Below are positions 1 to 64,000 of a stretch of 64,000 bases of DNA, one piece after another. Source of the DNA: a virus (Duplodnaviria > Caudoviricetes); the IMG/VR virus record IMGVR_UViG_3300031998_000003, positions 1 through 64,000 of that record. One strand, 5' to 3'. How positions within the stretch are numbered: the stretch's first letter is position 1; each line of letters opens with the position of its first letter. The position numbers and the translations under genes were made by a program. The notes below the pieces were generated by a model. It searched no databases. It was not told the origin of the DNA and was given only the letters and a program-made list of their open reading frames with translations.

Positions 1-303
1 TGAGTTCTTGGAAACTTGCATATGCTGGAACGCATCAAGTTTTTGATCGATTCTCTGACCGATATTATCGAGGACAGCACCGATCGCACATACAATAGAT
101 TTTGTATTTGCAGAAGGGTTCTTCTTATCGGGTGCAAGGATCGTATCACCTTGCACCCTGATAGAACTCAGTCTGTCATCAACAATAATATTCTCGGAAG
201 GAATGTTATACATTGCCGCAACGCATTCCAATGCCTGAATCAAGCTATCCGATTCAGCAATGGCTTTCTCAACCTGTTCTTTGATTGAGAGTTTATTTGC
301 CAT
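1..303 (-). CDS. Hypothetical (probably virion) protein, 5' part; runs off the window edge
   Basis: ATG at 303 with RBS AAGGAGTG (revcomp of 312-319); open frame MANKLSIKEQVEKAIAESDSLIQALEC... to position 1; directly downstream of the 322-4185 gene on the same strand. Not in the ORF track. Confidence 0.75.
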   Translation of the reverse strand, partial: MANKLSIKEQVEKAIAESDSLIQALECVAAMYNIPSENIIVDDRLSSIRVQGDTILAPDKKNPSANTKSIVCAIGAVLDNIGQRIDQKLDAFQHMQVSKNS

Positions 304-321
304 TATTTATTCACTCCTTTC

Positions 322-3300
322 TCAGCTTCCGGGGGTAGATGTTGCATTATTTTCTCCTGCAGGTGGTACCGCAGGTGCTCCATCATTACTCGCGGGTTGT
401 TCTGCAGGTTTCTGGGGTTGAGCAGCCTGCTCATTTGGGTTGTTCGTTGTCTGATTGCCGCGTTCGGACTTATACTTATCCATGATTTGCTTGTAGACAT
501 CGTAATACACCATGAACATTTCTCTGGTGAAGAAGCTGTTCAGCGCTTTTGTCTGGTAGAGATCATTGATCTTACGATTGATATCAAACAGCTGCTTTGC
601 ACGATCTTCTGGATTGGATGCATTACCTGACTGCGGAGCCTGTGTACTTTGAGCCTGACCTGTTTGTCCTGCTGCAGGAGCCGGTGTTGATGGTGCTGCT
701 GGGGTTTCACCGTCCTCTTGAACAATGCTGTTACCACCGACTTCAATCACATCACTGTGTTGCTGCATCTGAGCTTGCTTCTTCGAATAACTGTCAAGAA
801 GCTTGTCAATTGCGGTGTTACTATCTTTCGCTGCCTTAGTGAATTCATCCAGAAGTTTTTGTGTTCCGGTCAGCGTTTGAATGATGTCATTCCACCAAGC
901 AGTATCCATTTGTACAGGATTCGGATCAGCCCCACGAGTAACTGCATCAGCGTTTGGATTGTTGAACAACAGTACATTTTTAATGCGAGCATCAATGTCT
1001 TTGTCCGAGGGTTTCCCATTCAGGAAATTACGCCAATCATCAGCATTGCCTGGGAATATATTAGCACGAATATCGATTTCAGCCTTATCATCAATAGGAT
1101 TTTTACTGAACTGACCATCGATGTACTTTTTATATACATCCGGTGCAGCTTGAGCATTCTTGACAATAGACTGAACATCAATCTTGAACTTCGGAATTCC
1201 TGTTAGCTTTACAATAAACTGATTCGGACCACTAGCCGACATTGCAGCTCCAATCTCTTTTTGGATATCCTGAACATTCTTGCTGTTCAGATGTGCTGCA
1301 ATGGCCTTATTTCTGGCAGCAAATAGTGTTGGGAACTTTGCAAAAGAATTCGTAAGCCATGTCTCAAACTGACGAATGAGCGATGATACCTTGGATAATG
1401 CGCCAGTCTTCTGAGCAACATTGCTAAGTTTATCACCGAAGCCGGCCTGAATATTCGGTTTCACAGACTGTTCACCATCTTCCTGGTATACGAACTGTTC
1501 GATGTACATATAACCCGGAACCACGGTATCTTCCATGGTGTCATCATGAACAATCAGAACTGTGTTGTTGTGATACAGACGGATTGCATTACGAGTGAAG
1601 CAGTCGCCGAGAACAGCAAGAATGTCTCTGGTGAGATCGCGATTTTCAACGGACCACGAATCACAAATAACTGCATGCATTGCTCCAGCAATCTTGAGCA
1701 GATTATTCGAGATTTCCTCGTTGCTCTTCAGACCACAACCACAATACATCATATGCAGCATCGCAAGTGTCTGTGTAATCGGATGACGTGCTTCGTGACC
1801 AAGCGCATCCAATCGATAGTTTCCATCGAGGAATTGATTTCCATAAGCGATCTCATCAAGCCAGTTGAGATCTGTATCGAATGACATCTTACGATACTGA
1901 TCAACGACAGGATCGTATCCGCGATTGAAGTATGGTCTGAACAGATTCAACGTTGGACCAACTTCAACAGCATTTGCCAGACGTTTACAGGTAGCATACT
2001 TCATCAGGAGATTGTGAATCGGTGAACGCTCATCTTTCAACATGAAGTGAAGAGCGGTCTTGGTTTCCTTAAATCCATTTGTGACATCCTGAAGAACGAT
2101 GTTCTTCATATTGATATCGAACGGAATCTTGGAACGAATGCGGATATCGTCAGTGTCGACGAGGCAGCATTCAGTATAGTATTCAACGAACGGCTTGGAG
2201 ATCTCTTTCTTTTCAAATTTATGTAGTTTCACGTCAACCTTGTCAACATCGTAATTATTAGAGATACCGTCAAATACAAGAACGCACTTGTCCGGAGACG
2301 CTTCAGCACCTTTTGCCATTTGTGCGGGAGAAGGAACACCCTTATCAGAGACACCCTTGCCACACAACTTGATCATGTCGTTGACAAAAGAGGAACAGAT
2401 CTTCTTCATATCATTCTTCGATCCAGCTGTGTTATCATTGAATGCTTTCTTCAGCAGCAATGCAAAATCGTAGATCGTCTTATCACGTTCAGCATACATC
2501 CTTTCACAAGTCTCTCGCATCTTATTATACGATTCATTTGTGACATACAATGCATAGACCGCAATATTCATACCTTTGATATTGGGTGCTTCCAGTCCCT
2601 CACGTTTCAGTGAGAACTTATTTGGATGCTTTGGATCATCTTGCAAACGTGCACCATATGAATACATCGATGACATATCCGAATCGAAAGACAAAGAACA
2701 ATGCGTCCAGTCAGAACGTGTGAAATGTTTGATCAACGGGTCCCACAATGCTTTGCCAGAAGTAACAATAACGAAGACGGGCTTGTATCCAGTAGAATCG
2801 ATGACACCTCTGTCAACAGAAGCTTCGTAGAATGCTCTGGAAAGCTCTTTGTCTTCGAACTTCTTAAGCCGCTTCTCGATTCTGTTCACGTCATAGTTAT
2901 CAGCAATTCCGTCGAACACTTTGACACATTTGTCAGGCATTGCTTCGGCACTGTTAGCCATTTGCGCTGGTGAAGGAACATACTTGGATGAAAGACCCTT
3001 ACCGCACATACGAAGCATATCATTAACGAAAGAAGAACAGAACTTCTTCATCTCGTTCTTTGATCCAACCGTATTGTCGTTTAGCGCCTTCTTAAATAGA
3101 AGGCCGAAGTCGTAGATCGTCTTGTCACGTGCTTCATACTGCTTTTCACATGCTTCACGCATCTTATTGTAAGATTCGTTGGAGATGTAGAGCGCATAAA
3201 CAGCAACGGTTGTACCTTTATAATTCGGATCACCGAAGTTTTCTTTGACCATACCGAACTTCAGTTTCTTATCATCAAAGAGACGTGATGCATATGAATA

Positions 3301-4185
3301 GATCTTCTCAAGATCCGGATCAAACGACAATGAGCAGTGTGTCCACTGGGACTTTGTTACACCCTTAATCAGCGGATCCCAAGGTGCTTCGCCGGAGGAA
3401 ACGATAACAAACACCGGTTTGTAGTTTGAGGTATCAATCACACCACGGTTCACTGTAGCTTCCTGAATAGTACCAGGTTTATCCTTTCTGACAAATGTAG
3501 TGCGCGGTGCAATATAACCAATCATCTGTTCGATGGTACATGCATTCAGTGATACCACAAACAGAATGAATGTCTGGATATATTGCATCAGCATATCGAT
3601 ATTCGGACAGCAGCAACCGAAACCAGGTTCCTGCAATTGCTGTTGAATGATACCCGGAAGCGCTTTCACAACTGCATTGAGAGAAACACCGAGACGCATT
3701 CCTTTCATGCTGTCAAAGTCTTTCTTCATATCAGCTGCACGATGCTTCAGTTCATAGGTGCTGTATACCGAACGATCAAAGAAGGTATTCTCTGTCTGCA
3801 CAAGAATATCCATCAAGGTCTGTGTGCGGACATCAACATACGTGGATGTTGCAAACAGATTGTCTGCTGCAAGTTTTGGACCACCGTTCTCCAGTACGAA
3901 TTGTTTTGCCATTTCGACCGAGAACTTTTCCAGATCGTCGGGGGATGGTTCGATCAGACGGAATGCAATCGCTCTGAACAGATTGGATACGTAAGTTGAA
4001 ACATCTTTCGGTGTAATCTGAATCAACTGGTAACGAGTGTTGCAGACACCGTATCCTTCATCGAACGATTTTCCGCCGACTAGATCCTGAAGCTTATCCA
4101 ATGCACCGTCATATATTTTCAAAGATGCATTCAACATGCGTTCAAAATCCATGCTGAATTGGATCTTGTTGTCCTTAGGATTCAT
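322..4185 (-). CDS. Large head/virion protein with two tandem permuted papain-like (NlpC/P60, YiiX/YaeF-type) domains
   Basis: Two ~212-aa repeats each with His before Cys (TKSQWTHCSL...KFCSSFV; TRSDWTHCSL...KICSSFV); boundaries at TIQE|A, FYE|A, FVE/YTE; further VYQED and IVQED; low-complexity C-terminal tail; late-type promoter upstream. Confidence 0.75.
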   Translation of the reverse strand: MNPKDNKIQFSMDFERMLNASLKIYDGALDKLQDLVGGKSFDEGYGVCNTRYQLIQITPKDVSTYVSNLFRAIAFRLIEPSPDDLEKFSVEMAKQFVLENGGPKLAADNLFATSTYVDVRTQTLMDILVQTENTFFDRSVYSTYELKHRAADMKKDFDSMKGMRLGVSLNAVVKALPGIIQQQLQEPGFGCCCPNIDMLMQYIQTFILFVVSLNACTIEQMIGYIAPRTTFVRKDKPGTIQEATVNRGVIDTSNYKPVFVIVSSGEAPWDPLIKGVTKSQWTHCSLSFDPDLEKIYSYASRLFDDKKLKFGMVKENFGDPNYKGTTVAVYALYISNESYNKMREACEKQYEARDKTIYDFGLLFKKALNDNTVGSKNEMKKFCSSFVNDMLRMCGKGLSSKYVPSPAQMANSAEAMPDKCVKVFDGIADNYDVNRIEKRLKKFEDKELSRAFYEASVDRGVIDSTGYKPVFVIVTSGKALWDPLIKHFTRSDWTHCSLSFDSDMSSMYSYGARLQDDPKHPNKFSLKREGLEAPNIKGMNIAVYALYVTNESYNKMRETCERMYAERDKTIYDFALLLKKAFNDNTAGSKNDMKKICSSFVNDMIKLCGKGVSDKGVPSPAQMAKGAEASPDKCVLVFDGISNNYDVDKVDVKLHKFEKKEISKPFVEYYTECCLVDTDDIRIRSKIPFDINMKNIVLQDVTNGFKETKTALHFMLKDERSPIHNLLMKYATCKRLANAVEVGPTLNLFRPYFNRGYDPVVDQYRKMSFDTDLNWLDEIAYGNQFLDGNYRLDALGHEARHPITQTLAMLHMMYCGCGLKSNEEISNNLLKIAGAMHAVICDSWSVENRDLTRDILAVLGDCFTRNAIRLYHNNTVLIVHDDTMEDTVVPGYMYIEQFVYQEDGEQSVKPNIQAGFGDKLSNVAQKTGALSKVSSLIRQFETWLTNSFAKFPTLFAARNKAIAAHLNSKNVQDIQKEIGAAMSASGPNQFIVKLTGIPKFKIDVQSIVKNAQAAPDVYKKYIDGQFSKNPIDDKAEIDIRANIFPGNADDWRNFLNGKPSDKDIDARIKNVLLFNNPNADAVTRGADPNPVQMDTAWWNDIIQTLTGTQKLLDEFTKAAKDSNTAIDKLLDSYSKKQAQMQQHSDVIEVGGNSIVQEDGETPAAPSTPAPAAGQTGQAQSTQAPQSGNASNPEDRAKQLFDINRKINDLYQTKALNSFFTREMFMVYYDVYKQIMDKYKSERGNQTTNNPNEQAAQPQKPAEQPASNDGAPAVPPAGENNATSTPGS
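2182..3459 (-). repeat. Tandem intragenic duplication (~640 bp x2) encoding the papain-like domains
   Basis: Units 2824-3459 and 2182-2823 align closely at protein level (RGVIDT/S..YKPVFVIV.SG.A.WDPLIK..., DKTIYDF.LL.KKA.NDNT.GSKN.MKK.CSSFVNDM). Confidence 0.9.
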
Positions 4186-4236
4186 GACTCATTCTCCTTT
4201 TCATTAAATTTTGGAAGTAGAAAAAACCTCATAGGT

Positions 4237-4250
4237 TTAACATCGAGTTT
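4237..4250 (-). promoter_or_regulatory. Late-type phage promoter AAAC-N7-TAA
   Basis: AAAC TCGATGT TAA on the - strand, upstream of 322-4185; same spacing at seven other sites. Confidence 0.65.
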
Positions 4251-4317
4251 TCAAACTATACAATTTTCTTGTTTCAAAAAAAAAAATGATTTTTGAAACA
4301 TATAATATTCACTTGTA

Positions 4318-4406
4318 GTGAATCAATAACTTCGTCATTGATTCAAAGTTAATGAACATCCTCATCGCTTCGCTCTTTTGATGTTCTATTAACTTCAATC
4401 GTTCAC
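4318..4406. other. Intergenic branched inverted-repeat element
   Basis: TGAATCAAT/ATTGATTCA and AAGTTAAT-GAACATC/GATGTTC-T-ATTAACTT stems enclosed by GTGAA/TTCAC; next to an A11 tract. Confidence 0.5.
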
Positions 4407-4460
4407 GAAATTGGGAAATTTTTTCAAATAATGATCCTGAGATTTGTTCCTGATAGGAAG

Positions 4461-4474
4461 AAACCGCTTCTTAA
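4461..4474 (+). promoter_or_regulatory. Late-type phage promoter AAAC-N7-TAA
   Basis: AAAC CGCTTCT TAA, followed by RBS GGAGGTG and TTG at 4500. Confidence 0.6.
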
Positions 4475-4499
4475 AAATTCACCACTGGAGGTGTTTGAA

Positions 4500-5246
4500 T
4501 TGCGTAACACGAGATGTTTGTTTTGTCCGAAAATATTCAATGACAAACACAAATACTGTCATCATGTAGCATCTCAGCATAACGATCAAATTCCAGAGGA
4601 CCAGGAGCCTCTGGAATTTGCATATTCTCTGTTGGTTCATAAACCAGTCGGAAGACTTTGTGTTATTTGTAAAAAGAATTCTGTCAATTTCAATCGAGAG
4701 AGTTTAAAATACGACAGACTTTGTTCAAATCCCCAATGCAAAGAAGAATATGTCAAAATCATGAAAGCCCGTATGGTAAAAGTTTACGGGCAGGAACATC
4801 TGCTAAATGATGCTGATCAACAACGGAAAATGATTTCGAATCATCCCAATGCGAGAGACTTTGTATGGGATGCTCAACACAAATTCCGTATCATAGGTAC
4901 ATATGAAGAAGATTTCCTTAGAAAGCTGAAATCGATAGGTTGGAGTCCGAACGATATTATCGCTCCATCTCCAAATAACTATTGGTACAAATGGAAAGAC
5001 GGAACTCTTCATTTGTATATCCCGGATTTCTACATCCCATCTCTCTCATTGGAAGTTGAAATCAAGGAATCCGATAACCAACATCCAAGAATGGAACATT
5101 CCAGAGAGATTGAATATCTCAAAGACGCGCGAATGAAAGCTGAGACCCAGAAATCATCTATCAACTACATCAAGATCGTTGACAAGAACTATGACGAATT
5201 CATGAGAGACTACGTCAAGTCGGACCAGAACCAACCTGAGGGGTGA
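4500..5246 (+). CDS. Zn-finger plus PD-(D/E)xK (TnsA-like / head-completion-type) endonuclease
   Basis: C2H2 motif CLFC...HVASQH, CVIC...CSNPQC, and nuclease motif YIPDFY...VEIK. The TTG start at 4500 is preferred over ATG 4431 because of the RBS and promoter position. Confidence 0.65.
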   Translation: MRNTRCLFCPKIFNDKHKYCHHVASQHNDQIPEDQEPLEFAYSLLVHKPVGRLCVICKKNSVNFNRESLKYDRLCSNPQCKEEYVKIMKARMVKVYGQEHLLNDADQQRKMISNHPNARDFVWDAQHKFRIIGTYEEDFLRKLKSIGWSPNDIIAPSPNNYWYKWKDGTLHLYIPDFYIPSLSLEVEIKESDNQHPRMEHSREIEYLKDARMKAETQKSSINYIKIVDKNYDEFMRDYVKSDQNQPEG

Positions 5247-5251
5247 TCAAT

Positions 5252-5740
5252 ATGTTGGATGAAAAAGGTATCACACTTGCTGAAGTCGAACATAAATATC
5301 CCAGAGTATTTCAAGCGTTGGGATATGATGTATTAATGGATACAGATTCATTCAACAAACCACGTGTTATTTCCACATTTGAAATGTGTGTCAACGCGGT
5401 TCTTTGTTTGTTGAAGATGAAGCCTGGTCAATATCCATCGATTCCTGAATTGGGTCTGGATGTCGAACAATACTTGCATGAGTATTCTGATGACAAGACC
5501 ATACCAGCGACACTAAAAACAAAACTCTACAATCAGTTGAACATGTTGGAGTTGACTGGAATCGAAATCGAAATCATGTTTGACAGAACTGATGATGGAC
5601 ACGATGCATTACTCATTCAAATTACGGGTAATGACAAGCTTGAATATGGCGAGAAACTGTCACCCGTAATCATAGGAATTACATATGATGAACTAAATCG
5701 TTTGTATTCCAAAGTTTCATATGCCAAAGATAGGAGTTGA
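5252..5740 (+). CDS. Baseplate wedge protein, T4 gp25-like
   Basis: LLKMKPGQYPSIPELGLDVEQYLHE resembles the gp25 G-x-x-P-x-x-P-x-x-G signature; length fits. Confidence 0.6.
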   Translation: MLDEKGITLAEVEHKYPRVFQALGYDVLMDTDSFNKPRVISTFEMCVNAVLCLLKMKPGQYPSIPELGLDVEQYLHEYSDDKTIPATLKTKLYNQLNMLELTGIEIEIMFDRTDDGHDALLIQITGNDKLEYGEKLSPVIIGITYDELNRLYSKVSYAKDRS

Positions 5741-5745
5741 ATGTA

Positions 5746-5868
5746 ATGGCAAAGATGCGCAGAACCGAAGATCCGGAAAAGGTTATCGAAGCAATCAATC
5801 CGGATATGGATGAAGAAACCTCGAACGGTCGAGGTGATGATGAGAAAGAGGAGGAGAAACCGTCATGA
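5746..5868 (+). CDS. Small acidic 40-aa peptide overlapping the amidase start (ATGA)
   Basis: RBS AGGAG at 5732-5736; MAKMRRTEDPEKVIEAINPDMDEETSNGRGDDEKEEEKPS*; the stop overlaps ATG 5865. Confidence 0.6.
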   Translation: MAKMRRTEDPEKVIEAINPDMDEETSNGRGDDEKEEEKPS

Positions 5869-7913
5869 GTAACTTTACGAACTCACCGCTAGCAACGTAT
5901 ACACGCATCTCACCAAATAAGAATTCCCCAAGAACTGAAGACAAGATCACAAAGATCATCGTTCATCATATGGCCGGTGTTGCATCTGTTGAATCATTTG
6001 GTGAACTCGTTTCAAGACCTGAAAGACAAATGTCTGCAAACTATGCAATCGGCAATGATGGACGTATCGGTCTATACTGTGAAGAGAAGGATCGTTGCTG
6101 GTGTTCATCTTCCAGATGGGCGGACAATCGCGGTATCGCGATTGAAGTATCCAACTCAAAGCTGGGAGAACCATGGCCAGTGTCTACCAAAGCATGGAAT
6201 TCTTTGGTGAATCTGTGTGCTGACATCTGCAAGAGAAACGGAATTCCGAAGATGACATATACCGGTGATACAAACGGTGTGTTGATGTTCCACCGTTGGT
6301 TTGCTGCAACTGGATGTGTTCCGATTGATACTACCGAGGTTTTGACACGTGAAGGATGGATCCCGATTCGTGATGTCAAAATCGGTGATGTGATTGCAAC
6401 AGTATCTCCGAAGGATACTTCAATCCGGTTCGATCGTGTTGAGAACATGACTCCTGTCCATAAGGATACCGTGTTTACAACAAATGGCATGTCTATCACA
6501 CGGGAACACAGAGTTCTGTACTCTGATCCGCATAAAATGGGACTCAGTATTGATGAGTACCAAAAGATCTGCAATCAACAGTTCGCGGTTCTGAATGCTG
6601 GAACATACAATGCCTCCGGCATGCCAATCTCTTCATCAGAGATGGTGTTCCTGCTTGAGATGCAGCGTGTTGGTACATATAATGAAGCTGACAAGTGTCT
6701 GGAATTCACATACATCATGGAATCCCGTGTTCAGTATTTCTACGGCTTGCTGACAAATCTCGGATACAAGTTTACCAAGGTTCAGGATGATCTCGGTCCG
6801 GTCAGATTCACAATCTATGATGATAATGCTTGGAGTCTGTGTCAGACATATCTGTCCGGCAAGGACTTCAATTGGAAATGGCTGGAGATGAATCCGACAC
6901 AATTCTCATATTTCATCTACAAAGCAACTTCTCATGTCGATACCGGTTGGGATCGGAAATACATTTCTGAATCAATGGTGAACATCAATGTGATCCAGGC
7001 GCTATGCGCATTCAATGAGCGTGGATCCAAATATGTGGAATCTGAGAATGCATTGTATGTCGAGCAAGGTTTCCGAATGATTAATCCGCGTGATGTTGTC
7101 ACAACAGATGATGTTGAAGTCGCATGTGTCACTGTCAAATCCGGATGCTTCTTGATGAGACAGCACGGCGTGACCACACTCACTGGAAACTGTCCCGGAG
7201 AATATTTGTTCTCTCGTGCACAACAGCTGTGTGATGAAGTCAATGCAAAGCTCGGTACTCCTAAAGATCCTGTAAAGCCGAAACCGAGTGATGAACCCGT
7301 CCCAGTTGAACTGGCTCCCGGAGTGTTGGTATCAATTCAGTCTGGAGCAACATACTACGATGGTGGATCAATTCCAACATGGGTGATCAATCAGAGATGG
7401 TATGTTGATTCTGTATCTGGTGACAGAGTTGTCATCAATCAGAATGAGTCCAGGAATGCTGCAATCGAATCACCGATCAATGCAAAGTACCTGACGGTTG
7501 TTCAGAATGCTGGTGCTCCGATTGAAAAATCTTTCGAACCATACATCATACCGTTGTCAGCTGGTACACAAATCTATCAGCTTGTCGGTGATAAGCTGTA
7601 TGCAAAAGAAAAAATCAAAGTATCCAGCAGATACACCATTGTCCAGGAGACTGCGGCAGGAAGCGCCAAAGTTGGTCTACTGAAGTCCGGTGTTGGCTGG
7701 GTGAAACTCGGTGCATCTAATGACACTGACACTACAATCAATCCAGGAGACACCGTTGAAGTTCTGAAGAATGAACTGTATGGTGGCGGAACCTTCACGG
7801 TCTATGAGACGGAATATAAGGTTCTTCGTGTAAACGGAGATCGTGTTGTTATCTCTTCTGATGGAAAGAACGTGACTGCAGCTGTGAAAGCATCCAATCT
7901 GCGGAAAAAATAA
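5865..7913 (+). CDS. N-acetylmuramoyl-L-alanine amidase (Amidase_2) endolysin with intein and C-terminal SH3-like cell-wall-binding domains
   Basis: KIIVHHMAG, SANYAIG, IAIEVSN, HRWFAATG^CPG amidase motifs with an intein between G and CPG; three C-terminal SH3-like modules. Confidence 0.9.
   Translation: MSNFTNSPLATYTRISPNKNSPRTEDKITKIIVHHMAGVASVESFGELVSRPERQMSANYAIGNDGRIGLYCEEKDRCWCSSSRWADNRGIAIEVSNSKLGEPWPVSTKAWNSLVNLCADICKRNGIPKMTYTGDTNGVLMFHRWFAATGCVPIDTTEVLTREGWIPIRDVKIGDVIATVSPKDTSIRFDRVENMTPVHKDTVFTTNGMSITREHRVLYSDPHKMGLSIDEYQKICNQQFAVLNAGTYNASGMPISSSEMVFLLEMQRVGTYNEADKCLEFTYIMESRVQYFYGLLTNLGYKFTKVQDDLGPVRFTIYDDNAWSLCQTYLSGKDFNWKWLEMNPTQFSYFIYKATSHVDTGWDRKYISESMVNINVIQALCAFNERGSKYVESENALYVEQGFRMINPRDVVTTDDVEVACVTVKSGCFLMRQHGVTTLTGNCPGEYLFSRAQQLCDEVNAKLGTPKDPVKPKPSDEPVPVELAPGVLVSIQSGATYYDGGSIPTWVINQRWYVDSVSGDRVVINQNESRNAAIESPINAKYLTVVQNAGAPIEKSFEPYIIPLSAGTQIYQLVGDKLYAKEKIKVSSRYTIVQETAAGSAKVGLLKSGVGWVKLGASNDTDTTINPGDTVEVLKNELYGGGTFTVYETEYKVLRVNGDRVVISSDGKNVTAAVKASNLRKK
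6315..7190 (+). mobile_element. Intein (292 aa) with a degenerate LAGLIDADG-type middle region
   Basis: Block A CVPIDTTEVLTREGWIPIRDVKIGD, block B ITREHRV, block F VACVTVKSGCFL, block G TGN followed by Cys+1; removing it restores HRWFAATG-CPGEYL. Confidence 0.92.
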
Positions 7914-7922
7914 AAAAAAAAG

Positions 7923-7948
7923 AATGGGGGCGCGAAAGCGCCCCCATT
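7923..7948. terminator. Intrinsic terminator between convergent genes
   Basis: AATGGGGGCGC-GAAA-GCGCCCCCATT with an A-tract on the left. Confidence 0.85.
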
Positions 7949-7967
7949 TCTCTTGCATACCTTTCGT

Positions 7968-8267
7968 TTAATTTTTATACTGGACCCAACTCCAGTTGTT
8001 GTATCCACCATCACAATACGTGCGGATTTTAATTGTTACAGCTCCATGCATATTGTCAAATTGCGTGAACCACCCGAGAAGTATTGCATCCATTTCGGTA
8101 TGGTCGATCAGCTGGTCAATTTTTCCTGTCCGGAAATGCCAGCCATCATTGAGCAGTATGATTTTCTCAATGTTACCCATCCGATTGAATACCACCAGGT
8201 CCCCTTTCAGGGTGAATGCGCATCCCAACAGTGCAAGCGGGATGTATTCGAATTTTTTCTCTTTCAT
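7968..8267 (-). CDS. Hypothetical protein (early-type)
   Basis: RBS AGGAGA then MKEKKFEYIP...; 99 aa. Confidence 0.6.
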   Translation of the reverse strand: MKEKKFEYIPLALLGCAFTLKGDLVVFNRMGNIEKIILLNDGWHFRTGKIDQLIDHTEMDAILLGWFTQFDNMHGAVTIKIRTYCDGGYNNWSWVQYKN

Positions 8268-8322
8268 ATTTGATGTTCTCCTTTCAAAAAAGAACCGCAC
8301 ATTCATGCGGTTCTTTCTTTGT

Positions 8323-8571
8323 TTAGCGCCAGCTATCCGGCAGTGGACTGTAGTCCATACCGCTACCGAGACCAGCAAGCGACGTGCTGTTGTCGCAGCG
8401 ACTGCTTCCGCAGTGATCGTGAATCACCATAATAGCTGCTGTAACGCATACGGCCGTTACTGCAACCGCTGTAATACCGCCGACGATCGCGACGGCTTTA
8501 GCACCTTTGTAGAATTTTTGCAGATCATCTGCTTCCGGCCACATTTCACCGGTGTTCTCATTACTGTACAT
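8323..8571 (-). CDS. Small membrane protein
   Basis: RBS AAAGGAG; one hydrophobic segment AVAIVGGITAVAVTAVCVTAAIMVI; early-type promoter at 8655-8664. Confidence 0.6.
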   Translation of the reverse strand: MYSNENTGEMWPEADDLQKFYKGAKAVAIVGGITAVAVTAVCVTAAIMVIHDHCGSSRCDNSTSLAGLGSGMDYSPLPDSWR

Positions 8572-8644
8572 AAGTACTCCTTTCCGTCCTTACGGACTAT
8601 AAATAGTGGATTCAGCGCTGAATACCGTAAGATTTTACCGCTGG

Positions 8645-8680
8645 TATTCACATTAATAATATATAGATAGAATCCTGAAA
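8645..8680 (-). promoter_or_regulatory. Early-type phage promoter (ATATATTATT core)
   Basis: CTATCTATATATTATTAATGTGAATA on the - strand is identical over 26 nt to 48472-48497 on the + strand. Confidence 0.7.
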
Positions 8681-8710
8681 TAGTAGGTAAAGATAATCAA
8701 ATTTGAGCGC

Positions 8711-8720
8711 ATATATTATT
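8711..8720 (+). promoter_or_regulatory. Early-type phage promoter core ATATATTATT
   Basis: Upstream of the DNA polymerase N-half / gyrase / helicase operon. Confidence 0.6.
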
Positions 8721-8773
8721 TCCACGAAGACGGGAGGACTTCATATCAAAAAATTTTTCAAGGAGGATACAAG

Positions 8774-10597
8774 ATGGAAGTTGAAAAAGGTAAAATCGTC
8801 TCTCGACCACCGAAGCCATTGCATTATTCAAAAGATGCAATGTTATTCGACGTTCGATATTCCAGGAAACCTGAATGTTTTGAAGTTATCTATTGGAATC
8901 CAACGACTCGTCAGCTTGAGGTTGAGTATGAGGAACCCATCATCGACATCTGGTTCTTGAAGAAAGAGGAACGAACCAACGAACGACAGATCGCGGAAGT
9001 TGAAATGGACCGATGCTATCAGTTCTGGTGTAAACCGTCTCAAGTATCAGCAGTCATTGCACAAGAAATCGGTGGTGAGTGGGCTGAATTCTATGAGGCT
9101 AATAAGGACCAGATGTCACGAAATGACATGTCCAAAAAGATGTGTGAATGCCCTTGGGTGTTCGTTGCAGACTTTGATCCGGTCGTACATTTCAGATTGA
9201 GATGGATTGAAGAATATGGTACCAACATTGATCTGACGAAAGTAACTGAGGCCCAACTTGATATTGAGTGTGACGTCATTGACAAACCTGCGAATGCAAG
9301 TGACATCGAGGATTCTTCAAACCCAATCAATGTTGTGTCATTGATATTGGATCATGTCAAGATCTGCGCATTATTTGTGTTGGCGCCACGGCCTAGACAT
9401 AAACTAGACAAGAAGTTCTGGGACTATTTGGATATGCAAACAAAAGAGTTTGACTGGCTAGTCAGTCACCAGGAAGAATTCAAAGAACGAATTCGGAACT
9501 ATGATGAGGACAACATCAAGTATCTGAAAGACTTCGATATTCGGATTCATATCTTCGACTTTGACGATGAGCATAAAATGATCAAGACAGTGTATGATTA
9601 CATCAACAAGTATCGTCCGATGTTCTGTGAATCATGGAATGCGAAATTTGACCATCCAAGATTATGGCATCGACTCGAGTATCTTGGCTATGATGCAAAG
9701 TCTGTTATCATTCCGAGAGCATTCAAGACCGATCAGGTGTATTATAAGGAAGACACATCTGGTACATTCCAGATGAAGAACTCAAAGGATTGGTTCTATA
9801 CCTCAACATATACCGTGTGGATCTGTCAAATGAAACTGTTTGCGGCTATTCGTAAGTCTCAGCAGGAACGTCGTTCATATTCTTTGTCGTCAGTCGGTAA
9901 GGACATGTGTGGAATTGACAAGTTGACTGATACGAAGAGTGGAACATTCCGTACATTTGCATATACAGACTTCTTGAATTTCCTACTATATAACGTCCGT
10001 GATACCGTTGTTCAATATGCAATTGCATTGAAGACGCGTGATGCTCAGACACTCGTATCTCGATCATTCAAGTTCCTGACACCATATCCGAAGTGTTTCC
10101 AGGAGACACATATCGTTCGAAACTCCCGTGAATACTATTATCGCAAATTCTCGAACATTGTACAAGCATGCAAACTGTTGTATGATACAACGATGGATAC
10201 TGCGTTCAAAGGAGCATATGTTGCGCCTCCTGAAAAGAATGCTCCAACTGGATTGGTGTTAAATGGAAAGCGACACAACAACATTATTTATGGATCCTTA
10301 GATGCTGATGCTGCATCATATTATCCTTCTACCAAGATGGGTATGAATATGGATCCGATGACATTAATATATAAACTGCGGATCAATAACGCAGTATTCA
10401 AATCCCATGAAGCATCGAATCGATCGTTAAACCAAAACTATTATTGGTATGATTCAAAGAATCGTCCACATGAGGAAGACATGGCCGGACCGTTGATCAA
10501 CACATTCAAGAATGGAAATGTCTGTTCGTTGATGCATGACTGGTTTGGCCTACCTTCTGTGACAGAATACTTTGACTATCTCGATTCAATGGGATGA
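8774..10597 (+). CDS. Family B DNA polymerase, N-terminal subunit (3'-5' exonuclease plus motif A)
   Basis: ExoI LDIECD, ExoII WNAKFD, ExoIII YNVRD, FKGAYV, motif A DADAASYYPS; lacks motifs B and C. Confidence 0.85.
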   Translation: MEVEKGKIVSRPPKPLHYSKDAMLFDVRYSRKPECFEVIYWNPTTRQLEVEYEEPIIDIWFLKKEERTNERQIAEVEMDRCYQFWCKPSQVSAVIAQEIGGEWAEFYEANKDQMSRNDMSKKMCECPWVFVADFDPVVHFRLRWIEEYGTNIDLTKVTEAQLDIECDVIDKPANASDIEDSSNPINVVSLILDHVKICALFVLAPRPRHKLDKKFWDYLDMQTKEFDWLVSHQEEFKERIRNYDEDNIKYLKDFDIRIHIFDFDDEHKMIKTVYDYINKYRPMFCESWNAKFDHPRLWHRLEYLGYDAKSVIIPRAFKTDQVYYKEDTSGTFQMKNSKDWFYTSTYTVWICQMKLFAAIRKSQQERRSYSLSSVGKDMCGIDKLTDTKSGTFRTFAYTDFLNFLLYNVRDTVVQYAIALKTRDAQTLVSRSFKFLTPYPKCFQETHIVRNSREYYYRKFSNIVQACKLLYDTTMDTAFKGAYVAPPEKNAPTGLVLNGKRHNNIIYGSLDADAASYYPSTKMGMNMDPMTLIYKLRINNAVFKSHEASNRSLNQNYYWYDSKNRPHEEDMAGPLINTFKNGNVCSLMHDWFGLPSVTEYFDYLDSMG

Positions 10598-10608
10598 AAG
10601 GAGTTATA

Positions 10609-12888
10609 ATGGAAGATTATATCGAAAACTATGGTATCATGCCATTGGCTGATACAGCACAGCACTACATGGAATTGTATGGAATCAATATCATTCTGGC
10701 ACGTGCAATTCCGATGTTGACTGATGGATTGAAACCGATTCATCGTAGAATCATCTGGACTATGTATCGCATGAATCGTGATAAGCCGATCAAGGTTGCG
10801 ACTATTGCAGGTGACACGATGAAGTTCTCACCTCACTCGGATCTTGGTACGAGATTCGTTGTTGCTGGATTGTCTCAGCCGTTCTCAAACAATGTTCCAT
10901 TGTTGACGGCGACATCTGGATATGGTACATTGACACATGGTGATGATGTTGCTCAGGTTCGTTATTGGTCAGCTGCAATCTCGAAGTTTGCAATGGAAGT
11001 GTTCTTCTCAGAGTTTGATGGTAAGGTCAACATGAAGGAAAATCATGATGGTACAGCAATGGAACCAATTACATTTCCCGCAAAGTTCCCGGTTATCATG
11101 CTGAATGGCTCGCATGGTATTGCTCTGGGTATGTCATCTGATGTACTTCCGTACAACTTGAACGAAGTTGCGGACGCAACAGTAAAGCTGTTGAAGAATC
11201 CAAAAGCTGATGTCCACCTGATTCCTGATTCCCCGACGGGATGTGACGTAATCAAACGTGATGATCAGACGTTTGTGTTCCAATCTTCATATGAGATTGA
11301 TACTGTGAACTACGTCATCGTGATTAAGAATACGCCTGTTGGTGAATATATCTCGGATATACATAAGAAGCTTTGTGCGATTCAGGACGGTCCTAACCCG
11401 ATCAAAGAACTGCTGTCTGCTGATTATGAGGGTAACAAGCAACTCCTCAAAGAAGGTAAAATTCGGTATGTAATAAGATGCAAACCGTGTAATCTGTATC
11501 AGGTTCTCGAGACTCTGTTCAAACGTGTTCCCGGATTTCGCATCACAGTGTCGACAAAGAATGCGTCAGTCATCGATGCGCATCTTCGGACGCAATACTA
11601 CAATGAGCGTCAGATTCTGTTAGCATGGATCCAGAACAGATTGAGTGAGAAGAGAGCATGGTTCTTACGTCAGCTTGTTGAGAAGACAACCAAGAAGAAC
11701 ATGTTGCTCGGAAAGAAGTTCATGTTGTCTCCTGAGAATCTGAATAAGACCATCAAGATATTCAGAGCATGTGAACATGAATCTGAAATCATTCAGGCAC
11801 TCGTTGATGCTTACAAGGGTAAAGTCACAACATCGCAGGCAAACTATATCTCTGACACAAAGCTTTCGAAATTGACGCATGGCGAATACCTGAAGACCCT
11901 AGCAGAGATCGAGGAACTAAGTGTTGCGATTGATGAGTTGCATGATATTGTGTCTTCACCTGAGAAGATCCGTGATAAGATCATCGAAGAAGTTATGCAG
12001 ATCCGTAAAGACTTTGGGCAAACCCGCAGAAGCAAAGTCTTGAATAATAATCTGGGTGAAGCTGTGAATATCGGCATCTGTCAGATACTAACAGACGGAT
12101 CTATTCTATTCTCCGAGACTGAAAATCCGGATCACTTCTCATCAGATGTATATCCGATATCTGGTGATGAAGTATGTCTGATTGACGAGGCTGGGCGATT
12201 CCTGTGGGTGAATACAAAAAAGGTTCCATACGACAAACCAATGACATTGACATCAATTGGTAAACAGCAGATGGGTAACTGTATTGGTGTTGTGTCGAAT
12301 CGGGAACATCAAATCATTATGCTCACAAACAAGGGTCGTATCAAGTACATGCCGGTTGACCGCATCCCATCGAATGCATCTAGAAAACAGCTGATTCCAA
12401 TCGATTCTGATGAGCATATCGTTTCGATATTGGAAGTTTCTGATAATTCACAAGACCTGTTAATGTATACGAAAGACGGTCTTGGGAAGCGGTTCTCTAT
12501 TAATGATTTGAATCTGGTTATGTCTCCTGACGCACAAGGACAGTTCATTGTCAAGGATTGTCAAGCTTGCGGAATCTTCACTGTAAACTCCTCTAAGCCG
12601 CTGATTTTCTATGTTACACGGCTTGGAAGAGTCCGTGTCAACCAATCGAAGTTCCTGGTCGCTGGAAAGAAGTTTGGTGGTCTGAAACCCATTATCAAAC
12701 TGACACCGCAGGATGATCTTGTTGCAGTATTCTGTGTCGATAAGGACCAATCTGTGACGATGTATCATGCAGATGGTCGTGTATCAACTGTGAACGTCGA
12801 TTCGTTGACTCCAACCACAATGGCTACACCGCCGACGAAACCGAAACATGTTCCCGCAATCAAATTGATCAGGGCGACTGTTTCATGA
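10609..12888 (+). CDS. gyrA: Type IIA topoisomerase subunit A (GyrA/ParC-like) with C-terminal beta-pinwheel-like repeats
   Basis: RAIPMLTDGLKPIHRRI, SPHSD, catalytic QVRY, MEP..FP..FP..LNG..GIA.G, and C-terminal repeats of the LTNKGRIK / YTKDGLGK / VTRLGRVR type. Confidence 0.85.
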   Translation: MEDYIENYGIMPLADTAQHYMELYGINIILARAIPMLTDGLKPIHRRIIWTMYRMNRDKPIKVATIAGDTMKFSPHSDLGTRFVVAGLSQPFSNNVPLLTATSGYGTLTHGDDVAQVRYWSAAISKFAMEVFFSEFDGKVNMKENHDGTAMEPITFPAKFPVIMLNGSHGIALGMSSDVLPYNLNEVADATVKLLKNPKADVHLIPDSPTGCDVIKRDDQTFVFQSSYEIDTVNYVIVIKNTPVGEYISDIHKKLCAIQDGPNPIKELLSADYEGNKQLLKEGKIRYVIRCKPCNLYQVLETLFKRVPGFRITVSTKNASVIDAHLRTQYYNERQILLAWIQNRLSEKRAWFLRQLVEKTTKKNMLLGKKFMLSPENLNKTIKIFRACEHESEIIQALVDAYKGKVTTSQANYISDTKLSKLTHGEYLKTLAEIEELSVAIDELHDIVSSPEKIRDKIIEEVMQIRKDFGQTRRSKVLNNNLGEAVNIGICQILTDGSILFSETENPDHFSSDVYPISGDEVCLIDEAGRFLWVNTKKVPYDKPMTLTSIGKQQMGNCIGVVSNREHQIIMLTNKGRIKYMPVDRIPSNASRKQLIPIDSDEHIVSILEVSDNSQDLLMYTKDGLGKRFSINDLNLVMSPDAQGQFIVKDCQACGIFTVNSSKPLIFYVTRLGRVRVNQSKFLVAGKKFGGLKPIIKLTPQDDLVAVFCVDKDQSVTMYHADGRVSTVNVDSLTPTTMATPPTKPKHVPAIKLIRATVS

Positions 12889-12909
12889 TTGGAGAAAGGA
12901 TGTTCAAAA

Positions 12910-13116
12910 ATGTTCAAGCTCAGGATGTTAAAGCCGGATCAGATTCGTACAAACGAAAAGGGAAAGGAAGTCCTCACAAAAACTGAGGACTTCCAACTGT
13001 ATGCAATACGAAATAATGACGACGAAATTCTCGGCACAATATTATTGACGGATGCGCAGGTACAAATTCTCAATGGTTCTGTAAATAAAGCAGGCATCAA
13101 ATTTACGAAACAATGA
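12910..13116 (+). CDS. Hypothetical protein
   Basis: RBS AAGGA; in operon between gyrA and the helicase. Confidence 0.6.
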   Translation: MFKLRMLKPDQIRTNEKGKEVLTKTEDFQLYAIRNNDDEILGTILLTDAQVQILNGSVNKAGIKFTKQ

Positions 13117-13125
13117 GGTGATAGC

Positions 13126-14655
13126 TTGTTTCAAGTAACAATTCGAGCCACAAGCATTATTGTTACACCCGGCCAAGAGGCATTAACACCATTAGCGCCA
13201 TTACTCCAACTGCATGAATATGAAGATGAGTTTCAGGAAGTGGTTAAAACACTTGGATTCATGTATGATGAGAAGCACGATCGTATATTCCTTCACAAGG
13301 GAATTGACATAAACTATCTGAGAAGATTACTCGGTGAGTGTGAAATCAAATACGATAAGTATCATCCGTATAAGGAAATGAACTTTGAGTTTGAAGAGAT
13401 CTTTCCGCCGAAAAACGATGATCAACGAGACTGTATTGATTTCATCGCTGGTGAGAAAGCACATGCACAAAACATCAATGATTCTCAGATATTCCTAGTA
13501 AAAGAACCTGGATTCGGAAAGACGTTCTGTACAGGTTATGGTATCGGAGTATACGGTTCCAAGGCACTGATCATTATGCACCAAGATACACTACGGTCAC
13601 AGTGGCGAGATTCACTGTATAACATGAATGGATATACATCGCATGACGTTTACGAGCTTACATCATCTGCAGAACTCGAGCAGATTGCAAACGGCAATTT
13701 GAAACTCGATTACGATATATATCTGATGACACATGCAACGTTCCTTGCTGCATGTAACCGCATTCAGGATACAGAAAAGATTGGTATGATCTCCCGGAAT
13801 CTATCGATCGGAATCAAAGTCATTGATGAAGCTCATCTTCATTTCAGAAACACACTCGTGATCGACTTCTTGTTTAACGTGCGACGTAATCTGTATTTAA
13901 CAGCAACAGATGGCCGCTCGTCCAAAGACGAAAACGCTATCTTCAGACATGTATTTTCCAACGCGACATTCTACCGGAAACAAACGGTTGTAGATGATAC
14001 ACACCCATCCAAGTGGGTTGAATATGTGACTGTAAATATTAATACACATGTCAATCCAAATATATACCGGTATCGAATCAATGGCGGTAGAGGAATGTCT
14101 GCGATTACATATGGCAAATGGGTTATCGCAAAAGATAAGCAACAGCGACATTTCAAAGTCTGTCGCGATCTGCTAAAAGAGATCTATGCAAACGTGGCTA
14201 CCGCGAAAGTAATCATATTCTTACCATTGATTGAATTATGTACAGATTGTGCATGTTTCTTGACAATGGAATTGGACAATGATCCAACTTTCGACTACTC
14301 ATTATCAATCAAAACTGTAAACTCTCATAACTCAAAAGCTGAGAATGAGTACAACAAACGTGCTGACGTCATTGTCACGACAATCCAATCAATTGGAACT
14401 GGTCAAGACATCAAGGGTGTTACTGATATCATATGTTGTTCGCCATTTGTATCAAAGATTACATCTAAACAGGTATTCGGCCGTATCAGATATATCAATA
14501 AGCAATGTCACTATTATGACATTATTGACCATTCTGTACCTGCTGACTTATACTGGTGGAAATCTAGATCAAGAACGATGAAGGCTCTAGCAATGAAATA
14601 TGTAAATATCTCATGGGAGGAAGATACCGATGATTCCAGCAAAGCTAACACGTAA
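13126..14655 (+). CDS. Superfamily 2 DExH helicase (UvsW-like)
   Basis: Walker A PGFGKT, DEAH, LTAT, GTGQDI, QVFGRIR; TTG start with RBS GAGGTG. Confidence 0.85.
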   Translation: MFQVTIRATSIIVTPGQEALTPLAPLLQLHEYEDEFQEVVKTLGFMYDEKHDRIFLHKGIDINYLRRLLGECEIKYDKYHPYKEMNFEFEEIFPPKNDDQRDCIDFIAGEKAHAQNINDSQIFLVKEPGFGKTFCTGYGIGVYGSKALIIMHQDTLRSQWRDSLYNMNGYTSHDVYELTSSAELEQIANGNLKLDYDIYLMTHATFLAACNRIQDTEKIGMISRNLSIGIKVIDEAHLHFRNTLVIDFLFNVRRNLYLTATDGRSSKDENAIFRHVFSNATFYRKQTVVDDTHPSKWVEYVTVNINTHVNPNIYRYRINGGRGMSAITYGKWVIAKDKQQRHFKVCRDLLKEIYANVATAKVIIFLPLIELCTDCACFLTMELDNDPTFDYSLSIKTVNSHNSKAENEYNKRADVIVTTIQSIGTGQDIKGVTDIICCSPFVSKITSKQVFGRIRYINKQCHYYDIIDHSVPADLYWWKSRSRTMKALAMKYVNISWEEDTDDSSKANT

Positions 14656-14983
14656 TCTGATCAAGTCATTCAGGCGACTTTTGTTAGCGAGTGTTATGAA
14701 CGAATTAATGATCGCGATAATAGTCCGAAACATCTATAAGCATAATGACAATACAGTTCTCGTTGCTGTAGGCTGTGTCTTGCTGGGTGTTGTGTTTGTC
14801 ATAACCATAATCCCATGGCTCCGTTATATCAATACGGCTGAGAGAGTATTGGATGACAAAATCTCTGAAGAGACATACGAGATAGTGACACTGCTGCGCG
14901 ACAACCAGATCTTCGAGAATACGGAGATCGATTGGAAGAAGGTTTCTGAAGCTGCTGAAAAGCTACAACAAGACAAAAAATGA
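14630..14983 (+). CDS. Small membrane protein
   Basis: RBS GGAGG; two hydrophobic segments. Confidence 0.65.
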   Translation: MIPAKLTRNLIKSFRRLLLASVMNELMIAIIVRNIYKHNDNTVLVAVGCVLLGVVFVITIIPWLRYINTAERVLDDKISEETYEIVTLLRDNQIFENTEIDWKKVSEAAEKLQQDKK

Positions 14984-14987
14984 TATG

Positions 14988-15013
14988 CATGGAGGGGCCA
15001 ACGCCCCTCCATG
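14988..15013. terminator. Intrinsic terminator between convergent genes
   Basis: CATGGAGGGGC-CAAC-GCCCCTCCATG. Confidence 0.8.
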
Positions 15014-15023
15014 TTATTTCATA

Positions 15024-15476
15024 TCAATTTGAATTCGATGTATCAGCGGTGAGATCATCGTCATCGTCATCAAATACATCCGGTGGTGGCATATGCTCCT
15101 GGAACACAATATCAGGATCGTATTCTTTCAATCTTTCTTCAAGCCAGGTTTGATATTTGTGGTTGTCAACGACAATCCAGTTCATCAGCGTCATCAGCTT
15201 CTTGTTGAGTTTGTCAACCTTCCGCTGTAAACGCTTATTTGATTCACGCAGTTCTTCCATATCAGACTTATACATCTCTTGAAGGTGTATCAGCTGATTG
15301 GTCACATACGTCATTTCTTCTTGTTGATTATGAATGATGGTGGTCTTGTTTTTTGCATCAACAGTTTCAGCTTCTGCTTTATATTTCTTCCGTTGGAAGA
15401 TTGTTGTAAGCAGAGTTGAAATACCAGCAGAACCACCACATGCAACAATAATGGTTGCTAAGGTTGCGGCGTCCAT
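15024..15476 (-). CDS. Holin-like / lysis-associated membrane protein with coiled coil
   Basis: N-terminal TM (TIIVACGGSAGISTLLTTIF) followed by RKKYK, a coiled coil and an acidic tail; late-type promoter at 15525-15538. Confidence 0.5.
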   Translation of the reverse strand: MDAATLATIIVACGGSAGISTLLTTIFQRKKYKAEAETVDAKNKTTIIHNQQEEMTYVTNQLIHLQEMYKSDMEELRESNKRLQRKVDKLNKKLMTLMNWIVVDNHKYQTWLEERLKEYDPDIVFQEHMPPPDVFDDDDDDLTADTSNSN

Positions 15477-15524
15477 ATGAATAACCTCATTTCTTTAGAA
15501 TTGGTCTGGTGATATATGTCATCA

Positions 15525-15538
15525 TTACAGATCAGTTT
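15525..15538 (-). promoter_or_regulatory. Late-type promoter AAAC-N7-TAA
   Basis: AAAC TGATCTG TAA. Confidence 0.65.
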
Positions 15539-15617
15539 TGGTTAAAATACAACTGTCCAAAACAGTTAAATACATATTACCTGTAAGAAATACAGGATGA
15601 TTGGAGGATGATAAAGA

Positions 15618-15863
15618 ATGAAAAAGGGCGTTAAGTTAATGGAAGTTCTCATTGAGAACGGAAAGGTTACCGGCTTCGGTGTATCCAAAAGCGGTGATGT
15701 TGTTGACTTCCCTCTTACACATTCACAACGGGCTGTATTCACCAAGTATTATAAAACACCGAAGTTCCAAGCAATGATTCAACGTGAGTTTGGTTCAAAC
15801 ATTCTCGCAGATGGATTCTTTGTCACAAACAAAGATGAAATAATATCCTTCCGAGAAAAGTAA
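15618..15863 (+). CDS. Hypothetical protein (early-type)
   Basis: RBS GGAGG; promoter-like ACATATTAC at 15572; terminator follows. Confidence 0.6.
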   Translation: MKKGVKLMEVLIENGKVTGFGVSKSGDVVDFPLTHSQRAVFTKYYKTPKFQAMIQREFGSNILADGFFVTNKDEIISFREK

Positions 15864-15869
15864 TCGAAG

Positions 15870-15892
15870 CGAGGGGGCTCAAGGCCCCCTCG
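15870..15892. terminator. Intrinsic terminator
   Basis: CGAGGGGGC-TCAAG-GCCCCCTCG between convergent genes. Confidence 0.8.
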
Positions 15893-15898
15893 ATCTTC

Positions 15899-16270
15899 TT
15901 ATGTGTCTGCTTCATCGGAGTCGTCGAGTTCAACGTCTGTTTCATCAACCTCGACGTCTTCATCTGACAGCTCTTCATCTTCGGATGGATCGATGTCATC
16001 GTACTCTTTCTTAGAGAGTTGCTTGTAAACTTGATGACAACCCGTCGATGCAGCGCCGGCGGACAAGCCGATGAAAATGGCCTCTACAAGATTATTGCCC
16101 ATTGTAACGTTCGGTGTAAAGTATCCAATGATACCGAGAGCAACACCATACACCAATGAGAAAATCGGGATCAGACGATTAATCTTGTATCCGAAAGTTT
16201 TTGCGATCATTTTTGTGACTTCGTTCAAAGCCGCGACGAACGCAGAGATGGTTACGATAGAAAACTCCAT
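15899..16270 (-). CDS. Phage holin
   Basis: Three TM segments; RLIPIFSLVYGVALG and GLSAGAASTGCHQVYKQL resemble Gram-positive phage holins; acidic tail; start MEFSIV with RBS GGAG. Confidence 0.75.
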   Translation of the reverse strand: MEFSIVTISAFVAALNEVTKMIAKTFGYKINRLIPIFSLVYGVALGIIGYFTPNVTMGNNLVEAIFIGLSAGAASTGCHQVYKQLSKKEYDDIDPSEDEELSDEDVEVDETDVELDDSDEADT

Positions 16271-16359
16271 TTTATCAACTCCCTGTGCATATATAATTAA
16301 TATGAATACTGGGTAGCGATCCAACATTCCAGTATTAATATTTCGTGAGGAGGATCTTT

Positions 16360-16545
16360 ATGGGACAGAGAAACAACCCCAACCTGCTGGCGCATATTAA
16401 TAAAGCCGTCGCCAACAGAGAACATCCGCAAAGAATCCGGGTGTACGGACAGAATCAGATCGGAAAGATCATCGACGGAAAACCGATGGATGATCTGAAA
16501 GATATCCCTAATCAATTCAAGGAGGAAAACAGTAATGGCAAATGA
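16360..16545 (+). CDS. Hypothetical protein
   Basis: RBS GGAGGA; early-like ATATATAATT at 16289-16298. Confidence 0.55.
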   Translation: MGQRNNPNLLAHINKAVANREHPQRIRVYGQNQIGKIIDGKPMDDLKDIPNQFKEENSNGK

Positions 16546-17092
16546 ACCCAATATCGATGTCACTGAAGAACGTGATGTCACCGAAGCAACGATTGAGCAT
16601 GAGCTCGAGAATGCGGATCCTGTGGTTGAGACGAGTGTTCCGACACAAGCATCTCCGCTTGAGGAGTTTATGTCCGACGAAGAGGTCTTGTTCCACTCGA
16701 TGGACAATCAGGTGTATAGTGCACCGAAGAAATGGTTTGACTGGGATGCAACATCCAGTGATGAGAACATGCAGAATTTACAGAACAACGCGTACATTGT
16801 TCGTCACTTCATGCGTGAGCTTCTGAGTCGTGATAACAATGATGAAGGCAAACAGGAAATCATTGATGCGACGATGAATGTTGTTGTCCCGATCATGTCC
16901 AAGTTCGGTTATGAACCGAAATTCAATGAGGTATTTCCTGATGCAGATGCCGGCACAATTGCACTGCTGTGGTGCATTGATACGCTGGAATTCCTGAACA
17001 AGATCATGTTCGCATGTGCTCTTCATATGGAGCTCAAACCCTATAAAACAACAACAGATACTGAGGAGGAATCTACAAATGAAGTACATTGA
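16535..17092 (+). CDS. Hypothetical acidic protein
   Basis: RBS AGGAGG; in operon. Confidence 0.7.
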   Translation: MANEPNIDVTEERDVTEATIEHELENADPVVETSVPTQASPLEEFMSDEEVLFHSMDNQVYSAPKKWFDWDATSSDENMQNLQNNAYIVRHFMRELLSRDNNDEGKQEIIDATMNVVVPIMSKFGYEPKFNEVFPDADAGTIALLWCIDTLEFLNKIMFACALHMELKPYKTTTDTEEESTNEVH

Positions 17093-17900
17093 TATCACAA
17101 CCCTTGACAAGGCTACAACCGAGCTTGATGACAATCTCCAGAAGTTCGGTGACTTCATGGCTATTGGCGAAGAGCCGACTGAAGACAATCAAACCTGCAC
17201 GGCATTTTATCTGCTGCCACACCAGGACAAAATCTACAAAGTCCGGGTGCAGTTCGATAAGCCTTATTCCAAGATGTCTGCGGTATTTGACGACATTCTC
17301 CGCGATGCTCTGTCTGAGAATGATGTCGAAGGTATGATTGACGGCGATCCGGAGTTCATCAAGGTGCTGCACATCGTTGCGGCACAGCTTGCAGTGAATG
17401 ATATCAACATCACTGCGAACGATCCGTCTCGCATCACATTCCTGATGGTGTCTGGTGAGACATTCTTTGCTGACAGAAAAGAAATCGACTGGGAAGCGAA
17501 CTTCAAAGATCTGGACAAGATGTCTGCTGGAACGGCTCAGATCAAGAACGCGATCTATTTGTTGGCTACATGGACCGGCGAAGAATTCGAGAAGAACAAG
17601 GAACCGATGATGAAATTCATCGAAAACTTCTATGAATCTCGCAAGATTACCCCGAACTATGATTATCTCGAGGGTCTTGATGAGCGTCAAGCATTGACAA
17701 TCAAGTTGGTTGATATGCTGTCAACCATCTATGAGATGCTTTGCGTGACTATCGATCAGCGGGCTATGATGTTCCTTCAGCAGGCGATGACGCAGTCACA
17801 TAATGAAATGATTCAGCCTGCAAATGCCGATGACGCAGTTCCGATGGATCCTGCTGATGTCGAACAGATTGATCCCGAGCCGACAACATCCGAAGAATGA
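17079..17900 (+). CDS. Hypothetical protein
   Basis: RBS GAGGAGG then ATG 17079. Confidence 0.7.
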   Translation: MKYIDITTLDKATTELDDNLQKFGDFMAIGEEPTEDNQTCTAFYLLPHQDKIYKVRVQFDKPYSKMSAVFDDILRDALSENDVEGMIDGDPEFIKVLHIVAAQLAVNDINITANDPSRITFLMVSGETFFADRKEIDWEANFKDLDKMSAGTAQIKNAIYLLATWTGEEFEKNKEPMMKFIENFYESRKITPNYDYLEGLDERQALTIKLVDMLSTIYEMLCVTIDQRAMMFLQQAMTQSHNEMIQPANADDAVPMDPADVEQIDPEPTTSEE

Positions 17901-17915
17901 AAGTAGGTGACAGAA

Positions 17916-18077
17916 ATGTCACGACTTGCAGTAGCATTACTCATGACATGTACAATTGGATTCATTTGCTGCAAAGTGATCGATTATTTCGATTCGCGTA
18001 AAGAGAAACGTTTACGCGAATCAGAGATGATGCGACACGCCGCAATGTGTCCTGATTATGTCGAAAAGAAATCTTAA
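17916..18077 (+). CDS. Small membrane protein (53 aa)
   Basis: RBS AGGTG; MSRLAVALLMTCTIGFICCKVIDYF...; below the ORF-track cutoff. Confidence 0.55.
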   Translation: MSRLAVALLMTCTIGFICCKVIDYFDSRKEKRLRESEMMRHAAMCPDYVEKKS

Positions 18078-18078
18078 G

Positions 18079-18107
18079 AACGGTGGGGTCCGAAAGGACC
18101 CCTCGTT
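18079..18107 (+). terminator. Intrinsic terminator
   Basis: GGGGTCC-GAAA-GGACCCC followed by a T-rich tract. Confidence 0.8.
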
Positions 18108-18133
18108 TATTTTATTATGAAAGGAAAGTTAAA

Positions 18134-19153
18134 ATGAGCCTTCTTGTTACACACATAGATGATGATGGTAAAGCATCAGCAGCCATCGCGTTGAGAGAAA
18201 TGTTTCCCTTTGATGTCAGACCAGAAGCAGCTGACATCGTCTACTATAACTATTGGCATACACCGATTGCACCTGATCATGAATTCCATGAGCATGAAAA
18301 AGTGGTTATCGTGGATCTGTCTCTTGACGATTGGGTCTTCAATCTGATTAAGCGTGCTGTTGAAGCAGGTTGCCAAGTCGTTCATGTTGATCATCATGTG
18401 ACAACACAAGAGTATATCAACGCGATGACACCGGATGACAAAGCTATATATGATAAGGTGTATGCAGTGTATCATACGAAGTTCAGTGCAACAATGTTGT
18501 GTTGGATCTGGTCATGTGCACATCAGGACGAACGCGATTCCATCAAAGATACAATTGTGAACATTATCGATTTCTCCGAAGACTGGAAGCTTCTCGTGTT
18601 CTATCCTGGTCAAGGTGAAAAAGAGCGCATATATAAGATTCCGGATGTTGTTCGTTATGTTGACGACTGGGATATTTGGCGATTCGACATTCAGCAAACT
18701 AAAGCGTTCCATTACGGCTTCAACACGGAACTTGAAAAGAATCCGGATGCCAAGCTCTGGGATGAGCTGATATACAACTACAATGCCCCTATCATAGTCC
18801 AGAAGAAATATCTTGAACCTGGTCAGGCGATCGAAAAGAATCTGGAATCGGAATATGCAATTTTGCGGAAGATGGCTTTTGAAACAATGATTCCGCTTCC
18901 GAGATTCGAAGCAATCAGCTGCATTGCAATCAACGGTATATCAAATTCGTTTGCATTCGGTGATCTGCTGAATACATATGATGTCGCAGTGCTGTTCCAT
19001 TATGATGGACCGCAAGGCAACTGGAAGTATTCTATCTACTCCAGGAATACACCGGATGGCATTGACGTCTCTAAGATTGCTGAAGCATTTGACGGTGGTG
19101 GACATCCACATGCTGCAGGCTTCAGAACAAAAAAGAATATATTCGATATATAA
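18134..19153 (+). CDS. DHH/DHHA1 family phosphoesterase
   Basis: HIDDDG, VDLS, VDHH, DDWD, GGGHPHAAGF motifs. Confidence 0.88.
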   Translation: MSLLVTHIDDDGKASAAIALREMFPFDVRPEAADIVYYNYWHTPIAPDHEFHEHEKVVIVDLSLDDWVFNLIKRAVEAGCQVVHVDHHVTTQEYINAMTPDDKAIYDKVYAVYHTKFSATMLCWIWSCAHQDERDSIKDTIVNIIDFSEDWKLLVFYPGQGEKERIYKIPDVVRYVDDWDIWRFDIQQTKAFHYGFNTELEKNPDAKLWDELIYNYNAPIIVQKKYLEPGQAIEKNLESEYAILRKMAFETMIPLPRFEAISCIAINGISNSFAFGDLLNTYDVAVLFHYDGPQGNWKYSIYSRNTPDGIDVSKIAEAFDGGGHPHAAGFRTKKNIFDI

Positions 19154-19161
19154 GAACGGTA

Positions 19162-19187
19162 TGGAGTGGGGCTTTCGCCCCACTCCA
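19162..19187. terminator. Terminator-like hairpin
   Basis: TGGAGTGGGGC-TTTC-GCCCCACTCCA. Confidence 0.75.
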
Positions 19188-19281
19188 CACTGCTCTTTGT
19201 AAGGATCTTATTAACCGGCTTAAGTAATATTTTACTTCGTATCAAACACGTTGATCAGGCGTATTTGACACAACGGTTATC

Positions 19282-19620
19282 GCTGACCAGTTTTTTTTTT
19301 TTGATTAGGCTCCTCTGGTATATGAAAACCTGCACGGATAGACACATCCACAATCAAATCTTCTATCACTGAGGTGGGTAGTAATAGTATCAATCGGCTC
19401 ACATGTGTGCAGCGAAGCGGCCGACAGATTCAAATTCATGAATATGTTGGCATCATATACCAGTGACGTCCAGGATTCACGATTCCAAATCGAAGAAACA
19501 TTCCGGAACCAAAGTTCGCTCAAAGTCTAACCGACTGGGTTGTTCCCAATGTTAGTTGTCAATGAAACCGCTAACCAAACCAAAGAAGTTGAAACTGAGT
19601 CAACTTACATTTTGGTCAGC
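19282..19620. ncRNA. Candidate structured non-coding RNA (~340 nt), family unknown
   Basis: Ends pair (GCTGACCA 19282-19289 / TGGTCAGC 19613-19620); 11-bp internal stem 19315-19325/19453-19463; several nested hairpins; no credible ORF. Confidence 0.5.
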
Positions 19621-19625
19621 ATATG

Positions 19626-21554
19626 TCAGGCTTTAATAACCATCTCGAGTGGAGTCTCTTCAGGTTTCACACCGTTCAATGTCTGTTGTAGACCAACATT
19701 GATTGCAGATGAGATATCTTCGAACAGAATACCCTGAAGGATACCAGCTTTTTGGACAGCTTCTCTGTACCGAAGTTTATCATATGACATCGGGTCAACA
19801 CCTGGTGCTTTACCAAATACGAATGCGAACGGTTTTCCATTCTTCTGACACATTCTGCGTGCAAGCAGCTCATATACAATTGACGGTCCATCGAAGTCGG
19901 TACCGTTGATTTCAAGACTGCGGAACATCATATCTGTCATAAGATTATACGGTAGCTGCGGGCTCTTGCTATGCAGATAGATTTGATTCAAGAACATCTC
20001 GCAGTTTGCGTATGTCTTTTGTATTGCAGCGGAACAGATCTTTGAACCAGGATTATATGACAAGATATAGTAGTTCGCATCTTCCTGAATATCCTCATAA
20101 ATGTTGAATGTTAACATAGCAGGGATCGTCATTCGTGCCGACAATACTTCCTTGCCTTCTTTATTAAAGAACTTCACTGGAAGCACTCCAAAACAGGAGG
20201 CTTGAGTTGCTTCAATATAGAAATTGGAGAACTCTTCAAACATCTTCGGAATATAGATCTTAGCAGGGATCTTATTGATGATACAACCATCCTGAATATC
20301 ATAATAACTGTTCGGTTCCTCAAAGATGAATTTTTTGTCGATGATACCAGCTTTTTGTGACAGGTCATGTTTGGATTTCAGTTTGAGGTTCAGCAGCTTA
20401 TGTGTAATAGATGTCGTCAACAGGCCGACTTGCGTGACACCGAGATTATGATACAATCTTCCAGCACACTTACCACATATGGCTTTACGCAAACAACACT
20501 GTGGTGAATAGAGCTGAATCGTTTTTCCGACATAATTTGAAATGTTCTCCATAGTCGTCAGAACTTTCTTACCACCGTCATTGATGTATCTGTAGATTAC
20601 ATACTTCTTATTGGAATCTGTCACGGTAAACGGAATCGTTACAGCCGTGCCACAATCAGAGTTCGGATCCGGATCAATGTGTTCAGACTGCAACAATGCC
20701 AGGATAATTTTGGATGTATAACCAGCTTCAGCAGTACCGATTGCAGACGGGTATGCTGCAGCAACGTTTGAATTGGAAAAAGCTGGAATGTCGTATTTTG
20801 TTATACCATCCATCAATGATGCACCAACAATATCAAACTTCTTAGTGATATCATTGAATACAGGACCTCTCATGACATTGATCGTCTTATAGTTGTTATC
20901 CAGATTTCCATCACCAGATGCATATAGATCATAACCATAATCACCTTTCAGATTCTGACGAACCATCTTCATGAGTTCTGCTTCGATCTTGTTCGTTGCC
21001 ATGATCTGACGTGTTGGATCGGATGAATTAATATCATCTGCATATTCTTGCATGAGCTCCAGCTTACGTTGCTTTACATCATGCATTGGACGGATGAGTG
21101 ATGCGGATATGGATGTTGCCAAGAACGGAGCGGCTTGGAAACCAAGCTGATCACGACGATCGATAAAGTGACCAAATGTTTTCGTATCAATGATATCGGA
21201 AACCATTAATTCGTTGATAGTGACATTCAGTTTTCCAAGACCTTTCTTATCAAGCTGAATGTTCCAGTAGCCGGTATGCTCGATAATTCCAGTATACTCT
21301 AGAATGAAACGATTCATAAATAACATTCCAAGCGTTGTCTCGGTATCCTCTTTGACATACTTGTATTCAGCTTTTGTCAGTTTGATTTTGGTTGTTGATG
21401 CGAACGGTGCGGGTTTTGAAGTGTTAGTTTGTTTATCGTAATATGAAGCGAACAGGCTCTCCAACATATCCTTGTTGAATTCTTTTATATCAGCAGACAG
21501 AATACGCTGCTTGCCAACATTACCATTCGCAGGGATTGCATTCTTGTCAGGCAT
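19626..21554 (-). CDS. Phage multisubunit RNA polymerase beta' subunit, C-terminal part (probably virion RNAP)
   Basis: Bridge-helix-like TAEAGYTSKIIL, DCGT, Zn site SPQCC..ICGKCAG, trigger-loop-like VGLLTTSITHKLLNLKLKSKH; lacks NADFDGD, so the subunit is split; late-type promoter upstream. Confidence 0.85.
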   Translation of the reverse strand: MPDKNAIPANGNVGKQRILSADIKEFNKDMLESLFASYYDKQTNTSKPAPFASTTKIKLTKAEYKYVKEDTETTLGMLFMNRFILEYTGIIEHTGYWNIQLDKKGLGKLNVTINELMVSDIIDTKTFGHFIDRRDQLGFQAAPFLATSISASLIRPMHDVKQRKLELMQEYADDINSSDPTRQIMATNKIEAELMKMVRQNLKGDYGYDLYASGDGNLDNNYKTINVMRGPVFNDITKKFDIVGASLMDGITKYDIPAFSNSNVAAAYPSAIGTAEAGYTSKIILALLQSEHIDPDPNSDCGTAVTIPFTVTDSNKKYVIYRYINDGGKKVLTTMENISNYVGKTIQLYSPQCCLRKAICGKCAGRLYHNLGVTQVGLLTTSITHKLLNLKLKSKHDLSQKAGIIDKKFIFEEPNSYYDIQDGCIINKIPAKIYIPKMFEEFSNFYIEATQASCFGVLPVKFFNKEGKEVLSARMTIPAMLTFNIYEDIQEDANYYILSYNPGSKICSAAIQKTYANCEMFLNQIYLHSKSPQLPYNLMTDMMFRSLEINGTDFDGPSIVYELLARRMCQKNGKPFAFVFGKAPGVDPMSYDKLRYREAVQKAGILQGILFEDISSAINVGLQQTLNGVKPEETPLEMVIKA

Positions 21555-21580
21555 GAATAACCCTCCTTATATAATGAATA

Positions 21581-21594
21581 TTAACGTTCGGTTT
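21581..21594 (-). promoter_or_regulatory. Late-type promoter AAAC-N7-TAA
   Basis: AAAC CGAACGT TAA. Confidence 0.65.
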
Positions 21595-21615
21595 GAATTT
21601 TTCAAGTTCATACCT

Positions 21616-21625
21616 ATATATCATT
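21616..21625 (+). promoter_or_regulatory. Early-type promoter core ATATATCATT
   Basis: Followed by AAAGTG; upstream of 21685. Confidence 0.6.
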
Positions 21626-21684
21626 AAAGTGTAACATACGTACGGTATGCTTACAAATCTATTTTATTAAAGGAGAACACAACC

Positions 21685-22272
21685 ATGGAAGACAAAATCA
21701 TCCAAAAGATCGTGGAGGGAAACCTCGGGATGCTGTTCGCACCAACCGATTTTACGGTGAAGATCGAGCATCCAACCGATGATGAGAAGATCAGAATAAT
21801 CATGATCACTCCCACCGGAAAAGACAGAACTGCTATGACAACAAAGATGGAAATCAACGAAGTAAACAAGAAAAACAAAAAGATCTCCATCGGAACCGCA
21901 TTCTACACAGAGAGCGTGAATGACGAGTTCACCGACCTGGTTACATGCTGCAAGGCGATTGAACGCAGATTGGATCAGCTGAGCTGGGTCAAAAACATTT
22001 ATCTCGAAACCGATGAATTTGTCGTCGTCGGCTTCACTGAGATCGGTATCAACAGAGCGGATGGAAAGCGTGATCTTCTCGTGTCGAGAGGTAAGTTATA
22101 TTCACTTGTCACATTCAACAAAGGTGGGAGCGCAGTCACGAAGCCTCTTACTGAAAAAGATGTAACAGTGACTTTGAATAACGCAATTAATTCCGGATAT
22201 GATGTCGATTTCTGCGGGTCTGACGTGATCTATTTTGTCGACCTTGCAGAATATGAAGGCGATGACGATTGA
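21685..22272 (+). CDS. Hypothetical protein (early-type)
   Basis: RBS AAGGAG; has its own promoter and terminator. Confidence 0.7.
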   Translation: MEDKIIQKIVEGNLGMLFAPTDFTVKIEHPTDDEKIRIIMITPTGKDRTAMTTKMEINEVNKKNKKISIGTAFYTESVNDEFTDLVTCCKAIERRLDQLSWVKNIYLETDEFVVVGFTEIGINRADGKRDLLVSRGKLYSLVTFNKGGSAVTKPLTEKDVTVTLNNAINSGYDVDFCGSDVIYFVDLAEYEGDDD

Positions 22273-22285
22273 TACATATAGTGAT

Positions 22286-22307
22286 GGTGGGGGCTTTCGC
22301 CCCCACC
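22286..22307. terminator. Intrinsic terminator
   Basis: GGTGGGGGC-TTTC-GCCCCCACC with a downstream T-tract. Confidence 0.85.
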
Positions 22308-22325
22308 TCACACCATATTTTTTTT

Positions 22326-22778
22326 TTACTTGAAGACCTTTCCGAATATCTTGTATCGCGGTTCCTCACCGTCAAACCAGATATTTCGAATAACATCATC
22401 CAGGAAGATTCCGATTCCTGATAGCAGAAACCAGAGACATGAATTCAACAGACAGATTTGTCCATAAAAGTTGAATGGTCTGTCAGAATAATCCCAGATG
22501 TTCCACCCCAGTTTGATGTTCAAGATGTATCCTGATATCAACTCAAGAGCTGTAATCACAAATGCACCATATAACATCTGCAGAAACAATGGGATGTCCC
22601 ATGAATACCACTCATTCAGTAGACCGATGATCACAAAGCATAGTCCGCCGACAATGAACATTGACCAATGTGTGAATCCACGTAGACCGATCTCAATACC
22701 AGCATAGATGAAGCCGCCGATAATGAATAGAATTGTTTCAACAATCAGAAACGATTTCCATTTAGGTGTCGTTTTCAT
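22326..22778 (-). CDS. Multi-pass membrane protein, putative ABC-transporter type IV (CmpB-like) family
   Basis: RGFTHWSMF.VGG, ITALELISG, WDYSDRPFNFYGQICL signature. Confidence 0.7.
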   Translation of the reverse strand: MKTTPKWKSFLIVETILFIIGGFIYAGIEIGLRGFTHWSMFIVGGLCFVIIGLLNEWYSWDIPLFLQMLYGAFVITALELISGYILNIKLGWNIWDYSDRPFNFYGQICLLNSCLWFLLSGIGIFLDDVIRNIWFDGEEPRYKIFGKVFK

Positions 22779-23176
22779 GATACATCATCCTGTCCAGATG
22801 AATTCGTTTGCTTCACAGCCTCAAAGATTGCTGCAAACAGATCGACAACATATCTATGATCAACGATGTTGCTGACATTGTTGATGGATTCATGAATCTG
22901 ACGAGTTGAATGGATTGTCATGGAAGCGATTCGCGCATCTCCTTGGTCAATTGTTTGATTGAGTCCGACTGTGATAACACCGTCTGTCAAAGACTCGTCC
23001 AGTACGATTGTAATCGACCATGCACCGTCCGTTCCGGAATACATACCAGCTGTCTGTGGGAGCATCTCGATAGACAGTGTTGTTTCAACCGTCGTGATGA
23101 CATCGTCGAAGATTGTGTTCTGGGATCGGATTTCGTCAATACGAGTTTCCATATTAGCTTGAATATCAGGCTTCAT
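22775..23176 (-). CDS. Hypothetical protein
   Basis: RBS AAAGGAGG. Confidence 0.65.
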   Translation of the reverse strand: MKPDIQANMETRIDEIRSQNTIFDDVITTVETTLSIEMLPQTAGMYSGTDGAWSITIVLDESLTDGVITVGLNQTIDQGDARIASMTIHSTRQIHESINNVSNIVDHRYVVDLFAAIFEAVKQTNSSGQDDVS

Positions 23177-23211
23177 AATAGAAGACCTCCTTTCATAATA
23201 TTAATTTTTTG

Positions 23212-23907
23212 TCAAACGGGATTAATGTCATCTGGTGTCGGAATATAAAATCCACTTCGGTATGGATCTCGTTCAGGATACAGGATCGTATCATAGTCGA
23301 ACGGGTCAACAATGATCTCGCCGAATATGATATGTGTTGTTTCAAGAATTGCATCAAGTTGTTCCTGCAATTCATCCGACAACCGATCTCCGTATTTGAA
23401 ATTACGGATTGTAGTGAAGTCATGCAGAGACTTGATATATGCTTTCGCGAAATTGTTGTACGTGGTATGATATGTCACCCAAGCAACTGCAATTTGTGAG
23501 ATATTCAAAATCTCTTCAGGTGTATATTGACGACACAGTTTACCATCTGCATGATAGAAAATTGGCAGTGAAGGCATCATAGCTGCTTGTGTTGCCAACT
23601 TTGACAAATTGATCTGGTCAGCATATGACAGTGAATAATGTTCATCATTTATGTCAATACCACGTTCGATGAGTGACTTGCATGTTGACGAAAGGAACGC
23701 TATTTTCACCTCCTTTGCTGTTGCAGTATGTTTGTCATCAGTATCCGGTTTTCTGACGAACTGACCATCGATGTACTTGTATGAAAATATATCATCAGCA
23801 ACATCCGACGGAATGGAATCGACTGCATAGCAGTCAGGTGTTCCAGGGTGATCACCAACCTCAATCACCTGGATGATATTGTTGTCTGTATCAACTCGAA
23901 TGATCAT
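23212..23907 (-). CDS. Tail-fibre-associated protein (DUF4376-like assembly chaperone)
   Basis: YSLSYADQINL...YHADGKLCRQY...YHTTYNN; directly downstream of the tail fibre gene. Confidence 0.6.
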   Translation of the reverse strand: MIIRVDTDNNIIQVIEVGDHPGTPDCYAVDSIPSDVADDIFSYKYIDGQFVRKPDTDDKHTATAKEVKIAFLSSTCKSLIERGIDINDEHYSLSYADQINLSKLATQAAMMPSLPIFYHADGKLCRQYTPEEILNISQIAVAWVTYHTTYNNFAKAYIKSLHDFTTIRNFKYGDRLSDELQEQLDAILETTHIIFGEIIVDPFDYDTILYPERDPYRSGFYIPTPDDINPV

Positions 23908-23920
23908 TTATAAATCCTCC

Positions 23921-26900
23921 TTAACATATGCCATAGATTTTGACTGTTCCAATAGGACCACCACCACCACCTCGTGACAGACTGAAAGTGCTGTCATCTT
24001 TGTATCCGACTGCAAGATACTGATCTGCAGTGGTATTTCCTGGGTTATATCCTATTGGGATATGATATTGGTCTGCAATAGCAGAAACAACTCCAATCGA
24101 TCTAACCAAAGAAAGTGGTATCAATCCAGCTCCACTGTGTGGATTTGTACCTGACGTACCGTAACTTGCTCCCATGAATTCCATCCATAACAATGTCCAG
24201 TTACTGAACACACTTCCGATGACAATCTCAGCATATCCGTATCCAACCGATGACGTTGATGAATATAACAACTGCTGAACAGCTTTATTCATATTCACAG
24301 TCCAAATCGGATTATAACTGGAACCGTTACAGTGATAAACTGCCGTTGTGTTAGCTGGGAATCTGACATATCCAGATGTCGGTGTGTCTGAAAGAACTGC
24401 TGGTGCAGATGTTATCGTAAATGTGAATTCACCGGTATTGTATGACGTTGCTAAACCTTTGAATTCAATAATAACACCTGCAAGTGACATTTCATAGTTT
24501 ACACCGTTTGCATTGAATTGTAATATGTCATTGTTTGCATAAGCCCATGTTGTCTTGATTATAATATCTTCGGTTGTACCAGAAGGTATGTATTGCTTCG
24601 TTGTGATCAACCATGTCATCAAGGTCTGTAATGTGATTTTTGTCTTCTTTGAAGATCCAGTCTGTACTGCAATTGCAGATTTGATATGTTTTGAACGGAT
24701 ATAGCTATATAATGCCGATACTGGTCGACGATAGTAGGTTGTTGTCGTTGTACCACCACCTGCATACTGTGCAACGTAATAATCAGCATCAACTGGAGCA
24801 CTTGATCCAGTAGATAGCGCATTGATCATTGTATTCAATGATGTCGCGTCTTGTAATGCAACATTCACGCCATCCAATATGAGTATATTTTTTCCAATAT
24901 ACAAACCCACGTTTTTACCCCACGGGGCAGCATTATGATAATATGGCCTCAGAATGATAGCACCTTTATCAGTGGAATCTCCACCCGTATTATGGAATGA
25001 TATGCCTGGTCGATACGTTGTTGAAGCAGCTCCATCAACATCCCATTGTGCAAGAGTTACGCAATTGGACGCACTTCTAACACTCTGTTGAATCATTGTG
25101 TGTTGTAAATCCAGAGTATCAGCTATAAACCCGGGTGTTATCAATTGACCAGTTGTTTGAAACTTCCAAACAACGTGATCATTATTTGAATATGTCGCGA
25201 GGTTTTGAGCATTCGCGATGATCTGAACTTCACTATCCGCACCAAGATACAGTTTCTCATGTTCAGTTGTGGCAATGTTGTCATATCCAACTTGAGTTTC
25301 ACCGGTTGAATCTTTTCTTGTATATGCAGCCGCAGCGAATTCACCACCACCAATAACCATGTTACCACCGCATTGGAACAACATTGTTTGTCCACTTGTT
25401 GACAAAGGATAACTTACAATACCTAACGCAGTGTATGATTTATCGGTTGCAGTCGTTTTGAATCTGATCTGATTATATCCAGCCGTATTCAATGTTAAAA
25501 CATTATTAGTATCAGCTGATGAAAGCATAATTTCTTTCGTACCAACAGCTTCGAGACGATAATCAAAGTTGTTTGTCGATGCAGCTGTTGCATGAAAATC
25601 GATATATTTACCAATCTCAAGAACACCGGCTGTTGATATTTGTGGCACAATTGCATTTGATGTACTCCACCATGCACCGGAAGCCGGTGTAGAACATGCT
25701 GTTGGTGTTCCGGATGAAAAATAAATCGGAATACCTTTACCACCAACATTGCCAACATTCAATGAACTATGTGTATGAGAAGATGCTGCAGCACCAACTT
25801 CGGAATATGTTGGCGGATTTGCAGTATCGTAAATTTTTCTCCAACTTCCCCATGCTGAATTCGTATTACTTGTTCTGACATACAGTGGAGTTGTTCTTTG
25901 ATCAACATTTTGAGACGGACCTGCGAGTTCCCATGATGAATACGCGTCATCCCATCCACGGACATTCAAAACTCCCCACCAATAGTTATTTGTTCCATCA
26001 CATGTATATTGATGGAAATAGAAATTTGCAGATTTCCCTACAGCGACATCTGGAGTTACCGTTAAATTCCGAACGTCGTGAACATGAATACCTCCGGTCG
26101 GGTATGATGATTGAGATGATGTTCCGACAAAGCATTTTCCAGCCATATACAGATTACCTGTTGACGGTTGTGCATATAGATTTGCAGTAGCGTATACGGT
26201 ATTCGTGACAGTTGTTGTTAAATTAGATGGTGTTGTTGAATCATTATAACCTAACATCAACGCTCGATAGTTTCCTGTTGTTGTACTTGATTGTGTAACA
26301 TAGTTGTTTGTATTTATGTTATAATCCGAATGTGTCCAACGCGCATCTGTTGTTGCTGTTCCACCAACACTGATTGCACCTGCTTCAAAGTATGTCAATA
26401 TGATTGTTGATCCAGCACCATAGTGCGTTGTCATTCTAGAGGCGCCGGTAAAATATACGTTAATTGCACCAGTTGTTGCTCCAGTAGACAATGTCAGATT
26501 CAGTGTAACACTCGTGGAAGCCGCAGATGCATATGGTAAATAATATGCAATCGTTAAACCGTTATGCAGTTTTGATGCAGGAATCGTACCGGTCCATGCT
26601 GCTGTTGATGCGGTTTGTGTACCGATAACATAGTAGAAACCAGTTCCAGGAGCAGTGATATCTCTCGGAATATCTAAACTGGAAACAATCGCCAATGAAT
26701 CATCAACAACTGCACCATCTCCCCATGTAATAACTGAAGAACTGAATCCATCATTATTGTTGGCAGGATCAATCAATGCACAAAATACAGACACAGTGTT
26801 TGATGTTGTTGAATTATAATAGATATCAACATATAATGTTTTTCCATCAGAAGATTTTGTCATTCTTACTTTTGTCATCAATTGGGTTGCTGCAGTATTT

Positions 26901-28711
26901 GATTTCGAATACAAGATTTCAAAACCTTCTGTAGCATTATATAATCCGATCAGACGTACAGAGAATGTTTCCGGTTGTGCATTGTTGTATGTTCTGGCTG
27001 CGGTCAATTCAAGTGTTCGAATAATTTTACCGGATGCTGTTGAAGAACATGGTAATGATAAGACACGATGCCATCCAACAGTATTCCATGCTACGAATGT
27101 ATGAGAAATATTCATCGCATTGTCATGCTGCAATTTTTCATAGATATAATTATAAAGCTTGGAAACCGGTCTTCTGTAGTAATTTGTATTGGTCGTTCCA
27201 CCATTTGCATATTGTGCAATATAATAATCAGCATCGACAGGATCGTCATTACCAATAGAGAGTAAATTGATTGCAGCATTCACACCAGCAGCTGTATTCG
27301 GAACGTAATCCAAAGCAGGAATATCCGCTTTCACAACTGCTGTAGAACCAGTGATATGTCCTTGTGCGTCATATTTTAATTTCAAAAATGAATTCGATGT
27401 TACTGCAGTAACAGAGTTTGAGTGATTAATTGTGACTGTTTGTACTGCTGGTGATGTTCCATTTACCGTAGCACTCAGACCAGTTCCAGCAGTTATATCA
27501 GCCGGAGTCAGTAATGTCATCCAGTTTGTCCATGAGGTACTCCAAGTGCTTGATGAAGTTGCAGAATCATTTTGACGGAATATAAGTCGTGATGTATGTG
27601 CTTGAATCTGGAATGTGTCATTACTACCACCAACTTGAAGACCAACCCAGTCCGTGCCGGACCATGATCCTCCTGCACCACCATAGGCAAATGTACCAGT
27701 TTTTGTATCCGGATCTGTTCCTGACTCAAATGCGTGCATTCCAAGATTTCCATTAAACGTCGTTGCATATATGGCACCACTCGACGGTTGACAATAAATT
27801 GCCTGTGTTGTAAACGTCGTATCTGTCACAGTTGATGGTGAAAATCCAGCAGTTGCACTATTGGATGCACCAATCACAAGTGGGCGATAATTCGTATAAG
27901 TCGATCCAACTGCAGTTTGTGTAACCTTCGTATCGGTATTGGTATTCGTCTGACAATAGATATCTGTTGACGTACCGTTGATTGTAATTGTACCAATCTT
28001 TGTTCCAGATGTGAGTACTTGTGTGAATGAAGTTGTTCCAGTATTCAGAACTGTTCCTGTTGTTGCCGGAAATGTTTGAATGATTTCAGAATTCGTTGAT
28101 GAAACTTTGAATGTATGGTATGATGTTCCAGGAGAATATAAACGGATCAAACCCTCTTCATTGTTAGCTGTTCCTGAAGCTGTTGAATTACCTAATATCA
28201 ACCGCGAATTACCGACTGCTGATGTTGTACCTTTGGTATGATTGAACTTAATTGATGCCATGATATTAACACCAGCAGTGCCTGCACCAGTTACAAACGT
28301 CGGCATGTAAGACGCGTCAGCAGTTGATGCAGGTAATAGTGTCACAGTAACCTTCGTATCGGTATTCGTCTGACAGTAAAGATCCGTTGCAGTACCGTCG
28401 ATCGTGATCGTACCGATCTTTGTACCAGATGTCAAATCGCGTGATATCGAAACTGTAGAAAATGAGGATCCTTTCGTCAATGTCAGCTTTCCATTTGATG
28501 TACTCCATGATGCTGATGTGATCGCATTGCCGGACCCGGTAACTTCAACAGTCGGTGCTGTGAATGCAGACCATGCAAAATCATCATACCATTTCTTGAT
28601 TTTACCAAGCTGAACCGCAAGATCTTCAGATGATGTTGACAGATTTGCACGGGTTGTTGTTGTTTTCAATGTCAAATTAATTTTGACATTATTGAACGTT
28701 TTCGCTCCCAT
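23921..28711 (-). CDS. Long tail fibre / receptor-binding protein
   Basis: Thr/Ser/Gly-rich; internal repeats (SGTKIGTITI.GT.TD.YCQTNT x2; DADYY.AQYA.GGTT..YYRRPVS.LY x2); WxxW shaft motifs; ends KIYGIC. Confidence 0.8.
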   Translation of the reverse strand: MGAKTFNNVKINLTLKTTTTRANLSTSSEDLAVQLGKIKKWYDDFAWSAFTAPTVEVTGSGNAITSASWSTSNGKLTLTKGSSFSTVSISRDLTSGTKIGTITIDGTATDLYCQTNTDTKVTVTLLPASTADASYMPTFVTGAGTAGVNIMASIKFNHTKGTTSAVGNSRLILGNSTASGTANNEEGLIRLYSPGTSYHTFKVSSTNSEIIQTFPATTGTVLNTGTTSFTQVLTSGTKIGTITINGTSTDIYCQTNTNTDTKVTQTAVGSTYTNYRPLVIGASNSATAGFSPSTVTDTTFTTQAIYCQPSSGAIYATTFNGNLGMHAFESGTDPDTKTGTFAYGGAGGSWSGTDWVGLQVGGSNDTFQIQAHTSRLIFRQNDSATSSSTWSTSWTNWMTLLTPADITAGTGLSATVNGTSPAVQTVTINHSNSVTAVTSNSFLKLKYDAQGHITGSTAVVKADIPALDYVPNTAAGVNAAINLLSIGNDDPVDADYYIAQYANGGTTNTNYYRRPVSKLYNYIYEKLQHDNAMNISHTFVAWNTVGWHRVLSLPCSSTASGKIIRTLELTAARTYNNAQPETFSVRLIGLYNATEGFEILYSKSNTAATQLMTKVRMTKSSDGKTLYVDIYYNSTTSNTVSVFCALIDPANNNDGFSSSVITWGDGAVVDDSLAIVSSLDIPRDITAPGTGFYYVIGTQTASTAAWTGTIPASKLHNGLTIAYYLPYASAASTSVTLNLTLSTGATTGAINVYFTGASRMTTHYGAGSTIILTYFEAGAISVGGTATTDARWTHSDYNINTNNYVTQSSTTTGNYRALMLGYNDSTTPSNLTTTVTNTVYATANLYAQPSTGNLYMAGKCFVGTSSQSSYPTGGIHVHDVRNLTVTPDVAVGKSANFYFHQYTCDGTNNYWWGVLNVRGWDDAYSSWELAGPSQNVDQRTTPLYVRTSNTNSAWGSWRKIYDTANPPTYSEVGAAASSHTHSSLNVGNVGGKGIPIYFSSGTPTACSTPASGAWWSTSNAIVPQISTAGVLEIGKYIDFHATAASTNNFDYRLEAVGTKEIMLSSADTNNVLTLNTAGYNQIRFKTTATDKSYTALGIVSYPLSTSGQTMLFQCGGNMVIGGGEFAAAAYTRKDSTGETQVGYDNIATTEHEKLYLGADSEVQIIANAQNLATYSNNDHVVWKFQTTGQLITPGFIADTLDLQHTMIQQSVRSASNCVTLAQWDVDGAASTTYRPGISFHNTGGDSTDKGAIILRPYYHNAAPWGKNVGLYIGKNILILDGVNVALQDATSLNTMINALSTGSSAPVDADYYVAQYAGGGTTTTTYYRRPVSALYSYIRSKHIKSAIAVQTGSSKKTKITLQTLMTWLITTKQYIPSGTTEDIIIKTTWAYANNDILQFNANGVNYEMSLAGVIIEFKGLATSYNTGEFTFTITSAPAVLSDTPTSGYVRFPANTTAVYHCNGSSYNPIWTVNMNKAVQQLLYSSTSSVGYGYAEIVIGSVFSNWTLLWMEFMGASYGTSGTNPHSGAGLIPLSLVRSIGVVSAIADQYHIPIGYNPGNTTADQYLAVGYKDDSTFSLSRGGGGGPIGTVKIYGIC

Positions 28712-28744
28712 CGAGAATAACTCCTTTCATTATAATACGCGGGA

Positions 28745-28758
28745 TTACATTCTCGTTT
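28745..28758 (-). promoter_or_regulatory. Late-type promoter AAAC-N7-TAA
   Basis: AAAC GAGAATG TAA. Confidence 0.65.
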
Positions 28759-28777
28759 TTCAATAAACTATAATAAG

Positions 28778-28800
28778 GGAGTGGGGCAATGCCCCACTCC
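28778..28800 (-). terminator. Terminator-like hairpin
   Basis: GGAGTGGGGC-AAT-GCCCCACTCC. Confidence 0.7.
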
Positions 28801-28807
28801 TCATTGA

Positions 28808-30454
28808 TTAGCTTCCAGCAATAACGTTTAGTGTGAGAATATCTTCTTCAATAACAGGTGCATTGCTCCATGTTGCAGCACCTGTTAAAAAGTATGCTGT
28901 TGTTTGTGCTGCAGCTGCTGGTGGAACAAATCCTGCAACGCCTGCAGCAGATGCTGTTGCACCCTGATAATTGGAATGTGAATGTGATGGGACTGCACCC
29001 CATGAAGCTGTACCGGATGAACCACCGTATACAAGCACTTGACCTGAAGAACCACCACTCGGAATGTGCTTATTTCCAGCAGTTGTCGGGTGTGTGTAGA
29101 CCGTGACGTCTGCGGCAGCTGTTCCATCTGTGAATGTTTTTGTAATAACACCATTTGATTTTTGTGTGACATTTGCAACTGCTGAAATCGTTGGTGATTT
29201 CATTGATGCATATGCAGATCCGCCCCAACGATATGGTTCAGCCGGTTCAACGCCGAGATCCAAATAGATCTTACCGGTTTCACCAGTGATCTCACCCGAA
29301 TATGTATAATTTGGTGAAGTTCCAGAGCGAGTCGTATAGAACTTTCCATCATGGTAATAACCTTCGATGACATCATCAACATACGACGGAAGGTACTTAG
29401 AATTGACGATATTATCTGATCCAAGGAATGATGTACTTCCGTCAGGTTTGGCTGGGACGAATGCGGATGTCGGTTGATATGCTGCGGTGTCCAAACCGTG
29501 AACTGTTACCGATTGAGCAGAACCACCTGCTGGTGTAACAGTAAACTTACCATTCGTTGAACCTTCAGCAAATGTATAAGTCGTATCTGTAAACACAGCA
29601 TCTGAAGGAACGGCTTTTGCAACATTACCAGAAATTGTGTATCCGTTAATGGTACCGGCAAAGTTTGTTGCTGTAATCGTGCCTGTTGATGGGTTTGCAT
29701 AAATTGAATTTGAACGGTTTGCCGTCTGCGCAGTTGTTGTTGATGAGCTCGATTCATAGTATGACAACAGAAGCGGATAGTTCTTGTTGTCACTCTTGAT
29801 AGACTGTGTTACTTTCGTATCACTGATTGCAGCAGGTAATGTGACTGTTTTCGTATTGATTTTTGTAACGTGACCATTTGAATCACGAGTCACAGAATCA
29901 ACTGTTGTGAATGTACCACCAGCACTAGGAGAAGCTGTCGATGTTGTATCAGTATCAACAGTGATTGCAGGGTGCTCGGTCAGGAATGTACTACCAAGTG
30001 TATATGTCAAAGTACCACTTGAAACATTCAATGCTGTGATTGCATTACCAGAACCGGATGATTCAATACTCTTGATATATTGCGTTGCAGATGTCAAGAA
30101 TGTTGTTCCCTTTGTAACTGTCAATGCACCATTTGCGTCTGCCGTTACTGCAGTAACAGCGTTACCAGAACCAGAAGTGGTTGCTGATGTGATATGGTCT
30201 GTGAACACTGCATTTGATGGAACGTTTACTGCGACGGTCTTTCCATTTACAGTTGCAGCATCACCGGTCCAAACAACGGCATGCCAGTTGTCATACCAGT
30301 TTTGGATTTTACCCAAAGCGAGAGCCAAATCTTGTGCGGTTGGGCTACCGCTAATATTGGACGCATGATTATTGCCACCAGACACAGTTACATCAGATGT
30401 CGCTTTTGTAAATGTGACATTAATCTTTACGTCATTAAACGTTTTATTCGCCAT
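28808..30454 (-). CDS. Tail fibre protein
   Basis: N-terminus similar to 23921-28711; SGSGNA(V/I)T repeats, VPS.AVFTD, LPSYVDDVIEG..GETGKIY, YTHPTTAGNKHIPSGGSSGQ motifs. Confidence 0.78.
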   Translation of the reverse strand: MANKTFNDVKINVTFTKATSDVTVSGGNNHASNISGSPTAQDLALALGKIQNWYDNWHAVVWTGDAATVNGKTVAVNVPSNAVFTDHITSATTSGSGNAVTAVTADANGALTVTKGTTFLTSATQYIKSIESSGSGNAITALNVSSGTLTYTLGSTFLTEHPAITVDTDTTSTASPSAGGTFTTVDSVTRDSNGHVTKINTKTVTLPAAISDTKVTQSIKSDNKNYPLLLSYYESSSSTTTAQTANRSNSIYANPSTGTITATNFAGTINGYTISGNVAKAVPSDAVFTDTTYTFAEGSTNGKFTVTPAGGSAQSVTVHGLDTAAYQPTSAFVPAKPDGSTSFLGSDNIVNSKYLPSYVDDVIEGYYHDGKFYTTRSGTSPNYTYSGEITGETGKIYLDLGVEPAEPYRWGGSAYASMKSPTISAVANVTQKSNGVITKTFTDGTAAADVTVYTHPTTAGNKHIPSGGSSGQVLVYGGSSGTASWGAVPSHSHSNYQGATASAAGVAGFVPPAAAAQTTAYFLTGAATWSNAPVIEEDILTLNVIAGS

Positions 30455-30470
30455 AATATCAACTCCTTAT

Positions 30471-33400
30471 TTATTCCTCAACATTCAAAACAAGCCGGTG
30501 ATAATCCGGAATGGTTACAACACCGTTTGTCACATCAAGATCTTGTCCAAATGTTAGCAGTGTATTTGTTGAGCCATTCTCAACATAAATCACAGATCCA
30601 TCATCAGTTAATCCGACATGTGTCACGCCTGTATTTGTCACGACATATTTTCCAATCTCGATTGGCCATGAGATCTCGCATGCTTTTAAAGCATTTTCAT
30701 CAATTTCTGTTTCAGATTCTTTTCTCAATAATATTACAACATATTTTGCATTATCGGGACGGACCACTTCATCTGACAATGTCTGCCATGTTGTTGCCAT
30801 TGAAATAAATTCTGAATTTGAATCGTAGAATGATGCTTCCCATCGCATATCATTGTCAGATGTATCTTGTGCGGATACATTCAACATATTTGTCAGGCCG
30901 ACTTCAATCATCGGAGAACGGATAACCGTCATTGTTAAATCATCCGGTTCACCATTAACTGGATTGATTGATCCTTGTTCCCATTGTAAATCGGTAATGT
31001 CAGTTGATTCTGCTGAACCCTGGTTGATTGTGATCCCATCACCAGCAACATATTCAACACCGACATTTGCAGTCAATGTACCATCAGATGTTACTGATAA
31101 TCCGGGACCAACTTTGACACCGCCGATATCAGTTGTTGTCGCAGGTGTCACGTTAATTGTATTATCAGATGAATCGATTGTCAAACCATCACGGACATTT
31201 GCATCGATAAATGTTCCTTGACTTGCCGAATCCGTGATGATAAGTTTTAATTCGGTGAATGATGCTGCGGACACTACATCAGAAGACGTCCAATGCGTAT
31301 CATTGATTCGAATGAATATGTCTAATGAGTTTCTGTCTGCAGGCATTGTGTATACCGTTGATTGATCAACTTCAAAACCATCTACAGGTCCTGTTTGACC
31401 GATGATTGAAATACCACCACTGCCATCAGAATTTGATGGATAGCTGTCGAATCCGTAGTATATAATATCGGTTGGATTTGTTGGTACAAATTTCACTTTG
31501 AAGTGTGTGCCTGCTGCAAGCGAATATCTTTGCAACAAATATGTTCGATCCGTTGAAATTGTATATCGACTACCACCGCCTGTAGGTGATTCATTAACCC
31601 AATGCTCTGATGATATATCAACCGGTGTATTGTGTTCCTCACTACGTTCTGTGATAGAAATACCTTCGCCTGCGAGATACTCTTTCGATCCACCGCCTAT
31701 TGCGGAGAGAACACCATCTTGATCGATTGATAAATTCTCACCGACTTTGATACCACCTAACGTATTAGCTGATGCAATAGGAAGCGTGTAATGATCCAAT
31801 GATAAAGTTGTATCGCCATTTATTTTTGATACAACCAAGTCGCCATTGTTGTCTTTTGTGACATCTAATACACCGGTATTCTCAATGATGTTTTCAGTGT
31901 GGGACTCTGTATGCATTGTGTCCAACAATGAGCAAATATAATCAACTAAATCGGACTCGTCATAAACGACTCCTGTCAAATCGTCAACTTTGATGTTGGT
32001 TGAAATGGAACTGTTTTGATACCAATATCCATTGTCAGATCTATACCATGTCTCATTGTTATATGTGAATGCTACTGGATTGCTAGTATAGCCTCTAGTA
32101 TTATATTTAACTGCTTCCGGATTTTTTGAGAATAATACAGGACCATTCCAGTTATTGTTGTAATGTGATGCAACAAACGCATATTTTGGTAGAGCAGCAC
32201 GTTCACTCGTCAAAGTAAAACTTCTACCAATATAGCCTAAATCTGTTTCATCAATAGAGTAATACTCACTTGAAGTATCGTAATCTGAATCAATTGATTC
32301 AGTTCGAATGTTGATACCGTTACCAGCAGTATAACCAGCACCGCCTGTTGCGCTCAGCACACCGTTTTGATCAATCGAAAGATTATCACCTATTTTCACA
32401 CCACCAAGCGTATTGGATGATGCTGTTGGCAGCGTATAGTTTTCCAGCCCAGCTAGTTTGGTTTGTTCCTCTGTCGTATAAGATGCAGTCGTGTTATCTA
32501 ACACACTTTTGTTTGTGTGAGTATGTGAACTTTCTTCCAGGGTCGTTACACGTCCTGACAATGCGGTATCATCATAATTCTCTAAACCGGCAAGTTTGGT
32601 CTTTTCTACGGATGTATATGAAGCCGTCGTTGCATCTAATATAGCTTTATTGGCATGCGTATGAGCAACATTTTCCAAGTTTGAAATGCGGCGTTTGACT
32701 TCAGTATCATCATACGGCGGTACAATAATACCACTTGTATCGACTGACACTCTTCCGTTAGAATCAATTAATAGACCTTCACCGATAATGATGCCACCAA
32801 GCGAATGTCTTGTTGCAATGGGTAACACATATTTGTTTGCATTTGGTTCAATACCAGATAATTTTACAGCAAGTTCCGTTGTGAATGGAGCTGTGATCGA
32901 ATCAATAATTGATTTATTCAGGTGAATGTGTTTTGCTTGTTCCAGCAGCGTGACACGTTTTGCTAACTCATTCGCAGTTTTCTGAACAGCAGCAAGTTCT
33001 TCCTTTGTCGCAAATTTCGATACGTCAATATCAATTGCAGATGACAACGGATCCCAACGATTATTGAACCAAACATATTCAATATATGCTTTTCCATCCG
33101 GAGTCACCTTCGCCATTTTAACAAAGCGGATATCACCATCTTTGTTACCAGTCTTTGGTAATGCTGATGCGGATGGGAGAATCGGACCTAATACACGAAC
33201 ATACGGTTGTTTGTCCATATAAGCAATTACGGTTGCTTCAGACGTATCTTCGACAAGTTTCTTTACTTCTTCTTTTGTAAAGTATTTCGAAATATCGATG
33301 TTTGCACCGATGTAAGGAAGTTGTGAATAATACTTATTACCTTCACCAATTTTGATTCGAGTATTTCCATCTGGAGTTAATTCAACGCACAGAACACCAC

Positions 33401-33479
33401 GTGGAACAACGTAACTTTGAACAGCACGTTCTTTCCATTGGTCTGTTCGTTTTACAATATGAATATTCGAATCATCCAT
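30471..33479 (-). CDS. Tail fibre/spike anchor protein with repeats
   Basis: N-terminal G.LCVE...RIKIGEG...YSQLPY; repeats HTH.NK..LD.TTASYT..E.TKLAGLENY and YTLP.AS.NTLGG.K.G.NLSIDQ.G. Start reassigned to MDDSN at 33479 (RBS AAAGGAG, promoter at 33503). Confidence 0.75.
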   Translation of the reverse strand: MDDSNIHIVKRTDQWKERAVQSYVVPRGVLCVELTPDGNTRIKIGEGNKYYSQLPYIGANIDISKYFTKEEVKKLVEDTSEATVIAYMDKQPYVRVLGPILPSASALPKTGNKDGDIRFVKMAKVTPDGKAYIEYVWFNNRWDPLSSAIDIDVSKFATKEELAAVQKTANELAKRVTLLEQAKHIHLNKSIIDSITAPFTTELAVKLSGIEPNANKYVLPIATRHSLGGIIIGEGLLIDSNGRVSVDTSGIIVPPYDDTEVKRRISNLENVAHTHANKAILDATTASYTSVEKTKLAGLENYDDTALSGRVTTLEESSHTHTNKSVLDNTTASYTTEEQTKLAGLENYTLPTASSNTLGGVKIGDNLSIDQNGVLSATGGAGYTAGNGINIRTESIDSDYDTSSEYYSIDETDLGYIGRSFTLTSERAALPKYAFVASHYNNNWNGPVLFSKNPEAVKYNTRGYTSNPVAFTYNNETWYRSDNGYWYQNSSISTNIKVDDLTGVVYDESDLVDYICSLLDTMHTESHTENIIENTGVLDVTKDNNGDLVVSKINGDTTLSLDHYTLPIASANTLGGIKVGENLSIDQDGVLSAIGGGSKEYLAGEGISITERSEEHNTPVDISSEHWVNESPTGGGSRYTISTDRTYLLQRYSLAAGTHFKVKFVPTNPTDIIYYGFDSYPSNSDGSGGISIIGQTGPVDGFEVDQSTVYTMPADRNSLDIFIRINDTHWTSSDVVSAASFTELKLIITDSASQGTFIDANVRDGLTIDSSDNTINVTPATTTDIGGVKVGPGLSVTSDGTLTANVGVEYVAGDGITINQGSAESTDITDLQWEQGSINPVNGEPDDLTMTVIRSPMIEVGLTNMLNVSAQDTSDNDMRWEASFYDSNSEFISMATTWQTLSDEVVRPDNAKYVVILLRKESETEIDENALKACEISWPIEIGKYVVTNTGVTHVGLTDDGSVIYVENGSTNTLLTFGQDLDVTNGVVTIPDYHRLVLNVEE

Positions 33480-33502
33480 GTCAATCTCTCCTTTCATAGG
33501 AT

Positions 33503-33516
33503 TTAATGAAGCGTTT
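33503..33516 (-). promoter_or_regulatory. Late-type promoter AAAC-N7-TAA
   Basis: AAAC GCTTCAT TAA. Confidence 0.65.
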
Positions 33517-33524
33517 TCAGTAAA

Positions 33525-33548
33525 TGGGCGGGGCATTTGCCCCACCCA
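33525..33548 (-). terminator. Terminator-like hairpin
   Basis: TGGGCGGGGCA-TT-TGCCCCACCCA (the mismatch is a G-U pair on the - strand). Confidence 0.65.
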
Positions 33549-33557
33549 CTACTATTA

Positions 33558-34460
33558 TCATTTCATCAACGCTTCACGAGTTTCGAGATTACATGTTGCT
33601 GTCAGTTTCAGTTTCTGATCCCATTGGAATCCGAGGACTGCAGACATCGTCTTCTTCCCGAAGTCACCGTCATCTTCACCCTTCGTGAGATATCCCTTTG
33701 CGATCAGCTGTTGCTGGAGCCACTTCACATCATCACCGTTGTCACCACGTTTCAGCTCTTTGACATCCTCAGTCAAGAGCACCCAACCAACACCGGACTT
33801 CAGCTTACCGTATTTCAGTGAACCGATTGTGGTTTCTTGTACGATCGTGTAGATACTCTCGACAGAAATCATGCTGACCTGTTCGACCTTGTTGTCATCG
33901 ATACGGAAGATTTTGGTACCGAACGGAAGCCGCTTCGTATATGGCTTGAAAGGTTCGGGTTCTGGACCATTCGGTTGTAAAACAAATCCGAGGAACATGT
34001 AACCTGAACCTGCTCCCCAGTTTCCGTCACTGCCCTTCTTTCTGTTTGTCGTCCAGAATGCATTTGGACAATCGTATCCAGACTCGGATGTCACAATGGA
34101 TCCGTCAGCATTAATCTGTTCGACGATGGCGACATGTCCTGCGCCATCTTTGTAGCTGAGTGTGGGGCCTGCTTGCCATACAATGATGGCACCAAGCTGT
34201 GGATTCTGTGAAGTTTTCAATCCGTGCTGAATGCCGTTTGCATACATATTCTCTGCGTTGATTGGATCAATCAGTGAGAATTTTGTATCACCAGCAATCT
34301 CATGGAAACGTCCACAAGCATATCCAACACAATTGTGAAGTACATTGCAATCCGGATCTGTTGGACTACCCAAGATCGCAGTACTGTATCCACCGCTGTC
34401 TTTGCGGATATAGTACTTGTTACCCTTTTCAGGTCTCGTGAGTCTCGGTTTAAATGCCAT
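33558..34460 (-). CDS. CHAP-domain endolysin with SH3-like and PG_binding_1-like domains
   Basis: NCVGYACGRF, GHVAIVE, TSESGY; LKRGDNGDDVKWLQQQL...DGDFG.KT..AV..FQ. Confidence 0.88.
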   Translation of the reverse strand: MAFKPRLTRPEKGNKYYIRKDSGGYSTAILGSPTDPDCNVLHNCVGYACGRFHEIAGDTKFSLIDPINAENMYANGIQHGLKTSQNPQLGAIIVWQAGPTLSYKDGAGHVAIVEQINADGSIVTSESGYDCPNAFWTTNRKKGSDGNWGAGSGYMFLGFVLQPNGPEPEPFKPYTKRLPFGTKIFRIDDNKVEQVSMISVESIYTIVQETTIGSLKYGKLKSGVGWVLLTEDVKELKRGDNGDDVKWLQQQLIAKGYLTKGEDDGDFGKKTMSAVLGFQWDQKLKLTATCNLETREALMK

Positions 34461-34488
34461 GGTAACCATCCTTTCTATTTGAATATAA

Positions 34489-35169
34489 TCAATCAGTTGC
34501 TGTGCTGATCGCAAGATATCCATCCGTGATGTATTCAACACCATCGAGTGTGAATGTTCCGAAGTTCAATGCATATGCTGTATCACGAATGATCATGAAC
34601 GCTTTTGGTGTAACACTCTTGGTACCAAGATTTGCATTTGTAGCAAACGCCTGTAAAACGGTTTGTGTACCAACTTCGGATGTGACCGGTGTAGTTGTAT
34701 TAAATGATGGATTATCCCCATACGCTATGTGACGAAACGGTTTGGTGAAACTGGCACTACCCTGCGCGAAATCTACTCCGATGTATGCCGGCACGCCATT
34801 GTTTGTTTTGGTTATCATGAAATGCATCTGATAAGCATATCCGTTAGAGGTTGTAGCAGTTCCTTGGACAATAATACCATTTTCGCAACCGATATAATTT
34901 GTCACATTCTGTTCGCTGGAATGTATAAGCAGATTAACTTCGGCTAAAGTCACATAATCATTCGGACTTCGGTAGACCCTGTAATAGCCTGGAGTTGACG
35001 AACCGTCTGGTCTGTCGGAAAATTCCATCATGATATGCCTATCGGCATCCAAGCACATGATTTGATTATTCGGACCCAGTTCAACCGATGCAAAAATACT
35101 TGGAACCAATGTATCTAATAACTGTTTGAACTGGTTTGCGTTTTTCAGTACTCCTCGAACAATTGCCAT
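34489..35169 (-). CDS. Virion structural protein (hypothetical)
   Basis: In the late structural operon; beta-rich composition. Confidence 0.6.
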   Translation of the reverse strand: MAIVRGVLKNANQFKQLLDTLVPSIFASVELGPNNQIMCLDADRHIMMEFSDRPDGSSTPGYYRVYRSPNDYVTLAEVNLLIHSSEQNVTNYIGCENGIIVQGTATTSNGYAYQMHFMITKTNNGVPAYIGVDFAQGSASFTKPFRHIAYGDNPSFNTTTPVTSEVGTQTVLQAFATNANLGTKSVTPKAFMIIRDTAYALNFGTFTLDGVEYITDGYLAISTATD

Positions 35170-35174
35170 TATTA

Positions 35175-35543
35175 TCACTCACTTTCTGTATTCGTACGAT
35201 GACCTGCGAGAGTAACTTCGGCAGAGCCATATTTTGATTTTGGAGCATATCCGGCGGTGTAACCATCACCGGTACCACCGCCTCCACCTCCTCCTCCGCC
35301 ACCGCCACCACTGTGTGGATCTTCATCCGGAAAGTATTCATAAATGTTTTCACCATTTACGATCTTTCCTGTGTTAGAGTCGGTGATCAGATACTGAGGA
35401 AAATTGATGAGAAATGATATCTGTTCGTAGGTCGCAACGTATCCTTTCACAGGATTCGGTTGGTTGATGATTGCAATATTGATCGCACGCATTGAAGGAA
35501 CCGAAATATCAGTTACATCAATCTTCAAAGTTTCATCAGCCAT
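35175..35543 (-). CDS. Virion structural protein with poly-Gly linker
   Basis: In operon; long Gly run. Confidence 0.6.
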   Translation of the reverse strand: MADETLKIDVTDISVPSMRAINIAIINQPNPVKGYVATYEQISFLINFPQYLITDSNTGKIVNGENIYEYFPDEDPHSGGGGGGGGGGGGTGDGYTAGYAPKSKYGSAEVTLAGHRTNTESE

Positions 35544-35545
35544 TA

Positions 35546-36799
35546 TCAATCACCAACTTCCGCATCAACTGGTTGGATGAATGTAAGCGGAATCAGTTTG
35601 CCGAGTGCAATATCAGCATTGAATGCCTGTTCAACAGTGACAGACTCGTCATCCGTTGTGGTATATGCTTCAGTGGTCTGATATACAGTACCAGGTTCGA
35701 GCCATGTGATAACTCCCTTATGGAAGTAATGGCTCTTCACATATTCCTCGGAAGTGTAGTAGATGTTCTCAACACGGTGAGCTAGTGCCTCGATGGTAGC
35801 ATCCTGTTCCTCGATACGTGCGGTCAATGCAGTAATCGTTTCGGACATCGAAGTGATTGCATTCCGCATTGTCTCGATTACATCTTCCATCGGCTCATAC
35901 AGCGCGGACCATACGTCATATACATTACCAGCAATGATCATGTTGGAAGTGTATACATTGAACGAAATCTTGAGACGTGTTGTGATATTTGCCTGGAAGG
36001 TTGTAGACCAGTTCAGATTTGAAGCAGCCACCAAGACGACTTCATCTTCCTGTGTTGCATTAATTGTGTCAACTTGCTGACTGATCTTGGTGTCGTTCTG
36101 TGTGAATGCATAGAACGGATTCAGTCCTTCCGTAATATGATTCTTTGTGATGATCTTTCTACCGTATACTTCGATACGATCCAGACGCAGGATATACATA
36201 CCAGCATAATCCATCGCCGGAATATTCGTCACCATCATATTTGAGATGGACTCGACGAAATAATCCATGACGTCTGTGTAGTGGAACTTACCGATCGTAT
36301 TGCTGGACTGAACGGAGTTGGTATATACAACACCACCCTGTTCGTCCAGAACTGTGAACAAGATCTTCACTTGGAAGCCACTCTTCAGAATGGAAAGAAC
36401 ATGATCATTGGTCTCAAACTGAGAACCGATTTTATTGCAGAGGAATGAATACAACGAGTCATTTGTGATGATGTTGCCTTCAGTCAGATCGAATGTACCA
36501 ATGAGATTGATACAAGACATATCACTGCGTCTTGTTACCTGAGTGCGGACATTCTCAGAGACGCTGATCTTTGTACCGTACTCAAACAGATCACGCTGAA
36601 TCAGAAGCGGATCGTTGTTTACGATCGTGAACAGACTGCCGTTGATCATTCCCGCAGTCGGAATCTTCGAGTTGTCCGGATTCGGTTGATACATCTGATG
36701 GCAGCAATCACATGCATAGTTTCCATTCATCATAAATGGATAGGTACGCGGAACCGGAACGCGTCCACCGCATCCGCAGCCAATTGTCATTTCGTTCAT
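35546..36799 (-). CDS. Virion structural protein (Cys-rich N-terminus, coiled coil)
   Basis: RBS AAGGAGG; in operon. Confidence 0.65.
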   Translation of the reverse strand: MNEMTIGCGCGGRVPVPRTYPFMMNGNYACDCCHQMYQPNPDNSKIPTAGMINGSLFTIVNNDPLLIQRDLFEYGTKISVSENVRTQVTRRSDMSCINLIGTFDLTEGNIITNDSLYSFLCNKIGSQFETNDHVLSILKSGFQVKILFTVLDEQGGVVYTNSVQSSNTIGKFHYTDVMDYFVESISNMMVTNIPAMDYAGMYILRLDRIEVYGRKIITKNHITEGLNPFYAFTQNDTKISQQVDTINATQEDEVVLVAASNLNWSTTFQANITTRLKISFNVYTSNMIIAGNVYDVWSALYEPMEDVIETMRNAITSMSETITALTARIEEQDATIEALAHRVENIYYTSEEYVKSHYFHKGVITWLEPGTVYQTTEAYTTTDDESVTVEQAFNADIALGKLIPLTFIQPVDAEVGD

Positions 36800-36811
36800 G
36801 GGATACCCTCC

Positions 36812-38104
36812 TTATTTGATTTTGAGTGTTTGTTTGATAATATAGATGATAATCGGTGTCCACAAGAAGACTTCCTTCGACATCGAGTTATCAAATAATT
36901 GATCGCCGGTGTACAATGACAAATCATGAATCGAACGGATCTTTCCATGAATGAAATCGTGAATCATTGACACGTAGTCATACCGTCTGAGTTTGAAATG
37001 TCTGATACATGTGTCGCGGAATTTGCAACACTGACAGTCACATGTTTGACAATGTCTGGTGTCATTTTCAGCTTCCAGAATTTGATAGACTTCTTCTGGA
37101 AAATAGAACTCACAATCCGGTGCTTGACACCAAGTATCACCAGGCATCATAACCGAAACATCGTCTCCATAGTTATAGAAAGATGAATTCGGGAATGCCA
37201 ATGATGTCATGAGTTTATACTTAAATCGATCAAGATAACGAATCGGTGCATCTCGTTCGATCCATTTATAAACCGATCTCTGATAATAGTAATCAGCCGT
37301 ATTGGAGTTCATTTTGTTCTCATTCAACACGATATTTCCATGAGCATTGTCACGGATCATGATGCCGTGTTTTGCCATGAATGTGTTCCCACACATATCA
37401 AACAGAGTCATGCCGTTCAGATGCAGGACGAAACAGTTATGTGTATGATCGTAATAGTTGGAAATGTAGTTTTCAACCATATCATCAACCATACGAATCA
37501 AACGACTCCGAAGCTCGTAATCTTCTTTACCGATAACAGGTGTCAGATCTTCTGCACCAACAGTCTGTAGATCACATTTATAATGACCAACAACCTGACG
37601 ACGGAGTTGTTCGATTTCACTCGGTTGTGTTGTGAACAACGAATATGAGATTCGATAAGAACCATCTGTGTTCAGACCATCTTGTGTGACTTCCGTAACA
37701 CGAATCAGATGTGTCATCTTCAGATGATTCACGATGAAGAAATCGTTTTCTTTTGGCATTACCGTTCCAGGAATGATGAATGCATCTCCAGAAAGATTGT
37801 AATTGCGGACTGTTGTTGACGGAGTTGTTCCATTCTCCGGATTCAACGGTGACATTCCGAGAAGTGGGAAGTCTTCAATCTCGTTCCATCTGATAGGAGA
37901 ATCGATTCCGAGAATCTGATATGCGTCGTTCAGTCCCAGAGAATCTGTTGTATTCTGATCATCGATTGAGAAGTATGTAACAATTGTTCGCCCAGCTCCA
38001 GTATACTTATTGATTCTGGAATGAAGCCATTTATCATATTTATACATCTGACCGTTGACCAATGAATTTTCGTCATAAATCAATTGCGGCATTTTTCTCA
38101 CCAC
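36812..38104 (-). CDS. Virion structural protein (hypothetical)
   Basis: First gene after the late-type promoter at 38156-38169. Confidence 0.65.
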   Translation of the reverse strand: MVRKMPQLIYDENSLVNGQMYKYDKWLHSRINKYTGAGRTIVTYFSIDDQNTTDSLGLNDAYQILGIDSPIRWNEIEDFPLLGMSPLNPENGTTPSTTVRNYNLSGDAFIIPGTVMPKENDFFIVNHLKMTHLIRVTEVTQDGLNTDGSYRISYSLFTTQPSEIEQLRRQVVGHYKCDLQTVGAEDLTPVIGKEDYELRSRLIRMVDDMVENYISNYYDHTHNCFVLHLNGMTLFDMCGNTFMAKHGIMIRDNAHGNIVLNENKMNSNTADYYYQRSVYKWIERDAPIRYLDRFKYKLMTSLAFPNSSFYNYGDDVSVMMPGDTWCQAPDCEFYFPEEVYQILEAENDTRHCQTCDCQCCKFRDTCIRHFKLRRYDYVSMIHDFIHGKIRSIHDLSLYTGDQLFDNSMSKEVFLWTPIIIYIIKQTLKIK

Positions 38105-38155
38105 ACTTTCTTGATGATAATTTTGTAAACATGTCGGACTGTTATATCCCGACAG

Positions 38156-38169
38156 TTACAATGCGGTTT
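38156..38169 (-). promoter_or_regulatory. Late-type promoter AAAC-N7-TAA
   Basis: AAAC CGCATTG TAA. Confidence 0.65.
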
Positions 38170-38195
38170 CAATTTATTTTTCTTCTTCTACGTGC

Positions 38196-38205
38196 ATATA
38201 TCATT
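38196..38205 (+). promoter_or_regulatory. Early-type promoter core ATATATCATT
   Basis: Followed by CAAGTGAATA. Confidence 0.6.
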
Positions 38206-38260
38206 CAAGTGAATACAGGGAAACCATATCAAAGCTTGTATTCAGAAAGGAAGTGCTATC

Positions 38261-38899
38261 ATGATTCGAATCAGAATCAATCAGAAAAAGGTGTCAGACG
38301 TGACATCTATGAACGCTAAAGGTTGGCGTGTGTCAATATACCGGGATGCAAATCCATTGAATGAAATGGCTACTGTTGAGAAGGACGCCATCAAATTCAT
38401 GCTCAGTATCATGCATCCGGCCGTCCTTCAAAATGGAACCAGCGCCCATACGGTGAATGCGGTACAGATCAAGAAGTATGTACATGGGTATTTCACAGAC
38501 TCCAAAATCTTCATGGATACTGGATCTGGAATCAACGGCACTATATGTATCTCCGAAGGAAAATGTGTTGAGACAACATATGCATTCTTCAGATCCGAAG
38601 AGCTGCAAAAAATAATTGACGATTATGGACTGAAAAGGGTATCATTCCCAAAAGACATCTCAGGTTATTCGTTTGACAAAATCGTCCCATCACCGGCAAA
38701 CCTGCCTGAAACAAAAGCATCATTGCCACCGTTCCATACAGATGGGTCGTATGAGAAATATAAGACTGAAGATGGTAATGTTGCATGGCGGATCCATGGC
38801 GCATCGTATGTATACGAATATAATACGTGCACATTGACGATCCCATGGGAATACAACATACTCCGTGTGAGAGAATTCATGGATGCGCTAACATCATAA
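38261..38899 (+). CDS. Hypothetical protein
   Basis: RBS AAAGGA; early-type promoter. Confidence 0.7.
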   Translation: MIRIRINQKKVSDVTSMNAKGWRVSIYRDANPLNEMATVEKDAIKFMLSIMHPAVLQNGTSAHTVNAVQIKKYVHGYFTDSKIFMDTGSGINGTICISEGKCVETTYAFFRSEELQKIIDDYGLKRVSFPKDISGYSFDKIVPSPANLPETKASLPPFHTDGSYEKYKTEDGNVAWRIHGASYVYEYNTCTLTIPWEYNILRVREFMDALTS

Positions 38900-38914
38900 G
38901 GAGGAATGATCGCA

Positions 38915-40093
38915 ATGGCCGATCAAATCAAATATAACTATCCCGTTGCACAATTGGATGAAATCATTCAAAAGATAAACGACGGGATTCAACCAATGAT
39001 GACACCGGATCTTGAAGCCGAAGTGCGTCTTCGTATACGTGAGCTGCAACATCAGATCGATGATGATGGTGATTGGGATGACGAATTTCAGGAAGCGATA
39101 TCTCAGCATAAGAAAGTTATGAACAAAATCGAAGATGAGCGTCGAAAGGCTCGATCGAGAAATGTCATTGAACTTGAGCTGACAGAAGAAGAGCTTTCAG
39201 AAATTCGCGATGGATGTTCCGTGATGTATGTCCGTAATGATCCGAATTCCAAGTATAACATATCCGAAGATAAGCTTGCATCGTCTGCGGAAGAAGCTGA
39301 AATTCGCAGACGTTTGGAATCTCTGGGTAAGGTGTATTATCATGCAGAAGATTTCAAGAATGCAATGAAAATCATCACGGATGCAATTGAATATTCATTG
39401 AAACATGAGTATCCGTGGATGAGTTATCAGGAGGCTGTCGAAGCCTTCAAAGCTGGACGTATTAAATATAGCTTCGGTGATCTCCCGACATTGTTCATCG
39501 GATTTGATAAACAGATTACGGATCCGAAAACACTTGCCGGCATTGTAAGTGGAGAAATAAAGTTGGTTGATGAAGATGAAGTTAAGCCGAAGAAGAAGAA
39601 ACGTAAGAAAGCTGAAGAGATGGAAGGTGTATATGTCGATATCGATATTATCGGTGATGCCGAGCATAAAATGTATGTCGATATGCATAACGCTGGCTGG
39701 GATACTCCGATCTCACTCATGCTAAAAGCTTCGTCTACGCTTTATAATAGATATGTCATGCCTCCATCTGCAACATGGTTTGGTGATAAGAAACCGCAGA
39801 AGCCGATCGAAATTGATTGGGCTGCTCCTGGCGCAGGTGAACAATATTATGACATGCTTCATGACATCAAGCATAATCAGACAAATGAAATTGTGGCCGC
39901 ATTACAGGATGCAAATGGTCGCCAGTTGAATCAAGTAATCGGTGATTCGTTACGGCAATTCCCTGTATTGTGGAAGGGTGGACCTGAACCTGAGAAGTTT
40001 GTTCTGTCGACCAGTCTCGAGGAGAATCAGCAGGCTGTTGCAATTGAACAGAATATCTTAAATCGTATCAGGCAAAACAACCCTAATTTATAA
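38915..40093 (+). CDS. Hypothetical protein
   Basis: RBS AAGGAGG; long ORF. Confidence 0.75.
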   Translation: MADQIKYNYPVAQLDEIIQKINDGIQPMMTPDLEAEVRLRIRELQHQIDDDGDWDDEFQEAISQHKKVMNKIEDERRKARSRNVIELELTEEELSEIRDGCSVMYVRNDPNSKYNISEDKLASSAEEAEIRRRLESLGKVYYHAEDFKNAMKIITDAIEYSLKHEYPWMSYQEAVEAFKAGRIKYSFGDLPTLFIGFDKQITDPKTLAGIVSGEIKLVDEDEVKPKKKKRKKAEEMEGVYVDIDIIGDAEHKMYVDMHNAGWDTPISLMLKASSTLYNRYVMPPSATWFGDKKPQKPIEIDWAAPGAGEQYYDMLHDIKHNQTNEIVAALQDANGRQLNQVIGDSLRQFPVLWKGGPEPEKFVLSTSLEENQQAVAIEQNILNRIRQNNPNL

Positions 40094-40097
40094 AATG

Positions 40098-40341
40098 CCG
40101 ACCCCACGTTCGAGTAGGTCGGGTGGTTCAGTCACCACGTCTTCAACAAACATACCTCGAACGTGACGCTCTTGGACTTAACTCCTTGGACAAGGGCACA
40201 TACCCGGGTGGGATCCCAACTCCTGCCCGGGAACTTGATATTTCCAGAACCCGTACTGAGTTTCGCGATCTCTCAGTATTGGGGCTTGCCATAGAATCGG
40301 GGGCGGTGACTGAACCACCGCCCCGACTCTTCTTTTTTTTT
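40098..40341 (+). ncRNA. Candidate structured ncRNA with pseudoknot and kissing-loop/alternative pairing, ending in an intrinsic terminator
   Basis: GC-rich intergenic stretch; stems listed in findings; G-U wobbles favour the + strand; terminator 40297-40326 plus U-tract. Confidence 0.65.
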
Positions 40342-40418
40342 ACCCTAAAATAAGCATAATACACGTATGCCTAGGGCTCTACAGAGCAGAGTCCGAATTT
40401 CTTCATCATTATAGAAAA

Positions 40419-40442
40419 GGGGTGGGGCTTTCGCCCCACCCT
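40419..40442 (-). terminator. Intrinsic terminator of the giant virion gene
   Basis: GGGTGGGGC-TTTC-GCCCCACCC with an A-rich left flank. Confidence 0.8.
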
Positions 40443-40451
40443 CCCTTTCTA

Positions 40452-43400
40452 TCATTTTATTTGAACTGGTGTTGTACCTGGAACTGTTGAGATGACCCAG
40501 AGATTTTCGAACTCCGGTGCAAGAATCACGTGTGTACCAGCACGAAGCATCGGCATGATACGAACAGTTGTTGTTGCATTCTGAATCTTTCCGGTTTTTG
40601 TTGTGGACAGATACAACGTAAACGGACGATCGAATGTTCCGGATGTGTAGATCTCGAAGTGATCATCGCGACGAATCACATGTAAGAATTGTGTTGCGTC
40701 AGACTGCGTCTTCAACTTTCCGTTATGTGTGATTGGAATCACACCATTCAGGATTTCCTTCTTCCATGTACGATCTAATATGTCGATCACTTGTTTGTTC
40801 GTTATTTCAATCAAGCCGAGGGTTTGTGTAGTTGCATGGAATATCGTTTGTCCATTGATGGTCGGAATATGATATAGCTCTTCATAGCTTGTCGGTTCTT
40901 CCTCATCAATTTGAACATATGATAGGATATCTGGTTCATAATCTCTGTTACCAGATGCACGTACATCTGATGCAAGATAATCGTCCAGATTTGTCTTGGT
41001 CGATTGATTGAATTGATACTTGATGGATTGATCAATGATATTTGCTTTGTATACAAGCATCGAATGATATGATCCATAAGTGTTTCCATTCAGATCAACA
41101 TACACAGGACCCTTTGGCATCAGTTCCGTATCTGAAATGTCATCCACCAGTTCGATGACTTCCAGATTGTGCAGTGATGTCATGTTTCTGAGTTGGAATG
41201 ACGTTGGTGAGAGGATAATGATATCCGGATCATCGACATATTTACCATTCACCCAGAACTCATATCTGTCACGAGTCAATGGTGTCGGAATATATCCGGT
41301 AAGATCGATGATACCATCCTGAGGAATGACATGTGATGCATAACGACACACGGAGATGTGATTCGAACGAATCGTGGACACATCTGTTGACGTTTCTGTA
41401 TCAATGACAAGTCTCTCCGAAGCACGATTCTTCAACACGTTTCCAATCGGATAGCGGACATCATGTTTCTTATCATAGTAATACGTGAATGGTGCATCCA
41501 ATGTATCACTCTTGATATCATCCGAACCATCCGAATCCAACACATACTGATTTTTCAGACGAACCTCTGAAATGTTCAGCACATCGAATGTTGGATCTTT
41601 TGGAACGAGAATGACCTGTTTGGGGATAATTTTGTATGCTACATCGCGGTGTTCCTGGTCGTGATACAGATTCACCCAATTTGTTGAACGATACTCTTCA
41701 ATGGGCTGAATCGCAAGTTCTGACACATTTAGTGTCAAGCCGCTTGCAGCCGATCCATCAACAACGACAGTCGAAATTGATTCACCAGACCAAGTTTGCG
41801 TAGCTTCGTAATCGATCGTCACCATAGCTCCATCAGGACCAAGTGGATATTCACCTGGGGTGTATCCGTCAGCAAACAAGTTCCTGACACCGAGCACGTG
41901 TCCTTCACCATCACTGATGGTTTTGAACACTTCTCTTGACAATGTAGAATCCTGAAGCATCAACCGAACATAGTTTTCACCGTATCCAGTACCGCTGTTT
42001 GCGGGAGAAGCGTTTCGTATCATGTATTTGATATCCACAAGAGGAGATGGCTGTTTGATTTCGGTTACGACAACAGATACCAAACCACCAGACATTGGTG
42101 ATGTTCCATCAGGTACAACAGTACATGTGAAGGTTCCCGTTACACCTATCGGAAGTGTTGAGGATGTGATCGTGATAACAGGATTACCTTCGTTCATAGC
42201 TGTGATACCTTCGAACATAATATTCGATGATACACCATTAAATCCTGAGACATCGTCGTTCTTAACTGATACCAGAAGAACATGGTGATTCTCTTCGAAA
42301 CCATCGATTGCAACAGGGATCGACACGTTGTAATCTTTATCAATATGATACATCGGGATCTCAACTGAATTCATTGGATTTCGTACGTAGATGTCAAAAT
42401 CTTCATAGGTCATTTCAGTACCGTTTGCAAGAATGCGCATATCGCAGAATCGAATTGGTGATCCATACTTATACTTTCCTGAACGATCAGGTCTGACAAG
42501 AAGAAAACCATTCTGTCTCGGAAAATCACTTGGTGTCGGGAATAGGTTAATCAAACGATAAGTCTCAGATTCATCGTAGTGCTTTCTTACACGGATTTTG
42601 CTGTAAAGATCTTGCGTTAAAGGTTCCTGATTTACATGCATAACCGGTTTAAACACAACCTTACATTCCATCGGACCTGGTTCGATTTCCGACCACGGAG
42701 TATTATTATCGTATACAAGATACACAAGGATCTTCTTTGAGTTAAACGTTGGGTCCGTGAATAGAATATTCAATGTACTCTTGACACGCGGTGACAGATA
42801 ATCATCGTAAACGTCATGCGCATTATCATATCCTATAACCGAATAGATGTAATCTCTTGGGGATAACCAACGTTTATTTTCCCAATCATATAGTCTAATC
42901 TGTGCTTGCCCGATAATAACATCTCGCAATGCAGTTTTTCGAACAGGAATCATCCGAGCACGACCATTATCGATGTATATCATTGCAGCATCGTATGAAT
43001 TCACATTATACCATTTCGTCGGAGTTTCCAGCTCTGTATTGTACAACTCCATGCGTTTGATAAATGCTTCCCAATATTCGATATCACGTTCAATGGCTTC
43101 GATGTGAAGTTTCAGCGCACGTTCTTTCTTTCTGTATTCACGTTGAATCTGTGTAACTGAATTAGCGGGGAGTATATATGGCGGATCGAAGTAGCTGGGA
43201 TATGCGCGTCCATCATTATATACCGACGGATTCTCTTCGTCTTGTACAACATGCTTCAGATATTTAATTTCGATAGAACCACTGGCGGTTGATGTCTGAT
43301 ACAGTGCTTCAATGTCAACAACCGCGTCGCTTTTAATACGGAAAACTGTCCACACACATTCCAAAGCCCATGATGGAACCGGTACGTCATTTTCCCAACA

Positions 43401-46400
43401 TGAACCCGGTTTAATGAAAACAGTATCACCAATCTCAGGCAACGTGTCGTCAGTATGTGACAATCTAACTCTGATTGGATCATAAAGCACCTCATCAACA
43501 ATCCATACGCGTTGACAGTCTTCGATCGAAATGTATTGATCACCAACCATTGTGCCAGGTTTGATCATAACCGTCGAGTCTTTTTCAAGCACCGGATGTA
43601 TCAGAAGATTAAGTTTTTCTTGTTGTGCAGCGAGTTCCTCTTTGAGTTCTGCAATTTTCAAGTTTGCATTGCCGATATTCTTTTGGAATGTAAGATGTTC
43701 TTGCTTCCAAACAGAATGATCGTCAGGCTCTTCTCGCAGAACAGGATACATTTCCGGAGTCGTGTAAGAATTGAAGTCATGATACAGCAAATTGATATTG
43801 GCCGAACGAGCTACATCATTAACAGCGACATCTCCGAGATACAAGAAATGATACATCGGGTTGATGGTTCCATCGATTCTGTTTGGAATCTCATCATGGA
43901 ACATCCAATTCAATCTGGTGTATACATACTCTGAATTATTCACGACATAAATCGGATCACCAGGAAGTGTGTACACATCATTCCACTCGGAAGGAATCTC
44001 GACTGTCGACGACATCTGTGGAATTGGATAATATGGTCCTTCATATTCCGTGTATTCATCCATGAAGTTCCGAATGTTATCATCAACAATCGTGCATGTG
44101 ATCGGTTCTGTCATATTGAGGTATTTTTGAATAACTGAGATGTCTGATGTGCGGAACCATGGTGCATTAAACTCATCAACCTTTGCTTCAACAAAGCCAT
44201 GTTCTGTCGAATGATCTACTGCGGTAATGATCAACGGAAATACACACAATCCATCATCGGTACATGCGTATATCGTTTGTCCCTCAAAGTAACCACTACC
44301 GAGGGAATTCATATACCCGTTTTCAATATCGAGATGCATCACTTGACATGGTTTAAAGAACCATGTTGTTTGTGGTCTTCCACCCATATCAGTTGTTACA
44401 TAACGATTCAGTTGGTCACACTTTAGGAACAGTTTGTCATGTGGACCGGAATGTGCATTTACAACAAACTCTGAATCAGAATCCAATGGTGCAAACTTAT
44501 TTCCGGCAAGAAGTTCATAGTGAAGCTTTGCGTGCTTATCATTCAGGATTGATCCATCCGGGAGAACATCGAATGTCTCATGAATATTCTGAACTTCAAG
44601 TGGAATGGTTTGGCAACCAATGTATTGTTCGAACTGATTCATGATATCTGAAGATGTTGACACCTTCTTGAATCTGATCACGAGTCCTGTGTCAATGACG
44701 TTATTCGCTTCAGAACCGTCCTTGAAATAGAATTTCATCGTAACCGTAGTTCCATCAACTGTCAAATCATTTCCATTAAAGAACGCATAATTGCACACAG
44801 GATGCAGCGTAACGATATCACCATTGTCGTAGATCGGTCTGAATATCAATGTGACATTGGTTGAGGGAATCGCTTGCTGAGATGGGACAACAACATGCGG
44901 ATCTGTTTTCGGAATTGTCAATACTGCAAATGTTGGAGTCTCAGCACCAACGTCGACAGATCCGAAATACAACGGAAGCTCCATGTCATCGATAGCATAC
45001 ATGTCAAACATGAAGTTGTTGATTAACGTATCGAAGTATGTTTTGATCAATGGGATGAATTCATTCCACCATGCATCAAACTCGTACAGTGTTTTCAGAG
45101 TCTGTACGGTTTGTGACAATGCTGTTGGCAAATTCGGATTGAAAACACACTGTTTGAGTTCATTCAAAACAATTGCGAATTTGAAACGTTCAGTGTCATC
45201 TTTCAGGATTGGTGAAGTCATATTTGGTATCAGCATTCCATCAAAGGTGAATGTAGGACTGTTGCCTTGATCGAAGTTCCGAAGTGTTTGTGCCCAGTTA
45301 CCAGCGACTTTCAAAGACATTGGTTCATCAATGTCCTTCAAATGGATATAGACAGCTCTTGCATATCGAGTTCTGTCATAGTCATATCCGATGTTTTTAT
45401 GAACATACTGAATTTCTGTTAAAGCGTCTTGTGCATATTTCTCAAGTGGAATTGAACTCGATGAAACTTTACGAGCCGCATCAATCACATTTTTGATGTC
45501 TGTGAACAATTTCATCAGACCTGTCGAAGATGTTTTCTTAAACCAGTTGATGAACAGTTGTTCGGTTCCGATTGTTGAGAGGGTATTCAGCATCTTGAAT
45601 TGCATATCACCATTGTTGATATAGCTTTCAATTCTATCAGACCATTTTTCAATAATCTGAATCGCGGAATTAACCGCAAATGTCTGATCCCAAGTGATCT
45701 TATAATTCGTCTGAATGTGACTGATAATACCAGCCAACTCCGAAATGCACAATGACATCATCGAAGCTACCTGTGGATCATCGTAATAATGAATGTGTTC
45801 AATGCCATTTGTCGTAAGGTTCACAAATGAAACATAGTAATCCTTGTCAATGCCGGTATCAGAAACTAACGGAAGCGGGATGCCATCATAATATTGATTG
45901 AACATGTAGAGATATTCATTATCCGATGTCATGTGATGGATGTTATGTGCTCCATCTAATACATACGGAAATCCATTATACACAGCGAAGTCATTTCCGT
46001 CAGGGAAGACTGATATATTCTGGTCACCTGTTGAGAATATTGATGGTCCCTTTGTGATAACCGAATAATTGATGCGCTCGCTTGAGAGCTGTGGATCGAT
46101 TTTGTCAACGGTTAAATCAGCATAACGAGGATGGAACTGTCGACCTGTCAATTGTCTTAGGAAGTATGCTTGCAGTTGATCTTTGTTGTCATAAAGCTGA
46201 GAAACTGTATAGAACATGAAATTCAATGCGAATGGTGCACGGATCTCATATTCCCCAGCACCGACATTGTCGGATGAAACATTTGACATTTCATAGTTGA
46301 TGATAGAAGGATATTCCTCCAGCCAATCGCTGTCCATCTTATGATCCAGAATTCTTGACAGGATTGAAATTTGCGTTTTCACGTCATTCATCCCATACAT

Positions 46401-48413
46401 CATCTTTGAAAGTTTCATCAGACGTGATTCAACATTCCAATATTTAATGTATCCGAGATGTTCCTCCACTTCATCCATGAACTTATCAAAATCCATCAGC
46501 TGATTATCATCGAAATATCCAATGGTCTTTTCAGCAGTATTTTCCGTATCAGTATACAGAATCAGGAACTTAAAGGTTCGACCACTTTCTTTCTTATCCC
46601 GAATATAGAAAGTATTCGAAATACCTTTGAAATGATTGATTGCCGGACATGTGAACTTCCAGCATGCTTCATCGCTATCGTATCGAAATGCAATGAAGCA
46701 TTGTTCAGATATTGGTCGATTGATGCGATCTTTCAACATCGTATCTCTGGATCGATCGCTGTGATAACGCTCGGATGCATATGGATCAAAGAAGAATCCG
46801 ACACCCGGGTTACCGCCTAATGCAGCTTTGAGTCTAACGATAGTAGGCTCACTCTTAAAGGGTGCTGTAACAACATTGACAAAGTTGCTGCGATATACAT
46901 CTGGATTTGCAGTGATCAATTGCGGGAAGCTGTTGCAAATATCATTGTAGATAGCTTCATTGTACATAGCTGGTGCAGCCATAATCTTTTCGTGATATTC
47001 GCTCAATTGCTCCATAAAGTCATCGAACGCATTCTTTGACGCATTGTCGACAAAATTTGTCGTAATACATATATTCAGATATTGAGCATAAATGCTTGCA
47101 ATCTTATAGTATGCATTATCAGCAGCTTCCTTCGCTTTATCGATCATTGTAGCATATGTATCACTGTACAATTGAAAATAGGTATCGAACATTTTCTCAA
47201 AATCAGACCACAGCGCATTCAAGTTGTCTTCCATATATATTGCATCGATGAAAGGAGCCATGAGTTTGTCATCAGTTCGATCAACAGAAATTGGTGGAGT
47301 ACAGTCATTTCCAGATGAATCATTTGCCACATTGTATTCCGTGACGATATAATTTCCGTCTGGATTCGTGATGTGATTGTATTTGCCGTCATAGATATGC
47401 TTTCTTGCAATAACACTGTAGAAGTTGATCATCGGATATAAATCAGGAATCTCGAATAGATATTTTAGTGCATATATCCTGAAACGAACAGTGTTAGAAC
47501 CACCAGCGTCCATATCAGTTTTGATGCGTTCTTGAACAAATGTTACATCAAGTCCATTTGATTTCATGATACCGAAGTTTGGTGTCATTTTCACAGAATT
47601 CTTGACGGAGTTATCACATAGATGGAAAATGCATCTAGAACCAAAAAGTTCAGGATGGTCACCCAGCTTGAGCCATGACATACTGAGGTACTTTGTTTCC
47701 ATCATTGATGTGATTTCTTCTTTTGGTATATCGACATCTGCGACAAATGTATTATCGAGTTTATAGATTATGAAATCAGCCTTGTCGACATATGTCCATC
47801 CAATTTTGAACTTGAAACCCTTCTCGTCAATTGCAACCTTCCAGTCATTCGTGATAAAACCATTGACTGTGCAGAGTAACGTGAATCCAAGAATGTCAGA
47901 AATGTAACTCGACAAGAATCTGTCTGAATCCATGAAATAACCGTTTTCAGTTTCATGGAATTCATGGAGCCGTTGACGAACAAACTCGTCTCTATCTCCA
48001 AAATGCAACTGATTGAATGGTACATCGATGATATAGTAATGATCCGTTGCACCATGGAATACATGTTTTTTATCAGACGAAGAATAATGTGCAATAACCG
48101 CATGTGTATTCACAACCATGGAACTCATCGCATTCTGGAGAGACATCTTATATGTCTTGATCAGAGACTGATCCATGTCTTCGAATGTATAATTGGATTT
48201 CTCCAGCAAGTCCATTAGACGTTTGAACGCCGTGTAGTTACCGACGACATTATACGGCTGATACTTGATCAGTTCAGAGTTCAGCCCAATCAACGTTTCT
48301 AGACGTTTGTTCATCGTAACCCATTTGGTGTCGTTGTATGTCGTAACACCATCGCGGGTTCCCGTCAGATAATGATGGGACTTTAGAAACCAATCATGAT
48401 AGTTGATTTGCAT
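40452..48413 (-). CDS. Giant virion structural protein (2653 aa; baseplate/tail-associated) with inserted SH3-like modules
   Basis: Uninterrupted ORF, RBS AAAGGAG, late-type promoter; C-terminal EFWVNG motif; SH3-like insert at ~43250-43590. Confidence 0.7.
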   Translation of the reverse strand: MQINYHDWFLKSHHYLTGTRDGVTTYNDTKWVTMNKRLETLIGLNSELIKYQPYNVVGNYTAFKRLMDLLEKSNYTFEDMDQSLIKTYKMSLQNAMSSMVVNTHAVIAHYSSSDKKHVFHGATDHYYIIDVPFNQLHFGDRDEFVRQRLHEFHETENGYFMDSDRFLSSYISDILGFTLLCTVNGFITNDWKVAIDEKGFKFKIGWTYVDKADFIIYKLDNTFVADVDIPKEEITSMMETKYLSMSWLKLGDHPELFGSRCIFHLCDNSVKNSVKMTPNFGIMKSNGLDVTFVQERIKTDMDAGGSNTVRFRIYALKYLFEIPDLYPMINFYSVIARKHIYDGKYNHITNPDGNYIVTEYNVANDSSGNDCTPPISVDRTDDKLMAPFIDAIYMEDNLNALWSDFEKMFDTYFQLYSDTYATMIDKAKEAADNAYYKIASIYAQYLNICITTNFVDNASKNAFDDFMEQLSEYHEKIMAAPAMYNEAIYNDICNSFPQLITANPDVYRSNFVNVVTAPFKSEPTIVRLKAALGGNPGVGFFFDPYASERYHSDRSRDTMLKDRINRPISEQCFIAFRYDSDEACWKFTCPAINHFKGISNTFYIRDKKESGRTFKFLILYTDTENTAEKTIGYFDDNQLMDFDKFMDEVEEHLGYIKYWNVESRLMKLSKMMYGMNDVKTQISILSRILDHKMDSDWLEEYPSIINYEMSNVSSDNVGAGEYEIRAPFALNFMFYTVSQLYDNKDQLQAYFLRQLTGRQFHPRYADLTVDKIDPQLSSERINYSVITKGPSIFSTGDQNISVFPDGNDFAVYNGFPYVLDGAHNIHHMTSDNEYLYMFNQYYDGIPLPLVSDTGIDKDYYVSFVNLTTNGIEHIHYYDDPQVASMMSLCISELAGIISHIQTNYKITWDQTFAVNSAIQIIEKWSDRIESYINNGDMQFKMLNTLSTIGTEQLFINWFKKTSSTGLMKLFTDIKNVIDAARKVSSSSIPLEKYAQDALTEIQYVHKNIGYDYDRTRYARAVYIHLKDIDEPMSLKVAGNWAQTLRNFDQGNSPTFTFDGMLIPNMTSPILKDDTERFKFAIVLNELKQCVFNPNLPTALSQTVQTLKTLYEFDAWWNEFIPLIKTYFDTLINNFMFDMYAIDDMELPLYFGSVDVGAETPTFAVLTIPKTDPHVVVPSQQAIPSTNVTLIFRPIYDNGDIVTLHPVCNYAFFNGNDLTVDGTTVTMKFYFKDGSEANNVIDTGLVIRFKKVSTSSDIMNQFEQYIGCQTIPLEVQNIHETFDVLPDGSILNDKHAKLHYELLAGNKFAPLDSDSEFVVNAHSGPHDKLFLKCDQLNRYVTTDMGGRPQTTWFFKPCQVMHLDIENGYMNSLGSGYFEGQTIYACTDDGLCVFPLIITAVDHSTEHGFVEAKVDEFNAPWFRTSDISVIQKYLNMTEPITCTIVDDNIRNFMDEYTEYEGPYYPIPQMSSTVEIPSEWNDVYTLPGDPIYVVNNSEYVYTRLNWMFHDEIPNRIDGTINPMYHFLYLGDVAVNDVARSANINLLYHDFNSYTTPEMYPVLREEPDDHSVWKQEHLTFQKNIGNANLKIAELKEELAAQQEKLNLLIHPVLEKDSTVMIKPGTMVGDQYISIEDCQRVWIVDEVLYDPIRVRLSHTDDTLPEIGDTVFIKPGSCWENDVPVPSWALECVWTVFRIKSDAVVDIEALYQTSTASGSIEIKYLKHVVQDEENPSVYNDGRAYPSYFDPPYILPANSVTQIQREYRKKERALKLHIEAIERDIEYWEAFIKRMELYNTELETPTKWYNVNSYDAAMIYIDNGRARMIPVRKTALRDVIIGQAQIRLYDWENKRWLSPRDYIYSVIGYDNAHDVYDDYLSPRVKSTLNILFTDPTFNSKKILVYLVYDNNTPWSEIEPGPMECKVVFKPVMHVNQEPLTQDLYSKIRVRKHYDESETYRLINLFPTPSDFPRQNGFLLVRPDRSGKYKYGSPIRFCDMRILANGTEMTYEDFDIYVRNPMNSVEIPMYHIDKDYNVSIPVAIDGFEENHHVLLVSVKNDDVSGFNGVSSNIMFEGITAMNEGNPVITITSSTLPIGVTGTFTCTVVPDGTSPMSGGLVSVVVTEIKQPSPLVDIKYMIRNASPANSGTGYGENYVRLMLQDSTLSREVFKTISDGEGHVLGVRNLFADGYTPGEYPLGPDGAMVTIDYEATQTWSGESISTVVVDGSAASGLTLNVSELAIQPIEEYRSTNWVNLYHDQEHRDVAYKIIPKQVILVPKDPTFDVLNISEVRLKNQYVLDSDGSDDIKSDTLDAPFTYYYDKKHDVRYPIGNVLKNRASERLVIDTETSTDVSTIRSNHISVCRYASHVIPQDGIIDLTGYIPTPLTRDRYEFWVNGKYVDDPDIIILSPTSFQLRNMTSLHNLEVIELVDDISDTELMPKGPVYVDLNGNTYGSYHSMLVYKANIIDQSIKYQFNQSTKTNLDDYLASDVRASGNRDYEPDILSYVQIDEEEPTSYEELYHIPTINGQTIFHATTQTLGLIEITNKQVIDILDRTWKKEILNGVIPITHNGKLKTQSDATQFLHVIRRDDHFEIYTSGTFDRPFTLYLSTTKTGKIQNATTTVRIMPMLRAGTHVILAPEFENLWVISTVPGTTPVQIK

Positions 48414-48437
48414 ATAATCTTCTCCTTTCGTAAGAGA

Positions 48438-48451
48438 TTACAGAACCGTTT
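48438..48451 (-). promoter_or_regulatory. Late-type promoter AAAC-N7-TAA
   Basis: AAAC GGTTCTG TAA. Confidence 0.65.
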
Positions 48452-48461
48452 CTTACGATTT

Positions 48462-48497
48462 TTTCAGAATCCTATCTATATATTATTAATGTGAATA
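48462..48497 (+). promoter_or_regulatory. Early-type promoter (ATATATTATT core at 48478-48487)
   Basis: Near-identical over 36 nt to the - strand site at 8645-8680. Confidence 0.7.
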
Positions 48498-48612
48498 GAG
48501 ATAAAGCATTTCACCCCAATGCAATCTTCTATTCCGGGTATCAAATTTTGTATGCTGCCTGACGATGATGGTACCGGCTACCGATAAAGATCGGAGAACA
48601 CGGAGGCTTATT

Positions 48613-49230
48613 ATGACTACCACCACAAATTCTTTCATGGAAAAACTGCAGCAAATGATGACAGAGCGGAACATCAGCACCGCTGCGACCTTCAACACAA
48701 CAGCTCGCAACATCAATCCCGAGACCCCAACATTCGGGGTCACTTCCATCCTGGATGATGGCACCATCACAATGACTGCCGTCGACGACGAGTTTGGTCA
48801 GTACTTCGAAGAAATGAATAAGAAGTATTTGATCAACTGTAACGTCATATCCATGTGCATGCTGTATATGGATAGAAAGACCCATCAGGGTGCAAAGCGG
48901 CGCATTCTGGCAGCCATGGGTCTTTTCAGCGATGTTCCTACCACAGGTTATTTCGGTAGGAAACATGACAACTCTCGCACCCATCAGAAATTCCTGTCAA
49001 ATTATACGAATGGCATCCGTGACAGCAGATTTGCAGGAAAAATGCTTACCGATGCGGAATGGGATCTCCGTCACGCTCGTAATGATGGTGAGCGTGCAAA
49101 AGCAGCGTGGGAGTGTGTATTCTGGAAATGGATCCAGCAGCATGGCGACATGGAGCCCCAGCTGGACATCATCTCTGATGCACGGGCTCAGCACATCATC
49201 GACAATTGGAAAATACTGATATCACATTGA
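48613..49230 (+). CDS. Hypothetical protein (early-type)
   Basis: RBS GGAGG then MTTTTNS. Confidence 0.7.
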   Translation: MTTTTNSFMEKLQQMMTERNISTAATFNTTARNINPETPTFGVTSILDDGTITMTAVDDEFGQYFEEMNKKYLINCNVISMCMLYMDRKTHQGAKRRILAAMGLFSDVPTTGYFGRKHDNSRTHQKFLSNYTNGIRDSRFAGKMLTDAEWDLRHARNDGERAKAAWECVFWKWIQQHGDMEPQLDIISDARAQHIIDNWKILISH

Positions 49231-49238
49231 GGAGGATA

Positions 49239-49820
49239 ATGAAAATGACCAGACTCGAAGTATTGGAAAAGGAACTCTCGACGCTTCAAGAAAGTTCCAA
49301 AAGAATTTCAAACATGTTCGGGGCACAGTATGTCCCGCAGGAGATCTTATCAGAGATCGATAAAGTAAACACCTCTATTGCAGCCGCAAGAAAAGAAGCT
49401 GAAGACGCCGCAAAAATAAACCATATTCTGAATAATGTCATGACGGCAAGCGGCATGGAAAGCCGTAAAAATTCCATATGGAATCCCGCACACTATAATG
49501 ACGTCGATTTCTACTATGGAACATCGACATCAGGTACATACCAGACAGCTAGTATAAAGCTTGTATGGGATCTCGATGATGAGATCCATCAGGCTTATAC
49601 GGTGACCGCATTCAAGATCAACGTCACCGAAAAAACATACGATCTCGGTGACATTGATACCATACTTAAAGCCGTTGCCGATCAGCTCAGCTCGGATCAG
49701 GATGCCAAGTGGTATAACACAGCTGCGATAAAATACAGTGTTGATACGATCGAGGCGGTTCTGAATAAGCAGGGATACAAACGGCGAGAGGCCGAAAGCC
49801 GGCAGATCACTGTCAGCTAA
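49239..49820 (+). CDS. Hypothetical protein
   Basis: RBS GAGGAGG. Confidence 0.7.
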   Translation: MKMTRLEVLEKELSTLQESSKRISNMFGAQYVPQEILSEIDKVNTSIAAARKEAEDAAKINHILNNVMTASGMESRKNSIWNPAHYNDVDFYYGTSTSGTYQTASIKLVWDLDDEIHQAYTVTAFKINVTEKTYDLGDIDTILKAVADQLSSDQDAKWYNTAAIKYSVDTIEAVLNKQGYKRREAESRQITVS

Positions 49821-49967
49821 TTGACATCTTCGGGGATTAGGGGAGAAAAAGGGGGAGGCTGTTGAGAGCGCTTGACCGGCTCTATACCTCCCCCGCCTCC
49901 GTAATGTCCCCTTACAAAAATCTGAAATAACATGTGCCCGTAAGGGTAAGAAAGGTAAGGTACAATT

Positions 49968-50573
49968 ATGAAAAATGCAAATATAGAACAGCGTCTCGAT
50001 ACCCTGCGTGAGCTTTCGCAGAAAGCCATCCAGGAGATGGTTGCAATCGAGCTGGAACTGTCAGCAATTCAAAACGAAATGCTGAGATCTGTCATCGATA
50101 ACGACGAGCAGCGACAGATGGAGCTCATCGATCAGATTCGTGAGTATGGTCTGTGTGATCCGCAGGCGACCACGCAGGAATGCATGGACATACTCGCGGA
50201 CATCATCAAAGATTTTTCCGACCTGGTTATCGACGCTTCCGCGGAGATCCCACAGTTCTTCAACCTCCGCACGTTGGTTGGTGCTAAAAAGCGCTGTCCG
50301 TCGTGTGGATCGGAATTGCTCGACACTGACGAGTACTGCCATGAATGTGGCAGCCATGTGGGTGCTGAGCGGCCGTATGTTGAGGGACCCACAATTCACT
50401 GCAATAAGTGTCACAGCTGTGGTCATACCTATAATGCTGAGTATAAGCATTGCCCGCAGTGTGGGACAGCCGCAAGTGATCAGCCTTCCAGTCTGGCAGC
50501 TCACTACAAGAGCGAGCTCGATGCGTATAAGCATCCTGATAAACAGGACGGCTTCCATGATTACGACTCATAA
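49968..50573 (+). CDS. Coiled-coil plus double zinc-ribbon protein
   Basis: CPSCG..YCHECG and CHSCG..HCPQCG. Confidence 0.75.
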   Translation: MKNANIEQRLDTLRELSQKAIQEMVAIELELSAIQNEMLRSVIDNDEQRQMELIDQIREYGLCDPQATTQECMDILADIIKDFSDLVIDASAEIPQFFNLRTLVGAKKRCPSCGSELLDTDEYCHECGSHVGAERPYVEGPTIHCNKCHSCGHTYNAEYKHCPQCGTAASDQPSSLAAHYKSELDAYKHPDKQDGFHDYDS

Positions 50574-50584
50574 TGATGAAATGA

Positions 50585-50607
50585 GAGGGGCGCGCAATGC
50601 GCGCCCC
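50585..50607. terminator. Intrinsic terminator between convergent genes
   Basis: GGGGCGCGC-AAT-GCGCGCCCC. Confidence 0.8.
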
Positions 50608-50627
50608 TTTCCTCTTCCGATTTTTTT

Positions 50628-53600
50628 TTATTTTTCCCAGATATCGCGGACCTGTTTCTTCAGTTCCAGAAGAACCTTATTAGCAGCACCTGTAATAAGT
50701 ACTGATGGTATCATTCGTTTTAAAATACTACTCGGGGCTACAAACATTGAGATCTCTTCATCGGGTGTGGATTCTGCATACGGCTCCAATCCTTCAGGAA
50801 TGACCTCGGATATAACCTGCTTAGATGCAGCGTACACAACACACTTATCACCGACAGACACTTCATCATCATGTTCGATGTACACTTCAATCATGACGTC
50901 ACAATTGATACCCTTGATCGACGAACCCTTCAGAGGTTGAGTTGGCAGTGTATACAGTGTGTCAAGCTTATATACAGAATTGCTCTTGTCATGCTTATCA
51001 AGAATTTTTCTTTTCCTGATATTTTCTTTGAAATGATTATCTAGTAGATCGAACAATGATGGCGAAAGTTTATCCATCGACTTGATTGTGTACATTCTGA
51101 CATCAACAACACGTCCCGCATGTTTTGAACGAACGACACGTTTTGCGGTATCAGCAAGATTCGTTCCTGCTTTCTGGAACGCTTGTAGGAATGCATCGAC
51201 TGCTTTGTCACCAGTGTCACCAAGACCAAAGATGATCAACGGATCACCGATTTCAACCTCGTCACCGACTTTGACAACGAACTCCACATCATCTGTTGCT
51301 TCCAACTTGGATGCTTGTTTCATTGTAATGCTGGTAGCAAGCTTCTTGGACATTTTCTCTGTAATTAATCCAGCATCTTCGTATGTCGAATACAAACCAC
51401 AGAATGCGACTTTTGCAAGTGGTCCAATATTCATACGAACCATACCAGAAGAATCCTTCGTGAAGAACTTCTCATGATATGCCAGAATGTCATTTTGCTT
51501 GAAGGAATCATTCACTTCGAAGTTTGTTTTCAGTTTGTTGTCAACATAGAAACCGGAACCAGTATTGAATGAATATCTGTCCATAACAGGAATAGCCTGT
51601 TTGGTACCAGACTTATACTGGACGATCATGTATCCGTCACTGATCTCGAGAACTTTACCATCCTCTTTTGCCATAACAGCAAATTCATCAGACAGATAGG
51701 ATGCCGCAATTTCATCAACACCATTCGAGATCAGAACAGGTTCTGCTTCAGCAGTCGATACGATATGAGATGTTTGTGATGTTGCAATCGCATTACGAAT
51801 AGCATCATCACGAGATACCGTACCCGGTGTCAACAGCTCGGAGAAAGATGCAAGTTGTAAATCATTGTAGTCCGCATCAGGTCCCTGTGTAGATGTGTAA
51901 CCGCGAACAGATTCGATCTTTGGATCAACGGTTAACTGACGATTGATGCCAACACCTGCGGAGTTCGGTGAAGACATTGCCATCTTACCGATCATAGAGT
52001 CTTCATAGGAACGCTTCGTACGAGTGAATGCGCGTTCATTGTTAACGCCACGATATCCTTTCAAAGAAATGGTTTCCTGCTGGTGTAACTCGACCATTGG
52101 ATTCAGTGCGTTGGTCGTTGCAACGGTTTCAATATTACGAAGCTCATTGATCAGATCATTCGGGTTGACAACAAGCTTATTGTCTTTTTTCTTACTACCG
52201 ACACGGTTGTTGTATTTTGAAATTTCTCGTGCCAGAATATAATGAATGATAGCAGGAACGATTTCAGATGAACGAATACGATACAACGCTGAGTTTGTTT
52301 CTCTGGTAAAATTGTTATCAGCTAACATGTTCGCAGCATACAAAAGTAACCCAGCAACCTCATTTGGAACATGATAGTGATTGCATACATCCGCAGTGAT
52401 TGCATCCATGAAGAAATAATACATCGTGATGAATGTTGTCAACTGTGAGTATTGACGGAAGAACATGCTGTTGCAGATATCAACAAACACGGAGTTCGAA
52501 TCCATGATTGGTGTATCAAACTCATCAAAGTTGTAATCCTTCGTATTGATACGATAGAATCCGTTGAAGATCAACTGATTGACGAGTGTGTTTTTAACTG
52601 CGAGCGATTTATCTTTGAACTTGAATACCAGATATCCATTCGTATCTTCACGACCGTTGATGAACTTATATTGTGCATTCGACTTCTTTAACAGTGATGA
52701 GATTCCTTCCCATGCAGCAATCGCAACACCTAACGGAATCAATACACCGATCTTGATTTCAGCATACATTGAGATCTTCGTCGGTTTGATTTTGTCGAAT
52801 ACCTTTCTAATTTCCTCCGGAAGAACTGTCAAAAGAATCTGTGTAATCGAGCGTTCATTTCTGTCAAGACCTGTTTCTGTATTCAGAACAATTGGAACCT
52901 GATTAATCATACCGATACAGAATTCATTTTCATCGACTGTGACAAAGCCGAATTCGCGCAAGCATTGTTCACGGTTGAAGATGATCTTACAGTCAGCTTC
53001 CGGATTTTCGAAAGAATACCAACGTTTTGCATATTCATCATATTCAATCGTCGATACAAATCGAGAGTTTGTCACAGAAGAAGAACCGGTCTTGACATAT
53101 GGGTTTGTTCCATCCGGTTTTGATACGGAATTCACAGCCTTCATCATCTGTGTCAAATCAACCAACGATTTCGTATCATAACGCATGACAGAAATCTTGT
53201 TGTAGTTGGAAGTCAACATTACAAGTTTCTGGTTAATCTTCATGACCGGGATTGGGAAGTCCTGCTTGGTAATGGTATACCATGTTCCATTATGATAGAA
53301 CTTACCATTTTTCATGATCGGGACATACATATTGATGTGAGACTGTGAACCAGTACGCTTGTTCTTCAGATTGATTCGCCAGTTATTCATCAGAGATACC
53401 GGTGATGACATGTCAGTTACTTCAACACCAGTTACGGTGAATCCTTCTGGTAACTTGCCGAGATTCATAAATGTTGCAACGATATCTTGATCCATAACAT
53501 TATCTTCATAGATCTTAGAGATATTCGGGAACGATGAACCCCGCATTGCACCAGTGTTCGTCGTTGTAATACGTAATGGATGAGTTGGTGGTGGAATTGG

Positions 53601-54800
53601 AATATCAGTGACGCTACTGAGCGCGGTCATATCCAGTTTATCCAATTGGATTTTACCAACACCCTGACGCAATTTCAACTCACGTGCATTGGAAGTTGCA
53701 TTCATTGCTGTTGTAGAATTCGCAGCAGCTCTACTACCACTCAATTCCTTAGAAGCTCTGTCAACGATAGCGTTTTCAACAGGATGATCACCACCGGTTG
53801 TCAACTGTGCAGAAATGTGTTTGTAATCATCCAATTTCGATGTATCCGGTGACAAACGGTGTAACAACTGTGCATTGATCTCAAATGTCTTTGCATCATT
53901 CATTGAATCGCGTGTCGTGTTATCCGTTTTGATATCAAATCTCGCTTTCAGCGCCGCAATCGATTGGTTCAAAGACTTTGAATTCTTCGGTTCATCATCG
54001 CCGTCACCTTCAGATTTCAGATCAGCAAGCATTGCATCGATATCCTCGTCGGATGTCAAAGGCGTTCTATTTTGAGACTTGAAAGGAACACCGATCTTTT
54101 CACACATCTGACGAACACCTTCCGAATCAGAAATATCTGACCGAAGATCCATCTTATAATCCATATTTCCTGAACGGAAAATGAAGGTCGTGTCATGCGA
54201 GATTCTGGACTTTGTTCCATTGATTGCAGCCATCAGAACACCATTGATCAAATCCGAACCAACCGCATCGACGTTCTCACCGTCATAGATTTTGAATCGG
54301 TTTGAATCGATAACCCAAATCTTTTTCTTTGTATTTGGGAATAGCTGCATGAACTGAGACATCATGTTCAGAACATTCTGTTCCACATAATCATTAGACA
54401 TACCGCGGACGACTTGATTCAGTTGACGGAATACATCCGATACAGGAACATATGTATTCGTCTGATCCGTCTTGGAAAAGTTTGGTTTTGATACAACCAG
54501 CTGTGGAATCATCTTCTGTTTCTGCAAATACTTCACACGTTCATTGTACTTAGAACTATCGATACCATATTTGAAATCAGCAGTTCCAATTCTTCCCATT
54601 AAAGAATACGGGATGATAATGTTCCGATAGTTGGTTCTTGGTGGCGGCATATGCTTGATCAGTTCCAGATCATATTCATACGAGCCTGACAGAAGAAAGA
54701 CGGTAACACCATCCTTTTGATCAGGCATGCTGTATATCGGAACTTGCGTCAGGTTCTTTCCAGAAGAAAGGTCTGTTGTTTCCTGATAGAACCGTGCCAT
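50628..54800 (-). CDS. Phage multisubunit RNA polymerase beta-like subunit (probably virion RNAP)
   Basis: SPNSAGVGINRQL, DDAIRNAIATSQTSH, STYEDAGLI, VGDEVEIGDPL, VGDKC..AASKQVIS, PSSILKRM correspond to conserved beta regions; N-terminal FYQE motif. Confidence 0.88.
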   Translation of the reverse strand: MARFYQETTDLSSGKNLTQVPIYSMPDQKDGVTVFLLSGSYEYDLELIKHMPPPRTNYRNIIIPYSLMGRIGTADFKYGIDSSKYNERVKYLQKQKMIPQLVVSKPNFSKTDQTNTYVPVSDVFRQLNQVVRGMSNDYVEQNVLNMMSQFMQLFPNTKKKIWVIDSNRFKIYDGENVDAVGSDLINGVLMAAINGTKSRISHDTTFIFRSGNMDYKMDLRSDISDSEGVRQMCEKIGVPFKSQNRTPLTSDEDIDAMLADLKSEGDGDDEPKNSKSLNQSIAALKARFDIKTDNTTRDSMNDAKTFEINAQLLHRLSPDTSKLDDYKHISAQLTTGGDHPVENAIVDRASKELSGSRAAANSTTAMNATSNARELKLRQGVGKIQLDKLDMTALSSVTDIPIPPPTHPLRITTTNTGAMRGSSFPNISKIYEDNVMDQDIVATFMNLGKLPEGFTVTGVEVTDMSSPVSLMNNWRINLKNKRTGSQSHINMYVPIMKNGKFYHNGTWYTITKQDFPIPVMKINQKLVMLTSNYNKISVMRYDTKSLVDLTQMMKAVNSVSKPDGTNPYVKTGSSSVTNSRFVSTIEYDEYAKRWYSFENPEADCKIIFNREQCLREFGFVTVDENEFCIGMINQVPIVLNTETGLDRNERSITQILLTVLPEEIRKVFDKIKPTKISMYAEIKIGVLIPLGVAIAAWEGISSLLKKSNAQYKFINGREDTNGYLVFKFKDKSLAVKNTLVNQLIFNGFYRINTKDYNFDEFDTPIMDSNSVFVDICNSMFFRQYSQLTTFITMYYFFMDAITADVCNHYHVPNEVAGLLLYAANMLADNNFTRETNSALYRIRSSEIVPAIIHYILAREISKYNNRVGSKKKDNKLVVNPNDLINELRNIETVATTNALNPMVELHQQETISLKGYRGVNNERAFTRTKRSYEDSMIGKMAMSSPNSAGVGINRQLTVDPKIESVRGYTSTQGPDADYNDLQLASFSELLTPGTVSRDDAIRNAIATSQTSHIVSTAEAEPVLISNGVDEIAASYLSDEFAVMAKEDGKVLEISDGYMIVQYKSGTKQAIPVMDRYSFNTGSGFYVDNKLKTNFEVNDSFKQNDILAYHEKFFTKDSSGMVRMNIGPLAKVAFCGLYSTYEDAGLITEKMSKKLATSITMKQASKLEATDDVEFVVKVGDEVEIGDPLIIFGLGDTGDKAVDAFLQAFQKAGTNLADTAKRVVRSKHAGRVVDVRMYTIKSMDKLSPSLFDLLDNHFKENIRKRKILDKHDKSNSVYKLDTLYTLPTQPLKGSSIKGINCDVMIEVYIEHDDEVSVGDKCVVYAASKQVISEVIPEGLEPYAESTPDEEISMFVAPSSILKRMIPSVLITGAANKVLLELKKQVRDIWEK

Positions 54801-54844
54801 TTATATTCACTCCTTATCAACGAAATTAAAAGGGAGGTGACGAG

Positions 54845-55012
54845 ATGTCTGAACATCCGTACTATCACACATGTCCCAAATGTGGGGCAAATCTAGACCC
54901 CGGTGAAAGTTGTGATTGTCAGAAAGATTCTGATATTTCATCAACAGTTACCGAAAAGTCCAAGCCTACTAATATAAAGGAGAAACCAAATGAGAAAACT
55001 AGGAATTCATGA
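54845..55012 (+). CDS. Small Zn-binding protein (55 aa)
   Basis: RBS GGAGGTG; YYHTCPKCGANLDPGESCDC; not in the ORF track. Confidence 0.7.
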   Translation: MSEHPYYHTCPKCGANLDPGESCDCQKDSDISSTVTEKSKPTNIKEKPNEKTRNS

Positions 55013-55250
55013 TGTACTCGGGTTCATATGTCTCGAGGATATCACAAACATGCGTGAAGAAATGAATGTTGTCATTTACAACTTTGAATTGAATCCTGCT
55101 GAACGTGTCAGTGAGTTCAAACGTATTATGGAAGAACGATATTCTCATAAATTTACAAAGGAAGAACTTGACGCAACACTCGAATATACACCTGGCACGG
55201 CACCGGAATTGATCAAATTAATCAGAACATATATTTTTGGTCATGACTGA
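54990..55250 (+). CDS. Hypothetical protein
   Basis: RBS AAAGGAG. Confidence 0.65.
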   Translation: MRKLGIHDVLGFICLEDITNMREEMNVVIYNFELNPAERVSEFKRIMEERYSHKFTKEELDATLEYTPGTAPELIKLIRTYIFGHD

Positions 55251-55261
55251 CAAAATAGTAA

Positions 55262-55401
55262 TTCCAGCGGCCGTTGCTTTCCATCAGTTACCCATTCTGA
55301 TGGGCCTCCTTTCTTTATGAAGTCTAGTCAACAACACCGGAACGATAGCCGATGTTGAGCGTGTCACGGGCAAAAGCACGCTGCCGATTCGACCGCTGGA
55401 A
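55262..55401 (-). ncRNA. Candidate structured RNA (~140 nt) with an embedded SD and 3-codon ORF
   Basis: Closing stem TTCCAGCGG/CCGCTGGAA plus three internal stems; wobbles favour the - strand. Confidence 0.5.
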
Positions 55402-55420
55402 GATCTAAAAAAAAAATATT

Positions 55421-55441
55421 GAGGGGGCCTTGAGCCCCCTC
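55421..55441. terminator. Intrinsic terminator
   Basis: GAGGGGGC-CTTGA-GCCCCCTC with an A-tract to the left. Confidence 0.8.
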
Positions 55442-55447
55442 GTAGAT

Positions 55448-56032
55448 TTATTTTTCGTAAAACTCCGCGAGCAGGATGTCACCCGTCATGTTTACAAGGC
55501 GCTGAATTGTCGTAACAGAAATCACCATCTTAACACGTTCTTCATTGGATGATTTCTTCCACTTCGACACAAGCTGAGAAACGTTATTCACGATTGTCGG
55601 TTTCAATGTCTCAGTCATACGTTTGCGGATTTCAGTCGGCGTGATGTCATAACTCTGAACAACCCAATCGAACATCGGTAAGAATGACACATCACCTTCG
55701 AATTCCCATTCATGTTTCGGCATCATGTCCGAATCATATAACGTAACACAACATACCAATGTTGGTTGATGCACACGTAACGATTCAAGAATATCCGATA
55801 GCTTTGTTTGAGAAATCGTATTGGTCTCTGAGTTCAGCAACTTAACCAATCGCTCATTCATAGACCCGGGTTTAATAACGCCATCAGCAACAGCTTTGCA
55901 TAATGCCGTCATCAAAATATCATTATTCACCTTATGTGAAAAATCGATGTCAGGTTTCACAGTTGTTATGTCATGAAGATTGTCCAGGTTTTCCTTCGTA
56001 ATCATAGACATGGCTTCTTCAAGTGTCAACAT
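55448..56032 (-). CDS. Hypothetical protein (early-type)
   Basis: RBS AAAGGAGG; ATATATTATT on the - strand at 56056-56065. Confidence 0.7.
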   Translation of the reverse strand: MLTLEEAMSMITKENLDNLHDITTVKPDIDFSHKVNNDILMTALCKAVADGVIKPGSMNERLVKLLNSETNTISQTKLSDILESLRVHQPTLVCCVTLYDSDMMPKHEWEFEGDVSFLPMFDWVVQSYDITPTEIRKRMTETLKPTIVNNVSQLVSKWKKSSNEERVKMVISVTTIQRLVNMTGDILLAEFYEK

Positions 56033-56081
56033 GTGTTACCACCTCCTTTCACGAAAATAATATATGTATAAAATAGCAAGA

Positions 56082-56109
56082 ATATGGTGGGGCCGAAGCC
56101 CCACCATAT
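56082..56109 (-). terminator. Intrinsic terminator
   Basis: ATATGGTGGGGC-CGAA-GCCCCACCATAT. Confidence 0.8.
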
Positions 56110-56116
56110 ATCTCAT

Positions 56117-56962
56117 TTATTTGAAGTAATCGAAGAATCCTTCCTGGATTGGACGCGGTTGCTGCCACTTATCGATACGAGTCGCAGTGGGATCCATCTT
56201 GAACAGATAATCCATTTCGGTCAGACAGAACTCGACGATTGCAAGCTCCATGCTCTGCTCCTGTGTGATCGGAATCTTTTGTACGGCAGCTTCTGTCATG
56301 ATCGTCTGATGAATGTTCATTATGACGGATTCAGACTGGACATCCTCACCTGCAACATCACCGCCCTCAGCATTTGCATCCTGAGTTTCAGTGCTCTTTG
56401 CAGTGAGTTTCTCATCCAGATCATCGAATACCGGAGCATCGTTTGACTGGGTGATCTCCTTAGCGACATCATCAACAACCTTACGAGAAACGATGTCACG
56501 AAGCTTCTTACGAAGTGTTTCGTAATTATCGATTTCCGGGAGTTCTTTCTTCATGTTTGCAATGTCGTTTGTGAATGCATCATCCTGAACTTCAGAGACC
56601 TTGGTCGTAACCTTTTCAGTCTTGTCATCGATCTCCTGGATGATGTTATTCAGCAATGGAGACTTCAGTTTGTCACAGGACTTACAGAGATAATCATAGC
56701 ATCCACAGCCGTATTCGTCACGAATGTGCTGCATAATGGAATGATCGATCATTCCATCAAGATCCTTTGTTTCATCATGCATCATAGCCGAGATCAAGTC
56801 TCTCAGAACATACATAGAAAGCTTCTCACGAAACTTTCCAGCATCGAATGTCTGCGGCTGTTTGACACCCATGTTCTGATGCATGGTAGAATTGACGGTA
56901 TTCGGGAATTTGTTATTCGCACCGTCAATGATATTATCGAGCATGCTCTTAATATCGGGCAT
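56117..56962 (-). CDS. Probable head/virion protein
   Basis: Follows the 886-aa head protein; IIQE and PIQEGFF motifs. Confidence 0.6.
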   Translation of the reverse strand: MPDIKSMLDNIIDGANNKFPNTVNSTMHQNMGVKQPQTFDAGKFREKLSMYVLRDLISAMMHDETKDLDGMIDHSIMQHIRDEYGCGCYDYLCKSCDKLKSPLLNNIIQEIDDKTEKVTTKVSEVQDDAFTNDIANMKKELPEIDNYETLRKKLRDIVSRKVVDDVAKEITQSNDAPVFDDLDEKLTAKSTETQDANAEGGDVAGEDVQSESVIMNIHQTIMTEAAVQKIPITQEQSMELAIVEFCLTEMDYLFKMDPTATRIDKWQQPRPIQEGFFDYFK

Positions 56963-56977
56963 TATGATTCACTCCTT

Positions 56978-59638
56978 TCAATTTGATTTGAATTTCGACA
57001 CTAGGTCTTTTGCAAAGTCTGCAATTGTTTGAGCAGCTCTCATAATTGCAATACCCTTTTTCTTATGAATCAGATCCGGAGCACCATTCACAACTGGAGT
57101 TGCTTCAACATTTGTGCCTTGTGCAGAAACCTTAATGGCAAGCTCAGGTTTTTCTTTTGATTTCATCGTGAATGTTGGAATCATTGATCCACCAATGAAA
57201 TCAAATGCATCAGACAACATATTTCTCAACTGGTTTTGAACATTGAGAAGTGCTGCCGATGTTGCCGCCTCTTGTACAAGTGCTGACTCTTGAACGGAAT
57301 CATCGCTGGATAGCTTCTTTTTGAAGTCATCAAAAGTTTTTGCAATAAAGATGAGACGTTTGCCCTCAGGATTATCATGAATATTTATGAACATGCGCTC
57401 ATCGGACTTGGATGAATTACCCATGAGGATTTCATTACCAAAGCCATCATTTGCGAGTGCAATGAACTTACCACCATTGCCATCATAATCAAACGGATTT
57501 TCGATACTTCTCTCAATCTGTTTGGGTCCATAGAATTCGAAAGAACCGTGACGACTGTTTTTGTCATGTTTGACAGTAAAAGTCCCGGACTCTTCGTTGA
57601 CGAATTTCTTATAACTATCAGGGAGTTTCCGTCCGAGTTTATTTTCAACTGTGGTGAAGTCCAGACTCCTCGGTGCCGCAGCTTCTTGAACAGGTTTACC
57701 AGGATGATTCTTTTCAACCAGTTTCGCAACACCGGTTGCTTGTTGGACAAATGCTCGGATGAGACGCTTCGTTGCGTCAACACCGCTCTTATCCTGATCT
57801 GTACGCATGACCGCCATCAGATCAGATAGAAGCGCATTCAATTTCAGGAGCTGTTTGGTCTCTTCCTCATTGAAGACATCTTTCATTTTGGAAGCCTTGT
57901 GAACAACACGGTTCAGCTGTTTACCTTCCTTGCGGAATTCAGCACACAGCATTTCGATTTCCATGTCGCTGTCATTTAGGATTCCGAGCGTTTTTCTGAG
58001 GTGAATATCAAGCTCCTTACCGATATTACCTCGCGTCAGAAAAAAAGCTTCCTGAACTCCTTCGTCACCAGCTGGAAGTTCCGGAGCATTACCGTCAGGA
58101 GAATTCATGAAATCCTTTAGCTGCTGAACAGTCATCTTCTTCAGCTTTTCCTGACCTTGGGCAAGAAGCTCTTCGATTGTCATATTGTCGACATCAACAT
58201 CGGATGTTGCAGCTGCTTCATCACCGGCTGTATCCTCGCTGTTTGCATCAGCATCACCGATATCAGCATTGACATCATCTTCAGTTGGCATGTCGGTAGA
58301 ATCGATTGCGGAATCAGCGTCATTAGAACCATCATCGATACCATCGACATTCAGGCCCTCGTCTTCAGCCGCAGCATTCTTGGTTTCGTCAGAAACCTTT
58401 TCAGCAATCTCATCGGAAACGTTGTTTGGATCAGCAATTTCTTTCGGAGCAGCGTCACCTTCAGCAGGTGGTGCAGCATTCTCAGCTTCAGGAGCAGCTG
58501 CATTCGCATCAGGTTGTGTATTTTCATCACCGAATGAAACACTGCCGCCAGCAGATTCTGGAGTAGGCGCGGCATTCGGATCACCGAAGTCAATGGCTTC
58601 CTGAATATAATCGAATCTGTTACGTGAGAAACGATTTCTGACAACCGGCTCAGCTTGTGCAGCTTCCATCGCCATCTGTTCTTTGATGATCTGACGAGCT
58701 TTCTTTGGGGTGATTGCCTTTAGGCTTTCGATCTTACCAGGATTGATCTGCTTAAACTGATTATCGGAAGCATTGGTGAGTTTTCCATCACCCTTCTTTC
58801 CCTTCTTGATAACCATCTCCCAGCTCAAGAACTTCTTATCATCAACACCGTCAATCTCGAATTCGATCGCGATACAATAGCGATCAATCGGATCAACAGG
58901 AACGATGAGGGCTGTTGGAGTGACCTTGTCCCAGATCTCCTCAACGGACTTGCAGCCGCACATACCACCCCACGCATCAAATGCAACTTCCTGGCATGCG
59001 ATTGTACGAGACTGATCGGACATGAAGATCTGGATTGCTTCAAGCTGCTTATGAGTGATACGGTTCTTCCTATCGACCTGATATGCAACTGAGAGTTTCA
59101 CATAATGGTGATCATTGCCCTTGTAGCTTCCGAAATCCATTGTAACAGAAGACGGTACACGTTTATCATCGATCGGAATCTTGTCGAAGCCGAAGAGTCC
59201 TTCCTGAATCAGATAATCACGATACTTCTGATACTCGGCTTCAGCATATGTCTTACACCGTGACTCAAAGACGCCTTGAGTTTCACGCCCGAACGGCACA
59301 AGCGTATCACATGCTTCCTGATAGAAGTCGTCAAACGTCTTCATCAGGCCGAGATCTACGGATTCCTGAACAGTCGCATCCATTGGAACATCAACAACAC
59401 GACCGTCCAACAGGTTCAACTCGACGGATGTGATTTCCGGATTGTCTTCAAGCGGAATATCAACATTCGCGAATTGACGTGGACCGTTTGTTGCAGTTCC
59501 TTCAAGCGACAAGTCGTCAAACTCTTGGAAGAGATGTGCGCAATCCAGAATAGCTTGGTCCATCAGCTGCTCCTGAACTGCTTCTTGCTGTGGTGCAGGG
59601 TTCATTTCTTGCAGCTGTTGCTTAATGTAATCAAGCAT
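56978..59638 (-). CDS. Probable head polyprotein with many xQE motifs, an acidic linker and a SUKH (SMI1/KNR4) domain
   Basis: About 14 QE dipeptides, most preceded by V/I/Y/F/L; VENKLGRKLPDSYKKFV...FIALANDGFGN is a SMI1/KNR4 signature. Confidence 0.72.
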   Translation of the reverse strand: MLDYIKQQLQEMNPAPQQEAVQEQLMDQAILDCAHLFQEFDDLSLEGTATNGPRQFANVDIPLEDNPEITSVELNLLDGRVVDVPMDATVQESVDLGLMKTFDDFYQEACDTLVPFGRETQGVFESRCKTYAEAEYQKYRDYLIQEGLFGFDKIPIDDKRVPSSVTMDFGSYKGNDHHYVKLSVAYQVDRKNRITHKQLEAIQIFMSDQSRTIACQEVAFDAWGGMCGCKSVEEIWDKVTPTALIVPVDPIDRYCIAIEFEIDGVDDKKFLSWEMVIKKGKKGDGKLTNASDNQFKQINPGKIESLKAITPKKARQIIKEQMAMEAAQAEPVVRNRFSRNRFDYIQEAIDFGDPNAAPTPESAGGSVSFGDENTQPDANAAAPEAENAAPPAEGDAAPKEIADPNNVSDEIAEKVSDETKNAAAEDEGLNVDGIDDGSNDADSAIDSTDMPTEDDVNADIGDADANSEDTAGDEAAATSDVDVDNMTIEELLAQGQEKLKKMTVQQLKDFMNSPDGNAPELPAGDEGVQEAFFLTRGNIGKELDIHLRKTLGILNDSDMEIEMLCAEFRKEGKQLNRVVHKASKMKDVFNEEETKQLLKLNALLSDLMAVMRTDQDKSGVDATKRLIRAFVQQATGVAKLVEKNHPGKPVQEAAAPRSLDFTTVENKLGRKLPDSYKKFVNEESGTFTVKHDKNSRHGSFEFYGPKQIERSIENPFDYDGNGGKFIALANDGFGNEILMGNSSKSDERMFINIHDNPEGKRLIFIAKTFDDFKKKLSSDDSVQESALVQEAATSAALLNVQNQLRNMLSDAFDFIGGSMIPTFTMKSKEKPELAIKVSAQGTNVEATPVVNGAPDLIHKKKGIAIMRAAQTIADFAKDLVSKFKSN

Positions 59639-59715
59639 TTACTATCGCTCCTTTTCATTAAAATTTTTATGAATGAAAACATACATTGTTTTCAAGAACG
59701 GCGAGGATATACGAT

Positions 59716-59862
59716 TTATAAGATGACACCGAATACTTCCAGAAAGATCTCTGAAACCATGTCTGGAGTTAACTCTGTAATACCGATGTCTTCCAATTCC
59801 ATTCCCTCTTCCAAGGTTACACCATTGATCGAGGGTTTGTTTTCGAGATCTTCGTAATTCAC
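59716..59862 (-). CDS. Small virion-type protein (48 aa)
   Basis: GTG start with RBS GAGGTG; NYEDLENKPSINGVTL is a motif type seen in phage tail proteins. Confidence 0.55.
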   Translation of the reverse strand: MNYEDLENKPSINGVTLEEGMELEDIGITELTPDMVSEIFLEVFGVIL

Positions 59863-59892
59863 ACTTATCACCTCTTGAAAGGAGCAAATTTC

Positions 59893-61818
59893 ATGAATCC
59901 ATATCATGCATATTTAAACTCCATATTTGAAATGTATATGCAGACACATCCGAATGCGAATCCAGATAAAGTAAAGCAGCATATACAAGATCTGACTGAT
60001 CAGCATTTTAAAGACATACCGTGTAATCTACACAACAACCTTACAGATGAACGTGTTGACACGACTGTCTGCAATGTATTTGACTGGATAGATCAACGAC
60101 AACCGATCATTTCTGGTAATGCAACATTCTTCAAACAACATGAAGAGCAGTTGGCTCCGATTGTTGTTATGCTGGAAACTCTTCAGAAGGAAAGAAAATC
60201 CGTCAAGAAAGAAATGTACAAATACGACAAAAAGTCAGTTGAGTATGCTTTGTTGAATACTGAGCAGGGTTCAATCAAGGTCATTATGAATGCTGACTAC
60301 GGCGGGTCTGGAACGACGTTGTCTGCATTCTATTCGTGCTATATACCACCGGCAACAACCGGATCGGCACGTGTAATGACCACGACCTTAATCTGCTGTT
60401 TGGAAATGCTCTCAGGAAACAAGAATAAATGGGCAAAGATCCAAACGATTAATGGATTATACGATTTCATCAATATCGTATTAACAGACACCGAAGAACG
60501 AGCCTTGATCAATGATGTTTATTCTGTCGACGAGGTTGTAGCACAACTGATGTCATTTGTACAGCAATATACTATTAGAGATATTGACGTATTGAAGATG
60601 TATATTGCGACATTGACGAATGAACAGCGAACAAAGCTGATGCTGGCGTTTAATGTCAAGCTTGTTCTGACGAAATATGTTGCAAATGAAGTTGCTGATG
60701 TTATGAAATATTTGAAGTCACATAAGCTGGATCTAAATAACATCACAGAAGAGACTTTAAAGATTTCTGGATTCGGTTTGGAGATCCCACCGGAAATCAA
60801 AGCACCTGTTGAAGTCATAAACAAGCTCGTTGCAGACAACTGTTGCTATCCATTTATCCTGAACGATAATGAGATTCGTGCCGCTGAAATGGAACGTCTG
60901 ATTGTGTGTGTTACAGATACCGATTCACTGATGGTACACTTTGCACATTATCTCGATGAGTTCCAAGCACATGTTCCAAACTTCCGTGACAGTTGTCTGA
61001 TTGCAACAGCATTGGGTATGCGTTTGTTTGTCGAAACAATCATTCCTCGGATGGTTGTATACTTAACCAGAGGATGCAATATCAAAGACAAATATTATTC
61101 AGACAAGTTCGTGTTCAAGAATGAGTTCGGCTTCCTGGCAATGGCATTAATTGCAAAGAAAATGTATGCGTCATCAATGTTTGTTCAGGAAGGAAACCCG
61201 AGAGATATTCACGATATCGCTGTATCAGGTTTGTCATTTAAGAAACGAGATTCTGCTGAGTTCTTGGAGCCTGTTATGGTAAATCTTTATGACAAATATG
61301 TGTTGACAAACGATCATGTTCGTCCAGATGGAATTTTGGATGAATATGATGCACTGCGACATAAAATCTTGGGTGAATTGGATCAACACACAGGATATTA
61401 TCAGGTACAGAGTATCAAAGATGTTTCTGCATATTCTGCTGATAAAGTTCTCCCTGAACAGATGCGTGGTGCATTGGTCTGGAATGCAGTCATGCCTGAC
61501 GAACAGCTTCTTCCGATGGACCGTGTTATCGTGGTACGTCTATCATTTGATTTGATGCGAAAGTATGCCTCTAGTAATCCGAAGATTGCGGAAGTATTGC
61601 GATTGTCATTAATTAATAATGAGAAAGAAAAGTATGATCCGTTTATCTGTTTACCGGAGAACTACAAGGAACTGCCCGACTGGATTAAGCCAATCATTGA
61701 TAAAGAAGGAACGACTGATCGTTTGCTGACACCGTGCAAACAGCTGTTGAGTTTGTTCGATATCATGGTTGCTGAAACCAGAGCTGGAGTTGTTTCGTCC
61801 AGAATGATCTATTTATAA
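59893..61818 (+). CDS. Family B DNA polymerase, C-terminal subunit (motifs B and C)
   Basis: Motif B KVIMNADYG, motif C VTDTDSL, FKNEF, AKKMY, SGLSFKK; lacks exonuclease and motif A. Confidence 0.85.
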   Translation: MNPYHAYLNSIFEMYMQTHPNANPDKVKQHIQDLTDQHFKDIPCNLHNNLTDERVDTTVCNVFDWIDQRQPIISGNATFFKQHEEQLAPIVVMLETLQKERKSVKKEMYKYDKKSVEYALLNTEQGSIKVIMNADYGGSGTTLSAFYSCYIPPATTGSARVMTTTLICCLEMLSGNKNKWAKIQTINGLYDFINIVLTDTEERALINDVYSVDEVVAQLMSFVQQYTIRDIDVLKMYIATLTNEQRTKLMLAFNVKLVLTKYVANEVADVMKYLKSHKLDLNNITEETLKISGFGLEIPPEIKAPVEVINKLVADNCCYPFILNDNEIRAAEMERLIVCVTDTDSLMVHFAHYLDEFQAHVPNFRDSCLIATALGMRLFVETIIPRMVVYLTRGCNIKDKYYSDKFVFKNEFGFLAMALIAKKMYASSMFVQEGNPRDIHDIAVSGLSFKKRDSAEFLEPVMVNLYDKYVLTNDHVRPDGILDEYDALRHKILGELDQHTGYYQVQSIKDVSAYSADKVLPEQMRGALVWNAVMPDEQLLPMDRVIVVRLSFDLMRKYASSNPKIAEVLRLSLINNEKEKYDPFICLPENYKELPDWIKPIIDKEGTTDRLLTPCKQLLSLFDIMVAETRAGVVSSRMIYL

Positions 61819-61836
61819 GGAAAGGAGGTGTACATT

Positions 61837-62385
61837 ATGGATGAAGAGCTGTACACCTGGCTGGAGTCATTTTCAGGTGCATCGTATGATCTCACGAGCA
61901 CAATCTATTCGATTGAAGCCACATTACCATTCATATCTCCGTTTGACTGGAGAACTTCGATTGACAATGTTCTCGAACAGATGGATGAGGCTTGTGCGGT
62001 TATTGAGAAATACGGTAAGAGTCTTCCGGACAATCTTCCCAATAAGCAGGAAGCAAAGCGTCAGTATGTAATGACCGTGCTCGGTATGCTTGTGGATAAT
62101 GTCCGTGCCGTATGCCGACAACTGAATATCGATATCGATGATATCACGACGGTTGATAAGTTGAAAGACATCGTATTGGCTTTGTCTGAGCTGATTGATA
62201 TGTTCATCAACAATGATATCGACACGATCAAAAAAGATGGATTGTATGATCAGCATGAGGATGATAATGACGACTCATTCAGAGAAATCCTGAATGTTGA
62301 TGAACGTGATCTTGTGCAACTTTCGTACAATGTATCACAGATCAGATCCACATATTTCATGACCCTTGATGATGATTCCGAATAA
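61837..62385 (+). CDS. Hypothetical protein
   Basis: RBS AAGGAGG. Confidence 0.7.
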   Translation: MDEELYTWLESFSGASYDLTSTIYSIEATLPFISPFDWRTSIDNVLEQMDEACAVIEKYGKSLPDNLPNKQEAKRQYVMTVLGMLVDNVRAVCRQLNIDIDDITTVDKLKDIVLALSELIDMFINNDIDTIKKDGLYDQHEDDNDDSFREILNVDERDLVQLSYNVSQIRSTYFMTLDDDSE

Positions 62386-62447
62386 CAATAATAGTATTTC
62401 GTGAATTAACATCACTATACCACACTTTATGCGAGGAGGAAATAACA

Positions 62448-63020
62448 ATGCCTTTCCAGAATTCCAATTTCGGAGGAAACTCCAACAACCAGCAGCAAGA
62501 CGGTGAGAAGAAGAAAACAAATTATCGTCTTGGACGTTTCTACGGATCCGATGCAATCCTTGAGGTGTCCGTTTGGATCTCGAACTCTTCGGTCAACACG
62601 ATTCTCCAGATCAAGTCTGCAGTCGGTAAAGACCCGAGCACTGGACAGAACGTGTACGAGAACAAGGGTCCGATGGAAATCCCGCGTGTGTTCTTGAAGC
62701 CGGATCAGCTCCGGTTATTCACCGACTATATCAAGACACATGATTCAATCGACTGGTCGCCAAGTGATAATTCCCACATCACAATTACCGGCATCAACAA
62801 TGGTGACATCAAGATTACCATTGCTGAGAAGAAACATCCACAACCGCGCACAATCACGTTCCCAGCAATTCCTGTCAGCAACGGTAATGTCCAGAATGGA
62901 AACTGGGAGAACATTCTGACAATTCTGGACATCGCACTCGACAGAGCACTGTTGATCAAGCTGAATCCGGATGCTTTCTCCGACGCAAACCCGACGGCAA
63001 CCGATGATCTCCCGATCTGA
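62448..63020 (+). CDS. Probable single-stranded DNA-binding protein
   Basis: Asn/Gln-rich N-terminus, beta-rich core, acidic C-terminal tail DDLPI resembling SSB tails; next to the polymerase gene. Confidence 0.5.
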   Translation: MPFQNSNFGGNSNNQQQDGEKKKTNYRLGRFYGSDAILEVSVWISNSSVNTILQIKSAVGKDPSTGQNVYENKGPMEIPRVFLKPDQLRLFTDYIKTHDSIDWSPSDNSHITITGINNGDIKITIAEKKHPQPRTITFPAIPVSNGNVQNGNWENILTILDIALDRALLIKLNPDAFSDANPTATDDLPI

Positions 63021-63642
63021 GATACTGGACTGGTCTTTCATTGGAAAAGAAGGGTTGATCATCCAATTCGAAGACCTAGTATCGTTTATCGGCTGGAACG
63101 CCTCTGAGTATATCAATAATGCTCAGGGGCGTCCTGTCTCTAAAACAAAGGATGAACGTCTGGTAGATTACATTAATCGATTGGACTATGATATTCCTGC
63201 GTTTGTCAAAGAGACAACTGGTGTTGATATCACCATGGAACAATTGATCAACTCGAAACACGCAACACCACCAAACGTATTATATGCGTTCAGAATGTTC
63301 AAGGCTTCCGTGGACAACGGATTGACAAACCTGATGATTCATTCAAATGTATATTCTCCGTTGTTGGAATCGTATATTAAAGAGGCTGTCAAAGAGGCCA
63401 AATATGTACACGGGGATATTGTCCCCGTGTTAAAAGACAATCCTAACTGCACGTATACGACTTCCGATCCCGCAAACATACGAAAGTGTGTAAATGTCGG
63501 AGTGCCGTTCGCTTTAACAATTTGCGACGACTTCATGTACGTTGCAGACGTCGTGACTGACGACAAATTGCTGAATCAACTCAAAGAACAGAATGTGTTT
63601 GTTCAATATACAAGCATAATGGGAAGTGGATTGATTCGGTAG
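63004..63642 (+). CDS. Hypothetical protein (possibly degenerate HAD-like)
   Basis: The ATG overlaps the end of the previous gene; in operon. Confidence 0.6.
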   Translation: MISRSEILDWSFIGKEGLIIQFEDLVSFIGWNASEYINNAQGRPVSKTKDERLVDYINRLDYDIPAFVKETTGVDITMEQLINSKHATPPNVLYAFRMFKASVDNGLTNLMIHSNVYSPLLESYIKEAVKEAKYVHGDIVPVLKDNPNCTYTTSDPANIRKCVNVGVPFALTICDDFMYVADVVTDDKLLNQLKEQNVFVQYTSIMGSGLIR

Positions 63643-63672
63643 CATATCACTCGCACGAAAGGGAGGAACAAT

Positions 63673-64000
63673 GTGAAAGAACCGGTAAACAAGACTATGT
63701 TGTACTTGTATGATCCAGAAGCCGAATACACGTACAACGCTGCACATGGTACTGTATATGAGTACAATGGTTTCCCAACTGGATGGAACGGTCGAAAATA
63801 CAAGAAGACTCGATTCATTGGATGGGAACCGATCCCTGAGGATATCATTATTCGTCATGCAGGTTCACAAATCTTTGTGAACTTCTCGGCATTGTTCCCT
63901 GATAATGTTATCGATCCTGCGATTCAATTGTTTCAGATGAGAACGAGAAGACTCGATCTTCAGAATCTGATTTGTGAACAGATCAATTTCTTCACGGCTT
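63673..64000 (+). CDS. 5' part of a gene running off the window; possibly the non-virion RNAP promoter-specificity subunit
   Basis: RBS GGGAGG, GTG start, open frame VKEPVNKTML...WEPIPEDIII...ICEQINFF to the edge. The identity is inferred only from position after pol/SSB and recalled resemblance. Confidence 0.4.
   Translation, partial: MKEPVNKTMLYLYDPEAEYTYNAAHGTVYEYNGFPTGWNGRKYKKTRFIGWEPIPEDIIIRHAGSQIFVNFSALFPDNVIDPAIQLFQMRTRRLDLQNLICEQINFFTA

Follow-up and report, generated by a model that had tools for sequence, protein, structure and literature searches.

A predicted self-splicing intein at the putative zinc-ligand cysteine of a jumbo phage endolysin: most probably a selfish element left stranded

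The textbook homes of inteins are replication, repair, and packaging genes. The inteins present in the terminase, RNR, DnaB, and DNA polymerase genes of phages are selfish homing elements that occupy a conserved site of an essential gene. The same holds for the intein described here; however, its host is a lysis enzyme instead of a replication or packaging protein.

The closest structural counterparts, identified as the top Foldseek matches, are PhoVMA, from the V-ATPase A of Pyrococcus horikoshii (PDB 7qst), and the active TliVMA (7qsu/7qss), which likewise consist of a Hint domain with a nested LAGLIDADG domain. PhoVMA has kept the whole architecture of the homing endonuclease (HEN), while the active-site Asp is missing from both helices and block E is shortened (PMC8966425). 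In contrast to the intein studied here, which resides in a phage cell-wall amidase, both are hosted by an archaeal ATPase. They share only ~13-14% identity with it, carry extra accessory domains, are longer (361-432 aa as compared to 292 aa), and have no reported block-F Cys. The class 3 inteins (AceL NrdHF, PDB 6zgq; Msm DnaBi1) resemble our intein in other respects, including a Cys at block F position 4, a Thr two residues before the terminal Asn (block G position 5), and the lack of a penultimate His. Moreover, the "MCT" variant of AceL NrdHF has a non-Trp hydrophobic residue at block B position 12, as does the family to which our intein belongs (PMC7891396). However, class 3 is defined by the lack of Cys1, which is present in our intein and its entire clade; the WCT type carries Trp at B:12, where our intein has Val67; and AceL NrdHF is split, whereas our intein acts in cis and contains a HEN-like domain.

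On the host side, the nearest described enzymes are T7 lysozyme, PlyL, XlyA, and Ts2631, which have the same PF01510 domain, zinc site, and modular C-terminal wall-binding part. All of these are uninterrupted, while in the gene analyzed here a 292-aa intein would part the second zinc ligand from the third until splicing.

The window, by which we mean the whole stretch of 64,000 nucleotides that was analyzed, comes from an uncultured phage with a 249-kb genome. This is an AR9/PBS1-like jumbo phage, and the interrupted gene is its sole Amidase_2 endolysin. The reading frame is open over 682 aa, is preceded by a GGAGGAG ribosome-binding site 7 nt 5' of the ATG, and matches the endolysin families of PHROG (E=1e-44). 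The preliminary description had proposed a complete intein splitting an endolysin, and this proved correct, as the frame, all the landmarks it named, and the empty site of an intein-free allele (P0109) agree with it. The features of the gene are as follows:

5865-7913, plus strand: endolysin precursor gene, with N-extein, intein, and C-extein in one frame (682 aa plus stop)
5865-6314, plus strand: N-extein, residues 1-150, holding the greater part of the Amidase_2 catalytic domain, including His34/His35 and His143 (Pfam PF01510)
6315-7190, plus strand: intein of 292 aa (Cys1 to Thr-Gly-Asn292), precursor residues 151-442 (exact excision in P0109)
6315-6611, plus strand: N-terminal lobe of the Hint domain, intein residues 1-99, with block A (Cys1) and block B (T62-R-E-H65, 6498-6509) (conservation and model)
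6612-7049, plus strand: LAGLIDADG-fold endonuclease-like domain, intein residues 100-245 (alignment to relatives and fold matches)
6648-6674, plus strand: motif 1 remnant FLLEMQRVG (alignment to relatives)
6912-6947, plus strand: motif 2 remnant FIYKATSHVDTG (alignment to relatives)
7050-7190, plus strand: C-terminal lobe of the Hint domain, intein residues 246-292, with block F Cys271 (7125-7127), Arg282-Gln283, and block G Thr290-Gly291-Asn292 (conservation)
7191-7913, plus strand: C-extein, 240 aa plus stop (C151-P152-G153 conserved in intein-free homologues)

The search for homologues of the precursor yielded over 100 that were full length, and none of them contained a stop or frameshift. 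Against 50,697 phage records, blastn with the endolysin gene gave no match. In tblastn searches, the precursor retrieved only intein-free amidases of Firmicutes phages, while the intein retrieved one RNR intein and one terminase intein; a cultured-phage counterpart of the intein-bearing endolysin was not found among these phage records. A search of the 249-kb genome for further copies of the intein was likewise negative.

The product of the gene is a predicted Amidase_2 zinc amidase endolysin. The N-extein matched PF01510 with 56.3 bits (cut-off 26) over residues 26-131. On the precursor this match halts at profile position 114 of 131, while in P0109 positions 2-131 of the profile are covered without a break across the junction. 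The C-extein starts with Cys+1 (codon 7191-7193) as the first residue of CPGEY and continues with the final helix of the amidase, a linker rich in Pro and Lys, and wall-binding repeats that are beta-rich, the tail giving a weak KOW/SH3-like match. H34, H35, and H143 were invariant in 61 intein-free homologues, and the full set of putative zinc ligands, namely, H34/H35, H143, and C443 (residue 151 once spliced), was invariant among homologues. After excision, the His-x7-Cys spacing of the precursor equals that of T7 lysozyme (H122/C130) and Ts2631 (H131/C139), in which the C139S mutant is inactive (PMC4573324). In addition, the predicted structure of P0109 matched the folds of the PlyL, XlyA, AmpD, LysGH15, and Ts2631 amidases. 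At the sequence level, phmmer with P0109 found no match among PDB sequences, and the A2 profile reached only AmpDh2, without crossing the junction; the assignment of the zinc ligands thus rests on Pfam coverage, invariance, fold matches, and the published spacing. By these measures, Cys+1, the predicted splice nucleophile, aligns with the third zinc ligand of T7-lysozyme-type amidases, as had been proposed, and would serve in both roles. The comparison showed that the complete H-x7-C-P-G site and the whole Amidase_2 domain are predicted to be present only after excision and ligation. The preliminary description had concluded that the precursor must be inactive. Because some intein insertions in the KanR-DnaBi1 series leave the host enzyme active without splicing (PMC7360933), we infer such inactivity but do not regard it as certain.

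The intein begins with CVPID at 6315, has TREH at 6498-6509, ends with TGN at 7190, and is inserted between Gly150 and the Cys of the H-x7-C-P-G motif. The corresponding sequence of the intein-free allele P0109 is HRFFAATA/CPGEYLFS (the slash marks the insertion point), and thus both intein junctions are exact. In an alignment of 129 family members, C1, G14, and H65 were invariant and T62 was present in at least 90%, the invariance of position 1 being partly by construction, as the rows were chosen for C at that position. C271, R282, G291, and N292 were also invariant in the 129 sequences, and the splicing residues were invariant across the 58 clusters of the window clade as well. T290 was found in all 21 clade members sampled, whereas other lineages have V, T, or I there. 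Block B position 12, which is Val67 in our intein, is mostly Met or Val across the family. A penultimate His is absent from block G, every family member having Gly291 instead; as this His is also missing in the functional AceL NrdHF intein (PMC7891396), Gly291 is not disqualifying.

The AF2 model of the intein (pLDDT 97.2), in which the N-terminal Hint lobe is beta-strand, matched the TliVMA, PhoVMA, PI-SceI, and PI-PfuI inteins in Foldseek with E values down to 3e-12, and the hedgehog Hint domain was retrieved as well. Its structural neighbors in BFVD were inteins in viral polymerases, RNR, terminases, portal, and methylase. The best match of the family profile among PDB sequences was the AceL NrdHF intein (E=8.6e-6). 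Of the two parts of the gene, Pfam recognized Amidase_2 clearly, whereas Hint_2 was the only Pfam match to the intein and was weak (E=0.24). A search against PHROGs gave no match to the intein. Its identity is thus drawn from three sources, namely, the match of the family profile, the predicted fold, and the empty allele. On these grounds, the element was confirmed as a genuine and complete intein that is predicted to be self-splicing. The splice site brings together C1, Cys271 of block F, and C+1, and this crowding of cysteines, like the penultimate Gly, would be compatible with slow or conditional splicing.

We then compared the endonuclease-like domain with that of related inteins. It matched the folds of I-DmoI, I-SceI, and PI-SceI, and its LLEMQRVG and KATSHVDTG segments aligned with the LVAVQADGHY and FLDxILxYDGC blocks of the relatives. 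Motif 1 reads QRVG as compared to QADG, and motif 2 reads SHVDTG as compared to YDGC, so that the catalytic Asp is lost in both. No clade member retains the motif 1 Asp, its place being taken by Val, Ile, or His, while the motif 2 position is variable (D, N, R, or G) among the nearest relatives of the window intein. The block-D His and Lys (EFHxxK of active relatives) are lost in the window clade. In the model, the two motif helices span residues 107-119 and 194-204, the second ending four residues early. The net charge of the intein is -9 in the window lineage versus +4 in mobile relatives, a loss of ~13 positive charges; so acidic a charge speaks against the idea that the dead endonuclease domain still binds DNA.

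The domain has nevertheless been preserved. Intein length is constant within the clade (290-298 aa), and none of the 58 clade clusters has a deletion, whereas versions of 223 and 145 aa exist in other lineages. The dN/dS of the remnant was ~0.05-0.17, indicating purifying selection, as compared to 0.02-0.13 for both exteins, all of these values being rough because dS is saturated (mostly >1). The contrast drawn in the preliminary description between decayed LAGLIDADG blocks and intact splicing residues is supported, as the catalytic Asp is absent from both blocks and the splicing residues are invariant. Within the clade, the remnant is at least as conserved as Hint (mean top-residue frequency of 0.68 versus 0.62). 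Five clade-specific residues at the former active site around motif 2 (K203, T205, H207, W212, and R214) are near-invariant. The conservation of the remnant, including these new residues, exceeds what a purely structural role obviously needs.

The distribution of the intein differs markedly between its motif-intact and motif-dead forms. Inteins with intact motifs (QADGH and YDGC) were scattered on the extein tree, with 30 changes over 34 tips, which is no better than for shuffled labels, and at least 10 of them had intein-free partners whose exteins were 95-99% identical. The motif-intact relatives are thus mobile. In contrast, the motif-dead type of the window formed one clade (FastTree 99; IQ-TREE SH-aLRT 100), in which 58 of the 59 clusters are occupied. 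When homologues were ranked by the C-extein alone, the 47 best matches were all intein-bearing save P0109 and one fragment. Identities of intein and extein co-varied (r 0.56-0.58) as strongly as those of the two exteins with one another. Gly precedes the intein in 57 of the 58 clade members, whereas this -1 residue is Ala or Ser in 33 of the 34 alleles with a mobile intein and in 66 of the 88 intein-free alleles scored. Recent acquisition of the intein was rejected, since intein and exteins have the same GC content and diverge together. This comparison showed that in the window lineage the intein has been inherited vertically with the endolysin gene and that homing has ceased, which agrees with the loss of homing suspected earlier. 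The lineage is at the fixation/degeneration stage of the homing cycle, as is PhoVMA.

A metagenomic search placed this intein in a family of 217 clusters at 50% identity, mostly in lysins. The assumption that inteins are rare in cell-wall hydrolases, which the preliminary description had taken as established, is thus not upheld. The insertion site of the window intein, H-x7 followed directly by the split before C, accounted for about 89 of the 128 N-junctions scored. Two further insertion sites adjoin a conserved His, one of them following the first zinc-ligand His. Homing of the whole family into the most conserved amidase motifs accounts for the insertion site of the window intein. Three family members begin with Pro instead of Cys and would therefore require an internal nucleophile. 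The literature searched contained no report of an intein in any endolysin, amidase, or peptidoglycan hydrolase. Lysins, endolysins, and amidases go unmentioned in a survey of about 800 actinophage inteins, and another study detected no intein among the Lysin A genes of 224 mycobacteriophage sequences analyzed (PMC3314691). The lysin-intein family is thus large and apparently so far undescribed.

Two further lysis-related features were found in the window:

15899-16327, minus strand: candidate holin (Pfam Phage_holin_5_2, 31.4 bits; cut-off 29.2)
33558-34544, minus strand: second peptidoglycan hydrolase-like gene, CHAP plus PG_binding_1 (domain matches)

The holin gene has the same relative place in a related genome (L008). 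In total, the phage genome contains two CHAP-domain genes, one of them with the PG_binding_1 tail.

We consider it probable that the intein is splicing competent, fixed, nuclease-dead, and vertically inherited and that no regulatory role is needed to account for it; most probably, it represents a selfish element left stranded and not a proven lysis switch. The 682-aa precursor would be translated and the intein would excise autocatalytically and constitutively. Cys1, or possibly the block-F Cys271, would attack the carbonyl of Gly150, after which the acyl group would move to Cys+1 and Asn292 would cyclize. The product would be a 390-aa amidase with a wall-binding tail, awaiting the holin like ordinary endolysins. 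The comparison shows the family to be a homing element aimed at the most conserved amidase motifs. In the window lineage, it became fixed, lost its positive charge along with the catalytic Asp of both motifs, which ended homing, and then descended vertically. Purifying selection would maintain the dead endonuclease scaffold, presumably for two reasons: the splicing domain has come to need it in order to fold (Hint-HEN mutualism), and the endolysin would be ruined by a frameshift or by any deletion that is not precise.

An unlikely alternative is that splicing is conditional and that the endolysin matures only as the supply of zinc, the redox state of thiols, or the passage of time allows, with Cys1 and Cys271 forming a zinc site or inhibitory disulfides that could hold it back. 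The invariance of Cys1, Cys271, and Cys+1 fits this proposal, as does the Msm DnaBi1 intein of class 3, in which zinc on the block-F Cys blocks splicing and oxidation yields a disulfide with this Cys (PMC7360933). The intein is also kept almost throughout the clade under purifying selection along its whole length, and the Gly at -1 hints at coadaptation of intein and extein. Indeed, its retention in 58 of 59 clusters while sister phages carry intein-free alleles could reflect selection for the intein. However, the Cys triad and the Gly-Asn end also occur in mobile, sporadic relatives and are thus traits of the whole family rather than adaptations peculiar to the fixed lineage. Sister phages have near-identical endolysins that presumably function both with the intein and in its absence. 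Homing elements generally insert at catalytic motifs, and a timer or switch is unnecessary given that a candidate holin is available for lysis timing alongside a second lysin-like gene. Fixation with a dead endonuclease is, moreover, what would be expected late in the homing cycle, with PhoVMA as a solved precedent (PMC8966425), and none of the computed results supports a timer or a zinc/redox switch. It is equally doubtful that the fixed intein has ceased to be a parasite and become a maintained maturation gate, in which zinc binding or thiol oxidation at the centre formed by Cys1, Cys271, and Cys+1 restrains splicing until particular conditions release it and the nuclease-dead domain with its new K-x-T-x-H...W-x-R motif shares control.

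The unusual conservation of the remnant, its five near-invariant residues, its low dN/dS, and the lack of deletions in a family that tolerates shorter versions would also be explained by a new job of the endonuclease-like domain, for instance the binding of a partner of host or phage origin or a function exerted once it has been excised. We regard this as quite improbable, since the acidic charge speaks against DNA binding, no partner or activity can be named, and dependence of splicing on a nuclease-dead endonuclease scaffold is documented in other inteins (PMC8966425). It is very unlikely that the endonuclease remains active through noncanonical residues and that full occupancy of the clade results from highly efficient homing. 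Although the full-length LAGLIDADG fold is kept under selection and many clade members have E-D-G in motif 2, the clade-wide loss of the motif 1 Asp, the loss of the EFHxxK His and Lys, the variability of motif 2 in the nearest relatives, the shortened helix 2, and the missing positive charges argue against it, and the intein diverges in step with the extein rather than spreading across it. Finally, the two CHAP enzymes could perform lysis and leave the gene a nonsplicing relic, but this is hardly credible in view of the strong purifying selection on exteins and intein, the uninterrupted frames of all homologues, and the invariance of splice residues and zinc ligands alike.

The lysin-intein family broadens the host range of inteins to phage lysis enzymes. 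It also offers a natural experiment on whether an intein is selfish or sometimes useful, as the same enzyme exists intein-free, with a mobile intein, and with a fixed nuclease-dead intein, the exteins are near-identical or closely related, and lysin activity is trivially assayed. For the mining of metagenomes for antibacterial endolysins, the intein must be recognized and removed to obtain the predicted active 390-aa enzyme, and lysin annotation in databases is currently blind to it. All of the homologues are labeled in databases either as Amidase_2 or as hypothetical proteins, and nothing else.

The open reading frame at 5865-7913 (+) spans 682 codons without a stop and is preceded by a GGAGGAG ribosome-binding site. 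We found that the intein covers residues 151-442 (nt 6315-7190), starting with CVPID, carrying TREH at 6498-6509 and ending with TGN, and that the next codon encodes the Cys of CPGEY, so that every landmark named in the preliminary description was recovered. The first ~150 residues of the endolysin matched ten PHROG lysis families, and the Pfam Amidase_2 match (residues 26-131; 56.3 bits, cut-off 26) ended early, at profile position 114 of 131. A search covering 5.8 billion proteins, clustered at 90% identity, returned full-length homologues in more than 100 clusters, from 89% down to 36% identity, with the insertion at the identical place in all. An intein-free allele, P0109 (392 aa), reads HRFFAATA/CPGEYLFS (slash, splice junction) and thus confirms both junctions exactly. 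Its Amidase_2 domain is unbroken over the junction (model positions 2-131 of 131), and its structure model (pLDDT 86) matched PlyL, XlyA, AmpD, LysGH15, Ts2631 and PGRP amidases.

Residues H34, H35, H143 and C151 (spliced numbering) were invariant in 61 intein-free homologues, and the His-x7-Cys spacing is the same as in T7 lysozyme (H122, C130) and Ts2631 (H131, C139), where C139S destroys activity (PMC4573324). Because of this invariance and spacing, the +1 splice nucleophile is the residue aligned with the third zinc ligand, and the spliced endolysin is predicted to be a zinc amidase. It has no signal peptide and should therefore need a holin in the usual way. The window holds the following other lysis-related genes:

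15899-16327 (-), holin-family gene
33558-34544 (-), CHAP plus PG_binding_1 gene

The CHAP plus PG_binding_1 gene could encode a virion lysin or a second endolysin; it adjoins very large, probably structural ORFs. Another CHAP gene lies beyond the window (G000:C1:221994-222248).

Pfam alone was unconvincing on the intein (Hint_2, E=0.24); a 129-member family profile matched solved inteins, namely AceL NrdHF (E=8.6e-6), a bacterial intein-like domain and PI-MtuI. The AlphaFold model was very confident (pLDDT 97.2, pTM 0.93). Its best structural neighbours were the endonuclease-bearing inteins TliVMA, PhoVMA, PI-SceI and PI-PfuI, followed by the free LAGLIDADG enzymes I-DmoI and I-SceI and the hedgehog Hint domain, and its neighbours in BFVD were inteins in viral polymerases, RNR, terminases, portal proteins and methylases. 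Profile and model together identify the insert as a predicted intein with a LAGLIDADG-fold domain. The model gives these limits:

Intein residues 1-99 and 246-292, Hint (splicing) domain
Intein residues 100-245, endonuclease-like domain

C1, T62, H65, C271, R282, G291 and N292 were invariant or nearly so across the intein family, although the invariance of C1 is partly by construction, because family rows were chosen for a Cys start. The penultimate residue is Gly and never His, and block F position 4 is Cys throughout (residue 271, 7125-7127, in the window). The window's clade always has Thr two residues before the Asn, and Val at block B position 12. Class 3 inteins are defined by the lack of Cys at position 1, Cys at F:4 and a W-C-T triplet (PMC7891396). 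By this definition, the window intein falls outside class 3; it has two of three signature positions in common with the atypical class 3 intein AceL NrdHF, and both lack the penultimate His. Since the block-F Cys is invariant family-wide and Pro replaces the initial Cys in three members (P0261, P0270 and P0283), splicing by the class 3 route, through the internal Cys, may be open to the family even where Cys1 is present. In the window intein, both Cys1 and Cys271 are candidate initiators of splicing.

Searched exhaustively with HMMER, 1.84 billion representatives yielded 217 clusters of the intein family (50% identity, E<=1e-3), 101 of them at E<=1e-10. N-junctions followed H-x7, the site before the zinc Cys, in 89 of 128 scored cases, including amidase subfamilies too diverged to be detected with the N-extein query. 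Junctions after a His (6/128), some at the first zinc-ligand motif, or after A-W-H (2/128) were rarer. The same intein family uses these two additional Amidase_2 sites in P0212, P0213, P0265, P0285, P0296 and P0321. The His site lies after the first zinc-ligand motif (...I-x-I-H/C) in P0212, P0265, P0296 and P0321, the other site being A-W-H/C, and each of P0212 and P0213 is a lysin with two inteins. The other 31 of 128 contexts, many likewise ending GN/CPG, may represent other lysin families. Among these (e.g., P0272, P0290, P0305 and P0311), the hosts were not recognised by the amidase query, N-flanks resembled ...AAWGGHx/C or ...ELWSxSxGKV/C, and C-flanks were again CPG/CPx. Because homing elements in general target the most conserved catalytic motifs, the position of the intein at a zinc ligand needs no regulatory explanation. 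In the literature searched, we found no published description of inteins in endolysins; lysins go unmentioned in a survey of ~800 actinophage inteins, and no intein was reported in a study of 224 mycobacteriophage Lysin A genes (PMC3314691).

Most of the family carries the LAGLIDADG blocks LVAVQADGHY and FLDxILxYDGC, and a conserved EFHxxK block lies between the two. The window intein and all close relatives have lost the EFHxxK His and Lys block; their motif 1 reads FLLEMQRVG, with Val, Ile or His in place of Asp, and motif 2 reads SHVDTG or SHEDGT and varies among the nearest relatives (D, N, R or G). In the window intein model, the second motif helix is four residues short at its end. On an extein tree of 187 sequences with inteins removed, the 34 motif-intact inteins required 30 gains or losses, about as many as with shuffled labels (mean 31.9). 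At least 10 of them are paired with an intein-free allele whose extein is 95-99% identical, which shows that these inteins are mobile at present. In 101 of 561 pairs of motif-intact inteins, the inteins were far more similar than the exteins. By contrast, the motif-dead inteins formed one clade of 59 rows (FastTree 99; IQ-TREE SH-aLRT 100 on a 73-row subsample), whose single empty member, P0109, is just 74% identical to its nearest neighbour. Apart from P0109 and one fragment, the best 47 database matches to the C-extein alone all carried the intein. Within this clade, intein identity correlated with extein identity (r 0.56-0.58; extein with extein, 0.50), and intein GC (0.444) is equal to that of the exteins (0.449 and 0.454). 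These data indicate that the intein is fixed in the window lineage and descended vertically. Net charge falls from about +4 in mobile to about -9 in fixed inteins, most of the loss being in the Hint lobe, which is consistent with loss of DNA binding. At residue -1 (Gly150, 6312-6314), 57 of 58 fixed-intein alleles have Gly, whereas Ala or Ser occupies this position in 33 of 34 mobile-intein and 66 of 88 scored intein-free alleles; P0109 has Ala. This pattern could reflect co-adaptation, or co-conversion upon intein loss. The family comparison by motifs, tree and charge bears out the earlier proposal that homing was lost with the splicing residues intact, and in the homing cycle the window intein stands at the stage of fixation and degeneration.

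The endonuclease remnant has nonetheless stayed under constraint. In Nei-Gojobori comparisons of codon alignments, dN was far below dS in all regions of the window gene.

Ranges of dN/dS for the window gene and nine relatives (rough values, because dS was mostly >1)
Endonuclease remnant, 0.05-0.17
Hint lobes, 0.04-0.35
N-extein, 0.02-0.07
C-extein, 0.09-0.28

Intein length was 290-298 aa in all 58 fixed clusters, and within the clade the remnant was slightly better conserved than the Hint domain, with clade-specific near-invariant residues near former motif 2 (K203, T205, H207, W212 and R214). The suggested comparison of splicing and endonuclease blocks revealed splice residues kept, the catalytic Asp lost and a constrained scaffold. 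PhoVMA, whose endonuclease architecture is intact without the catalytic Asp, is a precedent, and because endonuclease deletion impairs splicing in other inteins ("mutualism"), the scaffold would be selected regardless of nuclease activity (PMC8966425). The simplest reading is that the dead domain is kept as a scaffold on which splicing would depend; possibly, the remnant has instead acquired a new function. Shortened lysin inteins occur in P0107-P0119 (612-613 aa proteins) and P0122 (529 aa): one of 223 aa, which lacks part of the endonuclease domain, and a mini-intein of 145 aa. They represent later homing-cycle stages in other lineages.

The preliminary description, whose anatomy of the interrupted endolysin held in coordinates, junctions, Amidase_2 domain and intein fold, further proposed that the intein is a timer or switch on lysis. 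Its near-complete retention over deep divergence, the strong constraint on the whole intein, the clade-specific Gly at -1 and the zinc and redox sensitivity documented for a block-F-Cys intein (PMC7360933) agree with this attractive proposal. However, Cys+1 as zinc ligand, the Cys-rich centre and the Gly-Asn end are family traits common to mobile relatives, near-identical enzymes occur either with the intein or without it, and the phage has a holin gene. We therefore regard the timer or switch as an unsupported addition and rather unlikely. The precursor is likely to be inactive before splicing, but not certainly so, because host enzymes can retain activity despite certain intein insertions (PMC7360933). 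The main value of this intein is as a natural system that lends itself readily to experiment.

The window makes up the initial 64 kb of an IMG/VR virus record of 248,669 bp, judged 92% complete, in which we found neither a second intein of this family nor a second Amidase_2 gene. The split RNA-polymerase beta subunit is closest to those of Bacillus phages AR9 and PBS1 and Staphylococcus jumbo phages, and the amidase to endolysins from phages of gut Firmicutes. Downstream of the endolysin, the sole match of a 607-aa ORF at 8774-10597 (+) is the DNA polymerase family phrog_3011, its counterpart in the related locus L008 having a faint DNA_pol_B_exo1 match; the polymerase may be split, as in AR9-like phages. 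A topoisomerase II/gyrase A-like gene (10594-12888, +) follows directly with overlapping stop and start. A very acidic 43-codon ORF at 5737-5868 (+) overlaps the endolysin start (ATGA) and is also called in the related loci L007-L009; in some relatives (P0012, P0014, L002 and L004), the endolysin itself begins with an equivalent acidic stretch of ~42 aa, joined in frame to its N terminus. Two genes upstream of the endolysin, at 4431-5246 (+), lies an endonuclease-family gene (phrog_15137, DUF7487) with a Cys/His-rich N terminus, which is kept at the same place in L007-L009.

Follow-up and report, generated by a model that had tools for sequence, protein, structure and literature searches.

Until a phage expresses its first gene, its only weapons are proteins that were packaged in advance and are injected, and to our knowledge few of these are known: T4 IPI* and Alt, P1 Dar and the virion polymerases. 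Might the 886-aa ORF P0001 encode another? It lies on the minus strand of the window, by which we mean the whole 64,000-nt stretch of viral DNA analyzed here (IMG/VR record IMGVR_UViG_3300031998_000003), and it repeats one short motif, a hydrophobic residue followed by Gln and Glu, along its length, with a SUKH domain between two of the copies. A sequence-only reading had proposed that the phage inserts accessory domains into head proteins between protease sites, so that they are packaged, released, and injected. We put a probability of roughly 0.55 on a related reading, based on comparative sequence analysis, in which an uncultured rumen jumbo phage of ~250 kb, distantly related to AR9 and phiKZ, uses P0001 as a carrier protein inside its capsid. 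Because the motif sits at the joints of the protein and the tail modules are interchangeable, P0001 would most likely be loaded into the capsid and cut there to release cargo.

The motif is strongly enriched in P0001. There are 14 QE dipeptides (Glu at residues 11, 19, 23, 39, 92, 108, 146, 217, 347, 497, 530, 652, 784, and 790), compared to 3.6 expected from shuffles of the protein's own sequence; [VILFYM]QE occurs 11 times (0.99 expected) and [VILFYM]QE[ASG] 8 times (0.21 expected), and none of 20,000 shuffles matched any of these three counts. All ten motifs that the sequence-only reading had named are present in the 886-aa protein. At 12.4 motifs per 1000 aa, versus 1.03 genome-wide, P0001 ranks first in motif density among the 228 ORFs of the genome, while the QE dipeptide as such is not enriched genome-wide (164 observed, 159 expected). 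The motif is also conserved: seven QE sites are kept in 74–120 of 121 homologues, with those at 39, 92, 108, and 146 kept in 98–116, Glu347 in 120, and Glu530 in 107. At the same alignment columns, Asn, Glu, Ser, or His now and then takes the place of the Gln.

Table 1. Features of the P0001 locus, in window coordinates. A slash marks the position after the Glu of a motif.
Feature	Position	Strand	Remarks
Whole ORF P0001	56978..59638	-	proposed carrier core (residues 1-652) and two proposed cargo modules
N-terminal helical region, residues 1-146	59201..59638	-	motif sites FQE(39), VQE/S(92), YQE/A(108), IQE/G(146)
Domain A, beta-rich body, residues 147-347	58598..59200	-	ends YIQE/AIDFG (Glu347); pLDDT ~90
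Acidic disordered segment, residues 348-530	58049..58597	-	ends GVQE/AFF (Glu530)
Four-helix bundle, residues 531-652	57683..58048	-	ends KPVQE/A (Glu652); pLDDT ~90
SUKH (SMI1/KNR4) module, proposed cargo, residues 653-784	57287..57682	-	ends SVQE/S
SALVQE, residues 785-790	57269..57286	-	second motif site, six residues past the first
C-terminal module M5, residues 791-886	56981..57268	-	96 aa, no assigned function
Promoter-like element AACAATGTATGT	59679..59690	-	52 nt upstream of the start codon
281-aa downstream gene	56117..56962	-	always adjoins the carrier gene; C-terminus PIQE/GFFDYFK
194-aa gene of the same conserved block	55448..56032	-	synteny
Virion RNA polymerase beta subunit, 1390 aa	50628..54800	-	orthologue of AR9 g189

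P0001 is modular, and its motifs largely coincide with the joints (Table 1). In the AlphaFold model, six linker stretches with pLDDT <50 (residues 13-23, 85-93, 337-349, 513-532, 646-657, and 780-798) hold six of the eight [VILFYM]QE[ASG] sites and separate confidently modeled domains. Sites 108 and 146 lie in confidently predicted helices or at their ends. Since this is so and site 39 is followed by Leu or Phe, with no small residue after it, cleavage need not occur at every conserved QE. The conserved N-terminus (MLDYIK...) has nothing recognizable in common with the polymerase leader described below or with other proteins. Residues 95-146 are modeled as a helical hairpin, after which comes a low-confidence loop, and residues 1-146 as a whole are predicted from the motif sites to be diced into small peptides. 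The acidic segment contains an invariant short motif at 405-414 (N405, V407, S408, I411, and K414; 48 rows) and a small helical pair at 483-511. The four-helix bundle is the last domain of the conserved core, and Glu652 at its end is the cargo junction. Structure searches were uninformative for both folded core domains: domain A has no fold match in the PDB (modeled alone: pLDDT 84.8, best Foldseek E 0.23; VIA-align Z ≤6.2, a match that spans the helical hairpin only), and the bundle matches generic bundles only (best Z 11.8, below the informative level for helical bundles). Matches in BFVD were noise, and the ESM Atlas gave no usable match.

The same motif links P0001 to head and virion proteins. 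All five related ~250-kb genomes encode a phrog_3014 head-maturation protease of the same family as AR9 g114, with a weak PF03420 match; each of these proteases includes His and Ser motifs (ELDHP or ELNHP, and PSFSVRLLG) and an N-terminal TAC[FY][VI]QE/[AS]P. The capsid proteins of 4/4 relatives share SF[LMV][VI]QE/SYN at residue 118-130. In the window itself, the N-terminal leader of the RNAP beta subunit, MARFYQE/T (nt 54780-54800), bears the motif, as do five of eight orthologues (six of nine sequences), and two orthologues begin M-AVDF, exactly at the residue after it. In sequence terms, this is the pattern of T4-type processing: a hydrophobic residue, any residue, and Glu at boundaries, common to the capsid protein and the protease. 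In SPN3US, cleavage takes place at ATE-130 in the capsid protein and at AQE-95, AQE-124, and AQE-125 in the ejection proteins (PMC10052503 Table 2). Altogether, the protease, capsid protein, and virion polymerase of the relatives provide comparative evidence for the earlier suggestion that the motif acts like a prohead-protease site, and we conclude that a T4/AR9-type prohead protease very probably cuts at it.

In the window's own contig (92% complete), PF03420 and phrog_3014 gave only a 112-aa fragment and no full protease. BLAST with the AR9 protease and capsid protein gave no match, nor did phrog_138 or phrog_20655, and the relatives' protease and capsid proteins found no match by tblastn. 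The contig includes neither a full protease gene nor a capsid gene, so that the protease is known only from the relatives; both genes are expected in the ~8% of the genome that the contig lacks. Two ORFs were considered and rejected: one of 593 aa has a weak phrog_3894 match and no protease-like motifs, and one of 271 aa (4431-5246) is not a protease, although its neighbor is a gene found next to the protease in relatives. The analysis turned up no further protease candidate. This bears on a reading in which P0001 stays in the cytoplasm as a polyprotein with a role in replication or transcription, suggested by the DNA polymerase gene beside it, and is cut by some other protease without ever entering the capsid. 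The gene is divergent from the adjoining family-B DNA polymerase gene, and P0001 has no similarity to any known virion protein, as such a reading would have it. Against this, the motif is common to the capsid protein and head protease, no second protease candidate was found, with the 593-aa ORF not protease-like, and the conserved co-directional block that holds the carrier gene ends in a virion polymerase subunit (AR9 g189 is annotated as "virion RNAP subunit"). We consider a purely cytoplasmic role very improbable.

P0001 has 120 homologues, and 173 representatives were found at 50% identity. The family consists of a conserved ~650-aa carrier and at least 17 interchangeable C-terminal module families, with SUKH, DUF6985, DUF1963, or no module among the options; by Pfam, P0001 has SUKH alone, and the homologues have no families other than SUKH, DUF6985, and DUF1963. 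These recognizable cargo domains are non-enzymatic binding domains, and DUF1963/TYPP has been proposed to mediate protein-protein interactions (PMC4275035). Compared as the sequence-only reading had proposed, the homologues have gained, lost, and swapped modules at QE sites, and the swapping is recent: cores that are 96–99% identical bear different, unrelated tails. P0030 and P0049, for instance, share 96% identity across residues 1-634; this similarity breaks off exactly at ...KNPK[TP]VQEA, after which the tails are unrelated. Of 76 tail-bearing homologues, 68 have a QE at the junction, versus 7 of 38 tail-less ones (Fisher p = 5e-14, with relatedness ignored). In multi-module homologues, (K)PVQE/[AGS] is repeated between every module, and some tails are tandem and "polyimmunity"-like (e.g., SUKH-like + SUKH + DUF6985). 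The architecture is one of polymorphic cassette swapping, in which near-identical backbones share a conserved N-terminal part and end in unrelated modules. Comparative evidence supports the sequence-only reading in part, namely in its protease-like site, its VQE-bounded SUKH insertion, and its module swapping; its picture of accessory domains inserted into head proteins at large is too general for this gene, which belongs to one dedicated carrier family with a polymorphic C-terminus. We also noted homologues that end in ...QEAFF and one that starts right after this point. These could be natural splits at the site, but a frameshift in the run of T that encodes Phe-Phe would account for them at least as well, and we set them aside.

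The junctions also raise the possibility that hydrophobic-Gln-Glu(-Gly-Phe-Phe) is not cut at all, being instead a conserved linker, a docking motif, or the trace left by a recombination cassette that shuffles modules, with P0001 acting as one chain. The conserved junction can be longer than a minimal protease site (the stretch IVESKNPKPVQEAFF is present at both junctions of P0049), the DNA GTTCAAGAA/GGTTTCTTC is found again at other junctions and in other phages, several proteins terminate in VQE/GFFxx, and some conserved sites are inside helices in the model. Against this, the same three-residue core is found at the protease N-terminus, at capsid residue ~120-130, and in the polymerase leader, which have no linker or cassette in common, and two polymerase orthologues begin exactly past it. 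The motif also fits the T4-type rule (hydrophobic, any, Glu), and its Gln is replaceable at the same columns. Recombination and protease roles are not mutually exclusive, and an exclusively uncut motif appears distinctly unlikely.

The SUKH module is well delimited. The sequence-only reading placed it between KPVQE/A and SVQE/S, and both the coordinates and Pfam agree: SMI1_KNR4 (PF09346) matches residues 661-772 with 40.7 bits (cut-off 25.4), and SUKH_6 (PF14568) scores 31.9 bits (cut-off 27). The order of secondary structures fits the alpha+beta SUKH fold, with a pLDDT of only ~60 for the module in the AlphaFold model, and Foldseek ranks 3d5p_A (SMI1/KNR4, Bacteroides fragilis) third, with a probability of 0.99, a target TM-score of 0.54, and an E of only 0.04. 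The module is a clean insertion between two VQE sites, as had been suggested. M5 follows SUKH in P0001-P0003; P0019-P0021 have no SUKH and keep the same last module directly after the core, again preceded by an LVQE/A or MVQE/A site. A search for stand-alone relatives gave no close ones and a single short protein, of 252 aa and 75% identical over the module. Among the immunity domains of polymorphic toxin systems, SUKH is the most versatile, and it is found in "polyimmunity" fusions (PMC3482391). Imm-SUKH proteins of such systems are encoded beside a cognate toxin or are known to neutralize one; here, SUKH is fused to a phage protein, and no toxin gene lies beside the carrier gene, whose neighbors are the 281-aa ORF and the DNA polymerase gene.

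The core itself stands apart from known phage proteins. It had no match by tblastn or megablast among 50,697 phage records and none in PHROGs, its profile gave chance matches only against PDB sequences, and it gave no match against the whole AR9 genome. With no relative detectable in any of these sets, it is the motif that points to a location in the head. P0001 matches no Pfam family but SUKH and no PHROG, which places it outside the phiKZ inner-body and ejection families. AR9 g193, a virion protein of 653 aa whose gene occupies the corresponding place before the virion RNAP beta gene (upstream of it), was examined as a counterpart and is not homologous (hhalign probability 0.3).

A protein that enters the prohead and is cut at the motif need not be a carrier of injected cargo. 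It could be a scaffold or core protein that is degraded and expelled at maturation. Its modules would then work in the producing cell or the prohead and would not be injected against host defenses; they could, for example, provide self-immunity by silencing toxin-like enzymes that the phage itself packages, or serve as adaptors in the recruitment of other cargo. The core gene is universal in the clade and present in single copy, its product includes the acidic disordered segment, and the N-terminal half has multiple sites, a pattern reminiscent of scaffold or core proteins. A third of the homologues examined (38/114) are cargo-free, which indicates that the core has a function of its own. A 1146-aa protein of the same genome has acetyltransferase-type PHROG matches together with FQEG and IQEN motifs, and SUKH proteins canonically shield whichever cell produces a toxin (PMC3482391). 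On the other hand, cargo turns over fast on near-identical carriers, which fits an arms race with variable hosts better than guarding against the phage's own conserved enzymes, and the tandem "polyimmunity"-like tails also speak against it. We regard the scaffold role as rather unlikely, while allowing it more room than an uncut motif.

In the carrier reading that we favor, the conserved ~650-aa core, consisting of the N-terminal helical region, the beta-rich domain, the acidic disordered segment, and the four-helix bundle, would take the protein into the prohead. A T4-type serine prohead protease would then cut after the Glu of hydrophobic-Gln-Glu where Ala, Gly, or Ser follows, dicing the N-terminal part and turning each C-terminal module into a small protein of its own, here the 132-aa SUKH domain and the 96-aa module without an assigned function. 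By analogy to the T4 internal proteins and the phiKZ and SPN3US ejection proteins, these freed modules would be ejected together with the DNA and act as soon as infection begins; the SUKH module would most likely bind and block a host toxin-type defense effector. We infer the head location, cleavage, and ejection of P0001, as well as the target of its SUKH module, from these combined observations.

The carrier family may be a variation on the internal-head-protein theme of T4 and phiKZ. T4 IPI, IPII, IPIII, and Alt are likewise loaded into the prohead, cut after Glu (hydrophobic, any, Glu) by the protease gp21, and injected, as we propose here, and T4 IPI* blocks a restriction system. The relatives' protease is of the same T4/AR9 family as gp21 (phrog_3014, weak PF03420). 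T4 uses an N-terminal targeting peptide of ~10 residues on separate small proteins, whereas here a 650-aa carrier is joined to several C-terminal modules, with a site at every joint and a strong preference for Gln at P2. T4 Alt is packaged and injected with the DNA (PMC5512222). SPN3US gp53 and gp54 and the inner-body proteins of phiKZ and 201phi2-1 also have long acidic N-terminal regions with several Glu sites (PMC10052503). The SPN3US proteins are cut by gp175/gp245, the capsid-protein propeptide is ~130 residues, and AQE sites are frequent (PMC10052503). However, our family has no sequence relationship to the phiKZ/SPN3US proteins (no inner-body Pfam match and no PHROG match), its P3 is bulky and hydrophobic rather than Ala, Ser, or Gly, and its tail is polymorphic. 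SPN3US substrates lose N-terminal propeptides only, and the release of C-terminal modules proposed here would be a departure.

Two other systems are alike in architecture. Polyvalent proteins of phages and conjugative elements (Iyer et al. 2017, PMC5512222) have multiple domains, and for them packaging, delivery with the DNA, and processing into separate effectors of host-parasite conflict have been predicted. Their domains are mostly enzymatic, with self-processing peptidases of the zincin type, whereas our family has binding domains and the head protease is the proposed processing enzyme; polyvalent proteins combine several enzyme or anti-restriction domains, and Pfam gives only SUKH in P0001. 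That survey includes no mention of SUKH or immunity proteins (0 occurrences in PMC5512222). Polymorphic toxins and polyimmunity proteins (Zhang et al. 2011/2012, PMC3113570, PMC3482391) share a conserved N-terminal trafficking part and a hypervariable, recombining C-terminus with our family, and polyimmunity proteins are tandem fusions of SUKH with other domains, as occur in the carrier family. In contrast to the toxins, the variable end here is immunity-type, the proposed route is the phage capsid, and there is no adjacent toxin gene.

If the carrier reading is true, capsid cargo can be arranged like a polymorphic toxin locus, with one conserved carrier, a protease-site junction, and fast-exchanged modules borrowed from bacterial immunity proteins. 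It would also give an uncultured clade of jumbo phages a predicted cleavage code, namely hydrophobic-Gln-Glu with a following Ala, Gly, or Ser. About 17 module families, most without an assigned function, would become candidates for injection, and the carrier might offer a principle for designing phage heads that take up foreign proteins. A bolder version, which we offer tentatively, is that the carrier delivers polymorphic "counter-toxins": immunity-type modules would be swapped at the head-protease junction cassette, and virions would inject ready-made, strain-specific inhibitors. The clade in question comprises gut and rumen jumbo phages, and its modules include SUKH, DUF6985, TYPP/DUF1963, and a dozen uncharacterized families. 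The targets would be abortive-infection or polymorphic-toxin effectors of the host, hit before any phage gene is expressed, which would make the system a mirror image of bacterial polymorphic toxins.

The gene neighborhood is conserved as well. In genomic contexts drawn from IMG/VR loci, the carrier gene and the 281-aa gene are syntenic in about 20 loci. The AR9-type late promoter AACA-N6-TW is not present as such upstream of the carrier gene, and it is only ~2-fold enriched upstream of ORFs. The promoter-like element listed in Table 1 is of a type that has 15 copies in the genome, and a similar A-rich/ATAT element lies 45-55 nt upstream in orthologous loci.

In P0001, the 886-aa carrier protein, Gln-Glu (QE) occurs 14 times (3.6 expected), 11 times after a hydrophobic residue (0.99 expected) and eight times with Ala, Ser or Gly following that hydrophobic-QE (0.21 expected). 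None of these counts was reached in 20,000 shuffles of its own sequence. All ten motifs named in the sequence-only reading were found, and a count over the genome bears out the suspected enrichment: P0001 carries 12.4 hydrophobic-QE motifs per 1000 aa versus 1.03 overall, by far the highest density among the 228 ORFs called in the 248,669-bp genome, in which there is no general excess of the QE dipeptide. A word-indexed search gave 200 relatives, the best 120 of which were fetched and aligned with P0001; identity within these 121 sequences is 33-95%, and QE at query positions 38, 91, 107, 145, 346, 529 and 651 is kept in 116, 105, 98, 106, 120, 107 and 74 of them, respectively. An exhaustive profile search over 1.84 billion representatives yielded 173 matches, none outside the carrier family.

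AlphaFold models were built for the whole of P0001 (from the 121-sequence alignment) and separately for domain A. The low-confidence stretches 13-23, 85-93, 337-349, 513-532, 646-657 and 780-798 overlap QE sites 19/23, 92, 347, 530, 652 and 784/790, while sites 108 and 146 lie within or at the end of hairpin helices. The SUKH module keeps the limits first proposed for it, between KPVQE↓A and SVQE↓S (arrows mark predicted cuts after Glu); Pfam SMI1_KNR4 (SUKH-1) matches residues 661-772 at 40.7 bits (cut-off 25.4), and this part of the model matches the solved SMI1/KNR4 protein 3d5p with a probability of 0.99, at an E of only 0.04 and a module pLDDT of ~60. The four-helix bundle gave generic structural matches only, and structure searches with the domain A model found none.

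Features of P0001 and of related loci (window or genome coordinates, unless residues or AR9 are indicated)
Feature	Position	Strand	Remark
P0001, 886 residues	56978-59638	minus	
N-terminal helical region	P0001 start		AlphaFold
Helical hairpin	residues 95-146		AlphaFold
Beta-rich body	residues 147-335		AlphaFold, pLDDT ~90
Long acidic disordered segment	P0001		one invariant short motif at 405-414; AlphaFold and alignment
Four-helix bundle	residues 533-645		AlphaFold, pLDDT ~90
SUKH module	residues 653-784; 57287-57682		AlphaFold, pLDDT ~60
Last module, 96 aa	P0001 C-terminal end, after SUKH		
281-aa neighbour	56117-56962	minus	
Hairpin after 281-aa gene	56082-56109		GC-rich, strong
Hairpin after 194-aa gene	55420-55442		GC-rich, strong
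Upstream element	59679-59690	minus	A-rich/ATAT
Virion RNAP beta leader	54780-54800	minus	7 residues
271-aa Cys-rich ORF	4431-5246		
165-aa ORF	5243-5740		
112-aa ORF	G000:C1:79201-79350	minus	
851-aa ORF	156871-159426		
794-aa phrog_3004 protein	G000:C1:168012-170396	plus	
593-aa ORF	G000:C1:178820-180601	minus	
AR9 (KU878088) g114	88502-89653		protease
AR9 (KU878088) g193	156730-158691		virion protein

Past the bundle, homologues either end or run on into modules. Among the matches listed, all-against-all BLAST separates at least 17 module families, while in 38 of 114 homologues no module follows the core. Pfam recognizes SUKH in about 22 proteins, DUF1963/TYPP in five, and DUF6985 either by itself or behind SUKH; the remaining families have no Pfam assignment. 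At each joint of the multi-module proteins stands (K)PVQE↓[AGS], in many cases with Phe-Phe behind it. The expectation that SUKH would be present or absent exactly at QE sites is borne out by the alignment: P0001 and its homologue P0003 hold it between two VQE sites, and P0019-P0021 pass without it from the core through PVNE↓FADETDMVQE↓ to the same last module as in P0001. Different tails also occur on cores that are 96-99% identical. Homologues P0030 and P0049 share 96% identity over residues 1-634, ending exactly at KNPK[TP]VQEA, and continue into SUKH plus DUF6985 versus a module without assignment plus DUF1963; IVESKNPKPVQEAFF is repeated at the second junction of P0049. Among the matches listed, 68 of 76 tail-bearing homologues have the junction QE that ends the core, versus 7 of 38 without a tail (p = 5e-14, uncorrected for relatedness), and tail-less genes on long contigs end straight after the bundle without it. 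Therefore, the site travels with the cargo and not with the bundle. The junction could alternatively be an uncut linker or a recombination cassette; it may well serve cutting and recombination alike. Altogether, the combination of motifs and modules in P0001 is a real feature. Homologues P0074, P0075, P0081 and P0090 stop at QE[AS]FF, directly after the Phe-Phe behind site 530, and P0227 starts with MTRGNIGKELD just past it, which could reflect an assembly frameshift at a T-run or a true split at the site.

The window phage's own contig, estimated as 92% complete (CheckV), yielded no full protease or capsid gene. All five related genomes searched encode a ~290-aa protease of the AR9 g114/T4 gp21 type (phrog_3014, E 1e-9 to 1e-14), each with His and Ser signature motifs and, at most about 20 residues from the N-terminus, TAC[FY][VI]QE↓[AS]P. 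The relatives' capsid proteins (four of four) carry SF[LMV][VI]QE↓SYNVSNY at residue 118-130, besides TWFQE near residue 15-23. For SPN3US, the jumbo phage best studied in this respect, capsid-protein cleavage occurs at ATE-130 and that of the abundant ejection proteins at AQE-95, AQE-124, AQE-125 and further positions; the protease also processes itself, and a long propeptide receives several cuts (PMC10052503). The window's virion RNAP beta subunit starts with MARFYQE↓TTDLS, a short leader followed by a conserved (A/T)-x-D-L; five of eight orthologues have an equivalent leader, and two without it begin M-AVDF, at the residue directly after the motif. Asn, Glu, Ser or His occasionally stands in for Gln at aligned motif columns, so the motif fits the T4 rule (hydrophobic residue, any residue, Glu) with Gln preferred. 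Together, these patterns speak well, if indirectly, for hydrophobic-Gln-Glu plus a small residue as the site of the prohead protease throughout the clade. Proteases of this kind work inside the prohead, and the patterns are therefore indirect evidence, too, that P0001 is a head-internal substrate; one alternative is a cytoplasmic polyprotein.

The contig's sole protease-like sequence is in the 112-aa ORF, outside the window, where a very basic leader is joined to just the N-terminal half of a gp21-type protease, the one with the catalytic His (NRNGRIY...LGEIDHP); the Ser half is missing downstream. The 165-aa ORF is an orthologue of a gene flanking the protease in relatives and is preceded here by the 271-aa Cys-rich ORF, which is not a protease. 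Two Cys-x2-Cys pairs and an acidic N-terminus mark the 593-aa ORF, which has a weak "head maturation protease" PHROG match (E 1.7e-6) but lacks protease motifs. The 794-aa "virion structural protein" contains IQEI 37, VQES 238, VQEA 341 and VQEI 550, and is a candidate for another protease substrate. AR9 g193 has LFQEE and SLQEE in its first 50 residues, and ILQEAE and QIQEK occur close to the N-terminus of g114; the AR9 protease may share the Gln-Glu preference.

Based on the motifs, the core would carry the chain into the prohead, where the protease would dice the N-terminal region and part the beta-rich body, the acidic segment, the bundle and each cargo module. By analogy, the freed modules might be ejected with the DNA, and SUKH, a versatile toxin-binding immunity domain also known from polyimmunity fusions (PMC3482391), might block a toxin-type effector of the host. 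Alternatively, P0001 may have a scaffold-like role, with its modules working inside the producing cell, for instance by conferring immunity to enzymes that the phage itself packages. Cleavage and delivery would resemble the working mode of T4 internal proteins and phiKZ/SPN3US ejection proteins, although by sequence P0001 belongs to neither. The logic also resembles that of polyvalent proteins (PMC5512222), but P0001 has binding domains without their peptidases, and the family mirrors the architecture of polymorphic toxins. In the limited full-text collection searched, neither SUKH nor any other immunity-type domain was described as cargo of a capsid.

Split RNA polymerase subunits of the phiKZ/AR9 type are encoded in the window, as is a divergent family-B DNA polymerase. 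The 1390-aa beta subunit encoded downstream of P0001 is orthologous to AR9 g189, whose annotation reads virion RNAP subunit. Comparisons with AR9 agree with a distant relationship; no INPHARED record similar to the locus was found, and the relatives are metagenomic contigs of ~230-295 kb. Gene order is fixed in about 20 IMG/VR loci: DNA polymerase (divergent), carrier, a ~265-aa gene, a ~200-aa gene and virion RNAP beta. The 281-aa neighbour ends in PIQE↓GFFDYFK. One of its orthologues and several carrier homologues (L015, L022) have the same QE-[GS]-F-F ending, which looks like the leftover of a junction behind the last module. In most relatives (L014-L034), the carrier gene is preceded at a distance of 45-55 nt by a conserved, promoter-like A-rich/ATAT element, AAYRATRTRYRT; the genome has 15 copies of this type, some upstream of the 851-aa and 593-aa ORFs. 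Both hairpins are terminator-like on either strand, with a clear T-run tail on the genes' minus strand only for the one after the 194-aa gene. Because they follow the 281-aa and 194-aa genes, the conserved four-gene block may not be one transcript.
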